Source: a phage
Reading direction: 5' to 3' (one strand)
DNA length: 64,000 nt
NCBI GenBank assembly: GCA_011835815.1
Contig: GCA_011835815.1_3615.1
Program-made: the position numbers and the translations under genes
In this document: positions 1-64,000 of the stretch, piece by piece
How positions within the stretch are numbered: the stretch's first letter is position 1
Layout of the letters: every line of letters begins with the position of its first letter
Notes under the pieces: generated by a model
The model's database searches: none
The model's input: only the letters and a program-made list of their open reading frames with translations
What the model was told of the DNA's origin: nothing

Positions 1-13
1 AGGAGAAAATATC

Positions 14-637
14 ATGACCACCGTTAACATTACCACAGGTTACAATTTATCTTTCGACGTGCTGACCGACGAACAAAAAGAAAAAGCCATTGAAATGGTA
101 CGCGAAAGAGAAGAACACAGCGGGGATAACTTTTTTGCAGAAAGTGTAATTGAGTACTATAAAGAATATGTTTTTCCAGAGTATGGCCTTGAAGATACCG
201 AAGTACATTGGTCCGGCTTTTGGTGTCAAGGCGACGGCGCATCAATTAGCGCTGAAAATGTAAACTTAGAAAAATTCTTGCGTAAGGTTAAAGCGCTTAC
301 AAAATTCCGCTTAATTAGACACTTGTTCGGCACAATGCATGATGGCGAACTGTCAGCCAGCGTTGAGCGTATCCCGTTTAGCCATTATCATCACGAAAAC
401 ACAATAGGCGGGTGCATCGATACCAATTGGCTAGACCTGACCACCAAGCAAGAGGATAAAGTTGAAGAGCTGGAAGAGCTGATCACCGAGACGGTACGGG
501 AGTTATCCCGCAAGGTTTACGTAGACCTGGAGCAAGCCTATCTTGAACAATTCACCACCGAAAACCTGATCGGCCTTATCGAAGCCAATGATTGGCGGTT
601 TGATGTGGATGAATATGGCGAGATGACTTTTTCATAA
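14..637 (+). CDS. hypothetical early protein
   Basis: 207-aa ORF; ATG with AGGAG SD upstream; no domain recognised. Confidence 0.6.
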   Translation: MTTVNITTGYNLSFDVLTDEQKEKAIEMVREREEHSGDNFFAESVIEYYKEYVFPEYGLEDTEVHWSGFWCQGDGASISAENVNLEKFLRKVKALTKFRLIRHLFGTMHDGELSASVERIPFSHYHHENTIGGCIDTNWLDLTTKQEDKVEELEELITETVRELSRKVYVDLEQAYLEQFTTENLIGLIEANDWRFDVDEYGEMTFS

Positions 638-726
638 ATAAAGTGTTGCAATAACCTAAAAACCTGCTATATTAAAACTCAAGGGGGCAAGACGTTTGCC
701 CCACACAAAACAAAGAGGAAAACATC

Positions 727-1107
727 ATGAAAAACACTACTAAAGCTATTGACACCGTTATGTTTAACCTGGTTACATTCCGTGAAGATATGAAAGATCT
801 TCCACGTGAAACAGTGTGCGACCATATCGAAAACTATCGCAAACTAATCAAAGAGTTGCCTTTAAAACGTGACCAGTATGCGGCTAACGCTATGCTCAAC
901 GCCATGATCAAAAAGATGATCCAGTGTGATTTAACTCTGGCCTACGATTATGCAGGTGGTCGTTTTGCAGTATACAATCAGCCCGTGCCTGGTATGGGCA
1001 CCACCGAAGAATTGCACGCGCTCAATCTAAAACAAGACGTGTGGGATAGTATGCCCCGCGTGGTGGTATGGGCAGAAAGCGGAAAGATTTACGGCGATAA
1101 TTTTTAA
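727..1107 (+). CDS. hypothetical early protein
   Basis: 126-aa ORF with AGAGGA SD; followed by hairpin terminator. Confidence 0.6.
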   Translation: MKNTTKAIDTVMFNLVTFREDMKDLPRETVCDHIENYRKLIKELPLKRDQYAANAMLNAMIKKMIQCDLTLAYDYAGGRFAVYNQPVPGMGTTEELHALNLKQDVWDSMPRVVVWAESGKIYGDNF

Positions 1108-1118
1108 TCAGGTAACAG

Positions 1119-1144
1119 GCGGCATATTTGCCGCCTTATTGTTA
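1119..1144 (+). terminator. rho-independent terminator
   Basis: GGCGGCA-TATTT-GCCGCC hairpin followed by T-rich run. Confidence 0.6.
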
Positions 1145-1171
1145 AACAGAACTGCAAAAGAGGTACATAGA

Positions 1172-1543
1172 ATGGAATTTATTATTTTGGCTGTATTGGT
1201 TTCCTTGTTTAACGCCTGGATCGCTGGCAAGATTGGCAGATCCGCCTTTTTATGGTTTATTATATCTATTTTCCTGGGGGTGGTTGCAACTATTGTATTG
1301 GTTATCCTTGCAATTGTTGACAAGGGGAATAATAGAAAGGGTAAAGTATTTTCAGACCTGTACGACGCTCAAACGTTTGTCAACGCCTATTATAGTGATC
1401 TTCCAGTCTCCCTACGCTGCAGCCTGGCACAACAGGTTTTTGATGAGGCTAAAACCAGAGATCAAGCCCATGAGATATGTTTAACTGAGGCGGATCGCCT
1501 ATTTGAGAGGAATAGAAAATATGTGGGCCAACCGTTTAAATAA
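1172..1543 (+). CDS. small membrane protein
   Basis: In-frame ATG at 1172 with AAGAGG SD (track ORF starts 1139); two hydrophobic segments. Confidence 0.55.
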   Translation: MEFIILAVLVSLFNAWIAGKIGRSAFLWFIISIFLGVVATIVLVILAIVDKGNNRKGKVFSDLYDAQTFVNAYYSDLPVSLRCSLAQQVFDEAKTRDQAHEICLTEADRLFERNRKYVGQPFK

Positions 1544-1926
1544 TGCCACGTTAATTAATCCCTTTAGTGAAGATTTGAAGCCAGCCGCCTGGCGTGACGG
1601 ATTCAATAACGAACGCTTTATTTTCAGGCCTGATCTTGAGGAATTTTATAACAATGGATCGAACAACAGCGGAGATAATTTTTCTTGTGGTGTGTGTCGT
1701 GATAGGACTCCTGGGGGCCATTGTAGATCGCGTCACTACTACCCGGAGGAAAGGGGGAGACGATGACAACCAAGGATAAGCCATGCGCTGATAAGGTGCG
1801 CCGTGTTATGGTATGGCTTGAGATTATCGCCCTTGAAATATTGTTAGGCGTAGGGATGTACTTTATCGCTGTAAGTAACTAAGAGCGGCCCCCGATCATG
1901 GGGGCCTATCTTTTAAAAAATTTTTC

Positions 1927-1955
1927 TTCCGGGGTGTTGCAATCCGGTCCGGAAT
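1927..1955 (+). promoter_or_regulatory. sigma70-like promoter
   Basis: TTGCAA-N17-ATAATA. Confidence 0.5.
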
Positions 1956-2021
1956 GTGGATAATAACAATCAACGGGGAGCTAATCCCCACCACCACAAA
2001 AAACCAGAAAGGAGAAACAAA

Positions 2022-2222
2022 ATGAGCAACAATATCCGCGTTATTAACTTCAAAAAAGAAGAAAAAATTGCCGTGCTGATTGACGGTCAAGAAATCTTCA
2101 AGGGCGACTATGAAGATCATCAAACGGCGATTAGTATCACTCGCGTGATTGGTTATCATAATTTCTACCCCCAAGGCGCTGAGGCAGCAGTTAAACGAAT
2201 CAAAGAGATTGTAGGCCTGTAA
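2022..2222 (+). CDS. hypothetical early protein
   Basis: ATG at 2022 with AGGAG SD, downstream of TTGCAA-N17-ATAATA promoter; 66 aa. Confidence 0.55.
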   Translation: MSNNIRVINFKKEEKIAVLIDGQEIFKGDYEDHQTAISITRVIGYHNFYPQGAEAAVKRIKEIVGL

Positions 2223-2316
2223 AATTTATTTTTTAGATGGCCTTGACTTCAGGGCCATCGATAAAGTAAATTTAAACCCTGTTAAAATACCACGCAGTTA
2301 ACAAGGAGTGATAGAC

Positions 2317-2616
2317 ATGTTTATCCAGGCTAATAATCTTTATTTCTTTGATGGTCAGATCGTAGATGGTGTGGAAGTGGAGATCACCGGGTGCCCTGGC
2401 GGTCAGGCTATGACTTTTCGGAATAATGCCTTTGATGATTCTCATATCGTTATGAGAATGGAAGTTACGAAGCTGGACGACAAGAAAACACTTATTGACT
2501 ATTCTGTGAAAGATCATCCAGACTACCGCATGATCCATGGTGATTTGTGCATTGTTGACCGTGACAAGGTGGGCGGCATTGTGATCGCTATTGTGAACGA
2601 TGTTTTCTCAAACTAA
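2317..2616 (+). CDS. hypothetical early protein
   Basis: ATG at 2317 with AAGGAG SD (track ORF starts at GTG 2308). Confidence 0.55.
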   Translation: MFIQANNLYFFDGQIVDGVEVEITGCPGGQAMTFRNNAFDDSHIVMRMEVTKLDDKKTLIDYSVKDHPDYRMIHGDLCIVDRDKVGGIVIAIVNDVFSN

Positions 2617-2633
2617 TTTCAGCAGGCGATTTT

Positions 2634-2984
2634 ATGAAAGTCAAACTATATTACCTTAATGAGCTTAACCCCCTTGCCCAGGTCCGCGCCCTAGCTAATA
2701 CCTTGATTTGTGAGAAATCTGTATATTGTGTTGAGCTTAACGCCATGCGTGAACGTCTCAAAGGTGGTTACTTTGACATCCATGCTGCAATCAACGGCCT
2801 GAATATGGAATTTATACGCTTACGTAACAGCCGCCGGAATCTGGCAAGAATGGAACAAGATCCGGCCCACCTTCGTAAGCTGGTTATTGAAAATCATCTG
2901 ATGTTTAATGCCGAGGGTGATTATTACCATTTTCACCGCAAACGCTGGTACCGTGGCGGCAATACAGGTAAGAATGCAAAATAA
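2634..2984 (+). CDS. hypothetical early protein
   Basis: 116-aa ORF followed by strong hairpin terminator. Confidence 0.5.
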   Translation: MKVKLYYLNELNPLAQVRALANTLICEKSVYCVELNAMRERLKGGYFDIHAAINGLNMEFIRLRNSRRNLARMEQDPAHLRKLVIENHLMFNAEGDYYHFHRKRWYRGGNTGKNAK

Positions 2985-3020
2985 GGCCCCTAGCAGGGCC
3001 TGCAGCAATATAATCACATA

Positions 3021-3055
3021 AAGGCCATGCAACCGCATGGCCTTTATTATTTTGG
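3021..3055 (+). terminator. rho-independent terminator
   Basis: AAGGCCATGC-AACC-GCATGGCCTT hairpin then TTATTATTTT. Confidence 0.65.
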
Positions 3056-3101
3056 CGTTACAACGGCATACGGGGCGCTTAAAAAATTTTTAAAGAAGTA
3101 C

Positions 3102-3130
3102 TTGCATCATTCCCGACAATATGGATAATA
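3102..3130 (+). promoter_or_regulatory. sigma70-like promoter
   Basis: TTGCAT-N17-ATAATA. Confidence 0.5.
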
Positions 3131-3186
3131 AGAGTTGTCGAGGGGGAGGCCCCCAATCGTTGACCAGATAGATAGGAGTTAAAATC

Positions 3187-3471
3187 ATGGCTATTGTTAC
3201 CGCTGGCGATGTAGTAGAAATGGAAGCAAAATACTTAAAAGCGGGTATGCACATCCTACGGAATGATCAAGAGTTATTATTAACGATGGTTGACTATAAT
3301 CACGGCCAGGATTATCCAAGCATCGACTACTTTTTTGAGTATGTTGATGAAGAGTTGAAAGAGGATGAGGCCTATTGCGGTGAGTTCTGCAACTTCTTTT
3401 GTCCTGATGAGGTTGTAAAGGTTATTTATCAACCTGGCGTAGCTTTCCCGCTGCACGCTATCAATAAATAA
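3187..3471 (+). CDS. hypothetical early protein
   Basis: 94-aa acidic ORF with AGGAG SD, promoter upstream, hairpin downstream. Confidence 0.55.
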   Translation: MAIVTAGDVVEMEAKYLKAGMHILRNDQELLLTMVDYNHGQDYPSIDYFFEYVDEELKEDEAYCGEFCNFFCPDEVVKVIYQPGVAFPLHAINK

Positions 3472-3526
3472 ACCTGGCGGGGCCGAAAAGGCCCCCAATT
3501 ATGAAAATAAAGAGAGGCAAATCATC

Positions 3527-3760
3527 ATGATGGAACAAATTAAACGCGCCGAGGCTATTAATGGCAACGTGATCTATTTTGTCAGCAAAAACGAAAAAGG
3601 CGTACCATATGCGGCAGTAATAGTACAACCTGACGGCGATTATTGGTTTACTGTGTACGGCGCTTATTCTTTTGGGCGTCCAGTGCATGATAAAATTTTG
3701 AAAGTAGCGAACCCTACCGGGAAGAATATCACAGCAGAAAAATTTTTTGAAAATAGTTGA
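3527..3760 (+). CDS. hypothetical early protein
   Basis: 77-aa ORF with AGAGAGG SD. Confidence 0.5.
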   Translation: MMEQIKRAEAINGNVIYFVSKNEKGVPYAAVIVQPDGDYWFTVYGAYSFGRPVHDKILKVANPTGKNITAEKFFENS

Positions 3761-3788
3761 CATGACCATATAAGACTGTAATATATAA
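3757..3788 (+). promoter_or_regulatory. sigma70-like promoter
   Basis: TTGACA-N17 then AT-rich -10 (AATATATAA). Confidence 0.5.
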
Positions 3789-3835
3789 ATCAAAGGGGGC
3801 AACGAACCCCACCAACTACAAAGAGGATAAAAATC

Positions 3836-4015
3836 ATGGCTATTATTGCAAAGACTGAGATCGTAGGCTTAGATTCTATTCTCCTCGCATATGAGGAAGC
3901 TATAGAAATGTATGTGGTTTCCTATGGTGAGTATATCCGTGAATATAAATCTATTGATCTGGCTTTTGAATGTTATATCCGCCAGGTTAATAAAGCGTAC
4001 GATGATTATCGTTAA
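3836..4015 (+). CDS. hypothetical small protein (59 aa, below ORF-track cutoff)
   Basis: ATG with AGAGGA SD downstream of a TTGACA promoter; translated by hand, in-frame stop at 4013. Confidence 0.45.
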   Translation: MAIIAKTEIVGLDSILLAYEEAIEMYVVSYGEYIREYKSIDLAFECYIRQVNKAYDDYR

Positions 4016-4021
4016 AATAGT

Positions 4022-4050
4022 TTGACAACAGCCATCTTACAAAGCATAAT
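4022..4050 (+). promoter_or_regulatory. sigma70-like promoter
   Basis: TTGACA-N17-CATAAT. Confidence 0.45.
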
Positions 4051-4102
4051 ACATAAGGCGGTGGAATGGTCCGCCACCTGGAACAAAGAAGAGGTAAACA
4101 CC

Positions 4103-4348
4103 ATGAAAAGCAATAAAGGTTATAACGGTTACAAAAACAAAACTCATTGGAATGTAAGCCTTTGGATTAATAACGATGAGTCATTGTACCGGTTGGCCCA
4201 AGGCTTTATTAACGCCAATGCTAATCGTAATGATGCGGCGCGGGATATGATGCTTTTTCTGGAGCTAACCGGACAAGATAAGACCCCGGACGGCTTCAAG
4301 TACAGCACTACGGCGATCCGTGCCGCGATGGTTGGAATGAAACACTAA
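4103..4348 (+). CDS. hypothetical early protein
   Basis: ATG at 4103 with GAGGT SD (track ORF starts at TTG 4022). Confidence 0.5.
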   Translation: MKSNKGYNGYKNKTHWNVSLWINNDESLYRLAQGFINANANRNDAARDMMLFLELTGQDKTPDGFKYSTTAIRAAMVGMKH

Positions 4349-4425
4349 AAGCACATAGCTGCCTTACCCTGGGGCTGTGGTAGCGGCCCCATGAATAAGG
4401 TTACTAACAGAAGAGAATAAACACC

Positions 4426-4530
4426 ATGAAACAGAAATTAATCGATGCAGTGATCTTGGTTATTGCCCTGGGTATTGGCCTGATTGCAACCATGTCTAAT
4501 ATGATCTTGTCTTCCAACGGTATCGGGTGA
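4426..4530 (+). CDS. small hydrophobic peptide (34 aa)
   Basis: ATG with GAGAA SD; single predicted TM helix; hand-translated. Confidence 0.35.
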   Translation: MKQKLIDAVILVIALGIGLIATMSNMILSSNGIG

Positions 4531-4539
4531 GGTTGGCAA

Positions 4540-4755
4540 ATGATCACTAACAAAACAGGCAAAACGGAATTTTTACGCAACTTACAGATCGGCAAGCCTG
4601 AGATCTGGTACTGCACTAAAACACCGCGTGACGAAATGAAAGACTTCACCGCCACGCTGCAACGGGTAAAGATATCTATCACGCAGAAAAAGGCCTTACT
4701 AGTGGTGGAAGGGGAGATCCCCCAAACCGTTGTTATAGTTGAGCGTACAGCATAG
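4540..4755 (+). CDS. hypothetical early protein
   Basis: 71-aa ORF directly after the small peptide. Confidence 0.4.
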   Translation: MITNKTGKTEFLRNLQIGKPEIWYCTKTPRDEMKDFTATLQRVKISITQKKALLVVEGEIPQTVVIVERTA

Positions 4756-4846
4756 TTTAATTTATACAGATACCTGAAAATTAACCAACAAAGCATAAAC
4801 AGGCGGTTACCGCCGCCTTAAACGTAGCAGAAAGAGGATAGACACA

Positions 4847-5131
4847 ATGAAAAAGATGATCGCAGTGGTTACCCTGGTTGTTGGACTTAATGCGCCTGTA
4901 ATGGCTAAAGAGCTGGCAAAAGAGGTTAATCTAACGGATATTCATGCCGTCAATCAAATCGGGGGTACTTATCGCTTATGCCTTGCCGCTAAAACTTTTA
5001 AGGACGGCACAACAGAGTACTACGGATTCGAGGGTATCCGGTGCGGTGAGCTTGCTCGCGACCTTAAGGAAGATCCAGACCTGGAGGATCTGCCCATAAC
5101 CGTGAACGGGAAAACTTACGTGAACCGTTAA
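4847..5131 (+). CDS. secreted small protein (signal peptide)
   Basis: N-terminal MKKMIAVVTLVVGLNAPVMA is signal-peptide-like; AGAGGA SD. Confidence 0.55.
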   Translation: MKKMIAVVTLVVGLNAPVMAKELAKEVNLTDIHAVNQIGGTYRLCLAAKTFKDGTTEYYGFEGIRCGELARDLKEDPDLEDLPITVNGKTYVNR

Positions 5132-5133
5132 CC

Positions 5134-5268
5134 ATGAGAAAGATAATTATTACCATGGGGATCGTGGCGGCAATGTTGGCGATCTTTCCCTTTATGGTTA
5201 GGTATGTGCTGATTAATGTTGTCCTGGTAGTCAGCGATCTGGTGTTATATATTAACTCATTGTTTTAG
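5134..5268 (+). CDS. small hydrophobic peptide (44 aa)
   Basis: ATG 2 nt after preceding stop; hydrophobic throughout; hand-translated. Confidence 0.3.
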   Translation: MRKIIITMGIVAAMLAIFPFMVRYVLINVVLVVSDLVLYINSLF

Positions 5269-5276
5269 GCGCGATA

Positions 5277-5468
5277 ATGACAGCGGAAGAAGTTAAAAAA
5301 GTACTGGCGGTACTGCGTTATCATAATCATTGCAAGGTGAAGAATGATCCTGATTATCTTGATTCATCCCTTGAAGAGGATACACTACAAGCCATAAGCA
5401 ACATGCAAGAATTGCTTAAGCGTATGACAGAGAAAAACCGACCGGACTACATAGGGGGTAAAATATGA
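5277..5468 (+). CDS. hypothetical early protein
   Basis: 63-aa ORF; stop overlaps next start (ATGA). Confidence 0.45.
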   Translation: MTAEEVKKVLAVLRYHNHCKVKNDPDYLDSSLEEDTLQAISNMQELLKRMTEKNRPDYIGGKI

Positions 5469-5776
5469 TCGCTATTACGCCAACCGTTTTAGATTGGTAT
5501 CGGCAACGCATAGCGCCTCCGCTGGCTATCTTCAAAGATGCGGAAGCAAAACAACGCCGGATCTCAATACATGAGATCATCAACCTTAACGCTGGAGGCA
5601 CACCATACCGCCCAGGACCTGGCCGTGAGATGGACAATACATTGGCGATCCTGAAGATACGCCGTAAACGGTCCTCCCTTACGCTGGATTCATTACACAC
5701 AATGCAGTCTCCGTTCCAGGTGACTGGGAAACGGATCGCCAGGTCCTGGACAAAGGCCAATGACCGGACCGTATAA
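5465..5776 (+). CDS. hypothetical early protein
   Basis: 103-aa basic ORF, translationally coupled to upstream ORF. Confidence 0.45.
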   Translation: MIAITPTVLDWYRQRIAPPLAIFKDAEAKQRRISIHEIINLNAGGTPYRPGPGREMDNTLAILKIRRKRSSLTLDSLHTMQSPFQVTGKRIARSWTKANDRTV

Positions 5777-5911
5777 ATAAAAAGTGTTTTGGTACTGATT
5801 TTGGGGTTGACTTGTTCGGCCCCTTTTGCTATTCTTATTAAACGGGCGGCACTTGGGAACAGGGGGAGACAATCACCAGGCCTGCCTGTCATATAAGAAC
5901 TATAAAAACCG

Positions 5912-5940
5912 TTGACATCTGCCGGGGGGTGGGGTAACAT
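5912..5940 (+). promoter_or_regulatory. sigma70-like promoter
   Basis: TTGACA-N17-TAACAT. Confidence 0.5.
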
Positions 5941-5994
5941 TTATCTTGAAGGGGCAAAGGTGCCCACACAACAACCAGAAGAGAGGAAAACACT

Positions 5995-6267
5995 ATGTCA
6001 GGCTGGATTAATCAAGAAGTCGAATCACGTTTTAATGCTATTTGGGATCTCATCGAAAAAGAAGACGGCACATCAAGCCCCTACCTCAACAATTTGGAAT
6101 TCCATTTTGTGGAAGCGATGAACGCAGAACATGATCACGAAGGTGGTGCGGACGAGTTCGCTAAAGGGTATGGCTTCAACAATGCCAACGAAATGATCGA
6201 GGCGGTTGTACTCCAGGCTGAGGAAGATTATCAATTAAAAACGCTTGAATTCTGCCGCCGTAAGTAA
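5995..6267 (+). CDS. hypothetical early protein
   Basis: 90-aa acidic ORF; AGAGAGGA SD; TTGACA-N17-TAACAT promoter upstream. Confidence 0.55.
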   Translation: MSGWINQEVESRFNAIWDLIEKEDGTSSPYLNNLEFHFVEAMNAEHDHEGGADEFAKGYGFNNANEMIEAVVLQAEEDYQLKTLEFCRRK

Positions 6268-6327
6268 TAAGATAATGACACGGGCCGGGAGGCCCACTAA
6301 TCAGAACCACACAAAGAGGTAAACATC

Positions 6328-6591
6328 ATGAAACGTCTTGATCAGCTTAAACTAGTTCAGTACATGGCCTACAAAGTTCTTGAAGTCCAAAAAGGTAGCA
6401 AAAAAGAGGTTTGCGAGAAAGCATATAAGATCTTTACCCGTAAAAAAGATGATTGGATGTTACGCCAGACCAAAAAAGCCGATATCCTGGGATATCTGGA
6501 AGAAGAGATCCGACTTGAAGAACAAGAAGAGATCCGCCGTAGTGAGGCAGATTATCAGGCAGCTTGGGAAAACTGGATGAGCAACAAATAA
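6328..6591 (+). CDS. hypothetical early protein
   Basis: 87-aa charged ORF with AGAGG SD. Confidence 0.55.
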   Translation: MKRLDQLKLVQYMAYKVLEVQKGSKKEVCEKAYKIFTRKKDDWMLRQTKKADILGYLEEEIRLEEQEEIRRSEADYQAAWENWMSNK

Positions 6592-6657
6592 TACAACAAG
6601 TTACATGGTCAGGGGCAATAAAGCCCCTTGATCGCATAAAAATTATGCTATCCTTGG

Positions 6658-6686
6658 TTGACAAGGATCGGCAGTTTTGCTATATT
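6658..6686 (+). promoter_or_regulatory. sigma70-like promoter
   Basis: TTGACA-N17-TATATT. Confidence 0.55.
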
Positions 6687-6734
6687 CTTTTTGAAGGGAA
6701 GTTGTAAGAAAATTAACTAAGAGGTAAAAACACC

Positions 6735-7154
6735 ATGAACATTAAATCTAATAATCCGGCATATAGCTTTGATAACGCTTTTTGTCACGGTCCGGCGGCG
6801 AAAGGTTTTGAAATTGATGGTAAACTAATTATTGTCAATGTTGACGGGGAAGAGGTTGCAGTATATCCGGTGGCAGACGTAAAAAGCCGTTTGCAATGCC
6901 GCATGGATGTTACCGCCTATCAGCTTGATCCGGTCCGCATAGTTGCCCTGGTCCTGGAAGAAGAAATTAAAGCCATGCACCATAGCAACAGGTTTATTGG
7001 TGACGCACAGGATAATATGAAGGTATGCCGCCATAAAGTTAATGAAGTGCTTAAAGAATATGGCTTTAAAGATCTGATGATCAAACGTGAGGAAAAATTC
7101 CGCTACCGTAACGACCTGGCAAATCGAATCTATGAAATATACGAATCATTATAA
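6735..7154 (+). CDS. hypothetical early protein
   Basis: 139-aa ORF with AGAGG SD; promoter upstream, terminator downstream; last + strand gene before the gene desert. Confidence 0.55.
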   Translation: MNIKSNNPAYSFDNAFCHGPAAKGFEIDGKLIIVNVDGEEVAVYPVADVKSRLQCRMDVTAYQLDPVRIVALVLEEEIKAMHHSNRFIGDAQDNMKVCRHKVNEVLKEYGFKDLMIKREEKFRYRNDLANRIYEIYESL

Positions 7155-7172
7155 TTTCTTAACTAAACTATC

Positions 7173-7202
7173 AGGGGCTTTAAAAGGCCCCTTTCTTTTT
7201 GT
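7173..7202 (+). terminator. rho-independent terminator
   Basis: AGGGGCTTT-AA-AAGGCCCCT hairpin then T-run. Confidence 0.65.
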
Positions 7203-7810
7203 CTGTATTTCTCCTACCACAAACGGCCCAGCCTGGCAAGTGGAATAATTGACTAGCCATCAATCCCACACACTGTACAAACATACATGTAAAATAACTA
7301 TTGCATAATTTTTCATTGTGTGGTAGCAGGTCCATTTTTACCCGTTTTCTCTCTCAAAATTGCACGTAATGCCGCTATTGCACAAAATTTAACCTGATGC
7401 ACATCTTCAATATCTTGTCAACAACTAAAAATCTTTATAAGTCATACACTTACACACTCACAAAAGCGTGTTCTACGTGAAAAATCGAGTATAACTATAG
7501 CCGCCAGATCTCAGAATTTACGTACGCTCACCATTCTATAGTCTGCTAAGTATTTATTCCAACCATGGAATAACGGAATAGTCAATACCTGCATAAAATA
7601 ATTATTCGTGTAAACTGCATAACATAAATCAGCTTATGTGTCAACATTCTTGGTAAACAGTCCGAAATTGTAACGGTAAGTTATAATAAACAGAGAAATC
7701 TTTAGTCGTCTAATGTTTACTGTACATAACTATACTGACTGGAATCATTAGATGACTAAGAGAAAGATAAGAAATAATTAACAATACAATTATTTTATCT
7801 GTAACAATAA

Positions 7811-7984
7811 GGCAACTATGCAAACGAATGGCATGGCGCGACGGAGTCGCGACATAATATAAAAGCAGTAACCATCACCCCCGTGATAGTTTGTCTGCAA
7901 TCTATTAATCAGATCATAGTTGCCTTGTATTCAGTTAATCATGACATAATAAGCAAGGCAACTATAGATCTGCTAATAGTTGCC
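7811..7984. repeat. four copies of GGCAACTAT in alternating orientation, including a perfect 12-bp inverted repeat
   Basis: Copies near 7811(+), 7916(-), 7957(+), 7976(-); ATAGTTGCCTTG...CAAGGCAACTAT arms; also a 19-bp direct repeat TGCAAACGAATG(G/T)CATGGC at about 7819 and 8047. Confidence 0.6.
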
Positions 7985-8075
7985 CTGCTTTTATATTATG
8001 TCATATATTATTAACTTGTTAATTGTTAACTTGCTAATTGTTTTCATGCAAACGAATGTCATGGCTTATCCTATC

Positions 8076-8147
8076 TGTGTAAACAGTTAAGGTGTAAACT
8101 ATCCAGGCGTAAACAGTCTATGCGGGAACAATCTATACGTGAACAGT
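8076..8147. repeat. three copies of GT(A/G)AACAGT at roughly 31-bp spacing
   Basis: GTAAACAGT near 8076 and 8108, GTGAACAGT near 8139; a related GTAAACTA between. Confidence 0.45.
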
Positions 8148-8759
8148 GAAACATGAAATAATAACAGTCGTTATTGTGTCGAAAGTGTATAAGGTGTCAG
8201 ACAAGTTTTTCTCCTCTTTGTCAAGTGCTGCATGAAAAATTTACAATCTGGTATGGTAGCATTTTTGCGGCCCGGTTTACATTCAGTTGTGTATGTATAA
8301 CCCTTGTTGTGTGGGCGTTTAGACGTCTGGACGGTCAGAAGTCCGCAGGTTAATATCTAATCTATTGGCTGCTAACTATATCCCACACAAATAGTAAGAA
8401 ATATAATTGTTATGTGCGTAAACGGTAACTCATGTTATCAATCCCTGTATGTATCGCCAGTGGTGCGCATAATAGGTATTATGTTAAATTGCCAGTAATG
8501 ATAACTATTCTCACAATGATAGGTATTCTCATTCACTCCCACAAGATAGGTTGCAAATGTTGTGCCACTGTGTGAACGGCCTCACCTATTAATTTGCCTC
8601 ACTGCCTCGATATTTGAGAATTGTTATAAGAATGAGAAGTATTCCCATTTCGTCCGCCTGGCAGCACTCCAGTCGCTACCGGCTCCTGACAGGGAGGCAC
8701 TCCTGTTGGTCAGGTCAAAATCGGGGTAGAACTGGGCCTGTTCAGATATTTCTGGCTGA

Positions 8760-9947
8760 CTCTTCAGGTCTGTGTGGGAAAAGCCAACCTCTCCGGCGGC
8801 GGGGAGGGGGTCAATTAAAAAATTTACGGGGTATATGAAGCGCTCTTCAGGTAAGGCATGTACTATGGGATGAGACCCTCTTCAGGCAATGATATTTGTG
8901 GGTGTGATATTTGCTGGAAAGCCAGATATGACGGGACTCCCGGCGGGGCAGGGGTAGTACAGACAGGGAAAATATGGGGATGTAGTTGGGTGAATTGATC
9001 GGGCAGGTAGAGTATGGAATATGTTACAAGTATGTTAAATATGGAGGGTGAATATCTGCAGGATTTGTGTGTAAAATCAAAGACTTAAGTAGTGTTGTGG
9101 TATTTTCTATAAATAATTCAAGTTTAATAGGTAATATTTGTCTCTATCCACTTTGTGTGGTAAACAAATTCAAATGAGATTGGTTTACAAGTGTATACAT
9201 AATATACAAATTAAAGATACAAGAAACCCCCCTCCCCCTTCGGCTACCATTCACCTTTTCCTCTGACTGGTACTTAAACACTTATTCAGACTCTTCAGGT
9301 TATCACCCATATACCATATGGCAGTGACTGGTGTCCTCCGGCCCCTCTTTCGTCACCCGTCCGCTTCGCCATGCTAATGCCATAGCTAATGGTTCGGTTG
9401 TTCACCCTGTTCACTCAGGTGTATCTCTATACCCCTTCAAACCGAAGAGAACAGAAAACCCGAATTACTCGGTAAAAGAAAAGAGAAGAACTTAATTTTA
9501 TCAGGATAGGCAAGAATGTCAAGGCATGACTGCTCACTAAACAAGCAAACAGTCATGTGTGGGAGGTAAGTGATTGTGGTGGTAGGAAATTTAGTTGAAA
9601 GATGTGTTATAGGTGCTTCCAGCACTTTAGCCTGGCAGCTAATTGTGTGTCAGTCCAGCGGTTCATCCTCTACTTCACTGAAATCAATGTTCATGGTCTC
9701 TTCCCAACCATCGATCTCAGCACAAGAGTGGAGTTCTTTAGGGTTTACTCCCAAAGCCTCAGCAACAGAGTCTATATTTAACACCCCTGGCAGGTATGAT
9801 TCATCGAATTCAAGGTAAATCAGGCCACGAGTGTTGTCAGCTCCACCAAATATCTCTATCTTCATAAAATCTCCTCTGGGAATGAAAGTGTGAACAGGGT
9901 TTTATACGTTCTAATGCACAGGAATTATACACGTTTGCCTCTTCAGG
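8760..9947. repeat. dispersed 9-mer CTCTTCAGG (5 copies)
   Basis: Exact copies near 8760, 8843, 8877, 9291 and 9939, all same orientation, all in non-coding DNA. Confidence 0.5.
9650..9865 (-). CDS. small highly acidic protein
   Basis: 71 aa, rich in D/E; most promoter-distal gene of the - strand block. Confidence 0.5.
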   Translation of the reverse strand: MKIEIFGGADNTRGLIYLEFDESYLPGVLNIDSVAEALGVNPKELHSCAEIDGWEETMNIDFSEVEDEPLD

Positions 9948-9986
9948 CCATGCTTTAGCATGAGGAACCTGTGTGGGCTCGGTGCT

Positions 9987-10199
9987 TCATAGTCTACCAC
10001 CTCTGAACTCTTCGTGCTCAGGCATAATAGAGAACCAGATATCTACGATGTCCTCCCACGTCAGGTCATCAGCCTCAGGATCTGTCTGGGACGAAGATGA
10101 AGAGTCCTCAGAATCTAAGTTTTCCTCTTTAACTGGCTCATCCAAGGGACATATGGCCACTCCTTCGGATGTCTCTTCAGATGCATGTGTGTTGATCAT
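9987..10199 (-). CDS. small highly acidic, Ser-rich protein
   Basis: 70 aa, D/E/S-rich; stop of upstream small ORF overlaps its start. Confidence 0.5.
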   Translation of the reverse strand: MINTHASEETSEGVAICPLDEPVKEENLDSEDSSSSSQTDPEADDLTWEDIVDIWFSIMPEHEEFRGGRL

Positions 10200-10297
10200 G
10201 TTCCACCCGTGAGTATTCCGGCAACAGCCGCTATGGAAGTAATGATCATCAGGATCACCACTAAAACTTCAGACAATGTTCTCATTGTGTATTCCAT
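10196..10297 (-). CDS. small hydrophobic peptide (33 aa)
   Basis: Hand-translated MEYTMRTLSEVLVVILMIITSIAAVAGILTGGT; GGAGA SD; ATGA overlap with downstream gene. Confidence 0.35.
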   Translation of the reverse strand: MEYTMRTLSEVLVVILMIITSIAAVAGILTGGT

Positions 10298-10559
10298 ATT
10301 CTCCAAACTGTGTGTGGATACTATCACGGTAGCGGTAATGTGTCAACAGCAACGCCGCGAGGGTTTGGTTAAAATCCGAGCGTATGGTGATTTGGGTCAA
10401 AACGGACGTGCGTTCTCGCTACGCTCGAAAAAGAGAGTTGTTTGTAGGAAGCTCTTAAACGCTCTGTAAGGAGATTATCTGTCCAAGGTATGCAATCGTG
10501 CACCAGATAAAGAAAAGGACGCCACAGAGCGTCCTAGGTGTCTTAAATTTGATATTTTG

Positions 10560-10871
10560 CTATACCCATGATGGCTTATCAAGGTTGGAGTAGCTGAAAG
10601 GTGTCAAAAGGTGACTGTCAAAATCTCTCAAACTATCCAGATCTTTTTCCTCGTCCTGACACCATCTGTGCCTGCATTTATTGTTGTAGTGCATAGAATG
10701 CATGGCGTTCTGCAACTTAACAGGCACAAGTGATTCCGGAGTAGATAGTATTGTTGGGTATGCCAGAACCACCTCAAACAGTGGAAACACATCGAAACTA
10801 AAATCTACCTCTGCAGAGGTTGATGGCATGTAGGAGTATTTAGCCGTCTTTGTAGACATAATCCACCTCAC
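10560..10871 (-). CDS. hypothetical protein
   Basis: 103-aa ORF, translationally coupled to upstream gene. Confidence 0.5.
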   Translation of the reverse strand: MRWIMSTKTAKYSYMPSTSAEVDFSFDVFPLFEVVLAYPTILSTPESLVPVKLQNAMHSMHYNNKCRHRWCQDEEKDLDSLRDFDSHLLTPFSYSNLDKPSWV

Positions 10872-11194
10872 ACAGGTTTGATAATACCTTCACCGAATAA
10901 CTCTTCATATCTAATCTTATCCGGATCCCACTCCTGGATAATTTCGAAGACAATATCCAACCCTGGGATAATCACTTCTCCAGTGTCAAGTTTGGCAAGA
11001 ACAAAACCAGAAGGCTGAATGGTTTCCCAGTTGCGCCGATTGGAATAGAAGACCTCGAAAATATCGCCGACCTTTATCTGTTGATCAAGATGTTCAAGAT
11101 TCTCTTTCATATAGACGCAGCGGATTTTTCGTGCAGGCCATAGACCACCTGCATCACGTTCATTTAGCTCTTTTACAGTAATCGGTATACCCAT
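10868..11194 (-). CDS. hypothetical protein
   Basis: 108-aa ORF. Confidence 0.5.
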   Translation of the reverse strand: MGIPITVKELNERDAGGLWPARKIRCVYMKENLEHLDQQIKVGDIFEVFYSNRRNWETIQPSGFVLAKLDTGEVIIPGLDIVFEIIQEWDPDKIRYEELFGEGIIKPV

Positions 11195-11212
11195 CTCAAA
11201 TCTCCTTCATAG

Positions 11213-11244
11213 ATAGTAAAAAGAGGGGCCCAAGCCCCCCTCTT
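11213..11244 (-). terminator. rho-independent terminator (- strand)
   Basis: AAAGAGGGGCC-CAAG-CCCCCCTCTTT hairpin just downstream of the 11250-11555 gene. Confidence 0.55.
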
Positions 11245-11249
11245 TGTCA

Positions 11250-11555
11250 TTATTCTACAGAGCGTTTGAACAGAATGTCTGCCTCGGACATGTGCTCAAC
11301 CTCTTCTTCGATTTTAGCTCGACGTTTTTCAGCCTCATATCGAATATCGAACTCGGTAGCCACCAGAGATTTGATGAATTTAGGAGAATACAGATGATCC
11401 TGCTTCTCAACAAGAATGATATCCTTGATGGCATCTTTCAGATCTTTAATCTGAAGTTGGAGTTCCACCAGTTCTTCGATTGTTTTGCGAAGGCGATCAC
11501 GCTCTGCAGTGTCAGAAGGAAGAGAGGTGAACAGTTCAACTTTAGATTTAGCCAT
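11250..11555 (-). CDS. hypothetical coiled-coil protein
   Basis: 101 aa, charged heptad-like sequence. Confidence 0.5.
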   Translation of the reverse strand: MAKSKVELFTSLPSDTAERDRLRKTIEELVELQLQIKDLKDAIKDIILVEKQDHLYSPKFIKSLVATEFDIRYEAEKRRAKIEEEVEHMSEADILFKRSVE

Positions 11556-11583
11556 AGTAAGAGTCTCCTTATGTTGTTTTAAA

Positions 11584-11835
11584 TTAACGTTCTACAAAAA
11601 TACCGTTCAGTTCAATAACCAGGAATTTCTGGTCTTCACTATCGTCTCGTGCCAGCACCTCACAGACGTATCGGTCATCCCCATCATCATCGCAGTCAAA
11701 TACAAGACTGAGGACTTTATCATGATAAACCTTCGCCACTACCGCCTCGTAAATATTGCCGATTGTGAATCCAAGATAATCTCCGATGCATTTGACAACA
11801 ACATGGTCGCCAGCATTCAAGTCAATCTTCGTCAT
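11584..11835 (-). CDS. hypothetical protein
   Basis: Start moved to in-frame ATG at 11835 with AAGGAG SD (track start 11901); acidic DDDGDD stretch. Confidence 0.5.
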   Translation of the reverse strand: MTKIDLNAGDHVVVKCIGDYLGFTIGNIYEAVVAKVYHDKVLSLVFDCDDDGDDRYVCEVLARDDSEDQKFLVIELNGIFVER

Positions 11836-11990
11836 TACTGCGCTCCTTGGGTAATAATACTGTATGTAAAACTTTAACCAGAGATGTGAATAACGCCCCA
11901 AAACACACCGATAGCGCTAAAACAGACAAGGCCATCATTAAAGCTTCAGTAAAATCTGTCATTCCTCACCTCTTGTTAGTCACTATACTA

Positions 11991-12254
11991 TCATTTATCC
12001 TTACCGTCAAGAACTTTTTTAAATCTTTCAGGGATATCTCCCGTTCTTAGATAGTTCATGACCTCACAAGGTTCCCACTTGAATTTCTTACAAAGCAGGG
12101 CGGCTGATATTGTCTCATTGCGAAAAGAAAGGATATTAATATCCCATTCTGAGAACCCCAACTTCCGAAGGGTAGCTACAGAAATCCTCACCGCAACCCA
12201 GCAGCAAAAACATGCAACAAACGCCACTGCTATAACCCACATCAGGATGTTCAT
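11991..12254 (-). CDS. small membrane-anchored protein
   Basis: 87 aa with N-terminal hydrophobic helix. Confidence 0.45.
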   Translation of the reverse strand: MNILMWVIAVAFVACFCCWVAVRISVATLRKLGFSEWDINILSFRNETISAALLCKKFKWEPCEVMNYLRTGDIPERFKKVLDGKDK

Positions 12255-12343
12255 ACAAGCACCTCACTGAAATACAAGACACAGTGTTAAGGTTACTGAC
12301 CAGCAAATAATTAACAGTGCCGTTGCAACCTTGGCAAGATTTA

Positions 12344-12631
12344 TCATAGTGCCTCTAAGATTTCATATCCTTCGGGTCGGAATACAAGCCACTCCGTGGC
12401 TCCGTTTGGTCGATACGCTTTATACAGAACAACCTGATCTCGGCACATGCACATAGCTACATAGTTTTCATCCACACCTGCAGCCTGCATTGCAGCTTCT
12501 TCTCCGGCAACTGCTTTGCTTACAACCTCCTTGGTAGGCAGGTGTGCGATCAGCTCGTCACCATCATTAATTCCAAAATGGCTGAGCTCTCCATTGGTAT
12601 CTTTAATCTTAATCTTAACCAGATCTTTCAT
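12344..12631 (-). CDS. hypothetical protein (paralog array)
   Basis: 95-aa ORF; stop/start overlap with neighbour. Confidence 0.5.
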   Translation of the reverse strand: MKDLVKIKIKDTNGELSHFGINDGDELIAHLPTKEVVSKAVAGEEAAMQAAGVDENYVAMCMCRDQVVLYKAYRPNGATEWLVFRPEGYEILEAL

Positions 12632-12960
12632 TAGTCTTCCTCCAGGTTCAAAGGCCCTAAGATTTCATATGCCAGATTAGAAGTTACCAGAGGGTCTTCT
12701 GCATCTTTAGTATTATACCACCCGTGAATAACCAGAGTCCCACTCTGTTTCATATCTAACTGGAACTGTTCTGCAGTTTCCTCATCCATCTCTAAGATCT
12801 CCATAAGGTACTTGATGTTAGGAAGGTATGCAGCTGTTACAGTTCCCTCTACCAGACCTTCGGGCCAACCTACATCCGGATGACAAGTAGGAACCAGGTT
12901 GGTCAGCTTAATGGTGTACGCTTTTTCTGCACGAGCCTTCAGTAACGGGTCAATCTTCAT
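12631..12960 (-). CDS. hypothetical protein (paralog array)
   Basis: 109-aa acidic ORF, coupled. Confidence 0.5.
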   Translation of the reverse strand: MKIDPLLKARAEKAYTIKLTNLVPTCHPDVGWPEGLVEGTVTAAYLPNIKYLMEILEMDEETAEQFQLDMKQSGTLVIHGWYNTKDAEDPLVTSNLAYEILGPLNLEED

Positions 12961-13310
12961 TATTCGTCCTCCTCTTCGGTGCCTGCTTCCAGTAATAAGT
13001 TAAGAATATCTTCTGCACAAGGCTCATAGAACTCTTGGCCTTCATTATCGATGATTTTGTAGTCATCTCCACGAATAATCAGAGGATCACTCTCAAAATT
13101 ATCGAGACCTTTAACAACGACAACACGATCGATTGCCATCATTGTAAGAACTTTATCGACATCTTCCTCTGCTACACCATACTGCAGCAGAATGTCTTTG
13201 GTAGGAGGAACAGCATCCACCACAACGCCGTTACCAAAACCTTCTGGAAGTTTAGCTAAAATATCTTCCGGAACCACATTCACATCAAAACCGGTAATTT
13301 CTACTTTCAT
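12960..13310 (-). CDS. hypothetical protein (paralog array, VVVVKGLD motif)
   Basis: 116 aa; starts MKVEITG like other array members; acidic C-terminus. Confidence 0.5.
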   Translation of the reverse strand: MKVEITGFDVNVVPEDILAKLPEGFGNGVVVDAVPPTKDILLQYGVAEEDVDKVLTMMAIDRVVVVKGLDNFESDPLIIRGDDYKIIDNEGQEFYEPCAEDILNLLLEAGTEEEDE

Positions 13311-13571
13311 TTACAGCACCTCTTCGTCAACTACTTCATAAAAATGGCCTGGGATTGCAATAGCGTTCTCACCTTCACCTACAAACACAGTTCCGTCAAG
13401 AATCAACATCATAAGAATTTCTGTAATATCCTCTTCCGGAACGTTGCCAAAACCTTTAATCAGCTCGTAGGTTGGAATATTTACCTCTAAGATGTCACCA
13501 TCTTTAGAACGGAAATCAACACCGTCCTGAATCTCTGCCGTTTCAAGGTTTTTCAATTTAATCTTCATCAA
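13311..13571 (-). CDS. hypothetical protein (paralog array)
   Basis: 86 aa; MKIKL start as in 14735-15004. Confidence 0.5.
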   Translation of the reverse strand: MMKIKLKNLETAEIQDGVDFRSKDGDILEVNIPTYELIKGFGNVPEEDITEILMMLILDGTVFVGEGENAIAIPGHFYEVVDEEVL

Positions 13572-13647
13572 TCGGTCCCCTGTCTTATTAAGATGAAGGT
13601 ATTATTTCACACAGGGTTGGCGTTGTCAACACCTGTGTGCAAGAAAA

Positions 13648-14043
13648 TTACTGAAACAGTGCGGATAAATTACCTTCTGGTGGGAACTTATCTGCCAAAA
13701 ACGGTGTTAGCACAGTAGCCTTCTGAAGATCTGGGGTCCACTCGTTGTTCAGAACATCCCAGTAGTACGCAATGTTGCTGTGTGGGTGCCGCATTACGAA
13801 CTTTTTCCCTTCGTAGTCATCTGAAACCTCTACAGAAGAAATAACAACAGAATCTTCAAGGGTTTCTTCATAGAAAGATCCACCTTCAAATTTCCAACGA
13901 GATGCAAGAGCCCCTGCCTTGAACGCTGCAGATAACGGACTGTCGGCAAGAACATACATTTCTTGCACTCTGTCGCTGCGATCTTTGCTTCTTACGTTGT
14001 ATACAGTATCTGAGCTATACTCAACACGGTATAGGCTTACCAT
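13648..14043 (-). CDS. hypothetical protein, paralog family B
   Basis: 131 aa; shares HPxS..YW.....WTP....T.L block with 15855-16253. Confidence 0.55.
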   Translation of the reverse strand: MVSLYRVEYSSDTVYNVRSKDRSDRVQEMYVLADSPLSAAFKAGALASRWKFEGGSFYEETLEDSVVISSVEVSDDYEGKKFVMRHPHSNIAYYWDVLNNEWTPDLQKATVLTPFLADKFPPEGNLSALFQ

Positions 14044-14402
14044 TACCGCACCTCCTCAATAACTTCCACATCTGAACCTACCACAAATGCAAAAGGACAG
14101 GTTTCATGAAAGATATCCGGATCGCCGCCAAGCTTGCTAACAATTTCTCCACCACTAATAAACACAAGCTCACCGATATTCATCAGATTGCTGAAATAGT
14201 ACCCATAATGATTAAAGAATGCAGCAGGGTCAGGTAGACTAGTAGCCTCAAGCACTACATCGGTTGAGGTTACTTTCTTATCATAACCTCTCGCCTTTTG
14301 AGATGCAAGATCTGCAGAATCCTCAGGCGACCGGAGATGCACAGGAATTGTTTCACCAATAAAGCGTACTTTCATATTATCACCCAACAACCATAGCTTC
14401 AA
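14043..14402 (-). CDS. hypothetical protein (paralog array)
   Basis: 119 aa; hydrophobic strand plus glycine motif LVFISGGEIV. Confidence 0.5.
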   Translation of the reverse strand: MKLWLLGDNMKVRFIGETIPVHLRSPEDSADLASQKARGYDKKVTSTDVVLEATSLPDPAAFFNHYGYYFSNLMNIGELVFISGGEIVSKLGGDPDIFHETCPFAFVVGSDVEVIEEVR

Positions 14403-14643
14403 AAGGAGTCATGAACGAATAAACGGCATCATCATCTGCTTCAGGGAATGCTCCCAAAGACTTCATATCTGAGCCCTTGACAAATACAAGGTTTTGATCA
14501 AAGGCTTCTTGGGGGTCAATCCGATACATATTTCGTAAAATATCGCTTACCTCCTCATCAAGAGGTGAGTATGCTGTGCACGTTTTTCCGATCAAGCTTT
14601 GAGAATCAGGGTATCCACCTGAAGTTTTAAAATAAACAATCAT
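14380..14643 (-). CDS. hypothetical protein, paralog family A
   Basis: 87 aa; NLVFVKGSDMKSLGA motif shared with 16266, 16510 and 20064 genes. Confidence 0.5.
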   Translation of the reverse strand: MIVYFKTSGGYPDSQSLIGKTCTAYSPLDEEVSDILRNMYRIDPQEAFDQNLVFVKGSDMKSLGAFPEADDDAVYSFMTPFEAMVVG

Positions 14644-14734
14644 ATAGTATCACCTCTGGTAAGAGATTGGGACTCCTTTCCCACAAATAATTACAAATCT
14701 TCCTTAGCGAGGAAGTATGCTAATCCAAGCAGGA

Positions 14735-15004
14735 TTATTCCTCTACAATCTCATACACATCAGGAGTTACAATCAACTCTTCTCCGTTACCCGGTGCAAC
14801 AAACACCACCAAACCTTCAGGTGTGTGCTTTTTAGCCATCTCGATAACATCTTCTCGCAGAGCTGGCTCCATCAGATCAAAACCTTCACCTAGGGCATCA
14901 CGAACCACCTTCATATAGTCCACTGGTTGTGCTTCAACAATCATGCCTTCAACCAGTCCACAATTTTTGTCTGCCAGCTCAGTTTGGAATAATTTAATTT
15001 TCAT
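14735..15004 (-). CDS. hypothetical protein (paralog array)
   Basis: 89 aa; MKIKLFQTELAD start similar to 13311-13571. Confidence 0.5.
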   Translation of the reverse strand: MKIKLFQTELADKNCGLVEGMIVEAQPVDYMKVVRDALGEGFDLMEPALREDVIEMAKKHTPEGLVVFVAPGNGEELIVTPDVYEIVEE

Positions 15005-15141
15005 TTAGAGGTCTCCTCAATTATTTGATATTAATAGCCGTAACCTAACACATTAACTACAACTGCGATTGCAAACATAATTTCAAAGCATGCAATCTCT
15101 ACATTTGGGACTAATTTCTTAATCACACCCATTGTAGCGCC

Positions 15142-15462
15142 TCATTCTCCAAAGTCAATCTTTACTTTGCCTTTCCCCTTACCTTTCTTTCCACCACATT
15201 TAGCCAGCTGACGTGCTGCAACATCTACCATACGGTCAGTTGCCTCGTAAGCATCACTGCCTTTAGCCTTGGCAATAACTTCTTTTCCAGAATTGTCAAA
15301 AATGAACGCCATAACTTCCTGGTGATCATTTTCAACTTTTACACTCACACGTGCATAGTTAACAGAGGGATGTAAACGCTCCAGCTTGGACATTTTGCGG
15401 GAAATAAAAGATACCATACCTTCTGTGATTTCTACATTGTTGCCAGTGATTTCAATTTGCAT
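15142..15462 (-). CDS. hpf: ribosome hibernation promoting factor (HPF/RaiA family) homolog
   Basis: 106 aa; MQIEITGNNVEITEGM...RVSVKVE...AKAKGSDAYEATDRMVDVAARQL lines up along its length with E. coli HPF as I recall it (MQLNITGNNVEITEALREF...YVVLKVEK...AEGQDMYAAIDGLIDKLARQL); extra Gly/Lys-rich C-terminal tail. Confidence 0.8.
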   Translation of the reverse strand: MQIEITGNNVEITEGMVSFISRKMSKLERLHPSVNYARVSVKVENDHQEVMAFIFDNSGKEVIAKAKGSDAYEATDRMVDVAARQLAKCGGKKGKGKGKVKIDFGE

Positions 15463-15546
15463 AACGTGTTCCTTTTAAGGAAGAGGGAATAACTATCTCT
15501 CTTTGAAAACAATGATACTAAATCTGAAGCGTTGTGTCAACAGTTT

Positions 15547-15837
15547 TTACAGCTTGTTGTCGATAGTTTTTAAAATATCCACAGCAAGATCTGCCATTTT
15601 TCGAACATACTCTGCAAACTCAACAGGATCCTTGATCAAAGAATTCACAGGGTCGTACCCTAGAGCGTTTAAAATGGCTGCAGCATCTACAACCTTCTCA
15701 TCATTTGCGAAGATCTCTCCGTCAAACTTGTAGGTCCATTTTGAGTCAACCTTAGCAGAGCAGGGTTTGTCCATGCTTGTTACACCATCGTCTTTAAACT
15801 CTCCTGCGTTATCAATATTTAGAATTAAATCCATCAT
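15547..15837 (-). CDS. hypothetical protein
   Basis: 96-aa acidic ORF. Confidence 0.5.
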   Translation of the reverse strand: MMDLILNIDNAGEFKDDGVTSMDKPCSAKVDSKWTYKFDGEIFANDEKVVDAAAILNALGYDPVNSLIKDPVEFAEYVRKMADLAVDILKTIDNKL

Positions 15838-15854
15838 GGTGACACCTCACTGTT

Positions 15855-16253
15855 TCAGTTTAGCTTTTCTTCAACAACCCCATAACTTGGGGCAGAGTCA
15901 AGAGCTTTCTGGTTTAAAAGTGGCGTAGCAGAATCTGCAAACGGTGTCCAAGTTTTTGTTCTGGCATTCCAGTAATGCTTCACTCTGGAATCTGGATGCA
16001 CTATAACAAAAACTTTTTCACTTGTCAACACATTAATTTCTTCTACACCCTTGCTGATAATTTCTCCGTCATAGCCCCCAGTCTGGTATCCTTCGTACCA
16101 GGTTCTTGCATAGGCATAGCCAGCCTGCCAGCATGCAGCCTCCTCCGAGGTGGAGACTACGTAGAAGTCTTTCTCAAATTCTGGAATACGCCCTTGCTTT
16201 ACGCTCCAAGCCCCGCGAATTTTCATTGTAACTTTAAACAGTTTATTTTTCAC
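15855..16253 (-). CDS. hypothetical protein, paralog family B
   Basis: 132 aa; paralog of 13648-14043. Confidence 0.55.
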   Translation of the reverse strand: MKNKLFKVTMKIRGAWSVKQGRIPEFEKDFYVVSTSEEAACWQAGYAYARTWYEGYQTGGYDGEIISKGVEEINVLTSEKVFVIVHPDSRVKHYWNARTKTWTPFADSATPLLNQKALDSAPSYGVVEEKLN

Positions 16254-16265
16254 AACGGTTACCCA

Positions 16266-16520
16266 TCACAGCTCTACAATATCTGCATCTGACCCTACCC
16301 CAAAGGCATAGTAGGACTCTTCCCCGAAATAATATTCAGGTGCACCAGCGGTGATCAGGTCTGATCCCAAGATAAACACCACGTTGTGGCCTACATAACT
16401 GTGATGTTGCCGCACAGGATCATCCCACGGCAACCCTTCAAAGTATACCGCAGGAACGACCTTTCCATTCAGGAAGGATTGTCCCAAGTAGACGTTAGAA
16501 TCAAGAATTTTAACCTTCAT
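16266..16520 (-). CDS. hypothetical protein, paralog family A
   Basis: 84 aa; MKVKILDS start and VVFILGSDLITAGA motif. Confidence 0.55.
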   Translation of the reverse strand: MKVKILDSNVYLGQSFLNGKVVPAVYFEGLPWDDPVRQHHSYVGHNVVFILGSDLITAGAPEYYFGEESYYAFGVGSDADIVEL

Positions 16521-16737
16521 GATCGTCCTCCACTACCTCTACATCCTCACCTAGGGCAAAGTTATAGGTCCACTGACTGTCAAAGCATTCCTGAGATGCA
16601 CCAGCGGCAATAAGATCTGCTCCTTTTATTTTTAAAAGGTCAGGGTAATCTTCGTTAGGGACAGCAGTAAACACTTTTCCTACTAAAGGCTCCTGACCAA
16701 TATAGAAGCTTGAATCTAAAACTTTAACTTTCATCAA
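16510..16737 (-). CDS. hypothetical protein, paralog family A
   Basis: 75 aa; MKVKVLDS start and KIKGADLIAAGA motif; tandem with 16266-16520. Confidence 0.55.
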   Translation of the reverse strand: MMKVKVLDSSFYIGQEPLVGKVFTAVPNEDYPDLLKIKGADLIAAGASQECFDSQWTYNFALGEDVEVVEDDHEG

Positions 16738-17021
16738 CGGTCTCCATCAGGTGGTTGTGGGACGTAAACACTGTTACGAATATCGTCAGCAGTGTAGTAA
16801 TAAGTGGTTCCAACCCTGTCTCGGGCTGCAATGTACTCTGCTATACCAATAAGTGCCATTGATTTGGTGGCGTATCTTCCCAACTCGTTAGCTCCCCAGT
16901 AGAATTTAGACCAGTAGGGAATAAGACCGAACAAATATACCTTTTGACGAACTTCCCAGTAAGTGCCTTTTCCGACAAGTTTAAACTCTACTTCACTACT
17001 GTTAATCTTTTTCATTATCAA
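16734..17021 (-). CDS. hypothetical protein
   Basis: 95-aa ORF, coupled. Confidence 0.5.
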   Translation of the reverse strand: MIMKKINSSEVEFKLVGKGTYWEVRQKVYLFGLIPYWSKFYWGANELGRYATKSMALIGIAEYIAARDRVGTTYYYTADDIRNSVYVPQPPDGDR

Positions 17022-17314
17022 TCTCCCTCTACCGTGGTCGGATTGTCAGTAAGAAATTGAGCATTGGCTGGAGGCACGCCTGACATTTTCCACACAACCA
17101 TAAGTTTGTAACCAGGCACTCTATTAAGTGCAGATCGAGTAGAGTTTGTGCACGTATACTTTCGCTTTCCAAACCCGTTCTCCATCATAATCCAGTACCC
17201 AGTATCTTTGTCACCAGGTATCGGTAGACCACCTTCATCAACCCACTGAATGGACCACGGCACGATGGCTACAGCTTTATATTTAAACTTTTTAAACCAC
17301 TCAAAAAGTTTCAT
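17018..17314 (-). CDS. hypothetical protein
   Basis: 98-aa ORF, coupled. Confidence 0.5.
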   Translation of the reverse strand: MKLFEWFKKFKYKAVAIVPWSIQWVDEGGLPIPGDKDTGYWIMMENGFGKRKYTCTNSTRSALNRVPGYKLMVVWKMSGVPPANAQFLTDNPTTVEGD

Positions 17315-17499
17315 AATTCAGCCTCGCTTGGCAACTCTTCTACCTTAACATGCCGAAAAGTGTTACCGTAATGGTTGATCCATGACATCAGCTCGCTTTC
17401 TTGCTCTTCCTCTGGGATGAACTCTCGAATGCTGACAAGTTTTAAGAAAACCCAATCACAATCTGCACCCATTCTACCAGACAGGCAATAGTGCTTCAT
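17311..17499 (-). CDS. hypothetical protein
   Basis: 62-aa ORF, coupled. Confidence 0.45.
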   Translation of the reverse strand: MKHYCLSGRMGADCDWVFLKLVSIREFIPEEEQESELMSWINHYGNTFRHVKVEELPSEAEL

Positions 17500-17517
17500 A
17501 AAACCCTCCTGCCTGGT

Positions 17518-17712
17518 TTAGAATATTGCTTCTTCCATTGCGCCTGAGAGCAACAAAGAGGTGATCTGGCTAACATTCATCTCAGACTCTACTTCCTCCC
17601 CTTTGAAAGGTTCGCGGCAGAATAGGACTGTTTCAGGACTTTTACTTCGAACAATATAATACAAATCATTCAATGTGTTGTAGTAATAAGTGTTAAAACG
17701 TAAGTTTTTCAT
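17518..17712 (-). CDS. hypothetical protein
   Basis: 64-aa ORF. Confidence 0.45.
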   Translation of the reverse strand: MKNLRFNTYYYNTLNDLYYIVRSKSPETVLFCREPFKGEEVESEMNVSQITSLLLSGAMEEAIF

Positions 17713-17996
17713 TTTCTAGTCCTCTTCTTAGATTTTTGGGGAGAAACGCTTTCTGCAATACGAGACAGACGTTCTTCTGAAGCCTTACCTACTCCAGGTT
17801 TTTTGAGTGGATTATCTTTATGACCACAATCCAACTGGATATTGGATACCTCTCCAACTTTGTAAGTCAATTCTAGCAAAAGGTTGTCGTCCTTGTCAAA
17901 TGTTTTTACGATAAATTTTTTATCGTTCTCCTGAACTTCATATCTGGTACCTGCAGTATACAGCATGGTGCCATCAGCATAGGATATCCAGATCAT
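17709..17996 (-). CDS. hypothetical protein
   Basis: 95-aa ORF with basic C-terminus. Confidence 0.5.
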   Translation of the reverse strand: MIWISYADGTMLYTAGTRYEVQENDKKFIVKTFDKDDNLLLELTYKVGEVSNIQLDCGHKDNPLKKPGVGKASEERLSRIAESVSPQKSKKRTRK

Positions 17997-18340
17997 TGAG
18001 CCTCCTTTTGCTGCAACAGCATTAACTCTTTGTTAGAGATCTTTACTGCTGTTTTTATTGTTCCATCTTCACGAAACCACGACCAGAACTCTACAGTGTC
18101 ACCACTATCAAGTAAAGCATGCCCATGGTAAAAATCTTTGTCCTTAGACAGTTTCTCATCTATATCTGCATCAACACATTCGTGATCCATAGCATTTTGC
18201 CTGAACGCATCGGTTATGCCAATGCACGCCTTGCTCTCAAGACTGGTATATCCGATATCTTTTAATTCAGTTTCCCAAGTCCAGTACCCTATAAAAGCTA
18301 AAACAGCTACCCACAGTAATAACGTTTTAATCTTTGGCAT
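17993..18340 (-). CDS. membrane-anchored or secreted protein
   Basis: 115 aa; N-terminal hydrophobic segment LLLWVAVLAFIGYWTW. Confidence 0.5.
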   Translation of the reverse strand: MPKIKTLLLWVAVLAFIGYWTWETELKDIGYTSLESKACIGITDAFRQNAMDHECVDADIDEKLSKDKDFYHGHALLDSGDTVEFWSWFREDGTIKTAVKISNKELMLLQQKEAQ

Positions 18341-18402
18341 TCTCTCTACCTCTTTCTTAGTTTATTTCACTATGGCACATCCTTTGTGCCATATCTCAAC
18401 TA

Positions 18403-18873
18403 CTACTTAAATAGTAGTTCAAAATAGTGCAAAATTAACAGAAGTTGAACTACACCTAGTGCAACGGCGAGTATGTTAATCTTAGAATCGAAAAACTTCT
18501 TAACTTTTACTCTAAAAGGTTCCTTAATGTCCTTTACGATCCTATCTATAGATGACCTCATATCTCTGATTACCATCCTGAACATTAAAGACGGATGCTC
18601 CCCCATCTCTGTAACGGAATCGAAAACATACTCTCTTCGGTCATAAGGGCCGCCAGCTCTGCGTATTAACCTCTCCACAGAGACCTCGAACGTCACACCT
18701 GTAACGTAATCATCTATAACAAGTCGTGACGGGTCTTTACCTTTACTATCAAGAGGTATCAAAGTTATCTTTCCAGATTTTGTTAAAATTTCCCCTTTTT
18801 CAAGCAAGGTGTACCAATGCTCTCTGCCAAGACTGTTGAGGCACGTTTTTACATATTTAACAAACATCGTCAC
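18403..18873 (-). CDS. hypothetical protein
   Basis: 156 aa; C-terminal hydrophobic segment. Confidence 0.5.
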   Translation of the reverse strand: MTMFVKYVKTCLNSLGREHWYTLLEKGEILTKSGKITLIPLDSKGKDPSRLVIDDYVTGVTFEVSVERLIRRAGGPYDRREYVFDSVTEMGEHPSLMFRMVIRDMRSSIDRIVKDIKEPFRVKVKKFFDSKINILAVALGVVQLLLILHYFELLFK

Positions 18874-19055
18874 CCCTCATCGCACGTCTGATATAACCAC
18901 TCTATAAAATCTTGATACCATTCGCCCTCTGAGCGCTCCGTAGGCCAATAATCTTCACCCTCTCGTGCATTAAAATCTGAGTATTCAACTTTCCACTCCT
19001 TTACCAGCTCGTGGAGAAGGTTTTCAGCCTGCTCTAAAGATTTATTTTTTACCAT
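18870..19055 (-). CDS. hypothetical small acidic protein
   Basis: Start moved to ATG at 19055 with AAGGAG SD (track uses TTG at 19073); Trp/Glu-rich. Confidence 0.45.
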   Translation of the reverse strand: MVKNKSLEQAENLLHELVKEWKVEYSDFNAREGEDYWPTERSEGEWYQDFIEWLYQTCDEG

Positions 19056-19274
19056 TGCTGTCTCCTTTTTCAAGATAGTTATACATCAGAACTGCACCAC
19101 CTAAGATGGCTACCAGTAACAATATCCCAGATAGCATCTCAATAAACATGGCTTGAAACACTGGAAGGTCTCCCTAAATTAACGCACCATTTTAAATACA
19201 TGCTCTTTTCCCATAAAGGTGCCTGGCTAAGATCTGCGTAGAACGCAATCTCTTTAAGAACAGTATAGATAGTT

Positions 19275-19502
19275 TTAGGTGCGGTCTCCATCCCTACTCT
19301 CCTTCCTGATATTCTTGTAGTAATCAACTAGGCACATTATTACGATGAAGATAACAACAGGCCAAAAAGGTGCAGCAGTGATGATGGTGATAAAATCATC
19401 AAACTTCACCCTTCGTCTGGACACGATGCATACACCTGTCAAGAATACCGCTGTTATAACGGACATTACCAGGTAACCTATTAGCACAACATTTATACTC
19501 AT
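19275..19502 (-). CDS. small membrane protein
   Basis: Start moved to in-frame ATG at 19502 with AAGGGGAGG SD; two hydrophobic helices. Confidence 0.45.
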   Translation of the reverse strand: MSINVVLIGYLVMSVITAVFLTGVCIVSRRRVKFDDFITIITAAPFWPVVIFIVIMCLVDYYKNIRKESRDGDRT

Positions 19503-19533
19503 TGGTCCTCCCCTTTGTAGGTTAAATTGTATA

Positions 19534-20067
19534 CTACAAATGGTCGCTGAGGGTGTCAAGAAAATTATCCCGTTCTTTCTCAGAGTTTTCATGTGTGTAG
19601 CTGAAAAACATATCGAGAATAACCTTATTGATATATTCCAGCTCCTCTGTGTTCAGATGCTTAGCAGGATCTACAATGACATCCCAAATATCATACAGAC
19701 CACACTCATGATACCCATAACGCCACTCAATTGTCAAGCTGAGCGGCAAATCTTTACCTTCACAAACAACCTTCCATCTACATATGTTGGTATCTGGTCG
19801 TACCTGTGCACGGTACACCTGCACAAAATCCAATTTGAATTTGAGGTACTCGTCATACAATTTAAGCACAAAGCTCTCGATTTGTGGAGACACTTTTGCA
19901 GCAAACTGTGCGTATTTGTACTTGCACTGGATGATCTTTCTGCGTTTTGCAGTTAAATTTTTTGCCGCCAGTTGTTCTTCAGTGTATCTCCACCTACGAT
20001 CAACAAACGCAACAGGGTCTTTGTCCCCATAGAGGTCTTCCCAGTTAATCAGAAGCATACCTGTCAC
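19534..20067 (-). CDS. hypothetical protein
   Basis: 177 aa; GTG start; Trp/Tyr-rich. Confidence 0.5.
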   Translation of the reverse strand: MTGMLLINWEDLYGDKDPVAFVDRRWRYTEEQLAAKNLTAKRRKIIQCKYKYAQFAAKVSPQIESFVLKLYDEYLKFKLDFVQVYRAQVRPDTNICRWKVVCEGKDLPLSLTIEWRYGYHECGLYDIWDVIVDPAKHLNTEELEYINKVILDMFFSYTHENSEKERDNFLDTLSDHL

Positions 20068-20297
20068 TCCTCCACAACTCCAAGGCCTTTACCGCCTCGC
20101 TCTGGCAGATTACTTAAAGATAGGTAATACATATAATCAGGAGAGATCCTGCCAGACTCTGCACCTGCAGCTAGTAAATCCTTCCCTTTAACCAGGACAA
20201 CATTCTCGTTTGCAGATAGCCGTTTTGCTTCCACAATTTTACCAACACAGTCAACCAAGGAAGGGTACCCTAAATCTGTAAGAAATTTAACTTTCAT
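20064..20297 (-). CDS. hypothetical protein, paralog family A
   Basis: 77 aa; MKVKFLTD start and VVLVKGKDLLAAGA motif. Confidence 0.55.
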   Translation of the reverse strand: MKVKFLTDLGYPSLVDCVGKIVEAKRLSANENVVLVKGKDLLAAGAESGRISPDYMYYLSLSNLPERGGKGLGVVEE

Positions 20298-20334
20298 GCT
20301 ACCTCCTACCTACCGTCCCTGGTAAGATAAATTA

Positions 20335-20733
20335 TTACTGAACAGAGCGCGGTGCTGGGAAGGATAACTCTTCTAAAGAGAAGATTTCATTTCCTACCAC
20401 CCAAGTTGCTGGGTCATCTGGATCAACAGGTTGGATAATCATTACTTCATCCGCCTCGCACACACGTTTCCCACCCATAGTAGCGTCAGCCACTAACATA
20501 CGCGGCTCTTCAGAAATGCACAGGTAGCCACCTCGGCCCACTGTTCCTTCCACGGGATCCTGCCCTTTGACCACAATGAATACCTTCTCTCCTGTGGAGA
20601 TATTACTTTTCACACTAACAGTTTGACCAACTTTAGATGTACCGATCTTGGTGGCTTCAAACATTAAATCCCGAATTACTGTTGCATAGTTGCCGGACAC
20701 TTTCTTACCTTCTTTAGTAATCTCAATCTTCAT
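20335..20733 (-). CDS. hypothetical protein (paralog array, KVFIVVKGQD motif)
   Basis: 132 aa; MKIEITK start. Confidence 0.5.
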   Translation of the reverse strand: MKIEITKEGKKVSGNYATVIRDLMFEATKIGTSKVGQTVSVKSNISTGEKVFIVVKGQDPVEGTVGRGGYLCISEEPRMLVADATMGGKRVCEADEVMIIQPVDPDDPATWVVGNEIFSLEELSFPAPRSVQ

Positions 20734-21005
20734 AATCTAGGCTCCTTAAATGAATCTATGTAATCAATTAAATCCCAAGCATCGCGATGGGCTGTCAGAG
20801 GGTATACTTCTCCGAGAGGGATCATAGCAATAAGTCTATCAAAAACCCAGTCTGGACGCAACATTTTATGGTGATATTCCCACTCACCTTCCACAGATTT
20901 TTTCTGAGTGATCAGGATCTCTGTGTAGTGTTTCGCCTGTCTTGAGTAGATTGAAAATGACTTGTACATAAATGACCCCCTCTTGTTGAAAACAACAATA
21001 CACAA
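20730..21005 (-). CDS. hypothetical protein
   Basis: 91-aa ORF, coupled. Confidence 0.5.
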   Translation of the reverse strand: MCIVVFNKRGSFMYKSFSIYSRQAKHYTEILITQKKSVEGEWEYHHKMLRPDWVFDRLIAMIPLGEVYPLTAHRDAWDLIDYIDSFKEPRL

Positions 21006-21320
21006 CTACCAGGTTACTGTCAAGTAGGCAACCGTATTATTTTTCTCTGGGGAGATGCCAACAACATCTACCTGCAGACCTCCTGCCCTTAAATCTCCAA
21101 CAATGTGCGGGAAGTAATCTGAGAGATGCGAGGGTAGATTTATCGAAAATCCGCACCCCAGAAAGCCTGCTAACGCTTTATTTTGTATCTCCCCTACAAT
21201 CGCATCATAAATGGAGTTAAGCTCGTCAGGGAGCGTTACAGGGCGTTTTAGCGCTAGCTGGTGTAATTTGTCCTTAGCACTCATTTTCATTTCAGGTCTA
21301 CCTCTGGGGGTGCCAACCAC
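21006..21320 (-). CDS. hypothetical protein
   Basis: 104-aa ORF. Confidence 0.5.
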   Translation of the reverse strand: MVGTPRGRPEMKMSAKDKLHQLALKRPVTLPDELNSIYDAIVGEIQNKALAGFLGCGFSINLPSHLSDYFPHIVGDLRAGGLQVDVVGISPEKNNTVAYLTVTW

Positions 21321-21820
21321 ATAAACGGCGGCAAGTCTAAACGGTTTTTCTTATCCCACACAAAATATGCATATGCTTGCCCGTCAGTTCTGCCGTTTGA
21401 TTGAAATGATGGACGCTTAGATATTGTGATCACAGTAGTAGGTGCATTATCAAGCCACCATTCAAATCTGGCTTTGCTTTCCAGAAAATTAAGACGCAAA
21501 AGCATAATAACTACGTCAGCATCTTTCAACGCCTTGTCTACAAACTCACGAGCCAGGCTGTATGGTGGGTTGGTGATAATACAGTCAACATGGTTGTATT
21601 CTGTATTCAGATAGTCAACACCTTCTTGTATTTCTCCCCATGCAGATCCTAACGGCATACGGGAGTAGAACACACCTGAGGCACTATTCCTGCAAGGCTC
21701 TAAGTAGGTCCAGTCTTCTGGGAACGGAATAAGGTCATACAGCCCTTCTGCACACCACTCCGGTGTCACATACTCATCGTAGGCGTTACGTTGTTCATCA
21801 GGTTTTCTAGCACAAGTCAT
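21287..21820 (-). CDS. DNA N6-adenine methyltransferase (small phage Dam-like type)
   Basis: 177 aa with DCIITNPPYS, the (D/N)PPY catalytic motif of amino-methyltransferases. Confidence 0.65.
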   Translation of the reverse strand: MTCARKPDEQRNAYDEYVTPEWCAEGLYDLIPFPEDWTYLEPCRNSASGVFYSRMPLGSAWGEIQEGVDYLNTEYNHVDCIITNPPYSLAREFVDKALKDADVVIMLLRLNFLESKARFEWWLDNAPTTVITISKRPSFQSNGRTDGQAYAYFVWDKKNRLDLPPFMWLAPPEVDLK

Positions 21821-21832
21821 GCAAATCTCCAG

Positions 21833-21859
21833 ATCATAAAAGCCCTCCGAAGAGGGCTT
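21833..21859 (-). terminator. rho-independent terminator (- strand)
   Basis: AGCCCTC-CGAA-GAGGGCT hairpin with U-run on the - strand transcript, just downstream of the ClpP-like gene. Confidence 0.6.
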
Positions 21860-21871
21860 TAGAATTAATGT

Positions 21872-22921
21872 TTAAGCTTCTTCGACAATTCCTGCACCCA
21901 GGATTTTTTCATTGAGCTCTTTTGCTGTTTTAATAATATTGTCCACCAGACGCTTGCGAGTCTTATCTTTCACCTTAACCTCTTCACCGCCGTTCAGAGT
22001 AGTCTTCAATTGAGACAGAATATCCTGAAGTTCAACGACAGAGAATCTCTGCAGATCTTCTGAAGTAATCTCACTCAGGGCAATTCTGACGGTCTCGCCA
22101 CTTTCCATCTGCAGATTCAGGAACACAGTGTGAACATCACCTTTCGAACCACCAGCTTTTGCAGATTCAACAGCATGAACTAACTCATCTAAAGATGTGC
22201 ACTGGTGAATCTCCGGAAGACCTGCTTCACCTAACACGCCTTCTTCATCACCTTTTGCCAGAAGCTTTTTCGGTTTTTGTCCGTTCTGGATGCGTTGTAT
22301 GTTGCCTTCATCCAGAATAATAGCTCCAGTGCGTGCTGCCAGCTCTTCTCCGTCCAACCACACTTCGCCACCAGCTGTGATGGATGCGATCTCATCTTCT
22401 GTCAGCACCCCACCGTAGTATTTTTCGATCAGGCGTTCAAAACGTTTTTTCCAGTAGCTGACCTGAGTATTCATGTTCACACCGTTACCATAAGTGCCAC
22501 CTTGATAGTAGTGGAACATAAACTCTGTGTCCGGAGCCACAGTACGTTCTTTACAACCAAGCCATAAGATTGTTCCAGCAGAGCAGCACATCCCTTCAGC
22601 ATGTGCAACAACGCTTGCCTGAGACTCTCGGAATGCCTGCAGATAAGCCATTGCAATGTGCACGCAACCCCCAGGGCTATTGATGATCACCCGAATGCTT
22701 TCTTCCGGCTGAGCCATACGGATCGTCTGCAGACGAGACATATGATCTTGTAAGTCTTCCAAATCGTCGATATAAAGAACGTGGTCAACAACAGGTGTTG
22801 GGTAGCTGTATGTTTCCATGATACCGCCTGGCATACCAAACATTTTATTACTCATAGGTTCGAAACCGTTCTGTTTTTCTTTCATGCCGTGTACCATGGT
22901 GCTGCGAGGTGTTAAATTCAT
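21872..22921 (-). CDS. ClpP-family (S14) serine peptidase with C-terminal extension
   Basis: 349 aa; IRVIINSPGGCVHIAMAYL and GMCCSAGTIL match the ClpP INSPGG and active-site Ser regions; His in MFHYYQGG; about 170 aa extra charged C-terminus. Confidence 0.75.
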   Translation of the reverse strand: MNLTPRSTMVHGMKEKQNGFEPMSNKMFGMPGGIMETYSYPTPVVDHVLYIDDLEDLQDHMSRLQTIRMAQPEESIRVIINSPGGCVHIAMAYLQAFRESQASVVAHAEGMCCSAGTILWLGCKERTVAPDTEFMFHYYQGGTYGNGVNMNTQVSYWKKRFERLIEKYYGGVLTEDEIASITAGGEVWLDGEELAARTGAIILDEGNIQRIQNGQKPKKLLAKGDEEGVLGEAGLPEIHQCTSLDELVHAVESAKAGGSKGDVHTVFLNLQMESGETVRIALSEITSEDLQRFSVVELQDILSQLKTTLNGGEEVKVKDKTRKRLVDNIIKTAKELNEKILGAGIVEEA

Positions 22922-22981
22922 GAGAAATCCTTAATATTGGAAGTTGAAAGCTATTTATTTAAACCTGATTCACATTTACCT

Positions 22982-23293
22982 TTATTTAGCAATCACTATG
23001 GAATACTTACGATTGTCAGAAGCATCACAGCTCAATGATTGCCAGTCTACCACATACCACGTATCATTGTCAACAATTACTTTATCGCCTGTTCTGTAGC
23101 AGGTGCTGCTTTCAATAATCCGAGACTCGATAAAGAATCTGTGTCGGCGCTCACGTAGCAACGCTAAGTTGATTATATTACCACCACTGTCCTTGATCCA
23201 CACATTCTTGGATCCTTTATTTGCCAAAATTGTCTCGCCGTTATAGACAAACAGGCAGTATATTTTATTCAGTCTCTCTTGTATTGTAGCCAT
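22982..23293 (-). CDS. hypothetical protein
   Basis: 103-aa ORF; TTGACA-N17-TATTAT promoter on - strand just upstream. Confidence 0.5.
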   Translation of the reverse strand: MATIQERLNKIYCLFVYNGETILANKGSKNVWIKDSGGNIINLALLRERRHRFFIESRIIESSTCYRTGDKVIVDNDTWYVVDWQSLSCDASDNRKYSIVIAK

Positions 23294-23323
23294 ACTATCT
23301 CCTTCTCCTTGTCTTGTCCGATA

Positions 23324-23352
23324 ATAATATCTAAAGCTTACCTGTTTGTCAA
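23324..23352 (-). promoter_or_regulatory. sigma70-like promoter (- strand)
   Basis: Reverse complement reads TTGACA-N17-TATTAT, upstream of 22982-23293. Confidence 0.45.
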
Positions 23353-23396
23353 CAACTGTTTTAGATATTTAAGGGTGGAATAACCACCCTTCTGTA

Positions 23397-24185
23397 TTAC
23401 TCGGAAACAGGGGTCCAAATATGATTTGCACGATCCTCAATAAGATTGAGTGCAATCTGACGACCCAACCCGGAACGAACAACATCGTCTGGACTATCAA
23501 AGCTGATCATTCCAACCTCAGGGTCTGGATGACGAGTAAAGAAATCCGTCACCCATGCAAGGCCAGATTTACCAGGGATGTCACGTTGGCTATTATCGCC
23601 CATAATTACAAGGGTGGCCTGATCAGAGATCCTTGTGATAATTGACAACATTTCTTCAGGGTTAGTTTGCTGTGCCTCGTCAATCAGGACAAAGCATCGC
23701 TCATCGAAACTACGACCACGAATGCTTTCAACCTCACAAATCTCGATACGGCTGTTCTGACCGTCTCCCAGCATTGCGGCAAAAGCACCTTTGCCAACAC
23801 GACGACAAATCGTGTCCATCATGCTTCGAAGATAGGGCCACAGTTTCTGCATTGCATTTCCAGGTTTAAATCCTGAAGTCTTTCCTGTCTGAACGTAAGG
23901 ACGTGCAACAATGATCTTATCAATCTCGTTCTTACGCAGAAGATCACCTGCATATGCAGATGCCATGAATGTCTTACCGGATCCAAACACACCGTTTACA
24001 ATGATAATCTTACGTGACCCTAGATAATCAAGATACTTTTGCTGCTTCTTATTCATTGGTCGGAGAGCTGGAGCGGTGTGCTCTCTTTCGTCAGCAAATT
24101 TCTCAGCAGCCTTGCGCAGGCGATCAGATTTGCGAGCCTCTCTAGCTTCATCACGCATGCGTTTTGTTTCTTTAGCTCGACCCAT
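23397..24185 (-). CDS. phoH: PhoH-like ATPase
   Basis: 262 aa; Walker A GVFGSGKTF and Walker B VLIDEAQ in PhoH-typical context. Confidence 0.8.
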   Translation of the reverse strand: MGRAKETKRMRDEAREARKSDRLRKAAEKFADEREHTAPALRPMNKKQQKYLDYLGSRKIIIVNGVFGSGKTFMASAYAGDLLRKNEIDKIIVARPYVQTGKTSGFKPGNAMQKLWPYLRSMMDTICRRVGKGAFAAMLGDGQNSRIEICEVESIRGRSFDERCFVLIDEAQQTNPEEMLSIITRISDQATLVIMGDNSQRDIPGKSGLAWVTDFFTRHPDPEVGMISFDSPDDVVRSGLGRQIALNLIEDRANHIWTPVSE

Positions 24186-24223
24186 GTTGGGACTCCTTTC
24201 AGATTGAGATGTGCCAAGTACTT

Positions 24224-24574
24224 TTACTGCAACAGTTTTTCAATAGCCGCTTCCATGCTGCTTGCAACAGCCTGAACTCGGATATTCATCTCTTCTTGGT
24301 GGATCAGCTCCTTAAGCTCTTTAATGGTAAATTCTTTAGAGAAACCTTCCACCATAATCTTGTGTAAGGCTTCTTGCGTATCTACTTGCAAGAACTTTTC
24401 CAGTTTGTTGGCAGAGGCTTCTAAATCAGCCCGAATGCGAGGGTCATCTGTGCGATTCAGCATTAGGCGTAAGCCATCAAGATTAGTAGAAATAGCGTCT
24501 GCATGTTGAGTAACTAACCGTGGCAAAATGAGATCTACAAACTTATTAGCCAAATCGATACGTTCTTGTGTCAC
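24224..24574 (-). CDS. hypothetical protein
   Basis: 116-aa ORF; GTG start overlapped by upstream small ORF stop. Confidence 0.5.
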   Translation of the reverse strand: MTQERIDLANKFVDLILPRLVTQHADAISTNLDGLRLMLNRTDDPRIRADLEASANKLEKFLQVDTQEALHKIMVEGFSKEFTIKELKELIHQEEMNIRVQAVASSMEAAIEKLLQ

Positions 24575-24684
24575 TGTTGCACCCCCTCTTCATCCTCATG
24601 ATGTTTCTTTTCACGCTTGTGTTTTTTCTTGAGCTCAAGCGCAATTTCTTTTTTGTACGCCTTCTTCAAGGCTTTTTTAGCCAT
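24571..24684 (-). CDS. small lysine-rich basic peptide (37 aa)
   Basis: Hand-translated MAKKALKKAYKKEIALELKKKHKREKKHHEDEEGVQQ; GGAGGTG SD; stop overlaps next start. Confidence 0.35.
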   Translation of the reverse strand: MAKKALKKAYKKEIALELKKKHKREKKHHEDEEGVQQ

Positions 24685-24748
24685 TTGGCACCTCCTCTGC
24701 TTTCATTTTACGATAATTATACCTATCTAAACAAAGCTTTGTCAACAG

Positions 24749-25222
24749 CTAGTCTACCTGAACCCAACCGCCTGATACTTTTTTAAACATTCTTTGGTTA
24801 TCACTGCCTCGGAACGGTTTCTTGGTTGGTAAATCTTTTACATACTTACCGTCAATGATGATATCAGCCAGTTTAAGAACATCACTAGAGATATGGTCAA
24901 ATGTGAACCCAGTATATACAAGAATAGTTTTCTTGTCACCAAATTTTTCCTTAATTTTCTCCATCAGGCTAATAATATCTGGCTCATTATAGTATGCTAA
25001 GGGTTCTCCACCCAGCAGAGAGATACCGCACACAGACGGGTTATCTAAATCTGACAAGATTTTTTGCAAGTCTTCTTCAGTAAACTCTCTCCCCTTATCT
25101 TTTGACCAAAATGCCTGATTAAAGCAACCAGGGCAAGCGTGTGGGCACCCAGATACCCATAAGGCAGTTCTAATACCTGGCCCTTCGGTGTAAGATATTT
25201 CTGTGTATCCGGCAATATTCAT
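24749..25222 (-). CDS. nrdG: anaerobic ribonucleotide reductase activating protein (radical SAM)
   Basis: 157 aa; GCPHACPGCFN radical-SAM cysteine motif; adjacent to nrdD. Confidence 0.8.
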   Translation of the reverse strand: MNIAGYTEISYTEGPGIRTALWVSGCPHACPGCFNQAFWSKDKGREFTEEDLQKILSDLDNPSVCGISLLGGEPLAYYNEPDIISLMEKIKEKFGDKKTILVYTGFTFDHISSDVLKLADIIIDGKYVKDLPTKKPFRGSDNQRMFKKVSGGWVQVD

Positions 25223-25335
25223 AGATACTCCGCATCACATTTAGGGCAATGCCAAATAAAATCGTCCAGTGCCTTGCACCAACGAAGATTGCAACGACAA
25301 CCACACTTGCAAATTTTATAAATACCTGTAGACAT
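25219..25335 (-). CDS. small Cys-rich peptide (38 aa, 7 Cys), putative zinc-binding
   Basis: Hand-translated MSTGIYKICKCGCRCNLRWCKALDDFIWHCPKCDAEYL; perfect AGGAGG SD; stop overlaps nrdG start (ATGA); lies between nrdD and nrdG. Confidence 0.5.
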   Translation of the reverse strand: MSTGIYKICKCGCRCNLRWCKALDDFIWHCPKCDAEYL

Positions 25336-25398
25336 ACTGTACCTCCTAGCTCACTGTGTGTCAATAATATGCCACATCCTTGTGGCTTTTGTCAAGTA

Positions 25399-27522
25399 TC
25401 AGCAACCACAACTTCCGTAGTGCTTAACCCGTTCTATAACTTCCGCTTGCTTACCTTTATTGTAAGGACGGGAGTTTGGACTAGACAGGTACCCGGATAC
25501 ACGTCTGATCACACTGATCGTTCCCTCTTCATGGTTTCCACACTCTGGGCATACAAAGCCTTTAGCTGTTGCACTAAACTCACCAGAGAAACCACACTTG
25601 AGACATTTATCCACAGGTTGGTTAATACCAAAATACATAATGTGTTTATACCCGAAGTCAACAAGAGCCTCTAAAGCATCCAGGTTGTTTTTCAGATTTG
25701 GTGTCTCTACGTATCCGATGTTGCCACCAGAGGAGATCATAGCAAAACCTTCTTCATACTTCCACTTATCAAAAGGAGAGCTATTGATCCATACTGGCTG
25801 ATGGAAACTGTTGGTGAGATATTCATGCTCGTGCTTCAACACTTCAGGATATTCACGATCCAGACAGGTTGCAGCTTTATAGCATAGGCTCTCAGAAGGG
25901 GTGCCGTACAAGCTAAATGCTAGTCTACTTTCCTTCTTGTATCGCTCACAAGCATCTCTCATGTGCTGAAGGATTCCAAGAGCTAAAGCCTTGTCACCCT
26001 CTCTGCCCAAAATCTGACAGGTTTCATACACACCAATATACCCAATACTGATGGAAGCGTACCCGTCATAGAAGAGTTTATCAATACTCTCTTCAGGATC
26101 CAGGCGAGCAAGAGCGCCTTCACACCACATGATAGGGTTCTGCCCTGCCTTGGTGCCTTTCAGACGGTTAACCCTTACAAGGTGAGCCTCGTATGCAAGA
26201 TCCAGATACTCGTCAAGAACGGCAAAGAAATCAACACCTTCCGTCTTAGCTTTTGCCGCAATCATTGGCAGGTTAAGACTAACAACACCCAAGTTGAATC
26301 TGCCTAGGTATTTCTCCTCGCCTGTTTCCAAGTCATTGTATTTGCTAAGAAAACTCCGGCAACCCATGCTCGTTACTTTACCATCTGTCGAGCCTGTCAC
26401 TTTACGATTTAGTGGAACAGAAACAAAGTCAGGATAAATCCGCTCTGCAGAGCATTCCAGAGCTAATCGTTTCAAATCATAGTTAGGATCTCCAGGGTTC
26501 ATGTTGACACCCTCTTCTAGGAAGAACAGCACTTTAGGGAACACAGGTGTGATACGTTCTTCACCAAGACCCATTTTGTGGACTTTCAAGTAATTTTTGG
26601 TAATCATTCTACCAAAGACCGAGGTATCCAGTCCTAAACTTAATGTGATGAATGGAGTTTGCCCGTTGACAGAAGTTAACGTATTGATTTGATAGAGCAA
26701 AGTCTGCATGCTGTCAAATACGTCTTTATCTGTCATTTGCATTGCAACAGTCTCAGCATCTGGCAACCAATGTTCCTGGCAAAATTTAAGGTTCTTCTCA
26801 TAGGTCGCTTCAGCATACTGTGCCAGATAATGATCAATATGGCTCATAGTCTGACCACCATATTGAGCACTAGCTACTGCACTAGAGATTTGGCTAAGGA
26901 TTGTTGTTGCAACCCCTATTGACTTCGGCTTACTGACATGGGCGTTACCAATGTTGAATCCGTTTTCCAACATATCTGGATAATTTACCAAACAACAGTT
27001 TGTTAACGGACTGATCAAGTAGTCAAGATCATGCACATGGATGAAGCCTCTATTGTGCTCTTCTGAGACACGGTCTGGCAGGATCTGTGTTGATGCAAGG
27101 TGTTTGCTAAGGATGCCTGCAAGCAGGTCACGATGAGTGTGTACATGATTGGTAGGCTTATTTGCGTTTTCTTTTGTAAATTCATCACAAGTGCGATCCA
27201 AGAAGCCACTAATATCTGCAAGCAGTTTTCCACCTGCCTCTCTATTATTATCTCTTGTCTGCCTATACTGGATGTATTCTCTGGCTGCACATTTTAAACC
27301 CATATCCATAAGAGCGTCTTCAACAAGGATATGGATATTTTTTACAGAGATCGTGCACTGGTCGGTTGGTAGAGTGTTAGCAACAACTTCATTAACCGCG
27401 CAGGCGATCCGGTAAGCTTCTTCTTCAGTATGTCCAGACTCAAGTAAGGCGGACTCTGCCGCCTTGATCACCTTAATTCCGTTATATACCTCTTCTCTAC
27501 CGTCCCGTTTTACAACTTTCAC
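25399..27522 (-). CDS. nrdD: anaerobic (class III) ribonucleoside-triphosphate reductase
   Basis: 707 aa; C-terminal glycyl-radical region (RRVSGYL) and C-terminal Cys-rich motif CLKCG...CPECG. Confidence 0.85.
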   Translation of the reverse strand: MKVVKRDGREEVYNGIKVIKAAESALLESGHTEEEAYRIACAVNEVVANTLPTDQCTISVKNIHILVEDALMDMGLKCAAREYIQYRQTRDNNREAGGKLLADISGFLDRTCDEFTKENANKPTNHVHTHRDLLAGILSKHLASTQILPDRVSEEHNRGFIHVHDLDYLISPLTNCCLVNYPDMLENGFNIGNAHVSKPKSIGVATTILSQISSAVASAQYGGQTMSHIDHYLAQYAEATYEKNLKFCQEHWLPDAETVAMQMTDKDVFDSMQTLLYQINTLTSVNGQTPFITLSLGLDTSVFGRMITKNYLKVHKMGLGEERITPVFPKVLFFLEEGVNMNPGDPNYDLKRLALECSAERIYPDFVSVPLNRKVTGSTDGKVTSMGCRSFLSKYNDLETGEEKYLGRFNLGVVSLNLPMIAAKAKTEGVDFFAVLDEYLDLAYEAHLVRVNRLKGTKAGQNPIMWCEGALARLDPEESIDKLFYDGYASISIGYIGVYETCQILGREGDKALALGILQHMRDACERYKKESRLAFSLYGTPSESLCYKAATCLDREYPEVLKHEHEYLTNSFHQPVWINSSPFDKWKYEEGFAMISSGGNIGYVETPNLKNNLDALEALVDFGYKHIMYFGINQPVDKCLKCGFSGEFSATAKGFVCPECGNHEEGTISVIRRVSGYLSSPNSRPYNKGKQAEVIERVKHYGSCGC

Positions 27523-27797
27523 TTTTTCTCTCCAAAACCATTCTTAACAAAAGAGATGAAATCGTCGGCACCGCCTATATGGACACTTTCAAGATTACTT
27601 TCTAAGAAGATCTGCGGCAACGTTCTGGGTACGATTGGACTGCACTTCTCAATAAGCTCTTCTTTTGTGTAACCCTCGCCAAGTGTCTTATATACAAAAG
27701 GCAGACCCTTACTGACTGCAAATTCTTTTGCTCTTACACAATGTGGGCAGTTATCTTTACCGTAAATAATAAAGAAAAAAGATTTTTCACAGCTCAT
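27519..27797 (-). CDS. glutaredoxin-like redoxin (NrdH/Grx type)
   Basis: 92 aa; active site CPHC near N-terminus; coupled to nrdD and nrdB. Confidence 0.75.
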   Translation of the reverse strand: MSCEKSFFFIIYGKDNCPHCVRAKEFAVSKGLPFVYKTLGEGYTKEELIEKCSPIVPRTLPQIFLESNLESVHIGGADDFISFVKNGFGEKK

Positions 27798-27800
27798 GTA

Positions 27801-28889
27801 TTAAAACTCCCAAATTTCTTCTTCAGCGTCGTTAACAGTTGTGTTGACGCGGTAGTCAGTGTTCGACATTTCTTGGTTCGCCGTCTGTTGCAATGAAGGT
27901 TTCATCCACACCTGCATAAACGGTAGAGGGTCCTTTGTTGGCGGCACAAAGTCTTTGTCGATGTCGTAGTAATCATAAATCGGTGAGCAGTTATAGTCAA
28001 CCCATTCTTTAAGCAACGGTGAGTTAAGACCTATAATCGCTCTTCCTTCGCTGAAAATATAGTCACTCCAACCGTACTCTTTGGTTCGTACTTCATCAAG
28101 AATCTCTTTTAACTCCCCTTTTATCTCAAGGAAGCTTTTCTCCCATGCGGGATCATTAAGCAGGATATCAATGATGGCAAAATCACCTTTCGAATGTAGC
28201 ATTTCGTCAAGCATGATTTTTTGAACAAGCTGCGCCACCTGAACAAAGATACCCTGCTCAGCTACTGCGAAAGTGCATGCAAAACTTGCAATAAACTCAA
28301 TACTTTCCAGAGCTAAAAGTGCAAAAAGCGCTCTAAGAATGCATTTCCGCACAACATCTTCTTCAACACTAGAAGGATCCAGTCGGTATTTTGCACCAAT
28401 AACCTCAAGCTCTTGCATGTATTTGACAATAACGCCGGATCTGCTCAGAACGTTTTGGTTTTCCTGAATCTCTTCTATAATCTCACGGGCATTGGGGAGG
28501 CATTGTCTAACAATCTCTGAGTAAGTTAGTGCGTGAAGAACTTCAATCTCTGACTGTTTCATCAATAGAGTGAAAAGCTCACTATTGGTGATAAATGGTG
28601 AAAACAGACAAATGATAGATCTTGCCGCAACGCTATCAGCCTCCCATTGCCACATCAAGGTCTGCACCATCACGTCATAAGTTGACTTTGAGCATGTTAC
28701 AAAATCTGAAATAGATTGCGACAAATCCACTTCATCCTCTGCCCAGTCTTGTTCTTTTTGTTTTTTGTATAGTTCAAACAGTTGTGGATATTTTTTGTTG
28801 ATAGAGTCGTACATACCCATTTGCTGTCCTAGAAACAGCGGATAGTCACCAGTTTTATGAGCGGTGTTCTCAGCATTAAATACAGCCAT
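27801..28889 (-). CDS. nrdB: ribonucleotide reductase small (beta) subunit, class I
   Basis: 362 aa; size, ferritin-like character and position directly downstream of nrdA. Confidence 0.8.
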   Translation of the reverse strand: MAVFNAENTAHKTGDYPLFLGQQMGMYDSINKKYPQLFELYKKQKEQDWAEDEVDLSQSISDFVTCSKSTYDVMVQTLMWQWEADSVAARSIICLFSPFITNSELFTLLMKQSEIEVLHALTYSEIVRQCLPNAREIIEEIQENQNVLSRSGVIVKYMQELEVIGAKYRLDPSSVEEDVVRKCILRALFALLALESIEFIASFACTFAVAEQGIFVQVAQLVQKIMLDEMLHSKGDFAIIDILLNDPAWEKSFLEIKGELKEILDEVRTKEYGWSDYIFSEGRAIIGLNSPLLKEWVDYNCSPIYDYYDIDKDFVPPTKDPLPFMQVWMKPSLQQTANQEMSNTDYRVNTTVNDAEEEIWEF

Positions 28890-28928
28890 TATTCTAACCT
28901 CTAAAATGGGGCCGAAGCCCCTTTAAAA

Positions 28929-31244
28929 TTATAGTGCACAACTTTCGCAATACTGATCTTCAACTGAACTATCTGCATTCAAAGGATAGTTCTTTCTGGT
29001 TTCATCTTCAGCCTGTTTCTTGGCATGAAGTTCCTCTGCCAAGGAGTCGCCAGCACCAACCCTAGAGTTTAAATAATACCATGTCTTCATTCCGAATTTA
29101 GTGGCACGGATAAGGTACCCTAGCTGCTCCTTCATTGAAATTTTACCATCTTTCAACTTGGTGTAGTCTATGTATAAATCCGCGCTGATTGCCTGACCTG
29201 TGAATTTTTGAATCACGGCATACATATCGATCATGTCGTTAGTATCAACGTCCCAAGCCGAGGTGTAATACTCTTTCAACTCATCATAGTCAGGAACGAT
29301 AAACAGCACCTGCCCTTGTGGCGACTTTTTAAAGATAATGTGCTCACGGACAGGATAAACCCCGTTAGTGGTGTTTGTTGCCAGCGAAGAGCTTTCATTA
29401 GGCATATATGCTTCAAGAACGCTATTACGTAGCCCACCATTCTCAATGATTTCTTTACGTAACCCTTCCCAATCCTGTTTAAGAGAAGGATCTTTCACCA
29501 CGCTATCGACCTCTTTGTTATAGGTGTCGATTGGTAACCAACCTTCTGGATATTTTGTTTTATGCATCCACTCGCAGACACCACGCTCTTTTGCCAACCG
29601 TAAACTTGCCTTATGCAAGCTGTAGCTATGAAGTTCTGCAAGATCGTGAACGAGCTGTTTACTTTCAGGAGACCCGTAAGTAACCTTGTGGCTGGCAATA
29701 AAATGTGCAACATTGGTAAGGCCAACCCCGATGGATCTGCGTTTTTTAACTGTGCTTTCCATATTTTCATACGGATATGTCATGATTTCCATAACATTGT
29801 CAATCATAAGCACCGTATAGTATGCAACATCCTCATACTCCTCTGGAGTAACCCTCCCAGCTACAAGAGATGACAGGAAGCACAATGCAACCTCTCCATC
29901 ATCAGCATCGTACTTGAAGATATTACGCATATCTGAATAGCCTTTTGTCGGGAGGGCTATTTCTGCACACAGGTTGCTTGAATAGATCACATCTTTAAAA
30001 GGTGTATGTCTATTCATCTCATCTGTCCAGTATACGTACAGCCTTCCCACCTCAGTGCGCTGCGTGATCAGTTCAACAGCAAGATCTCTAGCTCGGATCC
30101 ATGTTTTAGGAATACTGTCATCTTTAGCAATACGATCAACCTCTGCATCAAACTCCTCCATAGACATGGTGAAGATACCCTCATGCAGTTGAGGCGCGTG
30201 CTTATAAGAAACAAGCATCCAATCTAAATTCTTAGCCACACGGTTGATAAACGACCTATTAATACCGATGGAGTAGTCCATGGTGTTGATTCTTTTTGAA
30301 GCAACAGTCATAGGGTTTCTCAAACGGATTAGCTCATCAATCTGCGGGTCCAGTGCAAGGAATGATACTGTTGCAGAACCACCACGTGATTGTTGTCTGT
30401 TCTCCTTAACCCCAGCATCAATACCTCGATAATATGGAATCTTACCCATATGTTTAATAGTGTTACCACGAACACCATCGCCTGCAGATCTTGAGGATAA
30501 GTAGTAGCCGATACCTGCTTGGTTAACCGTCATTGTGTACGCAACTTCACGTGCCACACCAATAGATTTTGCTGTATCGTCAGCTTTTATTACACAACAA
30601 GATGCATACCCTGTCTTACCTGTGCGCAGCCCGTTTAAGTACGGTGTTGGGGCATTGATCTTTAAGTCGGACAGATAAGTGTATAATTTTACAACATCGT
30701 TGATACGACGTTCTTTCGGCATATTCTTCATGACAGCCATTGCTATCCCCATAAACATCATCTGGGGAGATTCAAACAAGGTGTCTTTAAGAGTATCCTT
30801 GATCCCGTATTTGTCGCGAAACTGTTTAAGGACTGCATAGCCATAACCGAGATCTTTACTGTGGTCAATAACAGCGTCTAAAGTGTTTAGCTCGGTAAAG
30901 CTATAACCCATATCCTCCCAATAACCTTTCTCAACCATGTCATTGTAAAATGATGGTAAGGAAGGGATCTTTGTAAACCCTCCAAAAGCCTCTTTATAGA
31001 TCTGACCAATAAGAACACGACCAGCCATACGGGAATGTGCTTCGTCTTTACGGCTAACACAAGAGTCTATAATAGCTTGGTTAACTTCTTTGGTTGTACA
31101 TCCATCATACAACCGCTTGTAGGCATCCAGTGCAATATGTGACCAATTGCCGTTACCATCGTCACCGAAAATAGCTGCCTTATTTAAACGTTCTGGATCG
31201 AATGCCACTTCACATCCGTTGCTTTTAATTACCTTGGTGATCAA
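28929..31244 (-). CDS. nrdA: ribonucleotide reductase large (alpha) subunit, class I
   Basis: 771 aa; NLCAEIALP active-site region; C-terminal CxxC tail (YCESCAL). Confidence 0.85.
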   Translation of the reverse strand: MITKVIKSNGCEVAFDPERLNKAAIFGDDGNGNWSHIALDAYKRLYDGCTTKEVNQAIIDSCVSRKDEAHSRMAGRVLIGQIYKEAFGGFTKIPSLPSFYNDMVEKGYWEDMGYSFTELNTLDAVIDHSKDLGYGYAVLKQFRDKYGIKDTLKDTLFESPQMMFMGIAMAVMKNMPKERRINDVVKLYTYLSDLKINAPTPYLNGLRTGKTGYASCCVIKADDTAKSIGVAREVAYTMTVNQAGIGYYLSSRSAGDGVRGNTIKHMGKIPYYRGIDAGVKENRQQSRGGSATVSFLALDPQIDELIRLRNPMTVASKRINTMDYSIGINRSFINRVAKNLDWMLVSYKHAPQLHEGIFTMSMEEFDAEVDRIAKDDSIPKTWIRARDLAVELITQRTEVGRLYVYWTDEMNRHTPFKDVIYSSNLCAEIALPTKGYSDMRNIFKYDADDGEVALCFLSSLVAGRVTPEEYEDVAYYTVLMIDNVMEIMTYPYENMESTVKKRRSIGVGLTNVAHFIASHKVTYGSPESKQLVHDLAELHSYSLHKASLRLAKERGVCEWMHKTKYPEGWLPIDTYNKEVDSVVKDPSLKQDWEGLRKEIIENGGLRNSVLEAYMPNESSSLATNTTNGVYPVREHIIFKKSPQGQVLFIVPDYDELKEYYTSAWDVDTNDMIDMYAVIQKFTGQAISADLYIDYTKLKDGKISMKEQLGYLIRATKFGMKTWYYLNSRVGAGDSLAEELHAKKQAEDETRKNYPLNADSSVEDQYCESCAL

Positions 31245-31471
31245 TTTGCTTCCTCCACTTCACTAACGTATTTATCAAGGCAGGTATCAGTATCTTGCTG
31301 GATAAAAGTATCCTCTTCTACAGAGATATTTATAATTTTACCTGTATACTCGTCATAATAGACATCATCATACATTTTAATATCGTTTGTCAGGCCATTG
31401 AACCAAAGCCAACCAACATACTCTGCCCGACTTGCAAAACCAAGATCCTTCCACTTGGAGTTATGACTCAT
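31241..31471 (-). CDS. hypothetical protein
   Basis: Start moved to in-frame ATG at 31471 with AAGGTGG SD; 76 aa. Confidence 0.45.
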   Translation of the reverse strand: MSHNSKWKDLGFASRAEYVGWLWFNGLTNDIKMYDDVYYDEYTGKIINISVEEDTFIQQDTDTCLDKYVSEVEEAN

Positions 31472-31481
31472 CTTCACCACC

Positions 31482-31982
31482 TTAGCTTTCAATACCGAAT
31501 AATTTTTCCAGGCGATGCAGATCTTCAAAATTGAAAGGTTCATCAACAATATGAATATCTTCAGCCTTTTCAGATTGTTTTGTATACTTTCTTACATTAA
31601 CACGATCCTCTACAGGGATATCATACGGGAGATCTTGAACAAGCATTGCCTCACCAGGTGCTTTATCTACATCTAAAATATCTACACCGTTATACATTTG
31701 TGGGTATCTAAAGTCTGCACGCATGACACCAGCAAATACATCTGCCTTTCGATAATGTGTTGGCTTATTTTTGCATCGAACGTTTTTTCCACGAAGAACA
31801 TCAATACTTTTTAAATCAAACCCTACGGCAAAGAGTGCAGCTCGGAGACCGTTTCGTGTGCGAACGTTAAACCCGGGGACGGTAGATAGAAAATCTAAAG
31901 TAACTGAAATAAATGTCTTTTTAGGAATCATAACATTACTCATATCTGTCTCCATTTCTGGCTCACCAACAAAGTGAGCCAT
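31482..31982 (-). CDS. hypothetical protein
   Basis: 166-aa ORF. Confidence 0.5.
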   Translation of the reverse strand: MAHFVGEPEMETDMSNVMIPKKTFISVTLDFLSTVPGFNVRTRNGLRAALFAVGFDLKSIDVLRGKNVRCKNKPTHYRKADVFAGVMRADFRYPQMYNGVDILDVDKAPGEAMLVQDLPYDIPVEDRVNVRKYTKQSEKAEDIHIVDEPFNFEDLHRLEKLFGIES

Positions 31983-32041
31983 TATTATAGATTATCTAAT
32001 ACTATTAGTCAACACAAAAGTTACCTATCGCTGTGATAGGA

Positions 32042-33025
32042 TTAACCTTTCACGAAGTGGTTATTAAGCAGTTGTCTGTGCTGAACCCACCCACAAAAGT
32101 TGGCAGACCAGAATTTACCATCACGGTCTTGATGGGTTACACCTTCCTGCCAAGTACTGATGTCTTGTGTGATTTCACATGAAGACAGGTAGTAGTTTAA
32201 ACGTTCCATTGCGTTATCGTGATCCATAGGTGTTGCCTGGTGCTCGTAAGGGCTTGCATGAATACGATCCCCACCAATCAATTTTTTAGCCACACTATCT
32301 GCCTTTTCAAACGTGCTGTCAATATTTCGATAAGATACTTGTGCACAGCAACTAGCACTGATAGACAGAGCTTCTTTAGTATCGAGAATGCAGAGCTTTC
32401 CTTCTGTGTCACGTACAGCGTAGTTAAACTCTCCGTCCAAATAAACGTGCTCTACATATGGGGTGTGCCATTGACCCGGTTTAAGGATTTCAGGAGTGCT
32501 ATTCTCAAGAGCCTCCCACATACAATTAGCTAACATCTGAATCGTAGGATCCGCATCGTGCCAGCAACGGAGGTGGAAAAAATTATTCCACTCGGTGCTT
32601 GTTACAACTGTTTTCATGCGCTGGAACGGCTCCACTAAGCGGTTACATACTTGCTTATGGTAACCAGCAAGGGCGAACTTCTCTGCATGCCAAGCGGCGT
32701 TTTTTGCAGCTTCTTTCCAAAACTCTTCAGGAGTTAGCTCCATGTCAGTGTACTCTACACGGATCTTTTGATCGTGTTCCCCACCATCTTCCATTCCTCG
32801 CTTATTTACACCGAAGCGAACTGGCATTGCCGGATTCTCCACAATCTGTTGCAGCATCTTGCCGACAGGTACTGCACGGGAAGACATGGCGTTTCGGCTG
32901 AACACTCGGTGCGTCATAAGCTCTGAGTGAATAATTCGAGGATACTCTAGTTCAAAAGTGGTGATACGCTTACCTTTCTCGGAAATGCTGTCAGCAATAA
33001 TCTTTGCAGTGCACAGTTTTAGCAT
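32042..33025 (-). CDS. thyX: putative flavin-dependent thymidylate synthase (ThyX-like)
   Basis: 327 aa; THRVFSRNAMSS resembles the ThyX RHR-x7-S signature with T in place of the first R; sits in the nucleotide-metabolism module. Confidence 0.5.
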   Translation of the reverse strand: MLKLCTAKIIADSISEKGKRITTFELEYPRIIHSELMTHRVFSRNAMSSRAVPVGKMLQQIVENPAMPVRFGVNKRGMEDGGEHDQKIRVEYTDMELTPEEFWKEAAKNAAWHAEKFALAGYHKQVCNRLVEPFQRMKTVVTSTEWNNFFHLRCWHDADPTIQMLANCMWEALENSTPEILKPGQWHTPYVEHVYLDGEFNYAVRDTEGKLCILDTKEALSISASCCAQVSYRNIDSTFEKADSVAKKLIGGDRIHASPYEHQATPMDHDNAMERLNYYLSSCEITQDISTWQEGVTHQDRDGKFWSANFCGWVQHRQLLNNHFVKG

Positions 33026-33225
33026 TATTTAGCTCTCCTTGTTTTAATTTTGGAAATTTCGTCTGGGTTTATGTTGGCCTTAAATGCAAGGTATCTGTTG
33101 AACATGTCAGAGCACATATCTTGGGTGATCCTAGAGGCATACACTAGCTTACCTCCTAGATCATACACCTCTAGCCAGTCACCGTATCTGACTACAGGAT
33201 CGCCACCTTTAGAACATCTGCCCAT
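33025..33225 (-). CDS. hypothetical protein
   Basis: 66-aa ORF, coupled. Confidence 0.45.
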   Translation of the reverse strand: MGRCSKGGDPVVRYGDWLEVYDLGGKLVYASRITQDMCSDMFNRYLAFKANINPDEISKIKTRRAK

Positions 33226-33226
33226 T

Positions 33227-33820
33227 TCAAATACCTTCTAAAAATTTTCCTATTTTATACCAGCTATTAGCGGTATAGTCAACACTGACCTTTAACTCCT
33301 CGAATTGCTCATAAGGTGTATCTTTTAGGATTTTAATAACTTCAGGTCGTGAAGCGAATTGGTTCAGGTATTCATGCCTGTCGTCAATTATAACATCTAC
33401 AGCCACATTCCCTTTGAAATGTGTGGCGTAGAAGCCGTGGCCCTGGGTGTGATCGTCCAGATCCATAAAATCACTGGTCCAACGCTTTAAGAACCTTGAT
33501 TTAGATGCAAGGTGACCTTTCTTGCATACCGAGATAAATGCAAGCTTGTGACCACGAGCCACCAAATCTTTCATAACCTCAATAGCCCCCTCTTCAGGCT
33601 TAAGGAAGTCGTAGAGGAACGGATCACTCCAGAAATCAAAAGGTCCTATGATGTTTTCTTTGGGACGATCAGGCCAATACTTTGACAGATCGTAATACAT
33701 TAGCCCATTAGAAGGTTTAGCTACTGTCTTACTGGCTGGACCATACAAACGCTCCAACCACTCCCACCATGCTGTTCCTGAATCTACCAGTGTCAGATCT
33801 ACATCAATTCCGATTAACAT
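33227..33820 (-). CDS. HAD-superfamily hydrolase, possible 5'-deoxynucleotidase
   Basis: 197 aa; N-terminal IGIDVDLTLVDSG matches the HAD DxDxT motif. Confidence 0.55.
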   Translation of the reverse strand: MLIGIDVDLTLVDSGTAWWEWLERLYGPASKTVAKPSNGLMYYDLSKYWPDRPKENIIGPFDFWSDPFLYDFLKPEEGAIEVMKDLVARGHKLAFISVCKKGHLASKSRFLKRWTSDFMDLDDHTQGHGFYATHFKGNVAVDVIIDDRHEYLNQFASRPEVIKILKDTPYEQFEELKVSVDYTANSWYKIGKFLEGI

Positions 33821-34428
33821 TCTTCTTGGGCCTCTTTAGCATCAATATACTTGCACACAATCTCCGATGCACACTCCCAAGGTGCACCTTCAGGGTTTAC
33901 AACATCAAACTCAACCCCTTTTATTCCGTTCTTTTCCAGACTTAGATAGGTTCTGGAATCATTTCCCCAGTCATATCCTACACGGTGAATACGGAACAAC
34001 AACAGATCTCCACCTGTGCTGTATGCGTACTCGCTAAGGCATGCCAGCTCCTCTTTGAATCCCCCATCGGAGTAAACAATAACCCCTTTACCTTCAGGGA
34101 AATCTTTCTTCAAAGATGCGACTGCGGCTTTACCGAAAGCATCTTCACCAAAGATAGGTTTAATCAGATTTTCACTACAATGGATCATCCATTCTCGCGG
34201 AGAAACATGCTTGCCGTCTATCATTAAGAAAGGGCAAGGCTCTTCTTTGTAGTGGCGGTCATAAAGTGCATTCCAGAGTTGAGGAGTTACACCAGCTGCC
34301 TTAATTGCCACACTGAAGAGCATTTCCTTAACCTCACGGTGGTGTGAGTTAGGAATAGCTTCCAACAAGAGATCTGCAATGTGATCCTTACCACTGCTGG
34401 GTGGGGCGTTAAGAACAATAATATCCAT
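33814..34428 (-). CDS. deoxynucleoside monophosphate kinase-like P-loop kinase
   Basis: 204 aa; N-terminal IIVLNAPPSSGKDHIADLL P-loop resembles T4 gene 1 dNMP kinase. Confidence 0.55.
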   Translation of the reverse strand: MDIIVLNAPPSSGKDHIADLLLEAIPNSHHREVKEMLFSVAIKAAGVTPQLWNALYDRHYKEEPCPFLMIDGKHVSPREWMIHCSENLIKPIFGEDAFGKAAVASLKKDFPEGKGVIVYSDGGFKEELACLSEYAYSTGGDLLLFRIHRVGYDWGNDSRTYLSLEKNGIKGVEFDVVNPEGAPWECASEIVCKYIDAKEAQEEC

Positions 34429-34631
34429 TAAAAACCTCCGTGGTATTCTTCAACTGCATCAATAATACTTTTACACTTATCTACCAGCTCGTTAGCCACT
34501 ACAGCATCGTCTTCCCAAACAGCCTCCTCAATCTGATCAAGCAATGATCGCATCTTACTCATCATTTCTGGGATAAAGTTTTCTGAAAAGCTGTCTGGAA
34601 TTGTTAACTCTAGTGTCATTTCGGTCTCCAA
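34428..34631 (-). CDS. hypothetical small acidic protein
   Basis: 67-aa ORF, coupled. Confidence 0.45.
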   Translation of the reverse strand: METEMTLELTIPDSFSENFIPEMMSKMRSLLDQIEEAVWEDDAVVANELVDKCKSIIDAVEEYHGGF

Positions 34632-34646
34632 TCATACTATGCGTTA

Positions 34647-35105
34647 TTAGAAGTTTGTTTTTACACGTCCCTTCTCATCAACCTCGTTGTTAGCTAAAAG
34701 CGTTACAAAGTCTGTGAAACGAACATGAAGAACCCTTTTCTTATCAAGGTATCCTAAAGCCACCCCTGAGAAATTTAGCATCAAAGGGGCTAAAGAAGCT
34801 CTGGCACTGAAATGCTGTTGTTCTACCCTTCCAACACCCTTAGTGTAGGATGGGTTAAGATTGTAAGTTCTGAATCCCAGTTTTGTTGGAGCTTTAGAAT
34901 TAAAAACGACTTTATAGCGTTTCTTACTCAACTTATGCTCCAGGATAAGCATTCCCTTATCACCTTTGATAAGTTGAAAATCTGTAAAGTGCTCTTTTAA
35001 GACGAAAGGTAGTGCCAGTCCCATCGCCTGTCCTCTTTGTACCGCTGTCTCACCAAAAGCTTTTGCATCAGTAAGTTCTTTGGTCAAGTCTATGCTTTTG
35101 ATCAT
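34647..35105 (-). CDS. hypothetical protein
   Basis: 152-aa ORF. Confidence 0.5.
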   Translation of the reverse strand: MIKSIDLTKELTDAKAFGETAVQRGQAMGLALPFVLKEHFTDFQLIKGDKGMLILEHKLSKKRYKVVFNSKAPTKLGFRTYNLNPSYTKGVGRVEQQHFSARASLAPLMLNFSGVALGYLDKKRVLHVRFTDFVTLLANNEVDEKGRVKTNF

Positions 35106-35916
35106 ACCTGGTCTCCAAAATGTATTGTAGTTCTTTCTTACCTATACTCTTCATTCCAGCAGTCTTACCTGCTTCTTCTTGAAAAGAAGAATAGCATTCA
35201 GCAAACACTCTGTCAACACCGTTAACTAAAGATTTTATGAAATATGTTGATTCTTCAGATTTTGGGTCATCATCCCCCAATACTTTTCCAGCATTATACC
35301 CAACACGTCTTACACAGAAGTCGTAGTCATCTGGTGTGCTAAAAGAAAATAACTTATTCTCTCCAATCTCTACAGGATCCCTATTGCACGCCTTTTTCTC
35401 CCAAATTTGGAAAACACATGGCACGTCATAAGGTTTGCCATTAAGTAAAAACGAATTCTTAGGGCACCTTTCGCTGTAGACAAGGTGCATCGACATGTCC
35501 AGTTTGTTTGCAAAAAATATTTTTTCAAATGTCCGTGGCAAGATGAAGGCTATAGCCCCTCCAAGCTCTAGCAATGATGCACAATGGTTAAAGAATTTGC
35601 AAGCTAAGGATGAATTCTTGCCAAATGGTGGGTTACCTATGAAGACATCTGCCTTGGGATGCACCTCCAAGAAGTTTGCCTGAATGCACGGTGTTGGTCC
35701 TTCAAATTCAGGATCTGGTACTAAATCGTACGACAGTATCTCTGAAAATAGTTTTGAAAAAGAACCCCTTCCAGCAGAAGGCTCAACGTATGCACAATTC
35801 CCATACTTATCTTTTACTTTACCAACAAGATATTCTGCATACTCAGGGTTTGTGTAGTATTTGTCGTTGGACTCTTTCTTGCTCAAAGTGCCTCCAAAAG
35901 GAAAAGGGAGGCGCAA
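35068..35916 (-). CDS. DNA N6-adenine methyltransferase
   Basis: 282 aa; SAM-binding-like VEPSAGRGSF followed by catalytic FIGNPPFG. Confidence 0.7.
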   Translation of the reverse strand: MRLPFPFGGTLSKKESNDKYYTNPEYAEYLVGKVKDKYGNCAYVEPSAGRGSFSKLFSEILSYDLVPDPEFEGPTPCIQANFLEVHPKADVFIGNPPFGKNSSLACKFFNHCASLLELGGAIAFILPRTFEKIFFANKLDMSMHLVYSERCPKNSFLLNGKPYDVPCVFQIWEKKACNRDPVEIGENKLFSFSTPDDYDFCVRRVGYNAGKVLGDDDPKSEESTYFIKSLVNGVDRVFAECYSSFQEEAGKTAGMKSIGKKELQYILETRYDQKHRLDQRTY

Positions 35917-35923
35917 GCCTCCC
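35893..35923 (-). terminator. rho-independent terminator (- strand)
   Basis: GGGAGGC-GCAA-GCCTCCC hairpin with U-run on - strand, downstream of 35932-36915. Confidence 0.55.
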
Positions 35924-35931
35924 TATAATTG

Positions 35932-36915
35932 TTAGATTATCTGAATCAGGGTATTTTTCATTTCTTCTCTGGTGCGGATGTTGTTACGGTCACGAACAAC
36001 AGATCCACAACCTTCGCAGCGGTATGTTTTAAATGCACTCAGTTGAGTATACGCCAAAGCTTCTTCCTCGTGAAGGTGTTCTCCACCACAGCGTGGGCAA
36101 CGAACTTTTGGCTCCTCATCCTGGTAGTACAATGACATGTTGGGGTGCTGCTTAGCAAACGGGCGAGCCAGCAAATACAGGCCTTCCAGAGATAGGATAT
36201 CGCCAACATTGTACTCCCGCATCTGTTTAAACGCCTCAAGATCACCGTGAACACACTTGATCCACATTTCAAATGTGTGGTCAATCAGTTTCTGTCGGGC
36301 AAGTTGGAAGTATTTGCATGCATACTCCAAAGTGTTTGCATTCAAACGGAATGCCTTCTTGATCATTTTAAGGGTGTCAACCTCTTTGTAGGGGCTTGTT
36401 GGAGGCAATCCGTGAAATGCAAATCGTTGGTTGGCCCACCCACAGTCAAAACCTGAATTGTGGGCTACTGCGACATCACATTTATCCAGATAATACCACA
36501 AATCCTGAATCAATTCGAGATCATTGTGAATATCCTCATCCCACATTTTGTAATCAGGAAGAGCGCAGTCAACCACACTAGGACTGTCTAACCACTTACC
36601 TGCGAAAGTTAGCATGTAGGGCATAATTTCAATACCGCAGGTTTGAATGTTGGTCTTATAGTGCCCAAAGAACCAGCCGTTTGTTGGGGATGTCTCTGTA
36701 TCATACACCCAAACTTTAGCACCTTTGTGCTCTTCAAGGAAGCGCTCCGTTGCTTCTCCTACAATCTCTGACATATTCTCTTGTGCACGTTTAAGCTGTA
36801 GTCGGATCCAGCTCTCACGTGACTCACGGCCTAAAAATTCACGAGCAATTTGTCTATTAGTGTATCCTTGTTGCTTTAGTGTTAAAATTTGCTCAAGAGT
36901 TAACTTTGTCATCAT
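35932..36915 (-). CDS. DnaQ-like (DEDD) 3'-5' exonuclease with N-terminal HTH and C-terminal zinc ribbon
   Basis: 327 aa; VYDTETS (Exo I-like), AVAHNSGFDCGW (Exo II-like), C-terminal CPRCG...CEGCG. Confidence 0.5.
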   Translation of the reverse strand: MMTKLTLEQILTLKQQGYTNRQIAREFLGRESRESWIRLQLKRAQENMSEIVGEATERFLEEHKGAKVWVYDTETSPTNGWFFGHYKTNIQTCGIEIMPYMLTFAGKWLDSPSVVDCALPDYKMWDEDIHNDLELIQDLWYYLDKCDVAVAHNSGFDCGWANQRFAFHGLPPTSPYKEVDTLKMIKKAFRLNANTLEYACKYFQLARQKLIDHTFEMWIKCVHGDLEAFKQMREYNVGDILSLEGLYLLARPFAKQHPNMSLYYQDEEPKVRCPRCGGEHLHEEEALAYTQLSAFKTYRCEGCGSVVRDRNNIRTREEMKNTLIQII

Positions 36916-36927
36916 CGTTAAGATTCC

Positions 36928-37149
36928 TTAGTAAAACTGAAGAATGTCTTTTAAAGCGAAGTCACGATATTCGCCCTTGTCTACATCGAAGGCACGCATC
37001 AACCACTGCTCTTCTTTATGATACTCTGTAGAGCCAAACCATAAATTAGGCTCAGTAACGCAGCGATCTGCAACAACACCTTTCCAGTTACGGTATTTCA
37101 TCCTGATCAGGACTGAGTCGCAAGGATTGAATACCTTTTTCATCCCCAT
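36928..37149 (-). CDS. hypothetical protein
   Basis: 73-aa ORF. Confidence 0.45.
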   Translation of the reverse strand: MGMKKVFNPCDSVLIRMKYRNWKGVVADRCVTEPNLWFGSTEYHKEEQWLMRAFDVDKGEYRDFALKDILQFY

Positions 37150-37693
37150 AGAAATCTCTCTCCTCAGTTTTCTTTATAAACTCCTGCATGTAGAGCTCAA
37201 TAGCCTCATGCTTGGTGCACTCTGGATTAATGACAAGATTGAGATCTGATTCTGCTCGTGCAATAATCGTAGCTTTAGAGCATCTCCTCAAGAACTTTGT
37301 CATATCATCTCTGTAGTTTTTGTGGAGCGGGAAGTCGCTGTAGTCTTTCTCCAAATAGTCAGCCATCCGGCGCAACGCCTCTGATAAACTGCAATCTGTA
37401 TACTCGTTACAGTATTTCATCCAGTATTTAAGCACATACCCCTCAAAGGTATTAGTGCATTGAGACAAAACACCCCTGCAACGACCAGTCAGATGATCAT
37501 GATCTAAACAAGGCTTACGAAGTGGCTCGCACAAGATCGGATCAAGACCATCCTGCTCCTCTGACAATTCTTTTCGAAAGTTGGCTATGTCCTTAGAATC
37601 TTTTAACCACCCGTTATGAACTGGGGCTTTGACAGCTTTCTTTCTTATTTTACGCTTTGCGATAATCCCTCCAGATGAGCCCTGCCTATCCAA
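37088..37693 (-). CDS. recombination endonuclease VII (T4 gp49-like)
   Basis: 201 aa; CLDHDHLTGRCRGVLSQCTN matches the endo VII LDHDH...RGLLC..CN zinc/catalytic motif. Confidence 0.75.
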   Translation of the reverse strand: MDRQGSSGGIIAKRKIRKKAVKAPVHNGWLKDSKDIANFRKELSEEQDGLDPILCEPLRKPCLDHDHLTGRCRGVLSQCTNTFEGYVLKYWMKYCNEYTDCSLSEALRRMADYLEKDYSDFPLHKNYRDDMTKFLRRCSKATIIARAESDLNLVINPECTKHEAIELYMQEFIKKTEERDFYGDEKGIQSLRLSPDQDEIP

Positions 37694-38274
37694 TAAGCAT
37701 CTGCGAGATCGGCCTTACCTTGTACCAAATTGATCCCGTCTAGGAACCCAGGTTCAGATACTTCGCAGGCCTTAACCATCAACTTTTTATCCATTGTAAC
37801 AGGTTTCTTCACAGTATGCTCTTTACCTGTCTTTTTGTCAAGCTTTTTCTTCTCCTCAAAAGCAAGTTCTTCAGGAAGATGACTACGAGCAAACTTTTTG
37901 GCAGTTGTTGGTGTCACTGTGTGGACCTTAAACAGGCCGTCATTTTCACAATCAGCTAAGGCATCCCAAAGCATAATTTCAAGACCGTAAAACAACCCAG
38001 CCAGTTCACGTGTGGCATCCCCGCGTGATCCAAAGGAAAGCCCTTCCATAACCACGGTGTCAACGTGATGCGTGTGGATATGATATCTGACCTGTTTGCA
38101 GATCCAGTCAATACGCTCAGCAGCTGTTGCAAAAGAAACCGTCCCTGGTTTCTTCTCTTTTGCAGATGAGCTTTGAGTTCGTAACACAACCTTATGAACA
38201 GGCTTTCCATCGTCCCATACAACGCAAGCTGTGTGTGTCAACGACTGGTCTATGGATAATAGACGCTCTCTCAT
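37645..38274 (-). CDS. RuvC-like Holliday junction resolvase (putative)
   Basis: 209 aa; SIDQSLTHTACVV, VVMEG and GKADLADAYWIGRAHL lie where RuvC has its conserved acidic residues. Confidence 0.5.
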   Translation of the reverse strand: MRERLLSIDQSLTHTACVVWDDGKPVHKVVLRTQSSSAKEKKPGTVSFATAAERIDWICKQVRYHIHTHHVDTVVMEGLSFGSRGDATRELAGLFYGLEIMLWDALADCENDGLFKVHTVTPTTAKKFARSHLPEELAFEEKKKLDKKTGKEHTVKKPVTMDKKLMVKACEVSEPGFLDGINLVQGKADLADAYWIGRAHLEGLSQSVK

Positions 38275-38606
38275 GCTTCCTCATCCTCCTCTCCTTCATC
38301 AGGAGCATAAGCCTTATCTTTGAACAAGACGAGAGAGCAAAGCTTAACATCTGTTTCCACACTGGTGAACATGCATAACCGCTCGCCCTCAATCAACTCA
38401 CAATCCTCTTTTAAAACAGCAGACCATACACGGTCATCTGCGTAATCATCTGTGTACAGGATGTATGAAATAGTGTCATCTTCATACAACCGCCACATAC
38501 CTGTGGCAACAACGAATGTATTTTTTGTTTTAAGTGTCCCTGTTGTGTGATCATCCTCAAAAACAGCTTCCATAATTGCGTTATCTACAGAATTTTTAGT
38601 CATCAA
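38271..38606 (-). CDS. hypothetical protein
   Basis: 111-aa acidic ORF, coupled. Confidence 0.5.
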   Translation of the reverse strand: MMTKNSVDNAIMEAVFEDDHTTGTLKTKNTFVVATGMWRLYEDDTISYILYTDDYADDRVWSAVLKEDCELIEGERLCMFTSVETDVKLCSLVLFKDKAYAPDEGEEDEEA

Positions 38607-39742
38607 ATTGCTCCAACATTTCTAAGAACGTTAACAAGTTTTGTTTGATCATTGAATGTTCGCTTCATATACAAACAGTCAAAAATTATACTCATCCATT
38701 GACCTACGGAGATTCTACGATCAATACCATTGAAGTCAGTATACTTAACAACACCTTTCGGGAACCACTTCTTGTACTGATCAATAATAGCCACCCACAT
38801 CTCCTTTGGAGTGCTGCACTGAGACAGTAGGTAGAATGCTGAGGCATCTCCGAACTTACCCTTACCGATAAGTCCTTGATACGGCTTGATGTTGTCAGCA
38901 GAGTCACCACACAGCATTTGGTATCCGAAGAACAGCATTCCGTAACCACCAACCTCTCCATTAGGCTTCATGAAGATGTTCCCCATACCGTTATCGATCA
39001 GCATAGGGGTTTCCCTTACAAAATCTCCCTTATCGTTTCGCATGGGATCGAACACAAGCCCCGGTAGTGTTCTTTGGTCCTTATCAATAGAGATAATAAA
39101 CTTGTTGAACTTACCTGTTTTTTGGTAGTGGTTCCAACCTTCAAATTGCTGGATAGCTAACCAGTCATCAGCCTCGATACCGTTGATCACTTGAGCATTA
39201 TACTGCTTTTGGAGATACTGTCTTGCATCTCCAAGCAGCAGTGGTCGAAGAGTATTGTTACGGTTGGCTTTATATCTTTCCGGCATGGGAAGATCTAGTC
39301 TGAAATTACCTGTGCCTCCAAGTACCCCCACGCACCGATCTTCCGGAATACCGAGGTAATTAAGGACTGCATTAGCTTTACACTTAATTGTGTGCAAGCA
39401 ATTCTCTACAGGATCAGGGGTTTGGATATCCAAGACATCGAAATCTTCTCGTGTCCACGGAATAAACTCCTTGCCAGCCTTTTTACATGCAGCTTCACGG
39501 TTGGTATTCTCAGCTTTTAACCAACCACCAACGGTGTTCTTCTGCCGCCCCCAGAACTCTGTTCGTGTTTTAAACATCTTCTTACGTCCGGAGGCTTTGT
39601 GTGTTACCTCAATTGTCCTTTTTTCACAACTTGCTGCAGCTTGATATGCAACCTGATCGAAGTCATAATAAACTATAGCGTCAGGTTCAAGAAGATCAGC
39701 CAGACAATCTATGGACTCAATAAGTGGATATTCTCTACTCAA
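38603..39742 (-). CDS. FEN-family 5'-3' exonuclease (flap endonuclease / RNase H-like)
   Basis: 379 aa; INGIEADDWLA, IISIDKDQ and LCGDSADNIKP match FEN motifs; roughly 190-aa N-terminal extension. Confidence 0.65.
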   Translation of the reverse strand: MSREYPLIESIDCLADLLEPDAIVYYDFDQVAYQAAASCEKRTIEVTHKASGRKKMFKTRTEFWGRQKNTVGGWLKAENTNREAACKKAGKEFIPWTREDFDVLDIQTPDPVENCLHTIKCKANAVLNYLGIPEDRCVGVLGGTGNFRLDLPMPERYKANRNNTLRPLLLGDARQYLQKQYNAQVINGIEADDWLAIQQFEGWNHYQKTGKFNKFIISIDKDQRTLPGLVFDPMRNDKGDFVRETPMLIDNGMGNIFMKPNGEVGGYGMLFFGYQMLCGDSADNIKPYQGLIGKGKFGDASAFYLLSQCSTPKEMWVAIIDQYKKWFPKGVVKYTDFNGIDRRISVGQWMSIIFDCLYMKRTFNDQTKLVNVLRNVGAI

Positions 39743-40043
39743 AGACCCTCCTGTTAGTTATTCTGCAAGATGGTTGGATGCTGTAATGGAATGCATCATC
39801 ACTCTCTGCAATAAGTGACTCAACATCCCAATACTTTTCAAAAAGGAACGGATTAGACCCCCAGTGGTGGGTTATTTTCATCAAGGAGTCTGGTATCATA
39901 TAACCACAGATCTTAATTACATCGCCAGGTTGAATTGTGTTTTCATGAAGGTTACTTGCCTTCTTCAGAATCATACCTTTATGATTCTCGTTTGCATACA
40001 ACTGGACAATATCTTTATCTTCAATAATAAAAATTTTAAGCAT
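39735..40043 (-). CDS. hypothetical protein
   Basis: 102-aa ORF. Confidence 0.5.
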   Translation of the reverse strand: MLKIFIIEDKDIVQLYANENHKGMILKKASNLHENTIQPGDVIKICGYMIPDSLMKITHHWGSNPFLFEKYWDVESLIAESDDAFHYSIQPSCRITNRRVFE

Positions 40044-40102
40044 ATCTGGTTCTCCTAGTTTATAGATATCTGACCGATAATATCAGATTAATAACACTTT
40101 TG

Positions 40103-40396
40103 TCAAGACTTTTTAGTCTTTCTTGGAGAGCTTTTTGTTGATCTTTTCCTTTTGTGGTAGATTCCAAGTGCAGCGTTTTCTTGGGCGCACGTTTTAACAG
40201 TTCTCAGACAAGAACTTTCAGCTTTAGGCAGGTTTAACTCCCACCAACCAAGCCAGTAAAGTTCTGATTCAGACAACTGCTCAGATTCAGCCTTCCGATA
40301 CAAGGCTTGCATACCTCTGATGATATCGTCCAGAGGTGTATCGAATACAAAAGCTGTCTTATCGAATTTCTCTTTTACAGGTCTCTTAGCCATCAA
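40103..40396 (-). CDS. hypothetical protein
   Basis: 97-aa ORF with basic C-terminus. Confidence 0.5.
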   Translation of the reverse strand: MMAKRPVKEKFDKTAFVFDTPLDDIIRGMQALYRKAESEQLSESELYWLGWWELNLPKAESSCLRTVKTCAQENAALGIYHKRKRSTKSSPRKTKKS

Positions 40397-40850
40397 GGTA
40401 ACCCTCTATCCACGAAAAGTCAGTCTTCCATTCTGGAACTTTACTAAGCTCACGCCACTCTGCAAAGCAGTCTCGGTAATACGCCTCTGCCATACCTTTG
40501 GTGATCTTATTCACCTTAGCCAACTGATTAACTGCCTGAGCATACTTTCCACGGATATTTGCTAACCCAGGGTGCACCGATGTGTGACAATCTGGGCACA
40601 ACGCTATCAGTCCGACAAGCCGGATCACTCCCTCTTCGAAAGTGTAAAGTTCATGACACTCCACTGGGTGTTTGCTGCCTTTACCGCCGCACACCTCACA
40701 GGTGTAGTTGGCTTCTCTATAGCACTTCTTGCGGATCTTATCCCACTCACTCTTCTTTACAGCGTTTCGGAGGTTATTATACCAAGCTGTTTCTGGGATC
40801 AGTTGCACAATAAGCCTGCGTTCAGACTTCATTAAACGTCCGTCTTCCAC
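40386..40850 (-). CDS. HNH-family endonuclease-like protein
   Basis: 154 aa; CEVCGGKGS...HPVECHELY...CPDCHTSVH fits a zinc-bound HNH motif. Confidence 0.55.
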   Translation of the reverse strand: MEDGRLMKSERRLIVQLIPETAWYNNLRNAVKKSEWDKIRKKCYREANYTCEVCGGKGSKHPVECHELYTFEEGVIRLVGLIALCPDCHTSVHPGLANIRGKYAQAVNQLAKVNKITKGMAEAYYRDCFAEWRELSKVPEWKTDFSWIEGYLDG

Positions 40851-40859
40851 GTATTCTCC

Positions 40860-41066
40860 TCATTCAAAGAAATGGGTGCGAGGGCAGGAACCTGCCTCTC
40901 CTTGTTTCACAAGTTCGTAGAGCTCACCTTGGCTTGTCTCATAAAGGCAAATACGTTTACCATTGTCCCGATATACATCGACAAGATACGCTGTTTCACC
41001 TGCAGACACGACACCACAGGCCAGACATGCCGCCATGAACAAAATTGCCAACAGAAAATCTTTCAT
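40860..41066 (-). CDS. small secreted protein or lipoprotein
   Basis: 68 aa; N-terminal MKDFLLAILFMAACLACGVVSAG is signal/lipobox-like; directly downstream of endolysin. Confidence 0.5.
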   Translation of the reverse strand: MKDFLLAILFMAACLACGVVSAGETAYLVDVYRDNGKRICLYETSQGELYELVKQGEAGSCPRTHFFE

Positions 41067-41129
41067 GGTTAAACCCTCTCAAACATTTTATGAGGTGACA
41101 ATACCACGTCCGTGTGGTTATGTCAATGA

Positions 41130-41600
41130 TCAATCCAGGACAACACCGCCTGCCTTTTTAAACACCTCGATCAACTTCTCGATCTTCTGTTCATGCTGAC
41201 CATATCCAGCGCCGGGTAACGAAGCCCAGCGGGAACGGCATTTGCGGATAGCTTCGTGGATACGCCCTTCGTCAATGTCGGCGAGAGCCTTGCACTCACG
41301 GATCAGTTGCAACGCAATCTTGTCCTGACTGGCAGGGCCAAAATCTGGTAATCCTAACTGTTTCATGTAGTGTTTAGCAAACTTCTCCAAAACCTGGTAA
41401 CGCCCAGCAGCGGAGGAGGTAAGTTTAGCATTTAGCTTAACGTAAACACCTGGATGCTTGCTGTAATCGCTGAACAGCTTGCCGCCGACTATGACATCGT
41501 ACCCCCGATCCTTGGTAGGTTGTCTACCATTATCTGTTCCTTCCGAATATGCGATCATATCCAAGAAAGCTTTTCGTTGAACATTTTTATCAAGTTTCAT
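41130..41600 (-). CDS. endolysin, lambda R-type lytic transglycosylase
   Basis: 156 aa; QRKAFLDMIAYSEGTDNGRQ...GYDVIVGG...AGRYQ...WASLPGAGYGQHE matches lambda R closely, including the catalytic Glu in YSEGT. Confidence 0.85.
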   Translation of the reverse strand: MKLDKNVQRKAFLDMIAYSEGTDNGRQPTKDRGYDVIVGGKLFSDYSKHPGVYVKLNAKLTSSAAGRYQVLEKFAKHYMKQLGLPDFGPASQDKIALQLIRECKALADIDEGRIHEAIRKCRSRWASLPGAGYGQHEQKIEKLIEVFKKAGGVVLD

Positions 41601-41724
41601 TTTTCATACTCTCCAGTTTACTCATAACTAACCCGATCAACAACACTGCATAGTGTGGTTATGTAGGTGCCAATTGAAAAACCATCATTCAATTGGCTAC
41701 CGTTACCTACTAAACCATCCTACA

Positions 41725-43008
41725 TCATTCCAGAACCTCCCAAGTGTCTGGGTTAACATTTCGGACGCAGATACCGACAGGGAATTGGTAGTTGTTGTCT
41801 TCTGTCCTTGCTTGATATTTGAAGGTGACAAACTTGCCGATCATTTCCTGCATCCTGTCATAGCTACGCTCCTCGTGCGTGCCTTTCATCTTCATTTTAA
41901 CAACAACACCTTCCTTGTCAACACAGATAAGAACACCTTCATCATTCTTATCTTTCTCAACGTCAATAACTTTCACCTCTGCGTCGTTGAACTTTTTCCA
42001 TTTCAATGCTTCAGATGTTCGCTGACCATACTCATATTTACCACAGAAGTTACGCATAATGGTACCTTCATATCCCTCAGACATAAATATACCAACAGAC
42101 TCTTCGCACCGATCAACTGTGTATGCAATCTCTGCATCAACAACCTTAATATGATCAAGCATCAAAGAAGCAATAGCACCATTTGCCTCCATAAGATCCT
42201 TACAGCGTCCAGACTCTGTTTCAGGATCCCACCACACCTTATCGCTAGGAATATCGAAAATATGATACTCTAAGTCGTAGCTGCAGTACCCTCCGTAACG
42301 CAAATCATCACGAACAGGCTCAACATCAACAGGAATGTCCATCTTGTTGAAGTTTTTGTATGTTGCTAAACCTGCTTTAATCGCAGCCTGACGGCGTTTT
42401 TTATCTGCCTTGTAGTCTTTATCGATCTCGGCCTGAATTTCTTCCTGTGTGCGCCACCGTTTAGCAAGAGACACTATTTTCTGCAGAGGCAGACCATGAA
42501 TATAGAGCTCTCCGTCGAGCTGTTTAATCCCGGTGGTTAGGTGGAAAGAGCGAAGTTGCTCCAGAAGCTTCCCTTGAATAGGGTAGGACTTATTACCACG
42601 GGAAATAAATTTAGGCTCACCATTCTGGAAAACAACAAGTAGACGAAGGCCATCTAACTTACGCAAGATCCAGCAAGGTAATTTAAGTGCCTTGCCACGC
42701 TTCAGGTAGTCATGCACCAACATGGGTAAAAGATCAACACCTTGCTCACAATCTTCCATACTCTCCACGTACCCGAGTCGGACCTGTTTTTCCCACTTAC
42801 TGATCGCTTCCAGCTCGGCCTGTTGCTCAGCTGTAGTTTCATTAGCGCGACCCACGTTCTTAGGTGTGCAGATCGTCTCTTTGTATTGCAGTTTACCATC
42901 AAGCTTGCCAAACTCTACGATAACCTTATCACCATCCGTGAATACTTTCCACTGTTGGTGGCTGCCATCTTTGTTCAGTGCGTACAGTGTTGTTTTGATC
43001 TGATGCAT
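41725..43008 (-). CDS. DNA ligase (nucleotidyltransferase superfamily)
   Basis: 427 aa; KxDG motif I (RKLDGLR), motif III (LDGELYIHG), motif IV (YEGTIMRN); cofactor not determined. Confidence 0.7.
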   Translation of the reverse strand: MHQIKTTLYALNKDGSHQQWKVFTDGDKVIVEFGKLDGKLQYKETICTPKNVGRANETTAEQQAELEAISKWEKQVRLGYVESMEDCEQGVDLLPMLVHDYLKRGKALKLPCWILRKLDGLRLLVVFQNGEPKFISRGNKSYPIQGKLLEQLRSFHLTTGIKQLDGELYIHGLPLQKIVSLAKRWRTQEEIQAEIDKDYKADKKRRQAAIKAGLATYKNFNKMDIPVDVEPVRDDLRYGGYCSYDLEYHIFDIPSDKVWWDPETESGRCKDLMEANGAIASLMLDHIKVVDAEIAYTVDRCEESVGIFMSEGYEGTIMRNFCGKYEYGQRTSEALKWKKFNDAEVKVIDVEKDKNDEGVLICVDKEGVVVKMKMKGTHEERSYDRMQEMIGKFVTFKYQARTEDNNYQFPVGICVRNVNPDTWEVLE

Positions 43009-43277
43009 TACTCGGCCTCTTCCTTAAAAATGTTAAACATCTCTTCTTTACTCATTACCAGCCAGTCCCCCATAAAATCAACAAGCCAGTCACCCTGGTA
43101 CAAGACTAGGTTACCAAACGGCTCTACAAGCTCACACATGCGACGAAGATCTCTGGTCCGAACAGGTGACGATGTAAACACACCTGTATCAATCCACCGT
43201 TGCAGATCAGATACTGATGAAGAGCTTCCGTCAAACTGGTGTGCTTCTACAGGTTTAGCAAGATTAAATAATGGCAT
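43008..43277 (-). CDS. hypothetical protein
   Basis: 89-aa ORF, coupled. Confidence 0.5.
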   Translation of the reverse strand: MPLFNLAKPVEAHQFDGSSSSVSDLQRWIDTGVFTSSPVRTRDLRRMCELVEPFGNLVLYQGDWLVDFMGDWLVMSKEEMFNIFKEEAE

Positions 43278-43572
43278 TGCAGTCCTCCTTATCTAATAGG
43301 TCTTTTATCGGGTAAACAAGCAGATGTGGATCGTAATAATTTATAGTTTTATTCTGCCACACTATGAACTTAATTACAACTAAATTTACCACATCTTTAT
43401 CTCCATGTAGTCCAACACACAGATTTGTCCATATTTTGTGGTTGAATACTTTGCTGTCGATGTAGATTTTAGTGTCAAACTTATCCTCTATCCTGCCTAT
43501 GAGTTTAACCAACTCTTTCATCTGATCCCCAAACACAGCATCGTTTTCAAGATCTCTAGAGTGCTTGTACAT
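43264..43572 (-). CDS. hypothetical protein
   Basis: 102-aa ORF. Confidence 0.5.
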   Translation of the reverse strand: MYKHSRDLENDAVFGDQMKELVKLIGRIEDKFDTKIYIDSKVFNHKIWTNLCVGLHGDKDVVNLVVIKFIVWQNKTINYYDPHLLVYPIKDLLDKEDCNAII

Positions 43573-43599
43573 AACTAACTACCTCACTGCATACTTTCC

Positions 43600-43628
43600 A
43601 TAATAAGTAAAGCCGGGTAATCCCGGCT
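43600..43628 (-). terminator. rho-independent terminator (- strand)
   Basis: AGCCGGG-TAAT-CCCGGCT hairpin downstream of 43635-44348. Confidence 0.5.
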
Positions 43629-43634
43629 ATGTTG

Positions 43635-44348
43635 TTAAATATACTCTGTTACATCCTTGAAGCTCGAAGGCTTCATGATCTTACCTTTACTGTCAAGGAA
43701 TATAATAACTTTATTGCCGTTGTAGAACTCCTCTTTAGCAACGAAACCTTCGTAGCGACCACCAAAACGACGCTCAAGATCTTTAATCTCCAACTCGATG
43801 AGTTGTTCAGCAGGCATATCTGCACTGGCACCGTGTGAATGCCGTAGATGGTTGATCCGTGCAAACTTACTGTCATTAGATTTTAGAACCTTCCGCATCA
43901 TCCCACACACATCCCCGCTAAGCTGGAACAGCAAAGCTGTTGATAACTCCGCTAGTCGGTAAGCTGACGCTCTTTGCTTGGATGTGTTTTTCGCAGCGAT
44001 CAGTGTATCATAGAACTCACCGATCTTGAACTTAAGACCTCGCGGATTATCAAACAGGTTTGACCACTTTTCGTGGTTATCATTAACAAGATAAGCTGCA
44101 TAACTTGTGACAACGTGAAGATCGCAGGCCTCTTTTAGCAGGTGATCTCCACCATCACCTTTCTCCAGCTCTTCCAAAACCTCATTGAACTCTTCCTCAA
44201 TGAAGCTAAGCTGTAATTCGAATGGTGTGTATGATTTTTTCACTTTAGCTGCCACACGGTTCCAGTTTTCCACCCAGTTGGCAGACCAAAGGTAGTTTTC
44301 AGGCTGGGACAGTTTTTCCAGGTTGTCGATCAGTTTAGTATTCAGCAT
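43635..44348 (-). CDS. hypothetical protein, possibly MazG-like NTP pyrophosphohydrolase
   Basis: 237 aa; acidic cluster FIEEEFNEVLEELEKGD is reminiscent of MazG; weak. Confidence 0.3.
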   Translation of the reverse strand: MLNTKLIDNLEKLSQPENYLWSANWVENWNRVAAKVKKSYTPFELQLSFIEEEFNEVLEELEKGDGGDHLLKEACDLHVVTSYAAYLVNDNHEKWSNLFDNPRGLKFKIGEFYDTLIAAKNTSKQRASAYRLAELSTALLFQLSGDVCGMMRKVLKSNDSKFARINHLRHSHGASADMPAEQLIELEIKDLERRFGGRYEGFVAKEEFYNGNKVIIFLDSKGKIMKPSSFKDVTEYI

Positions 44349-44361
44349 TAAAGGTCTCCTT

Positions 44362-45123
44362 TTAAAGTTCCATAAAGTTTTCTACAGTTTCAATAAATGC
44401 TTTATCAGAGAAAGCGTCAACAGCACCGTTAAACCATACAGGGATCCCGCGATCCTCATATTGATAAAGGTCGCTACGTGGAATGCCACTTCCATCTGCA
44501 CTCTGCGAATCATACTTGTTTACAATCAGCAGTTTTGTGCCTTTACAAGTAGCAGGAAACAATTCCCAGTTAAAATTAATAACTGTGTTAGAACAACCTA
44601 CCAGGATCACCATATCATTGCTTGTGAGAGATGTCAACAGGTCATACATGTCTGTATACTTAGGAGCAACCTCACCGAAGAACACTACATTGGGCTTAAC
44701 CCAGGTATACTTGCCTGTATCTACCTCCGTGTATCCGATATTTTTAATTACATCATTACCTTCAGCATCTTCGTAGGTGATTTCAGGCAAATACCCGTGG
44801 ACATGTAAAATATCTTCATGTTTTACACCAGCACGCTCCAGCAAATCATCTACATTGGTAGTAAGGTTGATCACACGACCAGACCAGCGGGAATACCACT
44901 CAGAGATCCGAAGATGTGCAAGGTTAGGATCAACACTGCCCAGAGCTACACGACGTGCATTGTAAAAGTCATGCACCTTATAGTAGTTCTTGGCAAAGGT
45001 GTGGATGTTGCACACCTCATCGATGCTGAAATTCTCCCACATTGCAGTGCTACCAGATCGGAAAGTGGGAATACCAGATTCAGCGCTCAAACCAGCACCG
45101 GAGATAATAATCAGTCGTCGCAT
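44362..45123 (-). CDS. Sir2-family (sirtuin-like) NAD-dependent protein
   Basis: 253 aa; N-terminal IIISGAGLSAESGIPTFRS matches the Sir2 GAG(I/V)S...GIP.FR NAD-binding signature. Confidence 0.75.
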   Translation of the reverse strand: MRRLIIISGAGLSAESGIPTFRSGSTAMWENFSIDEVCNIHTFAKNYYKVHDFYNARRVALGSVDPNLAHLRISEWYSRWSGRVINLTTNVDDLLERAGVKHEDILHVHGYLPEITYEDAEGNDVIKNIGYTEVDTGKYTWVKPNVVFFGEVAPKYTDMYDLLTSLTSNDMVILVGCSNTVINFNWELFPATCKGTKLLIVNKYDSQSADGSGIPRSDLYQYEDRGIPVWFNGAVDAFSDKAFIETVENFMEL

Positions 45124-45131
45124 AAGTGTCC

Positions 45132-45512
45132 TCAGTAGATGTTTTGTTTAATCTCTATTCCAAACTTCTTGAATGAGTCAGCAGCAAGCATAAATTTACG
45201 AGCTGCCGATGGATTAGAAGTATGCACGAAAATAATCACGTTGTCAATAAGTGGTGGCTTTCCGAATACAAGTTTCTCCTCTAGCGCAGAGAAGCAGTCG
45301 TACCCTTCAAGCACTTCACCTAGATCATTGTCAAAATGCCACTCAGAAACGCGCCTGTAGAGCTTTCTATTATCGTTAATAAAATCCATGAACTCAGAAG
45401 AGTTCTTCAGCCAAAGAGCATCTTGGATTCCGTAATTTGACGGATCTCTCAAGTCATCTAGCCACACAATCAACTTCTTCATTGCATATAGTCCTCGTTG
45501 TGAAAATAGCAA
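45132..45512 (-). CDS. hypothetical protein
   Basis: 126-aa ORF directly upstream of the Sir2-like gene. Confidence 0.5.
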   Translation of the reverse strand: MLFSQRGLYAMKKLIVWLDDLRDPSNYGIQDALWLKNSSEFMDFINDNRKLYRRVSEWHFDNDLGEVLEGYDCFSALEEKLVFGKPPLIDNVIIFVHTSNPSAARKFMLAADSFKKFGIEIKQNIY

Positions 45513-46414
45513 TCAAGTATCTCACGGCGTTCCTGCTCCAGGAGGCAGTTCCACACATCTTCTGTGTAATTGCTACGAATGAAGTTTACCATGCCATAAA
45601 ACTCTTCGTCAATACGTTTAAAGATATCATCATCCCAAATCTTCCAAGCTTTACCCCTCATTACGGCCTTCCGTGCCAAATAGTATGGAGACTTGATCTT
45701 CAGCTGCAGGTCATAAGGGTAGTAAGGCTTACGGATCATATACCCTTCGCCCCTTGTTTCTGCAGCTAATTCTTTTGCATAGCTGAACGGGATTTCACGC
45801 ACAGTGTGAGGACGTTTTGCACCAAGGTATTTGGCAATCCCATCTAAAGCTGCTTCTGGTAGCATTATTCCAGAATCATTATATCTGCAACCTATCAAAT
45901 ATGCGCCATGGTCTTCTTGAACAATATGCGGATCTGAAGGGTGACAAATTTCAAACATGAATGTCATGTTTTCATTGCCCATAACCTTCTTGATAAGATC
46001 TAAATTACCACATTGCTCTTGGATGGTTTCCTTTGCAAGGTTACAATATGGAGAATCAAGAGACCCGGTTGTTGAGAACAATAGGTCACCTTTATGAGAT
46101 GATACCACACCAAGGAATCCGTTCTTTTTCTCTACCGCAGTCACAAGCTTATTGTCAGGCAGGTTGGTGGAGTTTTCTCCCAAGTTAAACACTTTTGTGA
46201 AGGGCCATGCCACAACATTTCCTTCATTACCTACAACAATGCCTCGGCACTCCAGTAAACGAGGGGACAAATGCCATAAATTGTTGTAAAATACTTTTCT
46301 AGCATATTTATAGATCTTTAACCCGAGATCTGGGTAATACCTACTGGTTACAAGACCTTTGTCAACTAGGTCGTCTGCATTAAAATACTTCATCATACGT
46401 TCCTCATTTGTCAT
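45479..46414 (-). CDS. RNA ligase, T4 Rnl1 (RnlA) family
   Basis: 311 aa; LECRGIVVGN, KVFNLGEN, AVEKKNGFLGVVS (KxxG lysine motif), FMFEICHPSDPHIV and GYMIRKP...LKIKSPYY are collinear with T4 RnlA blocks as I recall them. Confidence 0.8.
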   Translation of the reverse strand: MTNEERMMKYFNADDLVDKGLVTSRYYPDLGLKIYKYARKVFYNNLWHLSPRLLECRGIVVGNEGNVVAWPFTKVFNLGENSTNLPDNKLVTAVEKKNGFLGVVSSHKGDLLFSTTGSLDSPYCNLAKETIQEQCGNLDLIKKVMGNENMTFMFEICHPSDPHIVQEDHGAYLIGCRYNDSGIMLPEAALDGIAKYLGAKRPHTVREIPFSYAKELAAETRGEGYMIRKPYYPYDLQLKIKSPYYLARKAVMRGKAWKIWDDDIFKRIDEEFYGMVNFIRSNYTEDVWNCLLEQERREILDCYFHNEDYMQ

Positions 46415-46514
46415 TTTGTCAGTCTATCCTGCCACACAAATAACCTAGTGTCAACACTTGAAATTAACAAAACAGTTAGATATACTATCGTTGAAATTAA
46501 AACGGAGGGTCACT

Positions 46515-46925
46515 ATGTCTAAAATGCTATATATCGTGCGTGGTCTACCAGGGTCTGGCAAATCAACACTGGCAAATGCGCTATCTTTAGAGGGTCTGTA
46601 TCCACATTTTGAGAACGACATGTTCTGGTATGACGATGACGGCAATTACAACTGGGATGCAAGTAAAGTAACACTCGCAGCGAAATGGTGCAAAGATAAC
46701 GTAGAAGATATGATGCGTATGGGATACGACCGTATCGTGGTAAGTAATACGTTTACAAAAGAAAAACATGTGCAGGAATATGTTGACATGGCAATCAGTC
46801 ATGGGTATAGTTATACCGTGATCGTGGTTGAAAACCGCCACGGTAATAAAAGCATTCATGATGTTCCAGACAGGGTTGTGGATCGTATGGAACGCCAGCT
46901 TAAAAACTGCATTAAACTTAAATGA
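46515..46925 (+). CDS. P-loop kinase, candidate polynucleotide 5'-kinase
   Basis: ATG at 46515 with GGAGGG SD (track ORF starts 46458); MLYIVRGLPGSGKSTLA Walker A; divergent from the RNA ligase. Confidence 0.6.
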   Translation: MSKMLYIVRGLPGSGKSTLANALSLEGLYPHFENDMFWYDDDGNYNWDASKVTLAAKWCKDNVEDMMRMGYDRIVVSNTFTKEKHVQEYVDMAISHGYSYTVIVVENRHGNKSIHDVPDRVVDRMERQLKNCIKLK

Positions 46926-46932
46926 GGAATGT

Positions 46933-47487
46933 ATGAAATACTTTGTAACAAGCGACACACACTTTCTCCACCAGCGGGTCATGGAGTTCGATTCATGTCA
47001 AAAACACAGATCTCAGTATGATCACAATCTTGACAGTATGAATGCGGGAATCATCACCAAGTGGAACTCTGTTGTGTCACCTGCAGACACTGTGTTTCAC
47101 TTGGGAGATATTGCGTGCACTAATGATAAGAATATCAACAAATTGCTCCCAGATATTCTAAATATGTTGAACGGACATATTATTCTTGTTCGTGGTAACC
47201 ATGACACAAGGACGACTGTCAGAATTATGAAAGAGTTCGGTCATGAGGTTGTAGATTATTACGAGCTTCGCCACAACAAGAATTTGATCTGTATGAGCCA
47301 TTACCAGTTTGCAAAGTGGAACAGAAAGCCTCACGGATCAGTCCAACTGTTCGGTCATGCTCACGGAACCACACAGCAGTTGTTTGGCAGGCAGTTTGAT
47401 GTCGGTTGGGATGTGTGGGGGAGACTCTTACCATTAGAAGAGGCATACCGTATTGCAATGAGTCTTGCTATTGACAGCGGGGAGTAA
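46933..47487 (+). CDS. calcineurin-like metallophosphoesterase, candidate 2',3'-phosphatase
   Basis: ATG at 46933 with GAGGA SD; VTSDTHF, GDIACTN and VRGNHD metallophosphatase motifs. Confidence 0.65.
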   Translation: MKYFVTSDTHFLHQRVMEFDSCQKHRSQYDHNLDSMNAGIITKWNSVVSPADTVFHLGDIACTNDKNINKLLPDILNMLNGHIILVRGNHDTRTTVRIMKEFGHEVVDYYELRHNKNLICMSHYQFAKWNRKPHGSVQLFGHAHGTTQQLFGRQFDVGWDVWGRLLPLEEAYRIAMSLAIDSGE

Positions 47488-47534
47488 TCCCTGCTATTTT
47501 AAAGAAAATTGCCACACAAGGAGAATCAGGAGAT

Positions 47535-47885
47535 ATGAAAGATGGGGATAAGCTGCTATATCTTAAAGTCCCCCTTGAAATACTGTCTATGTCAAAAGTT
47601 TTGAATGACACAACTGGGGAGGTTGTTGTTCTTGACTTATATGACAAGATCGTATACTGCTACCTGCACAACTGGTATAAGCTTGGAGGAAATTCACGCT
47701 TCACACCCAGCACAAGGAAAATTGCAGCAGATGTTGGGATAAAGAAAACAAAAGCAGCAGCGTGCGTTAAAACTTTAGAATGTGCAGGAGTGGTTGAAAT
47801 ATCCACACAAGGGAGAGGTAAAAGATGTACATTTTCCAAAGTTTTGCCACCAGAAGAGGTTATTCGAATGTCAACAACTGGTTAG
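47535..47885 (+). CDS. putative winged-helix DNA-binding protein
   Basis: 116 aa; TRKIAADVGIKKTKAAACVKTLECAGVV is HTH-like; directly upstream of the iteron array. Confidence 0.45.
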   Translation: MKDGDKLLYLKVPLEILSMSKVLNDTTGEVVVLDLYDKIVYCYLHNWYKLGGNSRFTPSTRKIAADVGIKKTKAAACVKTLECAGVVEISTQGRGKRCTFSKVLPPEEVIRMSTTG

Positions 47886-47959
47886 ACCAGTAAAAACTTA
47901 AATATCTGTACTATAAGGATTCGTATGTTTTATGTTCGCTCTGGAACAGAGGTCAGTAA

Positions 47960-48042
47960 CTGTCCGTGATACGGACACTACTGTCCGTCACGCGGACACA
48001 TCTGCCCGTAATACGGACACTAACTGTCCGTGATACGGACAC
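47960..48042. repeat. four 19-bp palindromic iterons CTGTCCGTGATACGGACAC at 21-22 bp spacing
   Basis: Copies near 47960, 47981, 48002, 48024 (two exact, two with 1-3 changes); each holds GTCCG-N5-CGGAC; AT-rich tract with ATAACTAAA x2 and GTAC-rich palindromes follows. Confidence 0.7.
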
Positions 48043-48180
48043 ATAAAGAATATAACTAAAATAACTAAATAATAAAAAATAAAAGATCTAGTACTTATGG
48101 TACTAAGTACATATACTTAACTTATGTAGAATATACTAGATCCTAAGTACCATGTTTTAAAATTATTACTTACTATAGGT

Positions 48181-48430
48181 AGTGTCGGCCCTTCATTGGC
48201 ACTCGCCTACGAGGGGCGAGATGCCGGGCCTCCTTGGTGCACACAATAACAGAAGTGCATACATGCAGGTCTGTTAACATGTGTGGGAGCGAAGCGATAG
48301 CGCAGGCCAAAGGCCGAGCACTGATGTGGACCACCGACGAAAGCTTGCCAGCGCCGTAAGGAGTCGGTTGAGAGTCTCCCGCGCGAGCTTGGATGAAGTT
48401 TATGTGTGGAAACTGACAAGAAGGCCCCTA
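48181..48430. other. GC-rich structured island, candidate ncRNA
   Basis: About 250 bp with much higher GC than surroundings, no + strand ORF, nested hairpins such as CTCGCC-UACGAGG-GGCGAG and GGCC-AAA-GGCC. Confidence 0.35.
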
Positions 48431-48545
48431 AATCGCTCCACAGCTATATAAACTATACCAGGTAATGCAATCGCACCAGTTTGATAGAAAAGCTCGTTAC
48501 AAAGTGATACAGTGAGTTTTTCTATAACTTGAAGAGGAGGCAGCT

Positions 48546-49124
48546 ATGGGTTCACGCAAAGATGACCGTGAAAAGATTGCAAAACGTTATCAGAATGAAG
48601 AACAGATGGAGAAAACTTTCAAGTGGAAGCCAGGTTTCCAGCGTAATCATTCTAACGCTCGTGATCGTAAGCATCCGGATAAGTGGTTAACACCGCCAAA
48701 TGATGGCATGCAGGTTGGTGATGAGAAGGAGCTGTCACCTGGAAAAGATGGCAACTACATTCGCACTAAGGAAGCAGGTCCAAAGGATGACAGCTATCTT
48801 GTAGATAAGGTTCTTGATGGTATTGATGTAGATGTTGACACTGCACGAAACCTTTTTCTTGGTTGGTATCGTACAGGGTTTTTCGACATCAAGGCTATTC
48901 GTCGTGTTTGTGATATTAAAAAGTCTGCCTATGATGATGACTCTCTACATCGCACTCTGAGACAATACTCAGAGAGATACGGTCATCCAGTTATCACTCT
49001 TGACGATATTAACGAAGTGATGTATCATGCAGAGGTTGTTGCAGGTAGATTCGGTGATGCATATCTCGGTATTCTTTCTGCAAAAGATGAGGTAATGTTA
49101 AATAAAATTTACTATGAACGCTGA
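48546..49124 (+). CDS. hypothetical protein
   Basis: 192-aa ORF with GAGGAGG SD. Confidence 0.6.
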   Translation: MGSRKDDREKIAKRYQNEEQMEKTFKWKPGFQRNHSNARDRKHPDKWLTPPNDGMQVGDEKELSPGKDGNYIRTKEAGPKDDSYLVDKVLDGIDVDVDTARNLFLGWYRTGFFDIKAIRRVCDIKKSAYDDDSLHRTLRQYSERYGHPVITLDDINEVMYHAEVVAGRFGDAYLGILSAKDEVMLNKIYYER

Positions 49125-49323
49125 GGAGCGCTTAATGAACAACCCGGTAGCAAAGAACTGTAATAAGTTCAACAAGTCTGCAATTCACACTGACAGGAAA
49201 AAGAGCTGGTCTCCTGACATTGACGAGGAGCTTGAGAGTTACTTTGAAGACCTGGTCACTAATGCAGATGAGGTTGCGATTAAAGAATACGCAGACAGGA
49301 AGGATAAGGCCGGAATCTGTTGA
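49114..49323 (+). CDS. hypothetical protein
   Basis: 69-aa ORF overlapping preceding stop. Confidence 0.45.
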   Translation: MNAEERLMNNPVAKNCNKFNKSAIHTDRKKSWSPDIDEELESYFEDLVTNADEVAIKEYADRKDKAGIC

Positions 49324-49399
49324 CAAAAATAGTGTTACCTGATAAGATCTGCAATATGATGTGATGCAATTTTAACTTACGAGGTCTACAGGTAATGCT

Positions 49400-49642
49400 A
49401 TGTTTAAGGTTAAGCTCGTTTTTCGTTCCATGAATGAGGATTATTTAGAAGATGAAGGTGAATTTCGTGCACTGGATGATGCAATAGATTTTGCCAACGA
49501 CTTAGCTTGTATGAATACAGGTTATGGGCTATGTTGTTGGGATGGTGGTGTTCAGATCGGTGATAGCAAGATCTTCTACTTCTACCCTGAGCCTGATAAC
49601 AAACAAATTAAGTATGTTTTATTTATTTGTGCTTTACAATGA
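49400..49642 (+). CDS. hypothetical protein
   Basis: 80-aa ORF. Confidence 0.45.
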   Translation: MFKVKLVFRSMNEDYLEDEGEFRALDDAIDFANDLACMNTGYGLCCWDGGVQIGDSKIFYFYPEPDNKQIKYVLFICALQ

Positions 49643-49699
49643 GGTTGTTTTCGTGTATCATGATGAATATCCAATTTAAAGATGAATTTGATGGCTTTA

Positions 49700-49930
49700 T
49701 CTCTGGATGCTTTGAAACAGGGTTCGGAGAAGGCTGAGTTCCCTTAGAGGGCTTGATAGTGCACCACACTTAAAATGGTAGGGGCAGCCAGCACATGACG
49801 ATGTGACCCCAGCCAACCTGTAATAAGGTCGAGCCTGAGCGCGGTAATGGGTATAGCTGGAAAACCCACTTGTTGGGTCTTGCTGGTCCAGGACGCTGGA
49901 CAAGTCGCAGGGAATACCACCCTGCGGCGA
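49700..49930. other. second GC-rich structured island, candidate ncRNA
   Basis: About 230 bp GC-rich, no + strand ORF; all three - strand frames stay open (few stops), as expected for GC-rich non-coding sequence. Confidence 0.3.
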
Positions 49931-49932
49931 AC

Positions 49933-49961
49933 TTGACAATCAGTATTTGCTGTGATAAAAT
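49933..49961 (+). promoter_or_regulatory. sigma70-like promoter
   Basis: TTGACA-N17-TAAAAT upstream of the 49990 gene. Confidence 0.55.
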
Positions 49962-49989
49962 CCACCTATCACGTGATAATGGAGGAAAC

Positions 49990-50328
49990 ATGGCGGATAC
50001 AACTAAAAAGCGTCGCCGTAGAGGCAGACCTCTGAAAGAGGAGTCCAACGCCATTCAGCTAGAGAAGAACATCCTTGATATGAAGGAATCTTTTATAGCG
50101 ATGGTTCCAGAAGCTCATAAAGTTTTAAGAGAGCTGATGTTGGACCCGAAAACCAAACAAAATATTCGTCAAAGCATTGCAGAGTATGTTCTTGATAAGG
50201 CAGACCGAATGCAGGAAGAATATGATGAGATGTTTGGTGAAGAGGAAGAGGTGGTAGTAGAAGAGGCTGAAAAACCAGCACCTTTTATGCCGTTTACCAC
50301 AGAAATACAGCCTGTTAGCAATAGCTAA
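49990..50328 (+). CDS. hypothetical protein with basic N-terminus and acidic C-terminus
   Basis: ATG at 49990 with GGAGGA SD (track ORF starts 49870); MADTTKKRRRRGRPLKEE. Confidence 0.55.
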   Translation: MADTTKKRRRRGRPLKEESNAIQLEKNILDMKESFIAMVPEAHKVLRELMLDPKTKQNIRQSIAEYVLDKADRMQEEYDEMFGEEEEVVVEEAEKPAPFMPFTTEIQPVSNS

Positions 50329-50337
50329 AATATTTTC

Positions 50338-50366
50338 TTGACAAACTTTGCTTAACAGTGTAATAT
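50338..50366 (+). promoter_or_regulatory. sigma70-like promoter for the tRNA cluster
   Basis: TTGACA-N17-TAATAT about 60 bp upstream of the first tRNA. Confidence 0.55.
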
Positions 50367-50424
50367 TGTAAACATGGTCTCCCACCTTTTCTGGCGGCTA
50401 AGGTGTAAAAGAAAGCCACCCAGT

Positions 50425-50499
50425 GCCCTGTTAGCTTAGTGGATAAAGCAGCGGCCTTCTAAGCCGTTGACACTGGTTCGAGTCCAGTACGGGGTGCCA
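50425..50499 (+). tRNA. tRNA-Arg (anticodon UCU)
   Basis: Hand-folded cloverleaf: acceptor GCCCTGT/ACGGGGT, anticodon loop CTTCTAA, T-loop GGTTCGAGTCC, encoded CCA. Confidence 0.75.
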
Positions 50500-50629
50500 A
50501 GTTCTTTTTAATGTAGCTTACTTTAGCAGAGTAAATCTTCGGCAAGTGGCGGTAACCACTTTACCGATACCTCATAGTTAGTGGTGAGAACACTAGCTAT
50601 TTTAAAAAGAATTTAAATATTAGTATTTA

Positions 50630-50717
50630 GGTGAGTTAATTCCGTAGGGGTAGCGGGGCAGACTGTAAATCTGTTATCATTGCGATTCGGGTGGTTCGAC
50701 TCCATCACTCACCACCA
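50630..50717 (+). tRNA. tRNA-Tyr (anticodon GUA), class II
   Basis: Acceptor GGTGAGT/ACTCACC, anticodon arm GCAGA-CTGTAAA-TCTGT, long variable arm, T-loop GGTTCGACTCC, CCA; D-arm register uncertain. Confidence 0.65.
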
Positions 50718-50821
50718 AATTTATATTTTTAAATGCATAAATCATACAGATAATGGCATTGATATTTATCGTCGTTTATACTAGTCACTAACTGCTCGAA
50801 AATCAGTGTCATTATCAGTAT

Positions 50822-50912
50822 AATTTATAAAGGAGGGTAGGGAGCAATGGTGCTCAAGCGGTCTTGAAAACCGCCCCGTTGAGGATGACTCGATGATGGT
50901 TCGATTCCATTA
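50822..50912 (+). tRNA. tRNA-Ser (anticodon UGA), class II
   Basis: Acceptor GGAGGGT/ACTCTCC, anticodon arm GCGGT-CTTGAAA-ACCGC, long variable arm, T-loop GGTTCGATTCC, CCA. Confidence 0.65.
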
Positions 50913-51020
50913 CTCTCCGCCACATTGTTGACCTTGTAATTAAGCGAAAGCCGGAAGCAGAACCGGATTATCAAATGTTACAGTCGTCATCGCCGACTAG
51001 CAACATGGTCAACATACTGA

Positions 51021-51119
51021 GCTAGGTAAGCCCTTTGGCAAGGGCGAGGATTTTTAATCCTGAAAATAGACGAGGTAGTCGTTGAATACATAGGTGGTTC
51101 GATTCCATCGCCTAGCACC
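51021..51119 (+). tRNA. atypical tRNA-like gene (about 97 nt), anticodon possibly UUU (Lys)
   Basis: Perfect acceptor GCTAGGT/GCCTAGC, D-arm GCCC-TTTGGCAA-GGGC, anticodon-like hairpin GAGGA-TTTTTAA-TCCTG, canonical T-arm; but about 30 nt inserted between anticodon stem and T-stem. Confidence 0.4.
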
Positions 51120-51124
51120 TTTTT

Positions 51125-51200
51125 GCTGATGTAGCACAATCGGTAGTGCAATTGATTTGTAATCAATAGGTTGTAGGTTCAAGTCCTGCCATCAGCACCA
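51125..51200 (+). tRNA. tRNA-Thr (anticodon UGU)
   Basis: Acceptor GCTGATG/CATCAGC, D-stem GCAC/GTGC, anticodon arm ATTGA-TTTGTAA-TCAAT, T-loop GGTTCAAGTCC, CCA. Confidence 0.75.
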
Positions 51201-51201
51201 A

Positions 51202-51276
51202 GGCCCTGTAGCTGGAAGGTTCAAGCAAGCGACTCATAATCGCCAGACGGTGGTTCAATTCCACCCAGGGCCACCA
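51202..51276 (+). tRNA. tRNA-Met or Ile2 (anticodon CAU)
   Basis: Acceptor GGCCCTG/CAGGGCC, anticodon loop CTCATAA, T-loop GGTTCAATTCC, CCA; not initiator-like. Confidence 0.7.
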
Positions 51277-51287
51277 AATAGTAAATA

Positions 51288-51364
51288 CTCCGCGTAGCTC
51301 AGCTTGGTAGAGCGCCTGATTTGGGATCAGGAGGTCGAGTGTTCGAATCACTCCGTGGAGACCA
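51288..51364 (+). tRNA. tRNA-Pro (anticodon UGG)
   Basis: Acceptor CTCCGCG/CGTGGAG, D-stem GCTC/GAGC, anticodon arm CCTGA-TTTGGGA-TCAGG, T-loop GTTCGAATC, CCA. Confidence 0.75.
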
Positions 51365-51410
51365 CTTTCAGTTATACTTTAAACATATACAAACAAAAGG
51401 AACCTTTAAA

Positions 51411-51680
51411 ATGTATACACTTAAAATTGTAGAGCGTGTAAATCCAACCCATACCGTAGATTTTCGTGACGATTTCAATCCTCTGGCTGTAAATCTTCGA
51501 GAGTCATATCATGAACTCAGCTGCGATGCAGTGGTGGTCTTTTTTGAAGACAACTCTGAAGGGGCAGTAGCTTGTGTTGTTGATAGTGAGCAGAAGTTTT
51601 ATATTTACAGAGATGTAGATGCATACTTGATGAATGAAAATGCAGTTACTGTTAGAATCATCCACCGAGTGCCTCGATAA
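51411..51680 (+). CDS. hypothetical protein
   Basis: ATG at 51411 (track ORF starts at TTG inside tRNA-Pro); 89 aa; terminator follows. Confidence 0.5.
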   Translation: MYTLKIVERVNPTHTVDFRDDFNPLAVNLRESYHELSCDAVVVFFEDNSEGAVACVVDSEQKFYIYRDVDAYLMNENAVTVRIIHRVPR

Positions 51681-51732
51681 GTATTAGTCTCCTTTTAGTT
51701 AGTTTCGATCTATTTAGGTTACTCAATTTTAA

Positions 51733-51768
51733 CCCGCCCCGTTAGCTGCATAGCTGCGGGGTTTTTTC
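51733..51768 (+). terminator. rho-independent terminator
   Basis: GC-rich hairpin ending CGGGG followed by TTTTTT. Confidence 0.55.
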
Positions 51769-51785
51769 GTTTCTGGAGCCTTAAA

Positions 51786-52184
51786 ATGATTTCAGTTTTA
51801 ACATGGCTGAGTAGGTATAAAGGGATCATAAAAGGTTTAGTTTTTGCAGCTGCGATAGGTACAGCTTATCTTGGGGCCGTGTATTGGTTTAACTCTAAGC
51901 TTAATGATGCCTACCAGGAGGGTGTGTCAGCAACAGAGTTAAAGTGGGAACGGATCCTTGATCAGCAACAAAAGCAGGCCGACAAGATTAAAATGGGCCA
52001 CGCAGAGGAGGTTAAAAACCTTGAAAAATCTCTTTCTGATCTGCAGGATAAATTAAATATAGCTGAGAGGGCAGGTAGAGAAAAGCAGATTATCTACCTC
52101 CAATCACCTGAAGGTAAGAAGTCAACACTCCCTGATCAGCTTATAGATATTTATAATGAGAGTATCAATCAGGAGGATCGATGA
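51786..52184 (+). CDS. i-spanin (Rz-like inner membrane spanin subunit)
   Basis: 132 aa; N-terminal TM helix then charged coiled-coil-like periplasmic domain; followed by overlapping lipoprotein gene. Confidence 0.6.
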   Translation: MISVLTWLSRYKGIIKGLVFAAAIGTAYLGAVYWFNSKLNDAYQEGVSATELKWERILDQQQKQADKIKMGHAEEVKNLEKSLSDLQDKLNIAERAGREKQIIYLQSPEGKKSTLPDQLIDIYNESINQEDR

Positions 52185-52468
52185 GAGTTGCTGCACTGTT
52201 TATTGTGTGCTTTTTATTATGTGGGTGTGCAACCAGCGTTGAGAGAGAATACAAGATTGACCCTCCAGATGTAGGAAGGTTGATTGTTAAACCCCCGGAA
52301 GGTGCCATGAAACCACCTGCTAAAGCTATACCTTTGAAGAAAGGTGCTCCAGATGCAGTAAATTCTGGCATTATGAGGGATAATAATTTGTCTTGTAGCA
52401 ATGATAGAGCTAAATTGATCATTTTGCAAGACTATATTAGAACACTGTTTCCAAAGGAGAGAGGTTAA
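52181..52468 (+). CDS. o-spanin (Rz1-like outer membrane lipoprotein)
   Basis: 95 aa; signal peptide with lipobox-like LLCGC, Pro-rich mature region; start overlaps i-spanin stop (ATGA). Confidence 0.6.
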   Translation: MRVAALFIVCFLLCGCATSVEREYKIDPPDVGRLIVKPPEGAMKPPAKAIPLKKGAPDAVNSGIMRDNNLSCSNDRAKLIILQDYIRTLFPKERG

Positions 52469-52893
52469 TGTCTAAGATTTACGGACCGTGTTCTGAAAAG
52501 CAGAAGATGATCCTCGAAAACGATGCAGATATTTTGGTAATCGGCGGTGCCGCAGGGTCTGGCAAGTCGTTCCTCTTGCAGTTGATGCCGCTTAAAATTA
52601 TTGATGACCCCCACAGCTCTGTGGTTATGTTCCGAAGAACAACCCCACAGTTGGAAGGTGAGGGTGGGCTATGGCCTAAAGCAGTAGCTATTTATAGTGA
52701 TCTGCCTGAAAACATTAAGCCAAAGTTCAGAGAGAAGGATCATAAGTTCATTTTCCCACGGTTTGATCCGAGCACTGGCAAGTGGGATAGAAGCAAAAAG
52801 GGAGCTGTTGTAAAATACTGCCACATGGAGTATGTCCAAGATAAGCTTAACCATCAAGGTCTTGAGTACACCATGGTTTGCTTCGATGAGGGT
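52468..52893 (+). CDS. terL: terminase large subunit, exon 1 (ATPase N-terminus)
   Basis: Walker A VIGGAAGSGKS and Walker B-like MVCFDEG; reading frame is broken by a stop just after FDEG where the intron begins. Confidence 0.8.
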
Positions 52894-53213
52894 TAATTTG
52901 TAGCTCTCGTAAAACCTCCCTAATTGCGGGGAAATCTTTACTATTAATACCACCAACCTGTCATGGTAACATGATAGAGGCTTCGAAGAGAGATCGAAGG
53001 TATGGTAACAGTGTGTTAATTTAGATAATCCGCAGCGAAGCATCCGAGAGGATGAACGTTCAACGACTAGTCGAAAGACGTAGAATCAAGCGATTCGAAA
53101 CGGGAGGGTAAGCGGTTGTTGTCGCTTATAAGATATAGTCTGGTCTGCATGGAGACATGCAGCTGCCTGAAAAATGGCGGGGCAAGACTAGCGACCTTGC
53201 CCGAACATAGACG
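52894..53213 (+). other. group I self-splicing intron (no ORF) within terL
   Basis: Conserved core elements in order: P AATTGCGGGGAAA, Q AATCCGCAGC, R GTTCAACGACTA, S AAGATATAGTC; exon ends in U that can pair with internal guide GCTCTC; intron ends in G; P9-like hairpins; boundaries +/- 3 nt. Confidence 0.8.
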
Positions 53214-54335
53214 ACACAATTCGAATGGGAGCAGATAGACTATCTGATGTCTCGTCTGCGATCTCAGTCAAAGTATCCATCAAGAATGGTTATCAGCTGT
53301 AACCCCGATTCAGAACACATGCTTGCCAAACTGGTTAGATGGTGGTTGGACGATGAAGGGTATCCAGATCCGGAGAAATGCGGTAAGAAAAGATATTTTA
53401 TCCGACGCGACGGTGAATTTATATGGGGAGATTCTAAAGAAGAGTTGATAGAGAAATACACCACGGTTAACGGACTGGGTGTGGAGATCAAGCCAAGACC
53501 GTTGTCATTCTCGTTTATAGGCGCAACAATATTCGATAATCCTGTTTGCTTAAGAGACAACCCAGAATATCTTGCTTTCCTTGAAGGTCTGCCGGAACTG
53601 GAAAAAGCTCAGCTTCTTCATGGTAACTGGTTTGCAAAGCCTGAGGGTGCAAACTATTTTCAAAGATCTTTCCTTCGTGATGCCGATAGAGTACCCCTTG
53701 GATCAGTATCTTGCAGGGCATGGGATAAGGCAGGAACCGAGAGAACTTCCGGTAATAAATTTCCTGACTTTACCGCCAGTATTAAGGTAAGTAAAGATAG
53801 CGACGGCTTTTATTACCTGTCCGGTGATTATTGTCCTGAGAACGTGGATGACGGGAGGTATTCCACAGGTCTGGAAGGCAAGTTCTGTAAAAAGGCTGGT
53901 GAACGAGATGTGATCATCAGGAAACAGGCGCAGTTTGATGGTGATGATTGCATAATCGTATTCTCTGTGGACCCTGGTCAGGCAGGTAAGAGTGAGTTCT
54001 TAACCTCATCCAGATCCTTGCTCGCCGAAGGGTTCAGGGTTGAAGAAGACCCAATGCCTTCCAACAAATCTAAACTGACAAGGTTCTCACCTTTTGCCAA
54101 TCTTGCACAACAAGGAATGGTGAGGATTGTAAAATCCAGTTTCCATCCTGATACTCTGGAAGCATTTCTGACTGAACTTGAAAAATTCAACGGGGAAAGA
54201 TCAACATTTAACAGAAAAGACGACTGGGCAGACTGTGTAGCTTCTGCGATTAATTTCCTGGAGAAAGAGGAGGTAGCACTTCCTTGTGTGATTCCATCAA
54301 TCTCATCACCTTCTATGTTCAAGCGTTTTATCTAA
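53214..54335 (+). CDS. terL: terminase large subunit, exon 2 (remainder incl. nuclease domain)
   Basis: In-frame continuation TQFEWEQIDYLMSRLRS... after the intron; track ORF starts at internal Met 53247. Confidence 0.75.
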   Translation, partial: TQFEWEQIDYLMSRLRSQSKYPSRMVISCNPDSEHMLAKLVRWWLDDEGYPDPEKCGKKRYFIRRDGEFIWGDSKEELIEKYTTVNGLGVEIKPRPLSFSFIGATIFDNPVCLRDNPEYLAFLEGLPELEKAQLLHGNWFAKPEGANYFQRSFLRDADRVPLGSVSCRAWDKAGTERTSGNKFPDFTASIKVSKDSDGFYYLSGDYCPENVDDGRYSTGLEGKFCKKAGERDVIIRKQAQFDGDDCIIVFSVDPGQAGKSEFLTSSRSLLAEGFRVEEDPMPSNKSKLTRFSPFANLAQQGMVRIVKSSFHPDTLEAFLTELEKFNGERSTFNRKDDWADCVASAINFLEKEEVALPCVIPSISSPSMFKRFI

Positions 54336-54437
54336 GTGTTGCCAATCTTAATTAGATGTGGTAGAATAGAGTAATCGGAGATACTAGCCCTCTAACACGA
54401 GGGCTATTTTGTTATACTGTTTTGAGGGGTAAAGCTT

Positions 54438-55994
54438 GTGTCCAAAAAGAACCGCAGGAAACACAACGCCACAGCCAAAACTGTGAATAAATCTGGGAAC
54501 GCAGGCGCACCAACTCATAATGTTCGTATGAGTGAGATCGGTTCTGGCGCACTTTCCCAAATTATGGCAGAATCGCAATCTATGATGGTTGAGGAATTGC
54601 GTTGGCCTCAGCTGATTGCCACAGTGGAGACTATGAAATGTGATTCCACAGTTGCTACTGCCTTAGATACAAAATATGTTTTCATCACGAAAGCATTCAA
54701 TGATTTTAAGATCCTTTATAATGTTAAAAGTGAAGACTCTAAGAAAGCTGCCGAGCTTATAGAGTATTCTTTGCGTAATTTGGCAAACCAACAAACTCTT
54801 CGAGATATTGCAAGAAGCGCAGCTACCTTTAACGAGTATGGTTTTTCACTGTTTGAGAAAGTATACCGCAGAGAAAAAGAAGGTAAATATGCCGGGATGC
54901 TCCTTATCGATAAAATTGCATTCCGACCTCAGGCCAGCCTGTCCAGATCAGAGCCGTTTGTTTTTGATAAGAATAGCAGAACACTGACAGGTATTTATCA
55001 GTCACCTAATGCATTTCTAAACACTCAGAATGCACGCTGGGCTGGACCTCTTGCTGCAATGCCTTCAAAAGGCTTTAATGAGCCTGAAATTTTCATCCCT
55101 GCTAAAAAGCTTATGCTCATGACCCTGTCAGGAACAGAATCTAACCCTGCAGGTGTGTCACCTATGATAGGTTGCTACAGATCTTTCCGTGAGAAAGTTC
55201 TGATTGAAAACCTTGAGGTTGTTGGCTGTTCCAAAGACCTTGGTGGCGTGCTTGAGCTGAAAATTCCTTCCAATATTTTGAACAAGGCCAGCATTGACCC
55301 GAATTCAATGGAAGGGAGAATGGTTGCAGACCTTATGCTTGACGCAGCAAACGCCCATAGTGGTGAGCAAAGTTTCTTTATACTTCCGTCTGATAGAGAT
55401 AAGTCTGGTAAAGAGCTTTACTCCATGACCCTGAAGGGGGTTGACGGTATGGGTAAGCAGTATTCCACTAAAGATTTGATTGATGCCCGTAAGAAGGCGA
55501 TTCTTGACCGTTTCGGTGCTGGCTTTATTAACCTCGGTAACGATAACGTTGGATCCTTCTCTCTGTCTGAGTCAAAACAGTCTATCCATGGTCATTTTGT
55601 TCAGCGTGATATAGATATTATCACTGAGGCCTTCAATAAAGATCTTATTCCACAGCTTCTGGCATTGAATGGTATCATCCTTGAAGATGATGATATGCCT
55701 AAACTGAAACCTGGTCTGATTGAAGAAGTGGACATGGAGAGCTTCTCCAAGTTTGTCCAGAGGATCGGTGCTGTAGGTTACTTGCCAAAAACTCCTGCAG
55801 TAATTAATAAGATTCTTGAAGTAGGCGGGTTTGATGAAAGATTTGACGAGGACATGGATCAGGAAGAGCTGATGAAGCTCTTGGGCCAGGACATCAGTAG
55901 GGCTGGTGATGGAATGGCTGCAGGATCCACTGGTAACGGCACTTCTAAGATGTCATCAACCAGAGATAATTCCATATCCAACATGGAAAATTAA
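54438..55994 (+). CDS. portal protein (putative)
   Basis: 518 aa; GTG start with GAGGGG SD; directly downstream of terL; size and position typical of portal. Confidence 0.6.
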   Translation: MSKKNRRKHNATAKTVNKSGNAGAPTHNVRMSEIGSGALSQIMAESQSMMVEELRWPQLIATVETMKCDSTVATALDTKYVFITKAFNDFKILYNVKSEDSKKAAELIEYSLRNLANQQTLRDIARSAATFNEYGFSLFEKVYRREKEGKYAGMLLIDKIAFRPQASLSRSEPFVFDKNSRTLTGIYQSPNAFLNTQNARWAGPLAAMPSKGFNEPEIFIPAKKLMLMTLSGTESNPAGVSPMIGCYRSFREKVLIENLEVVGCSKDLGGVLELKIPSNILNKASIDPNSMEGRMVADLMLDAANAHSGEQSFFILPSDRDKSGKELYSMTLKGVDGMGKQYSTKDLIDARKKAILDRFGAGFINLGNDNVGSFSLSESKQSIHGHFVQRDIDIITEAFNKDLIPQLLALNGIILEDDDMPKLKPGLIEEVDMESFSKFVQRIGAVGYLPKTPAVINKILEVGGFDERFDEDMDQEELMKLLGQDISRAGDGMAAGSTGNGTSKMSSTRDNSISNMEN

Positions 55995-56061
55995 AAATTA
56001 TCAACACAGGGGGTTGCAAAACCTCCTTTGGCGTGATAAAATAATCCACATGGGGAATAAT

Positions 56062-56481
56062 ATGCCACAGGAAGAAATGATTTCCTACGAAATCATCTAC
56101 GAGCCTGACACTAAAGATGCTCACGGTGAGTGGATGAGTAAAGACACCATCAAAAAGGCTAAAGATAACTGGGACGCAGCATACGCCGCAGGCCTAGTTT
56201 CTGAGAACCTTTTCCACTTGACCTCTACAGATGCTTTCACCATTGAAAAAACGTGGATTCAAGAAGAGTTTGATGTTGTAGTAATTGGCACTGAGCAGGT
56301 CATCAAGGCTGGCTCTTGGGTTGCTAAAGTTAAATACAATAATCCTGAACTATGGGAAGCTAAGAAGGCTGGCATTGTTGGTGGCCTAAGCATTCAGGCA
56401 ACAGGTAATGTTGATGAAGAAACTGGTGAAATTACCAACGTAAACTTCGGGATCAGTGTTGTAGAAGAGGGCAATGAATAA
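56062..56481 (+). CDS. head morphogenesis protein (function unknown)
   Basis: ATG at 56062 with GGGGA SD; 139 aa; between portal and scaffold. Confidence 0.45.
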   Translation: MPQEEMISYEIIYEPDTKDAHGEWMSKDTIKKAKDNWDAAYAAGLVSENLFHLTSTDAFTIEKTWIQEEFDVVVIGTEQVIKAGSWVAKVKYNNPELWEAKKAGIVGGLSIQATGNVDEETGEITNVNFGISVVEEGNE

Positions 56482-57458
56482 TGTCTGAAAAAACGATTAC
56501 TATTAAAGAGAAGGGGATTGCCCTGTGCCACAAGGCGCAAGGCTATAGCGCTAACAATAGACCTGTATCTCTTTTGATGAAGAGTGATCTTAAGCCTGAG
56601 CAGTTAACAGACGATATTGTTAAGGCACTTCGCCAAGTTACTGTGGAGCTTAGTTTTGAAGAATACCTGCGTCGTTTCTTCGATATGTGGTATGATGATG
56701 CTAAAGCACTTGCACACATGCTTGGTTTTGAGATTGAAGAGGAGGCTTGGGCTAAAGAGCATCCTGATTGGGAATGGGCGCAAGCTGACGCAGAGTCTTG
56801 TATTGCATGGCTGGAAGAGCGTTGTGATAACGTGACCATTCATAAGGCTGCAAAAGAAGGCAAGCAGCTTAGTGTGGTAGATCAGTACAGCCTGTTAAAA
56901 ACACAACAGATTTTTGAACAAGTAACCGCTGATCTCTTCGATAAAGAAGGGAACCTGATCAAGGCGGTACAGGAACCTGCTGAGGTGGATAAAACTACCG
57001 AGGTGGATGATGTTGCAAAATCCGCAAATACCGAGGAGAATCCGGTGGACGTAACCAAAACTAAAGAGTATCTGGATCTGCTGAAGCAAGTAGAAGAGCT
57101 GAAAGCAACCCAGAGTAAAGCTGAAGAAATCATCAAGGCCCAGGTTGAAGTTGAAAAAGCTAAAATGCTGACTAAGGCTCAAGCTTTAAGCTTTGTTGGT
57201 GAAGAAGATCACGCAACCCTGGTTGACTTCATGCTGGAAAAAGCTAACGAACCTATCGTAGCTATGCTGGAGAAAGCTCAAGCAAAAATTGAAGAGCTGG
57301 AAGCAGAGGTGCATAAAACTAAAGAAGAGTTTGCCACCACTGAACATGGTAATGATGGCGAACCTGTTGTGGATGATATTGCAAAATCCGCAGAAGAAAT
57401 TCTTGCTGAAAACGTTGCAAAAGCACTTGCTCGTGCACGTGCAGAATCTAACAAATAA
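56481..57458 (+). CDS. scaffolding protein (putative)
   Basis: 325 aa; acidic, long coiled-coil-like C-terminal half with repeated DD(V/I)AKSA; lies between portal and capsid genes. Confidence 0.55.
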   Translation: MSEKTITIKEKGIALCHKAQGYSANNRPVSLLMKSDLKPEQLTDDIVKALRQVTVELSFEEYLRRFFDMWYDDAKALAHMLGFEIEEEAWAKEHPDWEWAQADAESCIAWLEERCDNVTIHKAAKEGKQLSVVDQYSLLKTQQIFEQVTADLFDKEGNLIKAVQEPAEVDKTTEVDDVAKSANTEENPVDVTKTKEYLDLLKQVEELKATQSKAEEIIKAQVEVEKAKMLTKAQALSFVGEEDHATLVDFMLEKANEPIVAMLEKAQAKIEELEAEVHKTKEEFATTEHGNDGEPVVDDIAKSAEEILAENVAKALARARAESNK

Positions 57459-57478
57459 GACATTAACGGGGGAAATAA

Positions 57479-57868
57479 ATGATTACCGCTCAATATTCTG
57501 ATATCGTGCTCGGCAAAGTTGATTCTAGCGATGCTGGCTACAATTTTAAAGAGATGGAAATTACACTGACAGAGCACCATCATGCTGGTACTGTTGTAAC
57601 AAAAACTGGCACTATCGCTAACGATGATGGCTCAGACGTTTATGGCGTTCTCGTAGACCGAGCTCTGGTAAAAGATGCAGGAAAAGTTCATCTCGCTGAG
57701 CCTCTGCAAACAGGTCAGAAATATAAACTGGTTGTTGCAGTTCATGGTGTTACCTTTGCAAAAGATAAGCTGCTGGGGTCTAACGGTGAAGCAGCTAAGC
57801 AGGCTGTTCTTGAAAAGCTGGAAGCTCTGGGTAACAAAGTTCACGTCCAGACTCTTGGTGAAGAGTAA
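57479..57868 (+). CDS. head decoration protein (putative)
   Basis: 129 aa; sits immediately upstream of the capsid gene, as lambda gpD does upstream of gpE; by position only. Confidence 0.35.
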   Translation: MITAQYSDIVLGKVDSSDAGYNFKEMEITLTEHHHAGTVVTKTGTIANDDGSDVYGVLVDRALVKDAGKVHLAEPLQTGQKYKLVVAVHGVTFAKDKLLGSNGEAAKQAVLEKLEALGNKVHVQTLGEE

Positions 57869-57916
57869 GTCCTAAATTGTTCGGGAAAATATTTAAGTTT
57901 TACTTTGGAGAAATAA

Positions 57917-58927
57917 ATGATTACTCGTAAAGATGAATTTGGCATTGTTGATTTAGGTGCTACTCTGGACCTTGTTCCGCGTCAATTCCGCCTGATTACT
58001 GGTATGGATCTGTTCGAAACTCGTCTCGGCACCTCAACAATTGCTCAGATCGAGCGTGTTGATGAAGTTGTAACAGACATTCCGGCACGCCGTCGTGGTG
58101 GTGAGCGTAACTACGTTGGTAATGAACGTGCTCAGGTTAAAAACCTGAACATCCCGTTCTTCCCTCTGGATAAAGGCATCACTGCTGCAGATGTTCAGAA
58201 CTTCCGTCGTTACTTCACTCCTGATGCTCCGAAAACTGTTCAGGACGTAGTAACCCGCGTTGTTCGCCGTATCCGTGTTTCCCATGAAGCACTGCGTGAG
58301 AAAGCGCTGTTCCAGGCTATTCTGGGTAAATCCTATGCACCTGGTGACGCTACCTGCCAGTATGACTACTACACTCTGTGGGGTGTGGATCAGAAGTCTG
58401 TTGAGATTGACCCTGCAAAAGCAGATCAGGACCCCATGGAGGTTCTGGAAGAAGCTCGTCTGCACATCGCACTGCAAGCTGGTGATAACGCAGCTGGCTA
58501 TCGCATCGTAGCCCTGTGCTCACCGGAGTTCTTCAGTGCTGTTACCCATCACCCGCTGGTAGAACTGGCATACACCTATTACGGCTCTGCTCAGGAACCT
58601 CTGCGTCGCCGTCTGGGTGCGGGTGGTCAAGACAGCGTATACCGTGTGTTTGAGCATAAAGGTATCACCTTTATCGAAGATATCTCTGGCAATATTCCTA
58701 AGAAAGAGGCTCGCATCCTGCCGATGGGTATTGATCAGATGTTCCAGCTGCACTTTGCTCCGGCAGACGATGTTAACGAAGCAAACACTCCAGCACAGGA
58801 ACTGTATATGTGGTATAAACACTCTGCATACCTGCGTGAAGAGAAGATTGAATCTGAAACTTCCATGCTGGCAGTTAACACCCGTCCAGAGCTGGTTGTT
58901 AAAGCAACTCTGAAAGGTGGTGAATAA
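57917..58927 (+). CDS. major capsid protein (putative)
   Basis: 336 aa; strong SD; followed by a very strong hairpin terminator typical of highly expressed capsid genes. Confidence 0.6.
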   Translation: MITRKDEFGIVDLGATLDLVPRQFRLITGMDLFETRLGTSTIAQIERVDEVVTDIPARRRGGERNYVGNERAQVKNLNIPFFPLDKGITAADVQNFRRYFTPDAPKTVQDVVTRVVRRIRVSHEALREKALFQAILGKSYAPGDATCQYDYYTLWGVDQKSVEIDPAKADQDPMEVLEEARLHIALQAGDNAAGYRIVALCSPEFFSAVTHHPLVELAYTYYGSAQEPLRRRLGAGGQDSVYRVFEHKGITFIEDISGNIPKKEARILPMGIDQMFQLHFAPADDVNEANTPAQELYMWYKHSAYLREEKIESETSMLAVNTRPELVVKATLKGGE

Positions 58928-58951
58928 TCACTGAGGTGATTCATCCCATAT

Positions 58952-58983
58952 GGGGAGGGGGTTCTCCCCCTCCCCTTTTTATT
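58952..58983 (+). terminator. rho-independent terminator
   Basis: GGGGAGGGGG-TTCT-CCCCCTCCCC hairpin followed by TTTTTATTT. Confidence 0.75.
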
Positions 58984-59008
58984 TATTAGGGTTTAACAGG
59001 AGTGTCCC

Positions 59009-59836
59009 GTGAAGCGAACCGTCTACCCAGTCGAGTATGATCCTCTATTAAGAGTTTTCAACAATCAGTTAAGTTTTTATCAATTTTTAGCACAATATAA
59101 CCCAGAAATCAATGTTGGTTTATCAGCCCTGCTGCCACCAACAGAATTCGTTATTGGCAGTGTTCACTATCCGTGCAGAACGATTGTAGACTTCTTCGAG
59201 AAGATTGCAAAACATACAGGCCTGCCAATTGATACTGGTATTTCAACTATCCGTATGGGTGTTATTCTTCTGTTCTTCACAGAGAACCTTGATGAAAGCA
59301 CTTTAACACTGCAAAGCGGGGATGTCAATATCACACTCACTCCGTCAGTGTTTAAAGAGGTAGATGCTGCTTTCAAGGTTTCCGTGGCAGAAGGTCATCT
59401 GTGGGATCCTGCAGGGATGCCTAAAAAAGTGACCATAAACGATGAGCAATGCAACATTGTTTATGAAGAAGATACCCAAACTTTCACCATTGAGTGGCCT
59501 AAGAAACGTTCTCAGGTTGTAAATCTTGGACTGGTCTCTACGATAGCTCCACCGCCTGAACCAGAGCCGGAGCCGCCTGTAGGTCCTACTGAACCTGGTG
59601 GTGACGGTGAAGTTACTGTAGCAGATCCGCAAGATGTGACTGTATTCTCTTCCTCATTTGTAGCCATTGAGAATAAGGATGAAATCCTTAAACAGGCCGC
59701 AGCTCTTAACAACGAAGATGACAAAAGTGGTTCAAAAGATGCACTCCAAACCTTCGCTAAAGAGTACGGTGTTACCTTAAGTAAGGCAAAAACTTTCCAA
59801 AATATGATGAAAGATTTTGAGGCTGCACTGGCATAA
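59009..59836 (+). CDS. structural protein with Pro/Glu-rich linker
   Basis: 275 aa; PPPEPEPEPPVGPTEPGG linker between two domains; terminator follows. Confidence 0.5.
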   Translation: MKRTVYPVEYDPLLRVFNNQLSFYQFLAQYNPEINVGLSALLPPTEFVIGSVHYPCRTIVDFFEKIAKHTGLPIDTGISTIRMGVILLFFTENLDESTLTLQSGDVNITLTPSVFKEVDAAFKVSVAEGHLWDPAGMPKKVTINDEQCNIVYEEDTQTFTIEWPKKRSQVVNLGLVSTIAPPPEPEPEPPVGPTEPGGDGEVTVADPQDVTVFSSSFVAIENKDEILKQAAALNNEDDKSGSKDALQTFAKEYGVTLSKAKTFQNMMKDFEAALA

Positions 59837-59895
59837 TTTTGTTAAGGCCCCTTCCAAATCAGGAATGGGGCTTTATTTTTACGAGGTATTTTCAA

Positions 59896-60516
59896 ATGGC
59901 ATGGTATGAAGATGAAGAGATTATCCCGTCACCGCCTAACCATGATGGTGTGGTCGATACCCCAGAAGAACCACCAAAAGAAGATCCTGTACTTCCGGAA
60001 CCTGATCCAGACCAACCTCTTATTAATATTATGAGGTTGTTGCTCGGCAATGTTGATGAGGAAACTCTCCCTGATGAGGTAATTAAAACATTCCTTGACA
60101 TGGAGAAGTTGAAACTAAATTATCCGGCAGACCCTGATAAGCTACCTCTGCTTAAGTACAATGTGCTTGTGCAGCTTGTGCGGTGGCTAATGATGCAGGA
60201 AGTGTCCAGCGGTAATGCAAGTATAACTTCCCGTCTGGAAAAAATAGGTGATGAGACTATAGAGATTCGTGGTGGATCTTCCTACGCTCAATGGAAAGAT
60301 TTCCTTGATTGGCTGCTGGCACACCCCGACTATGTAGATTCTGAGCTAGATGCTTACAGTAGAATGATTATCATTGGTGGTGTTCGTGTAGATGAAGGAA
60401 TTCGGGTTAAATTTAATGAAAACAGCAACGGGCCGTTCGATGTCCAGGGTATTACACCTATCAGTGGTCTAAATAACCAACCTCCTCGCCACCCAAGACG
60501 CAAACGCAGTTTTTAA
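59896..60516 (+). CDS. head-tail joining / neck protein (putative)
   Basis: ATG at 59896 with GAGG SD (track ORF starts 59839); 206 aa. Confidence 0.45.
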   Translation: MAWYEDEEIIPSPPNHDGVVDTPEEPPKEDPVLPEPDPDQPLINIMRLLLGNVDEETLPDEVIKTFLDMEKLKLNYPADPDKLPLLKYNVLVQLVRWLMMQEVSSGNASITSRLEKIGDETIEIRGGSSYAQWKDFLDWLLAHPDYVDSELDAYSRMIIIGGVRVDEGIRVKFNENSNGPFDVQGITPISGLNNQPPRHPRRKRSF

Positions 60517-60569
60517 AAATTGTTGCTTTTGATGTATCTTTGTGGTAAAATACATTAGTGAGGGATATA

Positions 60570-61028
60570 ATGCTAAAGGTTAAATGTCAAACAAGGTTCA
60601 ACCTAAAGCGTTTAGATCGCTTCTACAAAGAACTTGTGAGACTTGAAAGTAAAACAATAACCTACGGCTTTTATGACGAACCTCACCCGTCAGGCTTAAA
60701 TATGGCAACATTGGCAGCCATTCACAACTTCGGTTGGAACGGGCTGCCTGTTCGCAATTTCATGGAGACAGCTTTTGCATTTCACAGCACTCAACTACAG
60801 ACCTTGACAGAAAAATTGTTGAGAGCTATGGCTAGGGGATCAAGTGCAGAGGCTATTCTTAAGCAGATGGGGGACACAGGGGCCAAAGCTATCCAGTTTG
60901 TTATTGAGGCTGGGCAGTTTAGTAATCCTACTGTTAGCGAGCAGTGGGCACAAGAGAAAGGCTTCAACGAGGCTATGCGGCATTACGATGTGCTGCTTGA
61001 ATCTGCAACCTTTAAAATCGGACAGTAA
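60570..61028 (+). CDS. head-tail joining / neck protein (putative)
   Basis: ATG at 60570 with GAGGGA SD; 152 aa. Confidence 0.45.
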   Translation: MLKVKCQTRFNLKRLDRFYKELVRLESKTITYGFYDEPHPSGLNMATLAAIHNFGWNGLPVRNFMETAFAFHSTQLQTLTEKLLRAMARGSSAEAILKQMGDTGAKAIQFVIEAGQFSNPTVSEQWAQEKGFNEAMRHYDVLLESATFKIGQ

Positions 61029-61043
61029 AAATAAGGGGGTTGA

Positions 61044-61469
61044 GTGGCAGCAGGTTATAAGCTGATAGGAAAGAACAGACTAATACCTCGTAAAACATTC
61101 AAAGGTCGCCACAGAGTGTATAACAAAACAGTTGGTGGCCCTTTTGCCAACGAGGGGTTAGAACTTGAGTATGAAGAGTTTGATGTCTTAGATTGTGTTG
61201 TGCAGCCGTTGACAGGAAGGGCAGCTAAAGATTACTCCTCTCAAATAAACCCTGAAGGTGACAGACAGTACGAGGCTTTTACAGTTTACTCCTCAACCAA
61301 GTTGTATAGTCCGGACGAAGGAACATATGCAATGGCTGACCAAATTCAGCTGCCTGACATCCGTGGTGACTTGAAATGGTTTACTGTTTTAAAATGCGAT
61401 GCATATGTTACCTCTGGTGGTGGGAGATATAGATTTTTTGTGGTAGAAGAGCCTGAAGGAGAAAACTGA
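61044..61469 (+). CDS. tail completion / neck protein (putative)
   Basis: 141 aa; GTG start with AAGGGGG SD. Confidence 0.45.
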   Translation: MAAGYKLIGKNRLIPRKTFKGRHRVYNKTVGGPFANEGLELEYEEFDVLDCVVQPLTGRAAKDYSSQINPEGDRQYEAFTVYSSTKLYSPDEGTYAMADQIQLPDIRGDLKWFTVLKCDAYVTSGGGRYRFFVVEEPEGEN

Positions 61470-62020
61470 TGGAAGATTTCGAAAAAGTTTTTTCTGATCT
61501 TGAAACAACCATTGCTAAGCTCGTCAAGGTTGCCACAGGAAGAACTGTAGTTCTGGCAGAAAGCTCTACCATACCGAAGCCGGAAGGTGAGTTTGTACTT
61601 TTACAAACCTTGGCGATCAATCCCACCACTTGGGAAGATAATGAGTTTCAAGATGCGGAGGGTAATGCTTACGTCACCCACAGTTACACTGTTACTTATC
61701 TGTTAACAGCTTATCGTGGCAGGGCATATGCTGCACTTAGCAGAGTATTGCAAGCAATAAACCTTCCAATGTTTTATGACAAGTATTTCCCTCTGGGATC
61801 GTGCTTTGCCTACTCTAACAATTCAACAATCTCACCTCAAAGAGTGCCGTTGAATAAGCAGACGTATGAAAATAGAGCCACTGTGATGCTGACATTTAAC
61901 GTAAGGTTTGTTGAAACAGACATTGGGGCTTTTGAGGATCTTGAGGGAATTAAGGCTGAAATAACCACACACTTCCCTTCACCCAATTCTGGTAAAGCGG
62001 TTACAGACAGTGGTCAGTAA
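61469..62020 (+). CDS. tail completion / neck protein (putative)
   Basis: 183 aa; start overlaps preceding stop. Confidence 0.45.
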   Translation: MEDFEKVFSDLETTIAKLVKVATGRTVVLAESSTIPKPEGEFVLLQTLAINPTTWEDNEFQDAEGNAYVTHSYTVTYLLTAYRGRAYAALSRVLQAINLPMFYDKYFPLGSCFAYSNNSTISPQRVPLNKQTYENRATVMLTFNVRFVETDIGAFEDLEGIKAEITTHFPSPNSGKAVTDSGQ

Positions 62021-62092
62021 TCGTTATAATTGTGTAGTGTAATGATTACACTGCGTGTTTGATATCCGTGCACAGATATTAAGAGGAAACAA

Positions 62093-63469
62093 ATGCCATA
62101 TTTAGATAAAGTGGTAGATGTTACAGTTAACCTCGGAACCCAGCCTATTGACACTGTAGGTTTCGAAACTCCCCTGTTCATCGCTATCCACAACAACTTT
62201 ACTGAGCGAGCTCGCGTATATGCAGAGCTGGATCAGATGGTGGAAGATGGTTTCGCACAAGGCTCTGCAGCGTATGAGTTTGCAGCAAAAGCTTTTGGTG
62301 GTGTATTCCCTCCACAATACGTTATGATCGGCAGACAGGCCAAAGAAAAGACAACTGTAGATTTTAAAGGTATTGCTGCCGCAGCTGATACCGATGTCGT
62401 AATGACTATTGCAAAAGGTAGCTACAATACTTCTTTGATAGTACCTATCTCTGGTGGAACAGGTGCAACTCAGATTGCAGAGTCAATGAAGACTAAGATC
62501 GAAGCAGATGATAACTTGGACGATATCACTGTAGAGGCTGCCGATGGTGTTATCACCATCACTGGTGACTGCACTGTTGGTTATCATACTGGTAACTATA
62601 CAATCAAAAATATCGCCAATGCTGAAAAACCTTCTACAGTAGTTGATAAGATCAATGCTGAGCGTGACAATTGGTACTTCCTGTGCCATGAAGACCACAC
62701 CGACATTGAAGCATGTGCGAAGTGGGCTCAGGCTAACTACAAGCTGCATGTCTACTCTACTGCAGAAGATGTGACTGGTAAAGATAATAACATCGCCACC
62801 AAACTGATGGCTGCACAATATGACAGTGTTGGCATGTACGATCCTCGTGCTGATAAAGATTTTCCAGAGGGTGGTATCGTAGGCGCTATGGCATCCAACG
62901 ATCCGTCTTACGGTGACAGCTTGCATTTAAAACAGATGCCTGGTGTGATTGCACCATCTATGACTTTAACTCAGCGTATGGCGATTTGGGAAAACCACGT
63001 TAACTTCTACAGAATGATTAACGGTGTTGGCGCTTTCTGGGAAGGCAAGTGTGCTTCAGGTCAGTATGCAGACGCTATTCGTTTTGCGCACTGGATCAAG
63101 TTCAGATCTGAAGAATCCATGTTTGGGTACATGCATCGTCGCTCTAATATGGGTTTAAGCATGAAGATGTCTGATGATGATCTTCCGGTTATCAAGTCTG
63201 TTCTGATGAACAACCCGATCAATACTGGCATTAAGAATGGCGCGATCCTGACAGGTTTTGACGAAGACAACAATGTGTTCTACGACCCGATCATCACAGT
63301 TCCTAAACGTGCAGAGATCCCAACCAATCAGTTGGCTGCTCGTGTTCTGGAAGGTGTGAAAGTAGAACTGGTGTATAATAACGCCCTGCACTTCGTTCGT
63401 ATCCGGATCAACGTCCTTCTGGACAAAGTTGGTTCTAAATCCACCAATGCTGTTGCAATGACTGAATAA
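62093..63469 (+). CDS. tail sheath protein (putative)
   Basis: 458 aa; large structural ORF immediately followed by a tube-sized ORF; by size and order only. Confidence 0.5.
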   Translation: MPYLDKVVDVTVNLGTQPIDTVGFETPLFIAIHNNFTERARVYAELDQMVEDGFAQGSAAYEFAAKAFGGVFPPQYVMIGRQAKEKTTVDFKGIAAAADTDVVMTIAKGSYNTSLIVPISGGTGATQIAESMKTKIEADDNLDDITVEAADGVITITGDCTVGYHTGNYTIKNIANAEKPSTVVDKINAERDNWYFLCHEDHTDIEACAKWAQANYKLHVYSTAEDVTGKDNNIATKLMAAQYDSVGMYDPRADKDFPEGGIVGAMASNDPSYGDSLHLKQMPGVIAPSMTLTQRMAIWENHVNFYRMINGVGAFWEGKCASGQYADAIRFAHWIKFRSEESMFGYMHRRSNMGLSMKMSDDDLPVIKSVLMNNPINTGIKNGAILTGFDEDNNVFYDPIITVPKRAEIPTNQLAARVLEGVKVELVYNNALHFVRIRINVLLDKVGSKSTNAVAMTE

Positions 63470-63479
63470 GGAAGACTAG

Positions 63480-63953
63480 ATGGAAACTCAAATTTTAACT
63501 CCTTATGCGTATGACCCTAAAAAGGTCAAACTGTACCTGATGCAGCAGCGTGTCACTGGCTTCGCTGCTGACACCAAGATCGTTGTTTCAAGAAACGAAG
63601 ACAACATCTACCCTCACGTTGGTGTGGATGGCGAAATGTCTGCGGCCCTGTCTCGTAACCAATCTGGTGTTATGACTGTATCTTTGCAGAACACTTCTGT
63701 ATGGAACGCTTACCTTTCTGACTGGCAGAAACAGGCATCGATTACTGGTCTGGTATTCTTCCCAGTTCTGCTGGAAGGTAGCCAGGGTCCTGGTATTTCC
63801 ACAATCGGTTGGATCCAGAAACAGCCTGACCTGACTTACGGAACCGAAGTAGGTCAACTGGACTGGGATATCGGTATTCTGGATGCATGGCTCAACCGTG
63901 ATAACATCACTGGTGCTCTTACTGGCCTCGCAGGTCTTGCAGGTATTATCTAA
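63480..63953 (+). CDS. tail tube protein (putative)
   Basis: 157 aa; directly downstream of the sheath candidate; terminator follows. Confidence 0.5.
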   Translation: METQILTPYAYDPKKVKLYLMQQRVTGFAADTKIVVSRNEDNIYPHVGVDGEMSAALSRNQSGVMTVSLQNTSVWNAYLSDWQKQASITGLVFFPVLLEGSQGPGISTIGWIQKQPDLTYGTEVGQLDWDIGILDAWLNRDNITGALTGLAGLAGII

Positions 63954-63971
63954 GGGCGCACTTTAGCATAA

Positions 63972-63997
63972 GCCTCACCTTCGGGTGGGGCTTTTTG
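63972..63997 (+). terminator. rho-independent terminator
   Basis: GCCTCACC-TTCG-GGTGGGGC hairpin followed by TTTTT. Confidence 0.7.
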
Positions 63998-64000
63998 CTT

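What the first reader, a model, noticed from the sequence alone, without database searches (positions are those of the whole stretch)
51021..51119. Atypical tRNA-like gene with a roughly 30-nt insertion, possibly a Lys(UUU) variant
This element has a perfect 7-bp acceptor stem, a canonical D-arm, a T-arm with GGTTCGATTCC and a hairpin with loop TTTTTAA (anticodon UUU if read conventionally), but about 30 extra nucleotides lie between the anticodon stem and the T-stem. Host tRNA-Lys(UUU) is the target of anticodon nucleases such as PrrC, and T5 is reported to carry a tRNA-Lys that is not cleaved by the PARIS effector (from memory). A structurally unusual phage Lys-like tRNA could be a resistant substitute, a decoy or a pseudogene.
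Basis: partly seen in the sequence, partly recalled or inferred. Interest (0 to 1): 0.6.

Follow-up and report, generated by a model that had tools for sequence, protein, structure and literature searches.

The report
Conserved non-decoding tRNA-like phage RNA
The odd "tRNA-Lys" in this rV5-like coliphage belongs to a conserved, so far undescribed family of tRNA-shaped small RNAs in rV5-like phages that keep the tRNA body but have no conserved anticodon, so it is probably a tRNA mimic rather than a decoder.

Summary
Window 51021-51119 (+) folds into a five-arm cloverleaf with a ~30-nt region between the anticodon-like arm and the T arm. ARAGORN calls it "tRNA-???" and the Rfam tRNA model scores it 29.4 bits against a cut-off of 29.

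The window is an rV5-like Vequintavirus, not T5.

I collected 29 distinct homologues. They come from five genera of Vequintavirinae, from Stephanstirmvirinae, from one Schitoviridae phage and from metagenomes. None turned up in bacterial genomes, 5,426 E. coli genomes or plasmids.

- **Structure is selected.** 98.7% of helix cells pair, and 14 of 22 pairs show compensatory double changes. These include the tertiary elbow pair G19:C56, which switches to U19:A56.
- **The "anticodon" loop is not conserved.** It reads UUUUA, UUAUA, CAUCCA or CAUCAAA and is 5-7 nt long.
- **The insertion flanks are almost invariant.** They read GAAAA(U)A and AAUACAUA.
- **Relatives keep real Lys tRNAs.** PVP-SE1 carries genuine tRNA-Lys genes alongside its copy of the element.

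So this is neither the Lys tRNA of these phages nor a pseudogene. It is a non-decoding tRNA-like RNA of unknown role, similar in kind to the T4 and T5 "stable RNAs" but not homologous to them. Only in the rV5 clade does the loop copy the tRNA-Lys(UUU) anticodon arm (GA-UUUUUAA-UC, plus A73). A decoy role against Lys-specific anticodon nucleases therefore remains an open, untested possibility.

The parts
51021..51027 (+). Acceptor stem, 5' strand (GCUAGGU)
   Evidence: Pairs with 51110-51116. Five of its 7 pairs show compensatory double changes across 29 homologues.
51028..51029 (+). Positions 8-9 (AA). A8 is invariant in the family, where ordinary tRNAs have U8.
   Evidence: Invariant column in A1, A2 and A3. 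It sits opposite invariant U14, a swapped 8:14 pair. That pairing is my inference.
51030..51045 (+). D arm GCCC-UUUGGCAA-GGGC. The loop carries invariant U14 U15 U16 G18 and the elbow base G19.
   Evidence: Three of 4 stem pairs have compensatory changes. G19 covaries with T-loop position 56 (GC 20, UA 9).
51046..51046 (+). G26, invariant hinge base
   Evidence: Invariant in the alignments.
51047..51061 (+). Anticodon-like arm AGGAU-UUUUA-AUCCU. It can also be read as AGGA-UUUUUAA-UCCU.
   Evidence: The stem covaries: 30:39 is UA 12, CG 9, AU 8; 31:38 is CG 13, UA 10, other 6. The loop is 5-7 nt and not conserved across the family.
51062..51068 (+). 5' linker GAAAAUA. Single-stranded and near-invariant.
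   Evidence: GAAAA is conserved in 28 of 29 members.
51069..51083 (+). Variable-arm hairpin GACGA-GGUAG-UCGUU
   Evidence: Part of the minimum-free-energy fold. Every member has a hairpin here, 3-8 bp long, with unrelated sequences. rV5 to Av-05 shows an A-U to G-C compensation.
51084..51092 (+). 3' linker GAAUACAUA. Single-stranded; AAUACAUA is invariant except in the PD06 group.
   Evidence: The PD06 group has AAAUACGAAAUA.
51093..51109 (+). T arm GGUGG-UUCGAUU-CCAUC
   Evidence: Canonical T loop. 51:63 covaries (UA 24, CG 5), as does 49:65 (GC 27, UA 2). C56 changes to A56 together with G19 to U19.
51110..51116 (+). Acceptor stem, 3' strand (GCCUAGC)
51117..51119 (+). Discriminator A73 plus CC. 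The final A of CCA is not encoded. UUUUU follows, and tRNA-Thr starts at 51125.
   Evidence: Most relatives encode U73-CCA.
50338..50366 (+). Promoter-like site TTGACA-17-TAATAT upstream of the tRNA cluster. A second site lies at 50796-50824, before tRNA-Ser.
   Evidence: Consensus scan. rV5's GenBank record annotates a P(tRNA) promoter at the equivalent place. Consensus match only; not shown to be active.

Best explanation
The element is a gene for a small, stable, tRNA-shaped RNA that does not decode.

**Maturation (inferred).** It is transcribed on the + strand as part of the phage tRNA cluster. It is probably cut out by the host tRNA-processing enzymes: RNase P at G1, then 3' trimming. In this phage the CCA-adding enzyme would then complete the encoded ACC.

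**Fold (shown by covariation).** It adopts a tRNA-like L shape. The acceptor stem, D arm, T arm and the G19:C56 elbow contact are all under selection. The arm in the anticodon position is a short hairpin with no conserved triplet. Between it and the T arm lies an extra hairpin flanked by two nearly invariant single strands, GAAAAUA and GAAUACAUA.

**Function (inferred).** I think it works as a tRNA mimic. The acceptor/elbow half would let it engage a protein or complex that recognises tRNAs. The invariant linker module would give the specificity. The most plausible arena is the conflict over tRNAs between phage and host, either by titrating or blocking a tRNA-directed nuclease or toxin, or by engaging a tRNA-processing factor.

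**The Lys-like loop.** It is a derived feature of the rV5/Av-05 branch, not the ancestral or defining feature of the family.

**Shown:** the gene, its strand, the fold, the selection on it, its restriction to phages and the lack of a conserved anticodon.
**Inferred:** expression, processing, the absence of decoding and the mimic mechanism.
For: **Detection.** ARAGORN and Rfam both find it. The minimum-free-energy fold is the five-arm cloverleaf, z = -3.36.

**Distribution.** The 29 distinct homologues come from Vequintavirus, Avunavirus, Seunavirus, Mydovirus and Henunavirus, from Stephanstirmvirinae (PD06-like), from one Schitoviridae phage, and from viral and metagenome contigs. They always lie in a tRNA cluster on the tRNA strand.

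**Covariation.**
- 98.7% of cells are paired.
- 14 of 22 pairs have double-sided changes.
- 0 of 500 shuffles reach the observed values.
- Controls with partners slid by 1-3 columns pair only 30-44% of cells.
- The tertiary pair 19:56 is GC in 20 sequences and UA in 9.

**Strand.** G·U pairs fix the RNA on the + strand: 50:64 is G·U in 14 sequences and 7:66 is U·G in 6.

**Constraint on the mature RNA.** Within Vequintavirus the mature RNA is nearly invariant while the leader and trailer vary.

**No decoding signature.**
- The loop is variable in length and sequence.
- ARAGORN fails on 23 of 25 members, and its intron mode gives inconsistent isotypes.
- The PVP-SE1 copy does not reach the Rfam tRNA score; its best hit is tRNA-Sec at 27 bits against a cut-off of 47.
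- PVP-SE1 also carries bona fide tRNA-Lys(UUU) and tRNA-Lys(CUU) genes.

**Restriction to phages.** There were no true hits in 185,579 species genomes, in 5,426 E. coli genomes or in plasmids.

**Neighbourhood.** The region in relatives holds RNA ligase 1, a phosphoesterase and NAD-salvage genes. That fits an auxiliary or counter-defence region, but this is my inference.
Against: - No expression, end-mapping or aminoacylation data exist for any member. I found no paper describing it.
- No partner protein is identified and no gene co-occurrence was found.
- The invariant linkers match no RNA motif I could name.
- V18 and JES2013 have lost the element along with neighbouring tRNAs. It is therefore dispensable, at least under laboratory conditions.
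- Encoded U73-CCA in most members is equally compatible with aminoacylation and a non-ribosomal use of the charged RNA.
- In the rV5 clade, UUU plus A73 would fit lysyl-tRNA synthetase identity rules. That statement rests on my memory of those rules.
Confidence: 0.6

Rival explanations
1. In the rV5 clade the tRNA-like chassis has been turned into a mimic of the tRNA-Lys(UUU) anticodon arm. It would act as a decoy or competitive inhibitor for Lys-specific anticodon nucleases (PrrC, RloC, PARIS AriB), sparing host tRNA-Lys.
For: - Read as a 4-bp stem with a 7-nt loop, the arm is GA-UUUUUAA-UC. That is identical to E. coli tRNA-Lys(UUU) at positions 30, 31 and 33-40 (the E. coli sequence is from memory).
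- It contains the UAAUC motif at the AriB cleavage site, with C41. C41 also occurs in the weak target tRNA-Asn, and the cleavage-impairing Mut2 change is A41 to C (PMC12409363).
- U16 is present in the D loop, and AriB needs U16.
- The discriminator is A73 in this clade only.
- rV5-like phages with six tRNAs carry no ordinary tRNA-Lys.
- Relatives encode an RNA ligase 1 homologue.
Against: - The sister clade Av-05 has UUUAUAA and U73 or C73.
- The family's ancestral loop is unrelated.
- The homologous structural alignment favours a closed U31-A39 pair and a 5-nt loop.
- The phage's own tRNA-Thr(UGU) still carries the host-type UAAUC|A site, so there is no sign of general adaptation to AriB.
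- No experimental data exist.
- I could not test the 10-of-11 match against the full host tRNA set.
Confidence: 0.15
2. It is a working, structurally unusual tRNA-Lys(UUU) that decodes AAA/AAG.
For: - The loop is UUUUUAA with U33 and A37, and the discriminator is A73.
- Rfam's tRNA score sits just above the cut-off, 29.4 against 29.
- Several GenBank records annotate it as tRNA-Lys.
- No other tRNA-Lys exists in the cluster.
Against: - The anticodon stem would be only 4 bp, or would lack position 26. That puts the anticodon one base pair out of register.
- The loop-closing positions covary as a pair in the family.
- Homologues with an almost identical body have 5-6-nt loops with no usable anticodon.
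- ARAGORN cannot assign an anticodon.
- A8/U14 replaces the universal U8/A14.
- CCA is not encoded.
- The 31-nt variable region has long single strands, unlike any class II tRNA.
Confidence: 0.07
3. It is a decaying tRNA pseudogene, or the 3' half of a tRNA joined to unrelated sequence.
For: It has odd features: a borderline tRNA score, no complete CCA and no clear anticodon. Some relatives have deleted it.
Against: - 14 of 22 helix pairs show compensatory changes, and 98.7% of cells are paired across subfamilies.
- The single-stranded linkers are invariant.
- The body is more conserved than its flanks.
- It persists across two subfamilies of rV5-like phages and in a Schitoviridae phage.
Confidence: 0.03
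4. It acts in cis on the tRNA operon. It would be a processing punctuation mark for RNase P and RNase E. In the rV5 clade, where UUUUU follows the acceptor/T helix, it might also act as a partial terminator.
For: - It always sits between tRNAs, directly after the CCA of the preceding tRNA plus 2-5 nt in most phages.
- The terminator-like scan flags 51091-51114 followed by a U run.
Against: - A punctuation role needs only an acceptor/T minihelix. It does not explain the conserved D arm, the elbow pair, the extra hairpin and the invariant linkers.
- The U run is confined to the rV5 clade.
Confidence: 0.08
5. It is aminoacylated by a synthetase that ignores the anticodon, in the way class II tRNAs are recognised. 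The charged RNA would serve a non-ribosomal reaction or bind EF-Tu.
For: - Encoded U73-CCA, invariant C2:G71 and near-invariant G1:C72.
- A class II-like extra arm.
- The T arm and elbow are intact.
Against: The acceptor and discriminator do not match the E. coli identity sets for Ser (G73, G2:C71), Leu (A73, A14), Ala (G3:U70) or Tyr. Those identity sets are from memory. The rV5 and Av-05 clades have lost the encoded CCA and vary the discriminator (A, U or C).
Confidence: 0.07

Closest known systems
Canonical bacterial and phage tRNAs (Rfam RF00005), especially class II tRNAs with a long variable arm
   Same: 7-bp acceptor stem, 4-bp D stem, G18G19 in the D loop, a canonical T arm (GGUUCGAUUCC), the G19:C56 elbow pair, a discriminator plus CCA in most members, an extra arm between the anticodon arm and the T arm, and a location in a tRNA cluster.
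   Different: - No conserved anticodon; the loop is 5-7 nt.
- A8/U14 and U15/A48 replace U8/A14 and R15/Y48.
- The extra hairpin is flanked by 6-7-nt and 9-10-nt invariant single strands.
- Most members fall below the Rfam tRNA cut-off and are missed by ARAGORN.
T4 species 1 and 2 RNAs (rnaC, rnaD) and the T5 stable RNAs (RNA1 and RNA2, annotated 'tRNA-like stable RNA with unknown functions'; RNAI, RNAIII, RNAIV)
   Same: They are small RNAs encoded inside a virulent phage's tRNA cluster, on the tRNA strand, about 100-145 nt long. Some have an acceptor stem and T arm, and their function is unknown (annotations; sequences).
   Different: Not homologous. The covariance model R1 does not hit any of them at E up to 10 and finds only ordinary tRNAs, at under 27 bits. 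T5 RNAI lacks a T arm. T4 rnaC is 139 nt with a different insert.
T5 tRNA-Lys(UUU), the PARIS-resistant viral tRNA (PMC11464382, PMC12409363)
   Same: A phage-encoded RNA carrying a UUU loop. In the window's copy the motif at the AriB site (UAAUC|C) differs from the host's (UAAUC|A) at position 41, one of the positions that makes T5 tRNA-Lys resistant.
   Different: T5 tRNA-Lys is a normal 78-nt decoding tRNA with a 5-bp anticodon stem, a 7-nt loop and a short variable loop. The element is not. Its Lys-like loop is confined to one clade.
YrlA / bacterial Y RNA-like RNAs (RF02553) and tmRNA tRNA-like domains
   Same: Non-decoding RNAs that imitate part of a tRNA and are handled by tRNA enzymes.
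   Different: No Rfam match of YrlA or tmRNA to the element and no tmRNA call from ARAGORN. The ends of YrlA lie in the Ro-binding helix, not in an acceptor stem. This last point is from memory.

Membership tests
Canonical decoding tRNA (RF00005) | 7-bp acceptor stem, D arm, T arm with a GTTCRANYC-type loop, and the G19:C56 elbow pair | tested here: met
   Covariation supports all four elements.
Canonical decoding tRNA (RF00005) | 5-bp anticodon stem with a 7-nt loop (U33, purine 37) and an anticodon conserved among orthologues | tested here: not met
   The loop is 5-7 nt and unconserved. Position 33 would be A in the CAUCAAA group. The loop-closing positions covary as a pair. ARAGORN of 25 members, both with an undefined 4-base anticodon.
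Canonical decoding tRNA (RF00005) | Score at or above the Rfam gathering cut-off (29 bits) | tested here: inconclusive
   The window copy scores 29.4 bits. The PVP-SE1 copy gets no tRNA hit; its best match is tRNA-Sec at 27 bits against a cut-off of 47.
Canonical decoding tRNA (RF00005) | U8 and A14; a variable region of 4-5 nt or a class II arm with short linkers | tested here: not met
   A8 and U14 are invariant. The variable region is 29-40 nt with long invariant single strands.
tRNA-Lys(UUU) | Anticodon UUU and discriminator A73, conserved among orthologues | tested here: not met
   Present only in the Vequintavirus clade. Av-05 has UAU with U73 or C73, and the others have U73 with no UUU. 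PVP-SE1 has separate true tRNA-Lys genes.
tRNA-Lys(UUU) | Charged by lysyl-tRNA synthetase and active on the ribosome | not testable with these tools
   Needs charging assays or tRNA sequencing.
tRNA-Sec (RF01852) | 8/5 or 9/4 acceptor/T geometry, UCA anticodon, score at or above 47 bits | tested here: not met
   The geometry is 7/5. The score is 27 bits at best. UCA can be read in the CAUCAAA loops only with A33 and a 4-bp stem.
tmRNA | tRNA-like domain plus a tag reading frame; G3:U70 | tested here: not met
   ARAGORN finds no tmRNA. The 3:70 pair is C-G, U-A or A-U, never G-U.
T4 rnaC/rnaD and T5 stable RNAs | Sequence and structure homology to those RNAs | tested here: not met
   R1 does not match them at E up to 10. 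The test was one-way: no model of those RNAs was built.
T4 rnaC/rnaD and T5 stable RNAs | A stable small RNA accumulating in infected cells, encoded in the tRNA cluster | not testable with these tools
   The location criterion is met. Accumulation needs RNA data.
YrlA (RF02553) | Match to the Rfam model; a Ro-binding helix at the RNA ends | tested here: not met
   The only weak YrlA hits fall elsewhere: 25 bits at 51229-51341 across tRNA-Met/Pro and 19.9 bits at L012:1401-1460, against a cut-off of 69.
Intron-containing tRNA | A consistent canonical tRNA once a segment is removed | tested here: not met
   ARAGORN in intron mode gives Gln, Leu, Pro, Met, Ile, Thr or Asn with different 'introns', or nothing, across 25 members.

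The most novel reading that the evidence does not exclude
rV5-like phages carry a dedicated non-decoding tRNA mimic that acts as an RNA anti-defence factor. In the E. coli-infecting Vequintavirus clade its anticodon-like arm has been remodelled to copy the tRNA-Lys(UUU) anticodon arm (GA-UUUUUAA-UC with C41, plus A73). It could then soak up or jam Lys-specific anticodon nucleases such as PARIS AriB, PrrC or RloC. Other clades would aim the same chassis at other tRNA-directed factors through their own loops and the invariant linker module.
Probability: 0.15. Interest if true: 0.8.

Novelty: new variant of a known kind. Interest (0 to 1): 0.55.

Why it matters
- **Annotation.** More than a hundred GenBank phage records either miss this gene or label it tRNA-Lys, tRNA-OTHER, tRNA-TERM or tRNA-???. 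Counts of phage tRNA genes and codon-compensation analyses for rV5-like phages, including the BASEL collection phages, therefore contain a false Lys tRNA.
- **Biology.** It is a clean case, with strong covariation, of a tRNA-derived RNA that kept the tRNA body, lost decoding and gained an invariant module. This is the same unexplained class as the T4 and T5 "stable RNAs", known for about 50 years.
- **Tractability.** tRNAs are now recognised as major targets of bacterial immunity (PARIS, PrrC, retron Ec78). rV5-like phages are easy to handle in the laboratory. This family is therefore a practical way to ask whether phages use tRNA mimics, and not only spare tRNAs, in that conflict.

Tried and rejected
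1. **Homology to T5 and T4 stable RNAs.** The covariance model R1 finds only ordinary tRNAs there.
2. **Intron-containing tRNA.** ARAGORN in intron mode gives inconsistent results.
3. **Kissing interaction between the anticodon-like loop and the variable-arm loop.** It was suggested by UCCA/UGGA in PVP-SE1 and GCCA/UGGC in 4MG. Complementarity is no better than in shuffles for nearly all 25 members.
4. **Antisense target for the invariant 3' linker in the window.** The only match to its reverse complement is the element itself.
5. **Bacterial, prophage or plasmid copies.** Two pattern scans of species genomes gave 0 hits and 17 chance hits, none passing R1. There was no BLAST match in E. coli genomes or plasmids.
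6. **Rfam families other than tRNA.** None matched at E up to 10.
7. **Literature.** I ran eight valid searches (one search was rejected for a too-short term). None returned a description of this RNA.
8. **A second weak R1 hit in the window, 3981-4086, 18.9 bits.** It partly overlaps an ORF and I judged it to be chance.
10. **Co-occurring protein gene.** None is evident. The only copy outside the rV5-like subfamilies, in Schitoviridae UTK0002, sits among tRNAs only.
Full report
**1. What is at the coordinates**

Window 51021-51119 (+) reads GCUAGGU-AA-GCCC-UUUGGCAA-GGGC-G-AGGAUUUUUAAUCCU-GAAAAUA-GACGA-GGUAG-UCGUU-GAAUACAUA-GGUGG-UUCGAUU-CCAUC-GCCUAGC-A-CC. The acceptor stem is 7 bp, though its last pair is U·G. 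The region between the hairpin and the T stem is 31 nt. The final A of CCA is not encoded, and five U's and then tRNA-Thr follow.

ARAGORN reports "tRNA-??? (atcc)" at exactly these coordinates. Rfam's tRNA model gives 29.4 bits against a gathering score of 29, and no other family matches at E up to 10. The minimum-free-energy fold is a five-arm cloverleaf, -34.4 kcal/mol, z = -3.36.

**2. Context**

The window is not T5. The tRNA cluster region is 97-99% identical to rV5-like coliphages of the genus Vequintavirus.

| Coordinates | Feature | Source |
|---|---|---|
| 50425-50499 | tRNA-Arg | |
| 50630-50714 | Tyr tRNA, seen only by Rfam | |
| 50832-50922 | tRNA-Ser | |
| 51021-51119 | the element | |
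| 51125-51200 | tRNA-Thr(UGU) | |
| 51202-51276 | tRNA with CAU anticodon | |
| 51288-51364 | tRNA-Pro | |

A promoter-like site precedes the cluster.

GenBank records treat the element inconsistently. It is unannotated in rV5. Elsewhere it is called tRNA-Lys (the BASEL phages among others), tRNA-OTHER, tRNA-TERM or tRNA-???(atcc).

**3. Relatives**

BLAST, pattern scans and a covariance model (R1) recovered 29 distinct sequences:

- Vequintavirus and Avunavirus (Av-05)
- Seunavirus (PVP-SE1, 4MG and Cronobacter phages)
- Mydovirus (Klebsiella and Raoultella phages)
- Henunavirus (an Erwinia phage)
- Stephanstirmvirinae (PD06-like phages)
- one Schitoviridae phage, Salmonella vB_SenP_UTK0002
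- viral and metagenome contigs

Every copy lies in a tRNA cluster on the tRNA strand. Outside the rV5 clade it is almost never annotated. There, ARAGORN does not call it (2 of 25 members called) and Rfam's tRNA model does not reach threshold.

I found nothing in one genome for each of 185,579 bacterial and archaeal species, in 5,426 complete E. coli genomes or in plasmids. V18 and JES2013 have deleted it together with neighbouring tRNAs.

**4. Evidence that the fold is selected**

On the model-based alignment A3, the four cloverleaf helices plus the tertiary pair 19:56 are paired in 98.7% of cells. Fourteen of the 22 pairs have changes on both sides. No shuffle of 500 reaches these values, and sliding the partners by 1-3 columns drops pairing to 30-44%.

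The independent MAFFT alignment A1 gives the same picture: 99.2% paired and 11 of 22 compensatory pairs.

| Pair | Pair types observed |
|---|---|
| 3:70 | C-G 14, U-A 8, A-U 7 |
| 13:22 | C-G 17, G-C 10, A-U 2 |
| 30:39 | U-A 12, C-G 9, A-U 8 |
| 19:56 (elbow) | G:C 20, U:A 9 |

The elbow result means the D loop and T loop still dock as in a real tRNA.

Frequent G·U pairs (50:64 in 14 sequences, 7:66 in 6) fix the transcript on the + strand. Within Vequintavirus the mature sequence is almost invariant while the leader and trailer differ. This rules out a pseudogene.

**5. Why it is not a Lys tRNA**

- **The loop varies.** It is UUUUA in Vequintavirus and UUAUA in Avunavirus. Seunavirus and Mydovirus have CAUCCA, CCUCAA, CAGCCA, CCUCCA or CUUCCA. 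The Erwinia phage, the Schitoviridae phage, the PD06 group and some metagenome copies have CAUCAAA or UAUCAAA. An anticodon loop is normally the most conserved part of a tRNA.
- **The loop-closing positions pair.** The two positions that would be 32 and 38 of a 7-nt loop covary as C-G or U-A. The homologous reading of the window's copy is therefore a 5-bp stem with a 5-nt loop. Reading it as UUUUUAA requires a 4-bp stem, which puts the anticodon out of register.
- **The discriminator differs.** Most members end in U73-CCA. Only the Vequintavirus clade has A73, and it has lost the full CCA.
- **Real Lys tRNAs coexist with it.** PVP-SE1 carries ordinary tRNA-Lys(CUU) and tRNA-Lys(UUU) genes as well as the element.
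- **No intron model fits.** ARAGORN's intron mode gives no consistent alternative tRNA.

**6. What is conserved instead**

Besides the tRNA core, the core has swapped tertiary bases: A8 with U14, and U15 with A48. The most constant parts are the two single strands flanking the extra hairpin. These are GAAAA(A)U(A) on the 5' side and (G/U)AAAUACAUA on the 3' side.

The hairpin between them is always present. It varies from 3 to 8 bp and has unrelated sequences, with compensations such as A-U to G-C between rV5 and Av-05.

I found no loop-loop pairing, no antisense target in the window and no named motif for the linkers.

**7. Mechanism**

Shown: this is a phage-restricted, strand-specific RNA gene under structural selection. 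It has a complete tRNA upper half and elbow and no conserved anticodon.

Inferred: the RNA is released from the tRNA precursor by RNase P and 3' trimming, with CCA completion in this phage. It acts as a tRNA mimic, and its specificity lies in the invariant linker module.

The target is unknown. Three things make a tRNA-directed host defence, toxin or processing factor the most plausible class of partner:

- the counter-defence flavour of the neighbourhood in relatives, which holds RNA ligase 1, a phosphoesterase and NAD salvage genes
- the current evidence that tRNAs are prime immune targets (PMC11464382, PMC12409363, PMC10264068)
- the precedent of non-decoding tRNA mimics

I put 0.6 on this composite statement. 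Confidence is about 0.95 for "real structured RNA family" and about 0.85 for "not a decoding tRNA-Lys".

**8. The Lys-like loop**

In the Vequintavirus clade the arm, read with an open U31-A39 pair, is GA-UUUUUAA-UC. That is identical to E. coli tRNA-Lys(UUU) at 10 of 11 positions (the host sequence is from memory).

PARIS AriB recognises U36-A-A-U-C and cuts between positions 40 and 41. The element has UAAUC|C. This is the variant seen in the weak target tRNA-Asn, and an A41-to-C change impairs cleavage.

Together with A73 and the absence of an ordinary tRNA-Lys in six-tRNA rV5-like phages, this keeps a decoy reading alive for this clade at about 0.15. Four observations weigh against it:

- Av-05 has UAU and U73 or C73.
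- The structural alignment favours a closed loop.
- The phage's tRNA-Thr(UGU) retains the host-type AriB site.
- Nothing has been tested experimentally.

**9. Comparison with known RNAs**

In kind it resembles the T4 species 1 and 2 RNAs and the T5 "tRNA-like stable RNAs with unknown functions" (annotations). The model R1 does not match any of them, and their architectures differ. By the tests in the membership table it is not tRNA-Sec, tmRNA or YrlA.

I found no publication describing it in eight valid full-text searches. I rate it a new variant of a known kind: a tRNA-derived stable RNA of a phage tRNA cluster, with its own architecture and strong comparative support.

**10. Limits**

The pattern scans required exact matches to conserved motifs, so more distant members may exist.
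- Alignment A3 was fitted to the model's structure, but the MAFFT alignment agrees with it.
- The shuffle control ignores phylogeny. The slid-partner control, and the number of independent pair types, address that only in part.
- There are no expression data.

Noticed in passing
window 50500-50629 (+): A 130-nt stretch lies between tRNA-Arg and the Tyr tRNA. It is absent from rV5 itself. It is conserved and never annotated in 177 phage records. These include some Vequintavirus, Phapecoctavirus and Justusliebigvirus, Certrevirus PBES02, and T5-like Salmonella phages Spc35 and S124, but not T5 proper. Six diverged copies share a 13-bp closing helix plus three hairpins, with 5 pairs showing compensatory changes. 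It has no Rfam match. It looks like a second, non-tRNA-like structured RNA of phage tRNA clusters.
   Followed up: partly
window 50923-51020 (+): The 98-nt spacer between tRNA-Ser and the element folds into an 8-9-bp closing helix (UGUUGACC/GGUCAACA) with three internal hairpins. It is cloverleaf-like but has no T loop. Matches were seen only in rV5-like contigs.
   Followed up: no
window 50630-50714 (+): A Tyr(GUA) tRNA is detected by Rfam at 39 bits but missed by ARAGORN. It has 3 extra bases after position 9. It is annotated tRNA-Tyr in relatives.
   Followed up: no
window 51202-51276 (+): The tRNA with a CAU anticodon is annotated tRNA-Met in most records but tRNA-Ile (AUA) in the BASEL phages. 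Whether it is an elongator Met or a lysidine-dependent Ile tRNA was not resolved.
   Followed up: no
window 51125-51200 (+): The phage tRNA-Thr(UGU) carries U36-A-A-U-C|A41. This is the same motif as the E. coli tRNA-Lys and tRNA-Thr sites cut by PARIS AriB. By that criterion it is not an escape variant.
   Followed up: no
L071:14773-14858 (Salmonella phage PVP-SE1): The annotated tRNA-Lys(UUU) gt009 is 86 nt long, with a D loop of roughly 20 nt. It is another structurally unusual tRNA in this phage group.
   Followed up: no
L012:1622-2484 (PVP-SE1) and L003:1600-1960 (Av-05): About 860 nt after the element carry no annotated gene or tRNA, and Rfam finds nothing there. A tRNA-like start (GTGCATTAGCTCAGATTATTTGA, or GTGTATTAGCTTATATTATTCGA) recurs just downstream of the element in Seunavirus and Avunavirus copies.
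   Followed up: no
L021:1503-1610 (Salmonella phage vB_SenP_UTK0002, Schitoviridae): This N4-like podovirus carries a copy 88.5% identical to that of an Erwinia Henunavirus, within its own tRNA cluster. This implies horizontal transfer of the element between unrelated phage families.
   Followed up: partly
L020:1107-1499 (Raoultella phage Ro1); also Escherichia phage 241Ecol014PP (H5): HNH endonuclease genes are inserted in the tRNA cluster. In Ro1 the insertion lies immediately upstream of the element.
   Followed up: no
GenBank MG0656xx 'Campylobacter phage' records (H20, H24-H28, H41-H43): About 18 records labelled as Campylobacter jejuni phages are 98-100% identical to rV5-like coliphages over this region. 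They are probably mislabelled or contaminant sequences.
   Followed up: no
window 3981-4086 (+): A weak hit of the family model (18.9 bits, E about 0.009) contains AAAATAG and AATACATAAGG-like strings and partly overlaps an ORF at 4022-4348. I judged it to be chance.
   Followed up: partly

Follow-up and report, generated by a model that had tools for sequence, protein, structure and literature searches.

The 64,000-nucleotide stretch of phage DNA analysed here (the window) carries at positions 52894-53213 what we consider, with a probability of about 95%, to be an ORF-less group I intron of the IA type, inserted in the ATPase domain of the terminase large subunit (TerL) and identical in kind to terL intron 1 of phage rV5. 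The source is a Vequintavirus (an rV5-like coliphage), and its terL locus is 99.5% identical to that of phiWec191. The intron itself is already known: it has been annotated in rV5 since the GenBank deposit of that genome and was discussed in 2013 (PMC3606486). Because the same intron is annotated and published for rV5, its presence in the window is an ordinary, known feature.

The two coding parts of terL are plainly visible in the reading frames. A first-pass annotation of this DNA had noted that the terminase ORF stops right after MVCFDEG and that the rest of the protein resumes about 320 nt later in a compatible frame, and both observations hold. The ORF at 52468-52896 on the + strand encodes 142 amino acids with MVCFDEG at the C-terminus and is closed by TAA, and the corresponding DNA up to the junction aligns with positions 1-426 of the intron-less Murica terL. 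Downstream, the frame is open from 53214 to 54335. Its first ATG lies at 53247 and is preceded by 11 codons (TQFEWEQIDYL), a segment that is kept in uninterrupted homologues down to 40-60% identity. The spliced join 52468..52893,53214..54335 is a 1548-nt CDS for a 515-residue TerL. In this product the Pfam family Terminase_6N matches residues 25-294 with 72.6 bits, across the junction at 142/143, and Terminase_6C matches with 27.0 bits; both scores are above the curated cut-offs.

The surroundings of terL agree with those of annotated relatives. By homology, genes for an i-spanin (51786-52184) and an o-spanin (52181-52468) lie directly upstream, and the stop codon of the latter overlaps the start codon of terL (TAATG at 52465-52470). 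Downstream of terL, a hairpin at 54385-54406 resembles a terminator and corresponds to the one annotated in rV5. The lysis and terL genes are closely preceded by a tRNA cluster (50425-51364), for which ARAGORN predicts six genes: Arg-tct, Ser-tga, Thr-tgt, Met-cat, Pro-tgg and an unusual 'tRNA-???' of 99 nt with a 4-base anticodon (51021-51119). Rfam adds a weak tRNA-like match at 50630-50714 (39 bits) that is absent from the ARAGORN calls.

Intron-less relatives fix the boundaries of the insertion to the base, a comparison that the first-pass annotation had proposed. In a DNA alignment, exactly 52894-53213 is absent from the terL genes of Murica and MaxTheCat, two phages of the same genus in which the gene is uninterrupted and 1548 nt long. 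The insertion point cannot slide, since the bases at its edges differ (T/G versus A/T). The intron borders read GGT/TAATTT...GACG/ACA (slashes mark the splice sites) and have no flanking target duplication. The spliced CDS of the window is 98.5% identical to Murica terL, with 2 amino acid differences in the product, and an 84-residue peptide spanning the junction has a 100% match, in one piece, in intron-less genomes. Exact-sequence look-ups found the spliced 515-residue product to be the same as the TerL deposited for RudolfGeigy and for the intron-less FFH2, and showed that the terL of HeinrichReichert, when spliced, gives the TerL of Murica. The intron-less alleles thus bear out the junction proposed earlier, 52893/53214, which yields ...MVCFDEG-TQFEWEQ...; the product length given with it, roughly 516 residues, is to be corrected to 515. 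We also considered a 3' splice site at G53210, which would be in frame, would give DEG-TTQF and a 516-residue product, and would allow a slightly longer P10. This site was rejected because the extra Thr is absent from the intron-less alleles and from all homologues, and because 6 of the 8 intron copies compared have A at position 53210.

The insertion has the signature of a group I ribozyme. In the covariance-model search that had been suggested as a check, Rfam RF00028 (Intron_gpI) aligns in full (model positions 1-253 of 253) to 52884-53162, on the + strand only, with 84.1 bits (E 6.2e-20; the curated gathering threshold is 50 bits), so that the whole core is threaded. The match ends at P9 (53162), and the final 51 nt form an extra hairpin and a tail that leads to the terminal G. 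With a permissive Rfam cut-off (E up to 0.05), no other family matches the insertion and no other intron is found in the 64-kb window. The predicted fold is also unusually stable, with a free-energy z-score of -4.49 against dinucleotide shuffles, and none of 100 shuffles was as stable. The conserved elements P, Q, R and S had been reported in canonical order, and we located each of them at the positions listed in Table 1.

The segment had also been described as lacking an ORF. We found no homing endonuclease ORF in the 320-nt intron, and stop codons occur throughout all three + frames. The only + strand ORF of at least 30 amino acids that touches the intron is a 40-residue ORF with a TTG start (53116-53238), which runs across the 3' splice site. 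Two minus-strand ORFs, at 52669-53043 (124 amino acids) and 53067-53219 (50 amino acids), were treated as spurious, since both start inside the intron and could not exist in the intron-less half of the genus.

Table 1. Features of the terL locus and predicted elements of the intron (window coordinates)
Feature	Position	Strand	Description and basis
terL exon 1	52468..52893	+	142 codons, Walker A GAAGSGKS to Walker B MVCFDEG; ORF list
terL exon 2	53214..54335	+	373 codons and stop; frame compatible with exon 1
Group I intron without ORF	52894..53213	+	320 nt; Rfam RF00028, absence from Murica and MaxTheCat, stops in three frames
Element P AATTGCGGGGAAA	start 52922	+	one occurrence in the 64-kb window
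Element Q AATCCGCAGC	start 53027	+	one occurrence in the 64-kb window
Element R GTTCAACGACTA	start 53058	+	one occurrence in the 64-kb window
Element S AAGATATAGTC	start 53130	+	one occurrence in the 64-kb window
P1	52888-95 / 52901-08	+	exon GAGGGU and intron UA with internal guide UAGCUCUC; cmscan alignment, pair list
P3	52915-52920 / 53102-53107	+	CCUCCC / GGGAGG; model alignment, pair list, MFE fold
P4	52925-30 / 53029-34	+	encloses P5 and its extension
P5	52934-37 / 53023-26	+	with 78-nt extension
P5 extension hairpins	52958-52977, 52981-52999	+	GUAA loop in the first; pair list, MFE fold
P6 and P6a hairpin	53035..53059; P6a 53041-53054	+	P6 2 bp; P6a with GAGA loop; model alignment, pair list
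P7	53065-53069 / 53136-53140	+	GACUA (in R) / UAGUC (in S); pair list
P7.1	53070-79	+	GUC-GAAA-GAC, GAAA loop
P7.2	53083-96	+	GAAUC-AAGC-GAUUC
P8	53110..53127	+	short 18-nt hairpin
P9	53145..53162	+	7 bp, GAGA loop
P9.x, extra 3' hairpin	53180..53202	+	7 bp; past the end of the Rfam model
Terminal guanosine (omega-G), 3' splice site	53213	+	invariant in 8/8 copies; fixed by intron-less alleles

The helices in Table 1 were placed from the covariance-model alignment and an explicit listing of pairs, and an unconstrained minimum free-energy fold of the intron recovers most of them, P3 included. The U52893·G52903 wobble in P1 marks the 5' splice site. The sequence features on which the original proposal drew are in place: the guide GCTCTC, described as lying ten bases into the intron, begins with intron base 10, at 52903; exon 1 ends in T52893 (U in the RNA); and the intron ends in G53213. 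There is no P2, as only 6 nt separate P1 from P3. P7, the guanosine-binding helix, is pseudoknotted with P3. A possible P10, read directly from the sequence, is weak and has at most 3 bp (A53214-U52901, C53215-G52900 and A53216-U52899). In the classification of Michel and Westhof, extra helices P7.1 and P7.2 between P7 and the 3' strand of P3 are typical of subgroup IA, and by this criterion the intron is IA-type. On the minus strand, P9.x together with the A-run at 53168-53172 resembles an intrinsic terminator (a 9-bp stem, then CGCCATTTTT); this resemblance is probably incidental.

Sequence variation in the helices was followed across 8 Vequintavirus copies of the intron. Of the substitutions that fall within helices, five keep the pair as a wobble, one is disruptive and one is a compensatory double change. 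The compensatory change, from C-G to U-A at 52962/52973 in the P5 extension, occurs in rV5 and A13b. A change at 53042 turns an A-U pair into G·U and thereby keeps the P6a pair, and in one relative the L7.1 loop changes from GAAA to GAGA, which keeps the GNRA class. HeinrichReichert (sequence L003) has a G-to-A mismatch in P9.x. Further apparent mismatches of L003, L008 and L009 at 53108-53162 were discarded as artefacts, since MAFFT had mis-aligned P8-P9 between the short and long forms of the intron. Against the more distant phiKZ intron, two double-compensatory pairs are found in P7.2 and one compensatory C-G to U-A change in P9.x.

The structure suggests how terL would be expressed. The gene would be transcribed as a single pre-mRNA, in which the intron would fold into the P3-P9 core and P1 would arise from pairing of the guide with the end of exon 1, GAGGGU, the U52893·G52903 wobble lying at the splice site. 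An external guanosine would attack after U52893. G53213 would then take the P7 site, and the 3'-OH of exon 1 would attack after G53213, joining GGU to ACA and producing an mRNA for the 515-residue TerL. RNA that stays unspliced would yield only the 142-residue fragment, which ends right after Walker B. We infer actual splicing, the catalytic steps presumably following the established group I mechanism. Terminase production would then, on sound grounds, depend on splicing. A literature search for experimental splicing of the rV5-type terL intron 1 found none, the rV5 paper having used BLASTX; the phages that carry the intron are viable isolates with joined CDS annotations.

A two-piece terminase would explain the same ORFs without splicing. 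The 142-residue and 362-residue products would be translated separately and would assemble into TerL, the spacer staying in the RNA. Several GenBank records, including that of the closest relative phiWec191, indeed list two separate proteins, and the 142-residue product has been deposited on hundreds of contigs. However, the second product, if started at the first ATG of exon 2, would lack the conserved TQFEWEQIDYL, the intron has no promoter-like site on the + strand, and the break falls inside a single Terminase_6N ATPase domain. The identical protein is encoded by one uninterrupted ORF in half of the genus, and the supposed spacer scores 84 bits as a ribozyme. We therefore regard separately translated halves as very improbable.

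It is about equally improbable that the insertion is a decayed, splicing-dead relic and terL a pseudogene in this phage. A homing endonuclease has been lost or was never present, as might be expected of a decaying element, but the core elements are all intact, substitutions in the helices preserve pairing, and neither the U at -1 nor the terminal G varies. Moreover, isolates whose intron is 97-100% identical to this one form plaques, and their examined records contain no second terL. Other explanations of the insertion, for instance as a group II intron, as a miniature transposable element or as an artefact of assembly, can practically be dismissed. All that speaks for them is that 320 nt are inserted, while Intron_gpI is the sole Rfam family matched at E up to 0.05, no target duplication flanks the site and about 53 independent genome records share the insertion.

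A group I intron, of the self-splicing type, remains by far the best reading, and its distribution in the genus is patchy. Counting the intron as present where at least 80% of its length is found, about 53 phage records carry it, and 66 have a contiguous junction and no intron; together these make up the roughly 120 close relatives found. Beyond the intron-less state, five layouts of the locus occur among the relatives. The window represents one of them, with the ORF-less intron 1 alone, and another has intron 1 with a 196-residue endonuclease. The other three combine intron 1, short or long, with a second intron at CDS position 743/744, of which there is an ORF-less version of 268 nt and a version of 979 nt with an HNH gene. 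Among the relatives, no locus was seen to combine the endonuclease-bearing intron 1 with the 268-nt intron 2. In RudolfGeigy, the second terL intron is a 268-nt, ORF-less group I intron (95.6 bits). In the window, the site at which rV5 has its second terL intron (53530/53531) is empty. The flank of this site reads ACC AT/AT in intron-bearing alleles and ACA AT/AT in the window and Murica, a synonymous difference linked to the presence of intron 2.

The window's copy has no endonuclease, and relatives have an EndoVII gene at P8. This suggests either that the copy has lost its endonuclease or never gained one, or that the intron is a passenger mobilised in trans.

The bases at the junction of intron 1 are linked to its presence. 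The junction is GGT/ACA in all eight intron-bearing alleles and GGC/ACG in every sampled intron-less allele; the differences, at -1 and +3, are synonymous. T at -1, found in all 8 intron-bearing alleles, permits the P1 U·G pair, and C at this position would replace the essential wobble with a C-G pair. The linkage could reflect a constraint from splicing, or, as the ordinary alternative, co-conversion of flanking markers during homing. With C at -1, the empty site may in addition resist the EndoVII-type endonuclease of the long form. A more far-reaching proposal is that competition between co-infecting Vequintaviruses actively maintains the polymorphism, with the ORF-less intron and GGC/ACG as alternative 'immunity' states against the EndoVII-type endonuclease. 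We put this forward only tentatively and consider it rather unlikely. A genus with 97-99% identity, roughly half of which has the intron, nevertheless offers a convenient natural setting in which to study how introns home and are lost, with both ORF-less and endonuclease-bearing forms and linked synonymous changes in the flanks. Such a use would be incremental.

Some records in this survey call for comment. About 18-24 entries titled 'UNVERIFIED: Campylobacter phage' (MG065635-MG065690; L008 is an example), with C. jejuni given as host, are 97-99% identical to E. coli Vequintaviruses and are probably mislabelled or contaminant genomes. Escherichia phage V18 (NC_041937) also has terL in two CDSs. 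We rejected it as a case of the intron: its junction has a short duplication (GGTTTGCTTGGTTTGCTT) and a missing G, which cause a frameshift, probably through a sequencing or assembly error.

The analysis also bears on database annotation. The 142-residue and 362-residue products have been deposited as stand-alone proteins, named 'terminase family protein' or 'hypothetical protein', in phiWec191 and on hundreds of contigs, many of them labelled E. coli or Shigella. Since its halves stand as separate entries, the split terL is widely mis-annotated. In the window, the halves should be joined as 52468..52893,53214..54335. Correct precedents exist: the rV5 GenBank record joins terL from three pieces, its first intron being the intron of the window, and records of BASEL phages annotate the same join in two or three pieces.

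Among known systems, the closest is terL intron 1 of rV5 (DQ832317 / NC_011041, CDS 'ORF64ABC'), which lies in the same gene at the same site in the same ORF-less form (319-320 nt). It is 96.9% identical to the intron of the window over 320 nt, has the junction GGT/...G/ACA and scores 84.9 bits in Rfam, and when rV5 is spliced at the equivalent junctions the product is the deposited ABI79304.1. Unlike the window, rV5 has a second terL intron of 979 nt with an HNH endonuclease at CDS 743/744. In the section 'Introns in terminase' of the rV5 paper (Kropinski et al., 2013, Virol J 10:76, PMC3606486), terL was assigned to three segments by BLASTX, D. Shub was thanked for help in locating the intron, and the terL intron of LL-H was cited as the sole precedent. 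The LL-H intron, from 1995, was the first group I intron reported in a phage terL. Phage terL introns of this class have been known since then, and the present case accordingly has little bearing on discovery. Compared by description, LL-H differs from the window in being an unrelated siphovirus of a Gram-positive host, with an intron that carries an endonuclease.

The long form of intron 1 (for example in HeinrichReichert with accession MZ501073, in 241Ecol014PP and in 'A13b') occupies the same site and is nearly identical to the window's intron over P1-P7.2 and S-P9-P9.x. It is 883 nt long (1095-1977 of the HeinrichReichert sequence L003; also in L008 and L009). A 196-residue Endonuclease_7 ORF (PF02945, E 3e-21) replaces its entire P8, rather than being inserted into P8. 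The AUG of this ORF lies in an apparent long replacement P8 stem, and its TAG stop lies inside the conserved S element. An Rfam scan at the gathering threshold gave no match for intron 1 of HeinrichReichert, intron 2 of rV5 or the intron of Pectobacterium phage CB7. This is a limitation of the tool, since an ORF insert of 560-700 nt breaks the alignment to the model.

Outside the genus, the nearest intron is that of phiKZ gp72/gp73 (87.6 bits), which is 73% identical to the window's intron over P6-P9.x. P7, the P7.2 loop, the P9 stem and the 3' tail are the same, and the P9 loop is GUGA in phiKZ and GAGA in the window. A P2 and a short P5 distinguish the phiKZ intron from that of the window, which has a 78-nt P5 extension and no P2. 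T-even introns (for example in nrdD of JSE) share about 81% over S-P9.x. The phiKZ and T-even introns both reside in host genes other than terL.

In CB7, a Certrevirus of the same subfamily, terL is interrupted at the Walker B motif by a group I-type intron whose splicing was demonstrated by RT-PCR in infected cells (PMC7344957). The CB7 intron (381-1350 of sequence L014) carries an HNH gene and separates the D codon from the E codon, at a point 6 nt upstream of the site in the window, and only a short core similarity connects the two introns. We therefore rejected the notion that they are the same intron. With a site 6 nt upstream and an unrelated sequence, the CB7 case indicates that two different introns have hit almost the same spot in terL.
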